NCBI RefSeq assembly: GCF_006345805.1
Contig: NW_021825805.1
Span: 1 to 14,308 of the forward strand
DNA from: Octopus sinensis
Lineage: Eukaryota
Reading direction: 5' to 3'
Length of the DNA: 14,308 nt
The translations under genes were made by a program, and so were the position numbers. The notes below the pieces were generated by a model. The model had not been told where the DNA came from and did no database searches. It saw only the letters and a list, made by a program, of their open reading frames with translations. Below are positions 1-14,308 of the stretch, in pieces (within the stretch, counting starts at the first letter, position 1; each line of letters opens with the position of its first letter).

Positions 1-212
1 GCATCTGGCTTGTCCCTCCAACATTGTTTGACAATCGATGCTGGTGCATTTACGTCCCCGTAACTTAGCGGTTCGGCGAAAGAACCGATAGATTAACTGC
101 TAGGCTAACAAGAATAGTCCTGGTGGTCAATTTGCTCGACTAAAGGTGGTTGCTCCAGCTTGGCCACAGTCAAATGACTGAAACAAGTAAAAGAAAGAAT
201 ATAAGAGAATAA
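1..212 (+). mobile_element. SINE family A, 3' half (window starts inside it)
   Basis: Matches the 3' halves of the copies at 7997-8406 and 12165-12595 (...ggtgctccagcatggcc..agtcaaatgactgaaacaagtaaaaga). Confidence 0.85.
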
Positions 213-489
213 AAAATTTGAACTTTCAAACTTTTTGTGTATTTCTACACACCATCTGAAGGAACCAGCCTTGGTATTTTACATAGAGAAATTCAGCATC
301 TGCTTGGATACTATTTATATCCCGCCGCTTACTATATACATGTATATATAGGTGCAGGAATGGCTGTGTGGTAAGAAGCTTGTGTCTCAACCACATGGTT
401 CTGGGTAAGTGTCTTCTACTGTAGCTTCAGGTTGACCAAAGCCTTGTGAGTGGATTTGGTAGACAGAAACTGAAAGACGCTTAGTATAT

Positions 490-597
490 GTATTGCTTTG
501 GCAATACATATACTAAAATTGGAATGATACAGTGAAGATTAGCATGGCCCCTTTGCAAGGATGACACCCAAATATGTGAAGCATTCCATATATTTTT
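490..597 (+). pseudogene. U6: Full-length U6 snRNA retropseudogene
   Basis: Colinear with U6: ...catatactaaaattggaatgatacagtgaagattagcatggcccctttgcaaggatgacacccaaatatgtgaagcattccatatattttt. The ACAGAGA box is mutated to ACAGTGA (529-535). It lies inside a SINE with no U6 promoter context and is flanked by a TSD. Confidence 0.93.
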
Positions 598-877
598 AAG
601 GCAGTGAACTGGCAGAAATGTTAGCACGTGGGCAAAATGCTTTGGCGGTATTTCGTCTTTTGTTACTTCTGAGTTCAAATTCTGCCGAGGTCGACTTTGC
701 TTTCATTTCTTGATCCGGGGGATGTGTATAAATCATACCAGTTCTATCACTTTGGGTTTGATGTCAATGTAAGTCGACTCAATCCCTTGTTGTCGTGCTC
801 AATCTCGTTTCTGTCGTCTCTAGTTCATCCATATTTTCAGTAATCACAAGCCTCCTGGTGTGGGCAATAAAGAAATG
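598..877 (+). mobile_element. SINE family B (tRNA-like head), fused directly downstream of U6
   Basis: aaggcagtgaactggcagaaatgttagcacg...gagttcaaattc... aligns to 6542-6715 and has the same 3' end, gtgggcaataaagaaat. Confidence 0.8.
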
Positions 878-1124
878 AGAAACTAGAAGACGCCTGTTGT
901 GTGTGTCTTTGTGTTTGCATTTGTTCCCTTCCCCCACCATTTAGCAACCAGTGTGATATGTTTTTGTGTCCCTGTAACTTAGTGGTTCAGCAAAAGAGAC
1001 TAAGAGAATAGGCGGTGCTCCAGCATGGTCGCAGTCTAATGACTAAAGCAAGTAGAAGATAAAACAAAAGAAAGATAAAAGAAACACACACTCACACAAT
1101 AAAAGAATTGATTTTTTTTGACTT

Positions 1125-1325
1125 TATATTATGACAGTTTCCGTAGAATTTTTATTTATTTTTACATCGTCTTTTTACATAAGAAGACCATTTTGTCAGA
1201 CATCCGTGTGCAACCGCCAGATGTATTGACAGCATGTCTGACGGAATAGTCTGATTACATCAAAGGATGATGTAATACGTTACTCAACAAATAAACAGCC
1301 GTTCTATGGAAACAGTCGTAACATA
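1125..1325. mobile_element. Candidate MITE of about 200 bp with TA ends
   Basis: 24-bp terminal inverted repeats (1125-1148 vs 1302-1325, 20/24 match) and two internal perfect 9-bp inverted repeats (1195-1203/1234-1242 and 1254-1262/1268-1276). Confidence 0.5.
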
Positions 1326-1705
1326 ATGTAAAAAATATCTCTTCTTTTTCTTGTGTTATTATGTTTCACTGTGATAAATCTGCAGGATATCCTTATTGCT
1401 ATAGATTTTCAGAGTTCTTACTGTCTGAATTAAACTCTGTAGAATAGCATTGTTTCTTTCATTGATCGGTCGACAGATAACGAGTATCATTAATATTCCT
1501 CTGAGTACTCTGTTAGCCAATGACATGTCAGTGTGCTCCTGAGTTCATTGTCTGCATTGCATAGATCTCCAGTACTTGATATGCTTGTGTGTGTATATGT
1601 GTGCTTATATATATTAATTAAAATCAGGAGAACACACACACAAACACATTGTGTTTGTGTATATATACATATATATATATATGTGCATGTATATATGTGT
1701 ATATA

Positions 1706-2098
1706 TGGAATGGAAGCACTCCGTCGGTTACGACGACGAGGGTTCTTGTTGATCCGAATCAACGGAACAGCCTGCTCGTGAAATTAACGTGTAAGTGGTT
1801 GAGCACTCCACAGACACGTGTACCCTTAACGTAGTTCTCGGGGATATTCAGCATGACACAGAGAGTGACAAGGCCGGCCCTTTGAAATACAGGTACAACA
1901 GAAACAGGAAGCAAGAGTGAGAGAAAGTTGTGGTGAAAGAGTACAGCAGGGATCACCACCATCCCCTGCCGGAGCCTCGTGGAGCTTTTTTAGGTGCTTT
2001 CGCTCAATAAACACTTACAATGCCCGGTCTGGGAATCGAAACCGCGATCCTATGACCGCGAGTCCGCTGCCCTAACCACTGGGCCATTGCGCCTCCAC
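1706..2098 (-). mobile_element. tRNA-derived SINE family D, full length
   Basis: Minus-strand head ggcgcaatggcccagtggttagggcagcggactcgcggtcataggatcgcggtttcgattccc has A-box and B-box-like motifs. Its tail is shared with 10653-10984. Confidence 0.85.
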
Positions 2099-2174
2099 AT
2101 GTGTATATATAATACTATAGCCTTGAGTCAAGTCTTTTATTATTACACACACATATATACACATACACACATAT

Positions 2175-2475
2175 CTCTTTTACTCTTTTACTTGTTTCAG
2201 TCATTTAACTGCAGCCATGCTGGAGCACCGCCTTTAGTTGAACAAATCGACCCCAGGACTTATTCTTTGTAAGCCTAGTACTTATTCTATCGGTCTCTTT
2301 TACTTGTTTCAATCATTTGACTGTGGCCATGCTGGAGCACCGCCTTTAGTTGAACAAATCGACCCCAGGACTTATTCTTTGTAAGCCTAGTACTTCGATC
2401 TCTATCGATCTCTTTTGCCGAACTGCTAAGCTATTGGAATGTAACACACCAGCATCGGTTGTCAAGCGATGTTGG
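2175..2475 (-). mobile_element. SINE family A 3' half with a 112-bp tandem duplication of its tail
   Basis: ccatgctggagcaccgcctttagttgaacaaatcgaccccagg occurs at 2215 and 2327; it is the reverse complement of the family A tail. Confidence 0.85.
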
Positions 2476-2629
2476 TCATCAGCGTGTGACAATCATGAGT
2501 TGTCGATGAAAAGTAGGCCTCTCTTTGCAAACATATATCCTTTTTCCAGTGATAAAATGTCGCTGATATCAAAAAAGTATAAACAAGCAATAATAAATCT
2601 CTGAGCGAGATATAAACAGTAGCTGCAAC

Positions 2630-2668
<39 letters not shown>

Positions 2669-2864
2669 CATGTATATATATTACGGAGATGTACTTGCAT
2701 AGCATGTGACTTGATCTGAGATCGTGTGCTGAAATAAACAACAATTGCAGCGTGGAAGGTGTTTATGAGCCATTTAAACCCATTAGATTCACTTCAACAT
2801 TAAAATTTAATTTGTCAAAAGATTTTTGTCGCTTTGAAACCGTGGTCAGTGAACACAAGGCAAT

Positions 2865-2904
<40 letters not shown>

Positions 2905-3146
2905 TATATATGTATGTATGTAAGTATAATATTAGAAGAAATGAGGTACTCAGAAATATGGATGGTTTTATATTTACAGATATTTTACATGTTTTTATAA
3001 ATCATATATCATATATTAGCGCTTTCGTCCACTCTAGCGGAGTTGTCAATTTCTTCTAATATATATACCTGTACATCATCTCCAAACATTCTATATATGT
3101 ATGTATATATATATGTGTATATATGTATGTATATTATATATACATA

Positions 3147-3524
3147 CATCATCATCGTTTAATTCGTTCGTCTCCATGCTAGCATGGGGGACGGTTCGAC
3201 CGGGGATCTGGGAAGCCAGAAGGCTGCACCAGGCTCCGGTCTTATCTGGCAATGTTTCTACTACAGCTGGATGCCCTTCCTAACGCCAACCACTCCGTGA
3301 GTGTAGTGGGTGCTTTTTACGTGCCACCTGTACTGGTGCCAGGCGAGGCTGGCATCGGCCACGGTCGGATTGGTGCATTTTACGTGCCACCTGCACTGGT
3401 GTCAGGCGAGGCTGGCATCGGCCACGGTTAGATTGGTGCATTTTACGTGCCACCTGCACGGAAGCCAGTCGAGGCGGCACTGGCTTTGGCCACGATTCGG
3501 ATGGTGTTTTTTACGTGCCACCGA
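3147..3524 (-). mobile_element. Family C retroelement with (ATG)n tail and internal ~63-bp repeats, 5'-truncated
   Basis: Reverse complement of 6716-7150. tacgtgccacc occurs at 3318, 3381, 3444 and 3512, and the (CAT)n tail is at 3147. Confidence 0.85.
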
Positions 3525-3570
3525 CAGATATATATATGTATGTATGTATATATATATATATGTATGTGTG

Positions 3571-3604
<34 letters not shown>

Positions 3605-3704
3605 TAAACACATATGGCCAGACAGTCGGACGGACGTGCTGTATTATACTAAAAATGTGATGCAGTGCCTCAGCTCTCGAGGGACACTTATTGCGGAAGA
3701 ACAA

Positions 3705-3800
3705 AGAGACGGTCAGTGTAGAGAGGGTCAGTACAATTGATTAAGCCCCTTAAAGGTGGTGCACCAGTGTGACTACTTCCAAGTGACTAAACATGGTTAA
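3705..3800 (+). mobile_element. Highly decayed SINE A-like tail
   Basis: aaggtggtgcaccagtgtgactacttccaagtgactaaaca resembles the family A 3' end. Confidence 0.45.
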
Positions 3801-3831
3801 ACAATGAACAAAAGAAAGATAATCATTCTCT

Positions 3832-3892
3832 GAAACTCTCTCTCTCTCTCTCCCTCTCTCTATTTATCTGTGTGCATCTCTCTCTCTCTTTC

Positions 3893-3949
<57 letters not shown>

Positions 3950-4088
3950 TTATATATATAATCAACTTGAGCTAACAAACAGCTAATTCAGTAAAGGTGA
4001 AAGTGTAAACTGTCTGAAATACACACACTCAAACACATACACACACATATATCTGTGTATTTATATATATATATATATATATATACAT

Positions 4089-4123
<35 letters not shown>

Positions 4124-4175
4124 GATATATATATATATATATAAATACACATGCACCACATACACATACTCAGAT

Positions 4176-4248
<73 letters not shown>

Positions 4249-4505
4249 GTGTATGTATATATATGTATGTATTCATGTATTCATATTTAACCTATGATCT
4301 GCATGTGTGTGTGTATATATATATATATTCATTATACATATATATGTATGTATGCATGCATTCATATGTATCTTATATGTATGTATGTATGTATATATTC
4401 ATTATATATACATAGATACATATAATATATATATATATATGTATATATTTATGCATATATATATTGACACACATATATATACATATGGTATGCATATACC
4501 TATAG

Positions 4506-4545
<40 letters not shown>
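3832..4545. repeat. Compound microsatellite region: (CT)n, (TA)n, (TATG)n, (CA)n
   Basis: Directly visible. Confidence 0.95.
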
Positions 4546-4916
4546 ACACACCCACGCAGAGTACATAGTCGTAAGATAGCTAGCATTTCAGCTCTTGAAA
4601 AGACACTTATCACATCAGACAGATGATAAAACTAATTTCAGATACACACACACACCCACACACACACACACACATATAAACATTAAGCACTCAGACATAC
4701 TCCCACACAAGGGTTACGCACACTATTACATACACACGCGCGCGCACACACACACGTGCATCTGCGCATACGCCGTTCGTCTCTCCTCCCCCTTCTCTGC
4801 CTCATCTCCCAGCAAAACATCACCGTGGAGAAATGTCAAGTAGAAGATTGGTTTGCGATGGTTTAGCAGGCTGGCCGGTCGGTCGGTCGGCTTGCTGGTT
4901 GCCTAGTTGGAAAGTG

Positions 4917-5488
4917 GCTGGTGGTGGTGGTGGTGGTGGTGGTAGTGGTGGTGGTGGTGGTGGTGGTGGTGTGGTGTTGCTGTGATGGTGTGGTGGTGGT
5001 GGTGTGGTGGTGGTGGTGGTGGTGGTGGTGGTGGTGGTGGTGGTGGGGGGTGGTGTTGCTGGTGGTGGTGGTAGTGGTGGTGGTGGTGGTGGTGTTGCTG
5101 GGGTGGTGGTGGTGTTGCTGGTGGTGGTGGTGGTGGTGGTGGTGGTAGTGGTGGTGGTAGTGGTGTGGTGGTGGTGGTGGTGTTGTGTGGTGGTGGTGGT
5201 GTTGCTGTGGTGGTGGTGGTGGTGGTGGTGGTGGTAGTGGTGGTGGTGGTGGTGTGGTGGTGGTGGTGTTGCTGGTGATGGTGTGGTGGTGGTGGTGGTG
5301 GTGGTGGTGGTGGTGATGATGGTGATGGTGGTGGTGGTGGTGGTGTTGCTGGTGGTGGTAGTTGTGGTGGTGGTGGTGGTGGTGGTGGTGGTGGTGGTGG
5401 TGTTGCTGGTGGTGGTAGTTGTGGTGGTGGTGGTGGTGGTGGTGGTGGTGGTGCTGTTTGTCTTTTTATTGTTGTTGTTGTTGTTGTT
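4917..5488. repeat. Long imperfect (GGT)n tract grading into (GTT)n
   Basis: Directly visible; it generates the poly-P, poly-H, poly-T, poly-V and poly-W pseudo-ORFs. Confidence 0.98.
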
Positions 5489-5516
5489 GGCATTGCAGTT
5501 GATTAAACTTCAAGTC

Positions 5517-6190
5517 AGGTGTCCTTTGGTGTTATTGTTCCAGCCATGACCACCTCAACTCTCATTCAGAAATAGCGTCTAAGGTATTATCTCATGTCCT
5601 TTGATGTAATTGTTGCTTAGCCCCAGGTCAGTCCTGATCCTGCTGACCTCAGATCAAGGTTGTTCCAATCATGACCACCTCTCCTCTCATTCAGAAATAG
5701 TATCTAAGGTATTATCTTGTGCTATGTCCTTTGGTGTTGTTGTTTAGCCCCGGGTCAGTCCTGGTCCTGCTGACCTCAGATCAAGGTGGTTCCAGTCATG
5801 ACCACCTCTCCTCTCATTCAGAAATAGCATCTAAGGTATTATCTCTTGTCGTGTCCTTTGGTGTTGTTGTTTAGCCCCAGGTCAGTCCTGATCCTGCTGA
5901 CCTCAGTTCAAGGTTGTTCCAGTCATGACCACCTCTCCTCTCATTCAGAAATAGCGTCTAAGGTATTATCTCGTGTCCTTTGATGTAATTGTTGCTTAGC
6001 CCAAGGTCAGTCCTGATCCTGCTGACCTCAGATCAAGGTTGTTCCAGTCATGACCACCTCTCCTCTCATTCAGAAATATCGTCTAAGGTATTATCTCATG
6101 TCCTTTGTGTTATTGTTGCTTAGCCCCAGGTCAGTCCTGATCCTGCTGACCTCAGATCAAGGTGGTTCCAGTCATGACCACCTCTCCTCT
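5517..6190. repeat. Minisatellite, about 5.3 units of 124-127 bp
   Basis: The anchor ctcattcag occurs at 5561, 5686, 5813, 5940 and 6065. Each unit has an aggtcag/ctgacct stem-loop. The first unit lacks about 50 bp, lost between tgtt microhomologies. Confidence 0.95.
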
Positions 6191-6404
6191 TTCAGTAATA
6201 TAGCATGTGGTAGGTAAGAAGCTCGCTTCCCAAACATATAGTTATATATATGTGTGTGTGTTTGTGTATGTGTATTCGTGCATGCGTGTGTGTGTTGTGT
6301 GTGTGTGTGTGTGTGTGTGTGTATAAATCCTTAAATCCTTAAAAATGTTTTAGCCCCCGAAGGCCACAGCCATGCTGGGGCACCTATATATATATTTATA
6401 TATA

Positions 6405-6541
6405 GGTGTAGGCATGGTTGTGTGGTAAGAAGCTTGCTGCCCCATCACTTGATCCAGGTTTGGTCTTACCATGTGGCACCTCTGCTATAGCCCTCGGCTG
6501 ACCAAACCCTTGTCAGTAGATATGGCATACAGAAACTGAAG
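6405..6541 (+). mobile_element. SINE family A 5' half
   Basis: ggtgtaggcatggttgtgtggtaagaagcttgc...agaaactgaag aligns to the family A head. Confidence 0.8.
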
Positions 6542-7217
6542 AAGGCGGCAAGCTAGCAGAAATGTTAGCATGCTGGGTGAAATGCTTAGCAGTATTTCGT
6601 CTGCCGCTACATTCTGAGTTCAAATTCCACTGAGGTCAATTTTTGCCTTTCTTCCTTTCAGGGTCAATAAATTAAGTACCAGTTACACACTGGGGTCGAT
6701 ATAATCGACTTAATCAAAATCGAAATCGATCAACATCAATGGAAATTGCAGCTGTGATACCAGTGCCGGTGGTACATAAGAGAACCATCCGAACGTGGCC
6801 GTTGCCAGCGCCGTCCCAACTGGTCCCATGCTGGTGGCACGTAAAAAGCACCATCTGATTGTGACCGTTGCCAGCCTCGCCTGGCCCACATGCCAGTGGC
6901 ACGTAAAAAGCACCCTCCGATCGTGGCCGTTTGCCAGCCTCGTCTGGCACCTGTGCCGGTGGCACATAAAAAGCACCCACTACACTCATGGAGTGGTTGG
7001 CGTTAGGAAGGGCATCCAGCCGTAGAAACATTGCCAGATCAGACTGGGCCTGGTGCAGCCTTCTGGCTTCCCAGACCCCAATTGAACCGTCCAACCCATG
7101 CTAGCATGGAAAGCGGACGCTAAACGAAGATCATGATGATGATGATGATGAATCCCTTTGTCTGTCCTTGTTTGACCCCCTCTATGTTTAGCCTCCTGTG
7201 GGCAATAAAGAAATAAG
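6542..7217 (+). mobile_element. SINE family B split by a family C insertion (B parts 6542-6715 and 7151-7217)
   Basis: gacttaatc | family C | aatccctttgtctg, with aatc duplicated at 6712-6715 and 7151-7154. Confidence 0.8.
6716..7150 (+). mobile_element. Family C retroelement (possibly RTE-partnered SINE or LINE 3' end) ending in (GAT)n
   Basis: Three internal ggtggcac(g/a)taaaaagcacc repeats, then gttggcgttaggaagggcatccagcc..., ending in a GAT tail at 7135-7150. The RTE link is inference only. Confidence 0.8.
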
Positions 7218-7301
7218 ACTGCTGGTGTCCCATGATCCATTCTCTCCACCGTTTATTACCACTCTCTATATCTGACTCCCTCTTTCTCTCTCTGTTTTCA
7301 G

Positions 7302-7392
7302 GCCCTGCTTAATCACAGACCAGATTCCCAGTGTAATGTTTCAACAGCTTCAACCAACCTATGGTTAAATAACCAGAAAGATATTGTTCCAT
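7302..7392 (+). CDS. Internal coding exon (91 bp, phase 0 to phase 1) of a classical, probably receptor-type, protein tyrosine phosphatase: ALLNHRPDSQCNVSTASTNLWLNNQKDIVP(Y)
   Basis: Strong polypyrimidine tract (tctttctctctctgttttcag) before 7302 and a GTAAGT donor at 7393. The frame is open and ends DIVP+T, which joins AT of the next exon to give the PTP motif DIVPYDH. From recall, a 91-bp exon followed by a 77-bp exon matches PTPRA-type domain exon architecture. Confidence 0.85.
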
Positions 7393-7524
7393 GTAAGTTG
7401 ACCATCTTACCTTGTTTTTTGTCAATGTTGTATGTTGTAGCTTCTGGTGTGGTGGCCTTTGTTTTTATGTTATTATTGTATTGTGTACGCTCACATCAGT
7501 GCAGTGTATATATATATATATATA

Positions 7525-7939
7525 TACCCCCTACTGTCACGTTCTTGTTAGATTGACAGTATACAACCATTCTATCGCCCCACCACCGTACATGTCTCTA
7601 TGAGAGATTTAGAAATTCAATATTTCTTATTTTGATAATCAGTGAATAGACTTCACTGAAAATAGATATATACAAATACGAAGTCGAGACGAATATCACC
7701 AGCTGACCGGTGTCTCCTACTCTAGGCCGATGAAGGACAACGATCCTGAAACACGTGTCCCTAGATGCAGTTTCGGCAGCAAGTGGGTGTTTGTCTCCCC
7801 TTCGTAAATGTATATAAGGACACAGGGAAAAATGTGTCAAAGCCATCAGGAGGCGTTCAATGCTTCCTAGGGTTATACAGCGGTGGTGTACCCACTACTG
7901 TCACGTTCTTGTTAGATTGACAGTATACAACCATTCTAT
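7525..7939 (+). mobile_element. Retrozyme-like element: 364-bp unit with 51-bp terminal redundancy (about 1.14 units), inserted in (TA)n
   Basis: 51-bp direct repeat at 7525-7575 and 7889-7939 (1 mismatch), with a hammerhead in between and (TA)n on both sides. It is colinear and homologous with the 353-bp unit. Confidence 0.8.
7721..7765 (+). ncRNA. Type I minimal hammerhead ribozyme (U4C core variant CCGATGA); predicted cleavage after GUC at 7759
   Basis: Stem I tctagg/cctaga (7721-7726 and 7760-7765). Core CCGATGA at 7727-7733. Stem II agga/tcct with loop caacga. GAAA at 7748-7751. Stem III is the palindrome acacgtgt, followed by C17. Confidence 0.85.
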
Positions 7940-7958
7940 ATATATATATATATAATAT

Positions 7959-7996
<38 letters not shown>

Positions 7997-8406
7997 GGCG
8001 TAGGAGTGGCTCTGTGGTAAGTAGCTTGCTTACCAACCACATGGTTCTTTGTTCAGTCCCACTGCATGGCACCTTGGGCAAGTGTCTTCTACTGTAGCTT
8101 ACCAAAGCCTTGTGAGTGGATTTGGTAGACGGAAACTGAAAGAAGCCCATCGTATATATGTATATATATATATATATATGAATGTGTGTGTGTTTGTGTA
8201 TATGTTTGTGTCTGTGTTTGTTCTCCCACCATCACTTGAAAACTGATGCTGGTGTGTTTACGTCCCCGTCACTCAGCAGTTCGGCAAAAGAGACCGATAG
8301 AATAAGTACTAGGCTTACAAAGAATAAGTCCTGGGGTTGATTTGCTCGACTAAAGGCAGTGCTCCAGCATGGTATCAGTCAAATGACTGAAACAAAATAG
8401 TAAAGA
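7997..8406 (+). mobile_element. SINE family A, full length (tRNA-like head, internal (TA)n(TG)n, conserved tail)
   Basis: Colinear with 12165-12595. Confidence 0.9.
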
Positions 8407-8412
8407 TATGGA

Positions 8413-8450
<38 letters not shown>

Positions 8451-9024
8451 ACACATACATACTTACAGAGGGGCAAAAGTATGTACCATCATAGAGGTCA
8501 TCTGCCCTGCAGATATAAATATCTCTTTGAAAAACAAAGAAAAAGAAGATATCTATGGACAACTGCTTGGTAACCTCCAGCTTCTATATCCAGACTATGA
8601 ATTCAAAGGAGTAAAGATTGTTTGCCAACATAACATGGCAGTCCTGGTTTAGGACGAATGTTACTGTAGTTTAGCCCCAGGAGACATCGTCTCCAGCTTG
8701 CTATATGACACGATCTGTGTCCTTATATTTTCAAACAAGGGAATCTAGCACCCCCATTCCCTTGTTTGAAAATATAAGGACACAGATCATGTCATATAGC
8801 CAGCTGGAACGATGTGTCCTGGGGCTAAATTACAGCAACATTCGTCCTAAACCAGGACTGCCATGTTATGTTGGCAAACAAACTTTACTACAAGGTACTG
8901 TTGCTGAATATCTCTCGTTGTGAGATTTAAAAATTGTAATTATCTAATTTATAGATCAGTGACTAGTTGTCGTTTTGAAAGCTATATATTTCAAACGGGA
9001 ATTTGGTAGTGCCACCTCTAGCCG

Positions 9025-9085
9025 AACAATTATTCTGTGCTGATGAAGGGAAATAACCCAGAAATCACGATACACAGATATTGTT
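9025..9085 (+). ncRNA. Type I minimal hammerhead ribozyme, copy 1 of the array (best preserved); predicted cleavage after 9072 (AUA)
   Basis: Stem I tctgtg/cacaga, extended by aacaat/attgtt across a bulge. Core CTGATGA at 9040-9046. Stem II ggg/ccc with loop aaataa and a mismatched closing pair. GAAA at 9061-9064. Stem III atc-ac-gat. Confidence 0.8.
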
Positions 9086-9377
9086 TTGAGCTGAGTTGGG
9101 GTGCTAGATTCCCTTGTTCGAAGACATAAGGACACAGATCGTGCTGTATAGCCAGCTGGAGATGATGTCTCCTGGGGCTAAATTACAGCAACATTCGTCC
9201 TAAACCAGGACTGCCATGTTATGTTGGCAAACAAACTTTACTACAAGGTACTGTTGCTGAATATCTCTCATTGTGAGATTTACAAATAGTAATTTTCTAA
9301 TTTATAGATCAGTGACTAGTTGTCACTTTGAAAACTATATATTTCAAACAGGAATATGGCAGCACCACCTCTAGCCG

Positions 9378-9438
9378 AACAATTATTCTGTACTGATGAA
9401 GGGAAATAACCCGGAAATCGCAATACACAGATATTGTT
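9378..9438 (+). ncRNA. Type I minimal hammerhead ribozyme, copy 2; predicted site after 9425
   Basis: CTGATGA at 9393-9399 and GAAA at 9414-9417, same architecture as copy 1. It has an A-C mismatch at the base of stem I and atcgcaat in stem III, so it may be impaired. Confidence 0.7.
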
Positions 9439-9730
9439 TTGAGCTGAGTGGGGTTGCTACATTCCCTTGTTCGAAAACATAAGGACACAGATCGTGTTAT
9501 ATAGCCAGCTGGAGACGATGTGTCCTGGGGATAAATTACAGCAACATTCGTCCTATACCAGGACTGCCATGTTATGTTGGCAAACAAACTTTACTACAAG
9601 GTACTGTTGCTGAATATCTCTCATTGTGAGATTTACAAATAGTAATTTTCTAATTTATAGATCAGTGACTAGTTGTCACTTTGAAAACTATATATTTCAA
9701 ACGGGAATATGGCAGCACCACCTCTAGCCG

Positions 9731-9791
9731 AACAATTATTCTGTACTGATGAAGGGAAATAACCCGGAAATCGCAATACACAGATATTGTT
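9731..9791 (+). ncRNA. Type I minimal hammerhead ribozyme, copy 3; predicted site after 9778
   Basis: CTGATGA at 9746-9752 and GAAA at 9767-9770; same motif and defects as copy 2. Confidence 0.7.
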
Positions 9792-10069
9792 TTGAGCTGA
9801 GTGGGGTTGCTAGATTCCCTTGTTCGAAAACATAAGGACACAGATCGTGTTATATAGCCAGCTGGAGACGATGTGTCCTGGGGCTAAATTACAGCAACAT
9901 TCGTCCTAAACCAGGACTGCCATGTTATGTTGGCAAACAAACTTTACTCCAAAGTACTGTTGCTGAATATCTCTCGTTGTGAGATTTACAAATAGTAATT
10001 TTCTATGAATTCATATTCACACCAATAATAATTGGAGCGCTAGGTTTTGTTAGTGTTAGTTAGTGCTTA

Positions 10070-10426
10070 GTTAGTGAAGGTGCATGGCTCAATGGTTAGA
10101 GCGTCGAGCTTACGATTGTGAGGTTGTGAGCTCGAATTCCAGACCGGGCTGCGTGTTGTGTTCTTGAGCAAGACACTTTATTTCACGTTGCTCCAGTTCA
10201 CTCAGCTGTAGAAATGAGTTGCGACGTCACTGGTGCCAAGCTGTATCGGCCCCTTTGCCTTTCCCTTGGATAACACTGGTGGCGTGGAGAGGGGAGGCCG
10301 GTATGCATGGGCGACTGCTGGTCTTCCATAAACAACCTTGTCCGGACTTGTGCCTGGGAGGGTAACTTTCTAGGTGCAATCCCATGGTCAGTGTCGTGAC
10401 CGAAGGGGGTCATAATAATTTAAATA
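10070..10426 (+). mobile_element. tRNA-derived SINE family E with a 12-bp TSD, inserted in the R4-like LINE
   Basis: Head ggtgcatggctcaatggttagagcg...gagctcgaattcc and central ttgagcaagacactttatttcacgttgctccag. TSD agttagtgctta at 10058-10069 and 10427-10438. Confidence 0.9.
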
Positions 10427-10652
10427 AGTTAGTGCTTAAAGGAGAATCTGGATAAACTGGGATTTTCAGAAAGAGAAATCGACCAAACAGTAAAAGAGAG
10501 GAACAGTAAAAATATGCAAGACTTTTCCCAAATTCCAAATGTGAATTTGTCTGTGTTAACTACATCCCAAAAGATGGAGCCTCGTATCTTCATTGAAAAC
10601 CGGCTTCCTCATTAGTGGAAGATTTATAATAATTAATAAATAGAAGAGACAT

Positions 10653-10984
10653 ACGACTGGCACTCTGTTAATTACAATGACAAGTGCTCCAGTCGAGCCA
10701 ATCAAAGAAACAGCTTGTTCATGATATTAACATGCAAATGGCTGAGTATTCCTCAGACATACATATCCTTAATATAGTTCTCAGAGAGATTCGGCATGAC
10801 ACAGAGCATGACAAGGCTGGGCCTTTGAATGGCATATATAACTAATGTTGGCCAGCTGGATGTACTGGAGCAATGTGAAATAAAGCATCTTGCTTAGGGT
10901 CACAAAGCACCATGGGGTATAGAACTCACAACTTTATGATCATAGGCTGAATACCCTAATCACTAAGCCATGCACCTTCACCAC
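10653..10984 (-). mobile_element. Old SINE with an E-type head and centre and a D-type tail
   Basis: Minus-strand agcaagatgctttatttcacattgctccagtacatccagctg matches family E; ttcaaaggcccagccttgtcatgctctgtgtcatgccgaat...gagaacta matches the family D tail. Confidence 0.75.
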
Positions 10985-11009
10985 TTTGATATATATATCT
11001 ACAGATACA

Positions 11010-11762
11010 ATACTTGGTTGGACCCATCGTTGGAGTTGGATCCCAGGCTCACTTGATGTTTCGGGTCTTAAACATAGACCTTCTTCCAGGCGACTTGACC
11101 CTGGTTGATCAAACCTAGGCTTGTATCTGTGTGGCATTCTACTGCCCCTTCCCCATCCCTCCCGGATATCAACCAGAACCATCTAGGTACATTCTCTGCA
11201 GCTTCTGTCGTCCTCATCTTCATCATCATTTAACGTCCATTTAATGTCCATGCTGGCATGGTTGGACATGGTTGTTAATGGGCCGTGGTCAGTGAACACA
11301 CAGCAATTGTGTGCATATATATATATATATATGTATGTATAATATTAGAAGAAATGGGGTACTCAGAAATATGGATGGTTTTATATTTACAGATATTTTA
11401 CATGTTTTTATAAATCATATATCATATATTAGCGCTTTCGTCCACTCTAGCGGAGTTGTCAATTTCTTCTAATATATAATACCTGTACATCATCTCCAAA
11501 CATTCTAATATATGTATGTATATATATATATGTGTATATATGTATGTATATATATATACATACATACATCATCATCGTTTAACGTTCGTTCTCCATGCTA
11601 GCATGGGTTGGACGGTTCGACCGGGGATCTGGGAAGCCAGAAGGCTGCACCAGGCTCCGGTCTTATCTGGCAATGTTCCTGTAGTGTCTGGGATTCCAAA
11701 GGCTTCGCTCAGGAACTGAACTGCTGACCCTTTACTCGCCACCTCGTCCTGGCTCTCCACCC
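11010..11762 (-). mobile_element. Degenerate C-terminal/3' UTR fragment of a HERO-like RLE non-LTR retrotransposon, split by the insertion at 11215-11677
   Basis: The minus strand encodes GWRART and EVASKGSAVQFLSE (11762-11680, with frameshifts) and TTEAAENVPRWFWL (11211-11170). These resemble the GWRAR..EVGCRGF..AAEKASRWLW C-terminus of such elements (recalled family motif). Confidence 0.5.
11283..11677. repeat. Dispersed direct duplicate of 2840-3256
   Basis: Near-identical over about 400 bp apart from microsatellite lengths and a few substitutions, including about 285 bp that is not family C sequence. Confidence 0.95.
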
Positions 11763-11939
11763 AATTTTTTTTTTTTTTGGAGGTCATCAATTATTTGGCG
11801 ATATGTTCAAAATAGAATCACATATAATAACAATAATCCAAAGCTGTATTGGTGCAATAACAGTTCAATAAATCTGCAATAACAGTTCAATAATGCTGCA
11901 TAAGTTTACAATAACTATGAAATAATTATACATAGCTGT

Positions 11940-12100
11940 GAGGTGGGGGGGGAGGCAGAAGAAGTTTGCTTCCCAACCACAAGGTTTGTGGGTTCAAATT
12001 CCACTGCATGGCTCGACGGCACCTTGGGTGAATATCTTCTGTTGTAACCCTAGGCTGACGCCGATGACTTGCGAGTGGATTTAGTGGACAGGAACTGCAT
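11940..12100 (+). mobile_element. Decayed SINE family A 5' half
   Basis: gcttcccaaccacaagg...ggcaccttgggtgaatatcttctg...gagtggatttagtggacaggaactg. Confidence 0.65.
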
Positions 12101-12164
12101 GAATCCCATCATTGCAATCACCATCATCAGCACGACTGCCATCAATCACTATCATCACCATCAT

Positions 12165-12345
12165 GAGTGGCTGTGTGGTAAGTAGCTTGTTTACCAACCA
12201 TATGGTTCTGGGTTCAGTCCCACTGCGTGGAACCTTGGGCAAGTGTCTTCTACTATAGCCTCGGGCCGACCAAAGCCTTGTGAGTGGATTTGGTAGACGG
12301 AAACTGAAAGAAGCCCGTCGTATATATGTATATATATATATATAT

Positions 12346-12384
<39 letters not shown>

Positions 12385-12595
12385 TTGTCTGTCTGTGTTT
12401 GTCCCCCTAGCATTGCTTGACAACCGATGCTGGTGTGTTTATGTCCCTGTCACTTAGCGGTTCGGCAAAAAGAGACCGATAGAATACGTACTGGGCTTAC
12501 AAAGAATAAGTCCCGGGGTCGATTTGCTCGATTAAAGGCGGTGCTCCAGCATGGCCGCAGTCAAATGACTGAAACAAGTAAAAGAGTAGAGAGTA
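12165..12595 (+). mobile_element. SINE family A, full length, young-looking (CpGs retained)
   Basis: gagtggctgtgtggtaagtagcttg...(TA)n(TG)n...gactgaaacaagtaaaagagt. Confidence 0.9.
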
Positions 12596-12741
12596 TCTAC
12601 ATCATTATCATTATCATCATCGCCATCATCAAAATCTTGCCCCCACAATGTTTAATATCGTTGCAATAATTTCATCCCTAAATGTTTACTAATGTTTCAA
12701 TAATGTTTAAATAATATCTTTGTGTGCTTGTATCATTACAG

Positions 12742-12818
12742 ATGACCACGCCCGGATAAGTTTACAAGAAATACCTCAGGGGTTTACCACAGATTATATC
12801 AATGCTAATTATATTGAT
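12742..12818 (+). CDS. Internal coding exon (77 bp, phase 1 to phase 0) of the same PTP domain: (Y)DHARISLQEIPQGFTTDYINANYID
   Basis: Acceptor cattacAG at 12740-12741 and donor GTAAGT at 12819. The translation contains the hallmark PTP motifs DHxRxxL and DYINANYID, and the phase is compatible with exon 7302-7392 (intron 7393-12741). Confidence 0.93.
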
Positions 12819-12847
12819 GTAAGTATATGACATTGCAACCTATAAAC

Positions 12848-13797
12848 TAGTGGTTTTCAACCAGGGTTCCGCGGAACCTTAGGGTTCCGCCAGTAGAGTC
12901 CAGGGGTTCCGCAAGAAGTTACAAAACTGCTAAAATCGGCAGAAATTTTAAAGTCTCCTGTGCAAATATGTGTGCATAAGACTATTAAATTATTGCACAG
13001 GGGTTCCTCGAGCCAGTGGAATGTTTCCTTGGGGTTCCGCTCCAGCAAAAAGTTTGAAAAGCACTGGTCTAACTAGTGTCTACCTGACTGTGTCTAACTC
13101 AGTGGTTTTCAACCAGGGTTCCGTGGAACCTTAGGGTTCTGCCAGTACAGTGCAGGGGTTCCGCAAGAAGTTACAAAACTGCTAAAATCGGCAGTAATTT
13201 TTAAGTCTCCTGTGCAAATATGTGTGCATAAGACTATTAAATTATTGCACAGGGGTTCCCCGAGCCAGTGGAATGTTTCCTTGGGGTTCCGCTCCAGCAA
13301 AAAGATTGAAAAGCACTGGTCTAACTAGTGTCTAACTGACTGTGTCTAACTCAGTGGTTTTTCAACCAGGGTTCCGTGGAACCTTAGGGTTCCGCCAGTA
13401 CAGTGCAGGGGTTCTGCAAGAAGTTACAAAACTGCTAAAATCGGCAGTAATTTTTATTTCTCCTGTGCAGATATGTGTGCATAAGACTAATAAATTATTG
13501 CACAGGGGTTCCTCGAGCCAGTGGAATGTTTCCTTGGGGGTTCCGCTCCAGCAAAAAAGATTGTAAAGCACTGGTCTAACTAGTGTCTAACTGACTGTGT
13601 TTAACTGACTGTGTCTAACTCAGTGGTTTTCAACCAGGGTTCCGCCAGTACAGTCCAGGGGTTCCGCAAGAAGTTACAAAACTGCTAAAATCGGCAGAAA
13701 TTTTTAAGTCTCCTGTTAAATTATTGCACAGGGGTTCCTCGAGCCAGTGGAATGTTTCCTTGGGGTTCCGCTCCAGCAAAAAGTTTGAAAAGCACTG
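12848..13797. mobile_element. Tandem array of four hAT (Buster/Charlie-type) MITEs separated by 33-47-bp spacers
   Basis: Copies at 12848-13066, 13100-13318, 13352-13573 and 13621-13797. Each has 13-bp TIRs CAGTGGTTTTCAA / TTGAAAAGCACTG (1 mismatch), repeated subterminal gggttcc motifs and 8-bp flanks with a central TA. Copy 4 has 18-bp and 24-bp internal deletions. Confidence 0.9.
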
Positions 13798-13867
13798 CTA
13801 TAGATGTAGCCCACATTGACGAGGAGGAGAAGGTGTAAAGAATAACCACTTATACCTGCCTGTATGC

Positions 13868-13933
13868 AACCCCGTGCTAGCATGGAAAGTGGACATTAAA
13901 TGGTGATGATGATGATGATGATGATGATTATGA
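13868..13933 (+). mobile_element. Family C 3' tail fragment with (GAT)n
   Basis: aaccccgtgctagcatggaaagtggacattaaatggtgatgatg matches 7094-7150. Confidence 0.7.
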
Positions 13934-14162
13934 TAGGCTCCAGAATGCTAATTTTTGAAAACTGTATTCTGACCAATCAGTGTGTGATTTTACTAAATTA
14001 CTTAAGTTGATTGGTGTTTGGTTTAGGTGTCACGGTTTGTTGAACATGCCAAGAGACACCTGTATTTTGACCCTGGCCAAAGCAGTAATTGTTGGGCTAT
14101 TCTCAGTGATCTTTACATTTCAATTATCATCATCATCATCATTACATTTATTATTGCTGTAG

Positions 14163-14308
14163 TCTTCTTCTTCTTCTTCTACTTCTTCTATTTCTTCTTC
14201 TTTTTCTTCTACTTCTTCTTCTTTCTTCTTCTACTTCTTCTTCTTTTTTCTTCTACTTCTTCTTCCTCTACTTCCGCGTCTTCTTCTTCTTCTACTTCTT
14301 CTTCTTTT
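14163..14308. repeat. Imperfect (CTT)n microsatellite running to the window end
   Basis: Directly visible. Confidence 0.97.

What the first reader, a model, noticed from the sequence alone, without database searches (positions are those of the whole stretch)
8756..10005. The 353-bp satellite is a tandem hammerhead-ribozyme (retrozyme-like) array
Seen: each unit carries, at exact 353-nt spacing (9040, 9393, 9746), a type I hammerhead fold: stem I - CTGATGA - ggg/ccc hairpin - GAAA - short stem III - UA - stem I'. Stem I extends into a long imperfect rod (aacaat/attgtt, ctc-agc/gct-gag, tagtgcc/ggtgcta, gggaat/attccc). Established: tandem 150-400-nt repeats with type I hammerheads (newt satellite 2, schistosome Sm-alpha, metazoan non-LTR retrozymes, Penelope-like element pLTRs) self-cleave into monomers that can circularise. 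Inference: sense transcription, here supplied by the host PTP pre-mRNA because the ribozymes are on the same strand, would release two 353-nt monomers or circRNAs and could also cut the intron co-transcriptionally. I cannot tell from here whether this cephalopod family has been described.
Basis: partly seen in the sequence, partly recalled or inferred. Interest (0 to 1): 0.95.

Follow-up and report, generated by a model that had tools for sequence, protein, structure and literature searches.

The report
Decaying hammerhead retrozyme repeats in an intron
The 353-bp tandem repeat is a copy of a known kind of mobile element, an animal "retrozyme" whose units each carry a small self-cutting hammerhead RNA motif, sitting in a phosphatase gene intron; the copies here look mutated and probably cut poorly, so it is an ordinary if neat example.

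Summary
A 353-bp x3.5 array (8756-10005) carries a 45-nt type I hammerhead (HHR) motif on the + strand at 9034-9078, 9387-9431 and 9740-9784. A relaxed HHR descriptor finds only these three sites, and none in 3000 shuffles of the window.

New evidence came from a second family member (~56% identical) at 7528-7931 (+). Its HHR (7721-7765) keeps the catalytic core except U4->C. It differs from the array by four double-sided compensatory changes spread over helices I, II and III. Rfam Hammerhead_1 aligns to it end to end, but below threshold (14.3 bits).

The array insertion has an inverted 5'-truncated partial unit (8608-8755) and an 8-11 bp target-site duplication. The relative lies inside a (TA)n microsatellite. 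Both are Penelope-like-element (PLE) insertion hallmarks.

Both elements lie on the same strand as a receptor-type tyrosine phosphatase (PTP) exon (12742-12818), so they are most likely intronic and in sense orientation.

The local copies look impaired:
- 10.1/11.1 is A.A or A.G, not G-C.
- 2.1/1.1 is mismatched in two of the three copies.
- The helix III palindrome is lost, apparently by CpG decay.
- No Rfam hammerhead hit at E<=10.

Verdict: a member of the known metazoan non-LTR retrozyme class. Self-cleavage at this locus is unproven and doubtful.

The parts
8756..10005 (+). Tandem array of 3.54 units of 353 bp (retrozyme-like). It would give two full cleavage-to-cleavage monomers, 9073-9425 and 9426-9778.
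   Evidence: TRF, alignment A1, register comparison. GC is 39%.
9034..9078 (+). HHR copy 1. Helix I is 9034-9039/9073-9078 (6 bp). Core CUGAUGA is 9040-9046. Helix II is A.A + GGG/CCC with loop AAAUAA (9047-9060). GAAA is 9061-9064. Helix III is A-U, U-A with loop CACG (9064-9071). A17 is 9072, and predicted cleavage is 9072|9073.
   Evidence: Sequence, descriptor, family covariance model 78.6 bits.
9387..9431 (+). HHR copy 2. Same layout, but 2.1/1.1 is A.C, 10.1/11.1 is A.G, and loop III is CGCA. Predicted cleavage is 9425|9426.
9740..9784 (+). HHR copy 3, identical to copy 2. Predicted cleavage is 9778|9779.
8608..8755 (-). Inverted, 5'-truncated partial unit joined head-to-head to the array. 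It contains no HHR. With 8756-8889 it forms a roughly 140-bp near-perfect hairpin.
   Evidence: Inverted repeats at 91-96%. Hairpin fold -226.5 kcal/mol, z -31. It is closest to unit 1 (I4/I5).
8595..8605 (.). Left copy of the target-site duplication CTATGAATTCA.
   Evidence: Longest common substring of the two junction windows is 11 nt. The frequency of a match this long is 5e-5 in composition-matched random sequence and 0.005 for same-spacing placements in this repeat-rich window.
10003..10013 (.). Right copy of the target-site duplication. Its first 3 nt (CTA) are also the last bases of the unit, so the duplication is 8-11 bp.
   Evidence: sequence.
7528..7931 (+). Second, diverged family member: 1.13 units of about 356 bp, homologous over the whole unit (56% identity). 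It is bounded on both sides by (TA)n. A 45-bp terminal overlap, 7531-7575 = 7887-7931, is 100% identical.
   Evidence: blastn E 8e-6. Alignments A2 and MAFFT give 191 identical positions against 117 (maximum 138) for shuffles. The circular fold has z -6.1.
7721..7765 (+). HHR of the relative. Helix I is UCUAGG/CCUAGA. The core is C-C-GAUGA (U4->C). Helix II is AGGA/UCCU, so 10.1-11.1 is a paired A-U, with loop CAACGA. GAAA follows. Helix III is A-U, C-G with loop ACGU, making the 8-mer ACACGUGU perfectly palindromic. C17 is 7759.
   Evidence: Rfam RF00163 Hammerhead_1 aligns to model positions 1-45 of 45, 14.3 bits, E 0.49, below the gathering score of 34. Covariation is shown.
12742..12818 (+). 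Context: a PTP catalytic-domain exon, (Y)DHARISLQEIPQGFTTDYINANYID, with acceptor ..ttacag| and donor |gtaagt. It starts in the middle of the domain, so an upstream exon must lie outside the window. Positions 1-12741 are therefore inferred to be intron.
   Evidence: PDB phmmer hits to RPTP sigma, gamma, zeta and LAR at E 1e-6 to 5e-5.

Best explanation
Positions 8606-10005 are one old insertion of a non-autonomous, non-coding retroelement of the metazoan 'non-LTR retrozyme' kind. Positions 7528-7931 are a second, independent insertion of a diverged subfamily.

In the family's life cycle, a multimeric sense transcript is cut once per unit by a 45-nt type I hammerhead. This hammerhead has a 6-bp helix I, a 4-position helix II with a 6-nt loop, and a 2-bp helix III with a palindromic tetraloop. 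The weak helix III means two neighbouring hammerheads act as a dimer through an extended, self-complementary helix III. [quoted passage not shown] A Penelope-like element (PLE) reverse transcriptase/endonuclease then copies the circle round and round at a nicked target. That yields a tandem array, a variable-length target-site duplication and often an inverted 5'-truncated copy.

Shown here: the motif, its covariation, the self-paired unit, the duplication, the inverted truncated copy, the (TA)n target, and the sense orientation relative to the PTP exon. Inferred from the literature: cleavage, circularisation and PLE mobilisation.

At this locus the copies appear to be decaying neutrally inside the PTP intron. 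Their hammerheads are probably weak or dead, so little or no processing of the host pre-mRNA is expected.
For: - Motif: present once per unit on one strand only and absent from 3000 shuffles.
- Geometry: identical to the Rfam RF00163 consensus, with a 6-bp helix I, a 14-nt helix II plus loop, an 8-nt helix III segment and 45 nt in total.
- Covariation: on alignment A3, 4 of 12 HHR pairs change on both sides between array and relative, and none changes on one side only. The changes are 2.2-1.2 U-A/G-C, 2.3-1.3 G-C/A-U, 10.4-11.4 G-C/A-U and 15.2-16.2 U-A/C-G. Slid-partner controls give 0-1, and 1 of 500 shuffles reaches this value. The core G5 A6 U7 G8 A9 G12 A13 A14 A15.1 U16.1 is invariant.
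- Helix III: it is perfectly palindromic in the relative (ACACGUGU). In the array it becomes palindromic (AUCGCGAU, dimer duplex -12.1 kcal/mol) if the two CpG->CpA differences between copies are read as decay. Palindromic helix III and dimer action are the published hallmark of metazoan type I HHRs (PMC4209133, PMC7229834).
- Unit properties: 353-356 bp, 39-43% GC, no coding capacity, strongly self-paired as circles with z -4.3 to -6.1. These match the published description (PMC7229834, PMC7761336).
- Insertion signature: an 8-11 bp duplication around the whole composite, an inverted 5'-truncated copy at the upstream end and the relative lying inside (TA)n. These match the PLE insertion features in PMC8557442 and the PLE origin proposed in bioRxiv 10.64898/2026.07.22.740005.
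- Precedent: an axolotl retrozyme HHR with a mismatch at the base of helix II, a 2-bp helix III and a 350-bp unit still self-cleaves, better as a dimer (PMC7229834).
Against: - Rfam's hammerhead models do not report the array copies at E<=10, even on an 81-nt input. The relative scores only 14.3 bits against a gathering score of 34.
- The G10.1-C11.1 pair, described as highly conserved (PMC4209133), is A.A or A.G in the array.
- The relative has C at core position 4.
- The comparative evidence rests on only two independent lineages, both from this window.
- No copy from elsewhere in the genome, and no RNA data, could be obtained.
- Within the array the HHR is no better conserved than the rest of the unit: 4 of 45 positions vary, against 24 of 308.
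- The source organism and the presence of PLEs in its genome are unknown.
Confidence: 0.8

Rival explanations
1. The repeats are pseudo-LTR (pLTR) fragments of an autonomous Penelope-like element. They would be extreme 5'-truncated PLE insertions consisting only of the terminal repeat, rather than a dedicated non-autonomous retrozyme family.
For: The partial tandem, the inverted 5'-truncated copy, the duplication and the (TA)n target are PLE insertion features (PMC8557442). PLE pLTRs carry HHRs (PMC4209133). Xenopus retrozymes are sequence-related to pLTRs (10.64898/2026.07.22.740005).
Against: - No reverse transcriptase or endonuclease ORF remnant adjoins either insertion.
- Both insertions are whole-unit multiples of a 353-356-nt self-paired unit.
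- The HHR has the 'canonical' retrozyme layout: a 4-position helix II with a 6-nt loop, and a helix III with a tetraloop. Metazoan PLE HHRs are described as minimal variants with a 6-8 bp helix II and no helix III (PMC4209133).
- The distinction is partly semantic if retrozymes derive from pLTRs.
Confidence: 0.12
2. It is an ordinary satellite that grew by unequal crossing-over or slippage. The hammerhead-like motif would be a chance resemblance or a long-dead fossil with no role in how the repeat arose.
For: There is no Rfam hit for the array copies. The pairs at 10.1/11.1 and 2.1/1.1 are mismatched. Units 2-4 are much closer to each other than to unit 1, as local duplication or homogenisation would give.
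Against: Chance is excluded in practice: 0 hits in 3000 shuffles. Chance cannot explain four compensatory changes with a conserved core in an independent diverged copy. The duplication and inverted truncated copy point to insertion as a block. A second insertion 700 bp away in a (TA)n tract shows the family is or was mobile.
Confidence: 0.05
3. It is a domesticated intronic ribozyme. The sense-strand hammerheads would be kept by the host to cut the PTP pre-mRNA intron or to produce regulatory circRNAs, like the conserved intronic HHRs of amniote genes.
For: Both elements are in sense orientation in the inferred PTP intron. Intronic type I HHRs with proposed roles in mRNA biogenesis exist in amniotes (PMC6155905).
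Against: The copies accumulate CpG-type and other substitutions in the HHR at the same rate as elsewhere. Each HHR carries a predicted disabling change. About 42-44% of Xenopus retrozyme copies overlap introns without implied function (10.64898/2026.07.22.740005). Two sense copies out of two is not a significant bias.
Confidence: 0.03

Closest known systems
Metazoan non-LTR retrozymes (Cervera & de la Pena 2020, PMC7229834; review PMC7761336)
   Same: Tandem repeats of 150-450 bp and GC below 50%, with one type I HHR per unit. There is no LTR, PBS, PPT or ORF. The target-site duplication is longer than 4 bp, and the unit is highly self-paired. Retrozymes are described in molluscs (mussel), corals and amphibians.
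   Different: The sequence family is unrelated to any I could retrieve. RNA expression and circularity are untested. The local HHRs carry a non-canonical 10.1/11.1 pair.
Axolotl retrozyme Rtz353 / HHR_Amex2 (PMC7229834)
   Same: A unit of about 350 bp. [quoted passage not shown] There is a mismatch at the base of helix II. It is weak as a monomer and better as a dimer.
   Different: The mismatch is U.U there and A.A or A.G here. The host phylum differs. Cleavage was measured there and not here.
Newt satellite 2 / Rfam RF00163 Hammerhead_1 consensus
   Same: The same 45-nt geometry: a 6-bp helix I, a 14-nt helix II plus loop, and a palindromic 8-nt helix III segment. The dimeric mechanism is also shared (PMC6155905).
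   Different: The score is below the gathering threshold: 14.3 bits for the relative and no reported hit for the array copies. G10.1-C11.1 is replaced.
Penelope-like element pLTR hammerheads (PMC4209133, PMC8557442)
   Same: Type I HHRs occur in tandem repeats. The insertion architecture matches: partial tandem, inverted 5'-truncated copy, variable duplication and a microsatellite target.
   Different: There is no RT/GIY-YIG ORF here. PLE HHRs of animals are minimal, with a long helix II and no helix III. Here helix II is short and helix III is present.
Conserved intronic hammerheads of amniotes (RECK, CTCL, DTNB; PMC6155905)
   Same: A type I HHR in sense orientation inside an intron of a protein-coding gene.
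   Different: Those are single-copy and ultraconserved. These are multi-copy and diverging, and each carries a likely disabling change.

Membership tests
Hammerhead ribozyme, type I (RF00163) | Conserved core C3 U4 G5 A6 N7 G8 A9 ... G12 A13 A14 | tested here: met
   Intact in all three array copies. The relative at 7727-7733 has C4 instead of U4.
Hammerhead ribozyme, type I (RF00163) | Three helices around the core, with helix I open (type I), A15.1-U16.1, and H17 not G | tested here: met
   Descriptor hits at 9040, 9393 and 9746. H17 is A in the array and C in the relative. The geometry equals the Rfam consensus.
Hammerhead ribozyme, type I (RF00163) | G10.1-C11.1 base pair closing helix II | tested here: not met
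   A.A in copy 1, A.G in copies 2 and 3, and A-U (paired but not G-C) in the relative. A retrozyme HHR with a U.U mismatch at this place is reported to cleave (PMC7229834).
Hammerhead ribozyme, type I (RF00163) | Covariance-model score at or above Rfam's gathering threshold (34 bits) | tested here: not met
   No hammerhead hit for the array at the gathering threshold or at E<=10. The relative scores 14.3 bits, E 0.49, over the full-length model.
Hammerhead ribozyme, type I (RF00163) | Helices supported by compensatory substitutions | tested here: met
   4 of 12 pairs change on both sides and 0 on one side only. Slid controls give 0-1, and 1 of 500 shuffles reaches this value. Only two independent lineages were available.
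Hammerhead ribozyme, type I (RF00163) | Site-specific Mg2+-dependent self-cleavage | not testable with these tools
   Needs in vitro transcription. Thermodynamic proxies are unfavourable for the present copies.
Metazoan non-LTR retrozyme | Tandem units of about 150-450 bp, each with one type I HHR, and GC below 50% | tested here: met
   353 bp x3.54, one HHR per complete unit, GC 39%.
Metazoan non-LTR retrozyme | Non-coding | tested here: met
   Only short ORFs occur in the unit, and the longest, 92 aa, has no homologue.
Metazoan non-LTR retrozyme | No LTR, PBS or PPT | not tested
   I read the unit and noticed none, but I ran no explicit scan for LTR, PBS or PPT motifs.
Metazoan non-LTR retrozyme | Unit-length RNA predicted to be highly self-paired | tested here: met
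   Circular minimum free energy is -99.7 to -111.2 kcal/mol, z -4.3 to -6.1, with 62-67% of bases paired, in both subfamilies (linear fold).
Metazoan non-LTR retrozyme | Retrotransposition signature (a target-site duplication longer than 4 bp; dispersed copies) | tested here: met
   An 8-11 bp duplication. A second diverged insertion lies about 700 bp away with different flanks. Genome-wide copy number is unknown.
Metazoan non-LTR retrozyme | Expression as linear and circular unit-length RNA; co-occurrence with autonomous PLEs | not testable with these tools
   No transcriptome or host genome was available. Collection scans found nothing.
Penelope-like element (autonomous) | RT + GIY-YIG ORF between pseudo-LTRs | tested here: not met
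   No long ORF lies in or next to either insertion.
Penelope-like element (autonomous) | Insertion architecture: partial tandem, inverted 5'-truncated copy at the 5' end, variable duplication, microsatellite targets | tested here: met
   compared with the description in PMC8557442.

The most novel reading that the evidence does not exclude
The array's hammerhead may be a naturally active variant in which the canonical G10.1-C11.1 pair is replaced by a purine-purine (A.G) pair that extends the core's tandem sheared G.A pairs. In that case, sense transcription of the PTP intron would make the host pre-mRNA a source of about 353-nt ribozyme-processed circRNAs. It would also produce a roughly 140-bp dsRNA hairpin from the inverted copy, giving an intron-hosted route of retrozyme expression and possibly of host-gene modulation.
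Probability: 0.12. Interest if true: 0.6.

Novelty: new member of a known kind. Interest (0 to 1): 0.38.

Why it matters
If the family is confirmed genome-wide, it adds a lineage to the catalogue of animal retrozymes. The only mention is a count of 235 Rfam Hammerhead_1 loci in the giant squid genome (PMC6962438).

The more useful point is structural. This single locus shows an ORF-less hammerhead tandem array inserted with the full set of PLE hallmarks: an inverted 5'-truncated copy, a partial tandem, a variable duplication and a (TA)n target. That is direct integration-site evidence for the proposal that PLE machinery mobilises animal retrozymes.

It also shows that Rfam's hammerhead models miss decayed or variant retrozyme HHRs that a descriptor plus a within-family comparison recovers.

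Tried and rejected
- **Rfam.** I ran the gathering threshold on the whole window, E<=10 on 8500-10300, and E<=10 on 81 nt around copy 1. None gave a hammerhead hit for the array. The sub-threshold mir-5595, MIR821 and SCARNA16 hits are artefacts of the 140-bp inverted repeat.
- **Relatives elsewhere.** I used the 92-aa unit-spanning ORF as a proxy to fish other copies from the protein collection and found nothing.
- **Organism.** The PTP exon peptide was too short to query. A 40-aa padded version found nothing. ARAGORN found no tRNA genes. The 'cephalopod' label remains untested.
- **More hammerheads in the window.** A family covariance model (R1) run with filters off returned only the four sequences it was built from. 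The next hit (13458-13510, 10.7 bits) is a plain inverted repeat without the core. The 252-bp, 127-bp, 112-bp and 63-bp arrays have no CUGANGA...GAAA core.
- **Paralogous empty site.** Joining the two flanks and searching the window gave no informative match.
- **Covariation in the long helix I extension.** Between unit 1 and units 2-3 I found only one-sided changes: two wobble-to-Watson-Crick changes and two disruptions, by hand. Between subfamilies the register shifts, so I did not count it.
- **Chance resemblance.** Considered and rejected on the evidence.
Full report
**1. The observation**

Tandem Repeats Finder reports a 353-bp period, 3.5 copies, 95% matches and 0% indels at 8756-10005. 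The string CTGATGA-A-GGG-AAATAA-CCC-(A/G)-GAAA occurs at 9040, 9393 and 9746, on the + strand only. The only other CTGANGA...GAAA string in the window (6536) has no hammerhead context.

Reading the sequence, each site has the layout of a type I hammerhead (HHR):
- helix I of 6 bp (UCUGUG/CACAGA, 9034-9039 with 9073-9078 in copy 1);
- the core CUGAUGA;
- helix II, GGG/CCC, with loop AAAUAA;
- GAAA;
- a 2-bp helix III (A15.1-U16.1 and U15.2-A16.2) with a tetraloop;
- A17, then the 3' strand of helix I.

I wrote a relaxed descriptor that also allows an unpaired nucleotide on either side of helix II and a mismatch at 1.1/2.1. It returns exactly these three sites, with H17 at 9072, 9425 and 9778. 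It returned nothing in 3000 dinucleotide-preserving shuffles of the window on both strands.

The long imperfect helix that continues helix I is present in the minimum-free-energy fold of the cleavage-phased monomer (-106.3 kcal/mol, z -4.85).

**2. What standard tools say**

Rfam gives no hammerhead hit for the array. This holds at the gathering threshold on the window, at E<=10 on 8500-10300, and at E<=10 on 81 nt around copy 1. The reasons are visible in the sequence:
- The nucleotides at 10.1 and 11.1 are A.A (copy 1) or A.G (copies 2 and 3) instead of the G-C pair that is highly conserved in hammerheads (PMC4209133).
- Copies 2 and 3 have A2.1.C1.1 next to the scissile bond.
- The monomeric hammerhead fold is 6.7 kcal/mol less stable than an alternative fold that pairs UGAU of the core with AUCG/AUCA of helix III.

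**3. A second family member gives comparative evidence**

A blastn search of the unit against the rest of the window hit 7592-7682 (+) (E 8e-6). Alignment shows that 7528-7931 is homologous to the whole unit. It shares 191 identical positions of 341 aligned (56%), against a mean of 117 and a maximum of 138 for shuffled controls.

This relative carries its own hammerhead at 7721-7765:
- helix I UCUAGG/CCUAGA;
- core CCGAUGA (U4->C);
- helix II AGGA/UCCU, with A10.1-U11.1 paired;
- GAAA;
- helix III A-U and C-G with loop ACGU;
- C17.

Rfam's Hammerhead_1 model aligns to exactly these 45 nt, end to end. The score is 14.3 bits against a gathering score of 34, with E 0.49 on the 86-nt input. The model consensus has the same dimensions as both local hammerheads.

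On alignment A3, 4 of the 12 hammerhead pairs differ between array and relative by changes on both sides that keep pairing:
- 2.2-1.2, U-A to G-C;
- 2.3-1.3, G-C to A-U;
- 10.4-11.4, G-C to A-U;
- 15.2-16.2, U-A to C-G.

No pair changes on one side only. Sliding the 3' partners by 1-3 columns gives 0-1 such pairs, and 1 of 500 shuffles reaches the observed values. Apart from U4, the unpaired core is identical in the two lineages.

This is the substitution pattern of a structure that was under selection in the family's history. The caveat is that there are only two independent lineages, both from this window.

**4. Dimer-type helix III**

In the relative, the 8-mer ACACGUGU (15.1 to 16.1) is perfectly self-complementary. 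In the array it reads AUCACGAU (copy 1) or AUCGCAAU (copies 2 and 3).

The two differences between copies are both CpG/CpA alternatives. If they are read as decay of CGCG, the ancestral 8-mer AUCGCGAU is also a perfect palindrome. Its intermolecular duplex is -12.1 kcal/mol, against -1.9 to -3.4 kcal/mol for today's sequences.

A short helix III capped by a palindromic loop, and action as a dimer of neighbouring motifs, is the published signature of metazoan type I hammerheads in tandem repeats (PMC4209133, PMC6155905, PMC7229834). The ancestral-state step is my inference.

**5. The unit as a whole**

The units have these properties:
- They are 353-356 bp long with 39-43% GC.
- They contain no meaningful ORF. 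The 92-aa ORF spanning the HHR has no homologue.
- They fold as circles into strongly self-paired structures in both subfamilies despite 56% identity (z -4.3, -5.6 and -6.1).

These are the properties listed for metazoan non-LTR retrozymes: tandem repeats of 150-450 bp, GC below 50%, no LTR/PBS/PPT, duplications longer than 4 bp, and self-paired circRNAs of 170-400 nt (PMC7229834, PMC7761336).

**6. How it got there**

An inverted, 5'-truncated partial unit (8608-8755, 91-96% complementary to the units) abuts the array head-to-head. The whole composite, 8606-10002/10005, is flanked by CTATGAATTCA at 8595-8605 and 10003-10013. An 11-nt match between the two junction windows has frequency 5e-5 in composition-matched random sequence. 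It has frequency 0.005 for same-spacing placements in this repeat-rich window.

The relative is a 1.13-mer. Its 45-bp terminal overlap, 7531-7575 = 7887-7931, is 100% identical, and it is bounded on both sides by (TA)n.

Partial tandems, an inverted 5'-truncated copy at the upstream end, duplications of variable length and insertion into (TA)n microsatellites are the insertion features described for Penelope-like elements (PLEs) (PMC8557442). PLEs are the proposed mobilisers and ancestors of animal retrozymes (PMC7229834; bioRxiv 10.64898/2026.07.22.740005). No RT or endonuclease ORF is present, so these are non-autonomous copies.

**7. Host context**

A 77-nt exon lies on the + strand at 12742-12818 (acceptor ttacag|, donor |gtaagt). 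It encodes (Y)DHARISLQEIPQGFTTDYINANYID. This peptide matches the catalytic domains of receptor-type PTPs sigma, gamma, zeta and LAR at E 1e-6 to 5e-5.

The exon starts in mid-domain, and the preceding KNRY motif is not in the window. The upstream 12.7 kb is therefore most likely intron.

In Xenopus, 42-44% of retrozyme copies overlap introns (10.64898/2026.07.22.740005), so this location is unremarkable.

**8. State of the local copies**

Across one period there are 28 variable columns. Seven of them are CpG transitions. Four variable columns fall in the 45-nt HHR and 24 in the other 308 nt, so the ribozyme shows no sparing since the units diverged.

Each hammerhead carries at least one change expected to lower activity:
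- copy 1: A.A at 10.1/11.1 and a non-palindromic loop III;
- copies 2 and 3: A.G at 10.1/11.1, A.C at 2.1/1.1, and a non-palindromic loop III;
- the relative: C4. From general knowledge of hammerhead mutagenesis (not tested here), core substitutions other than at position 7 are strongly deleterious. This copy is also solitary, so it has no dimer partner and no second cleavage site.

A precedent argues against writing the array copies off entirely. The axolotl HHR_Amex2 has a U.U mismatch at the base of helix II and a 2-bp helix III. It still cleaves weakly as a monomer and well as a dimer (PMC7229834).

My estimates are about 0.8-0.9 that the family encodes or encoded a working hammerhead, and about 0.3-0.4 that a dimeric transcript of this locus shows measurable cleavage in vitro.

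**9. Comparison with the known, and novelty**

By architecture this is a member of the metazoan non-LTR retrozyme class. Its hammerhead belongs to the newt, axolotl and Schistosoma 'canonical type I' group rather than to the minimal PLE type. It fails two formal hammerhead criteria, the G10.1-C11.1 pair and the Rfam gathering score. I therefore file it as a variant or decayed member rather than a textbook one.

I found no publication that characterises retrozymes in cephalopods. The giant squid genome paper lists 235 Rfam Hammerhead_1 loci without further analysis (PMC6962438). The window's organism could not be established.

Nothing here is new in kind. The locus is a clean illustration of PLE-style integration of a retrozyme, and of a hammerhead that covariance-model annotation misses.

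**10. What could not be done**

I had no host genome, no transcriptome and no biochemistry. The scans of metagenome and viral contig collections and the protein-collection proxy all returned nothing. Family-wide conservation, copy number, expression and cleavage remain open.

Noticed in passing
window 7528-7931 (+): A second, diverged (~56% identical) retrozyme-like insertion of 1.13 units lies inside a (TA)n microsatellite. It has its own hammerhead at 7721-7765. It lies outside the finding's coordinates but supplied the key covariation evidence.
   Followed up: yes
window 8608-8900: The inverted partial unit plus the start of the array forms a roughly 140-bp near-perfect hairpin (-226.5 kcal/mol, z -31). 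It causes spurious sub-threshold miRNA-family hits (mir-5595, 40 bits). In a sense intron transcript it would be long dsRNA, a possible substrate for editing or small-RNA pathways.
   Followed up: partly
window 490-595 (+): A full-length U6 snRNA sequence (Rfam 97.8 bits) ending in a T-run. It begins where a dispersed SINE-like repeat (other copies at 8081-8177 and 12249-12345) normally continues into a (TA)n tail. It may therefore be a retro-copy or chimera rather than a bona fide U6 gene.
   Followed up: no
window 12742-12818 (+): A 77-nt exon encoding the DHxRxxL...DYINANYID segment of a receptor-type protein tyrosine phosphatase catalytic domain. It is the only coding exon recognised in the window.
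   Followed up: partly
window 12845-13716 and 5535-6206: Two other medium-period tandem arrays. The 252-bp x3.5 array starts 27 nt after the PTP exon donor. The other is 127/252-bp x5.2. Neither contains a hammerhead core, and the family covariance model does not hit them.
   Followed up: partly
window 10-186, 8218-8395, 12399-12588 (+) and 2181-2395 (-): Several copies of a dispersed SINE-like repeat, along with many (TA)n, (AC)n, (GTG)n and (TCT)n tracts. The intron is almost entirely repeats. A further short interspersed repeat starts at about 10064, directly after the right-hand target-site duplication.
   Followed up: no
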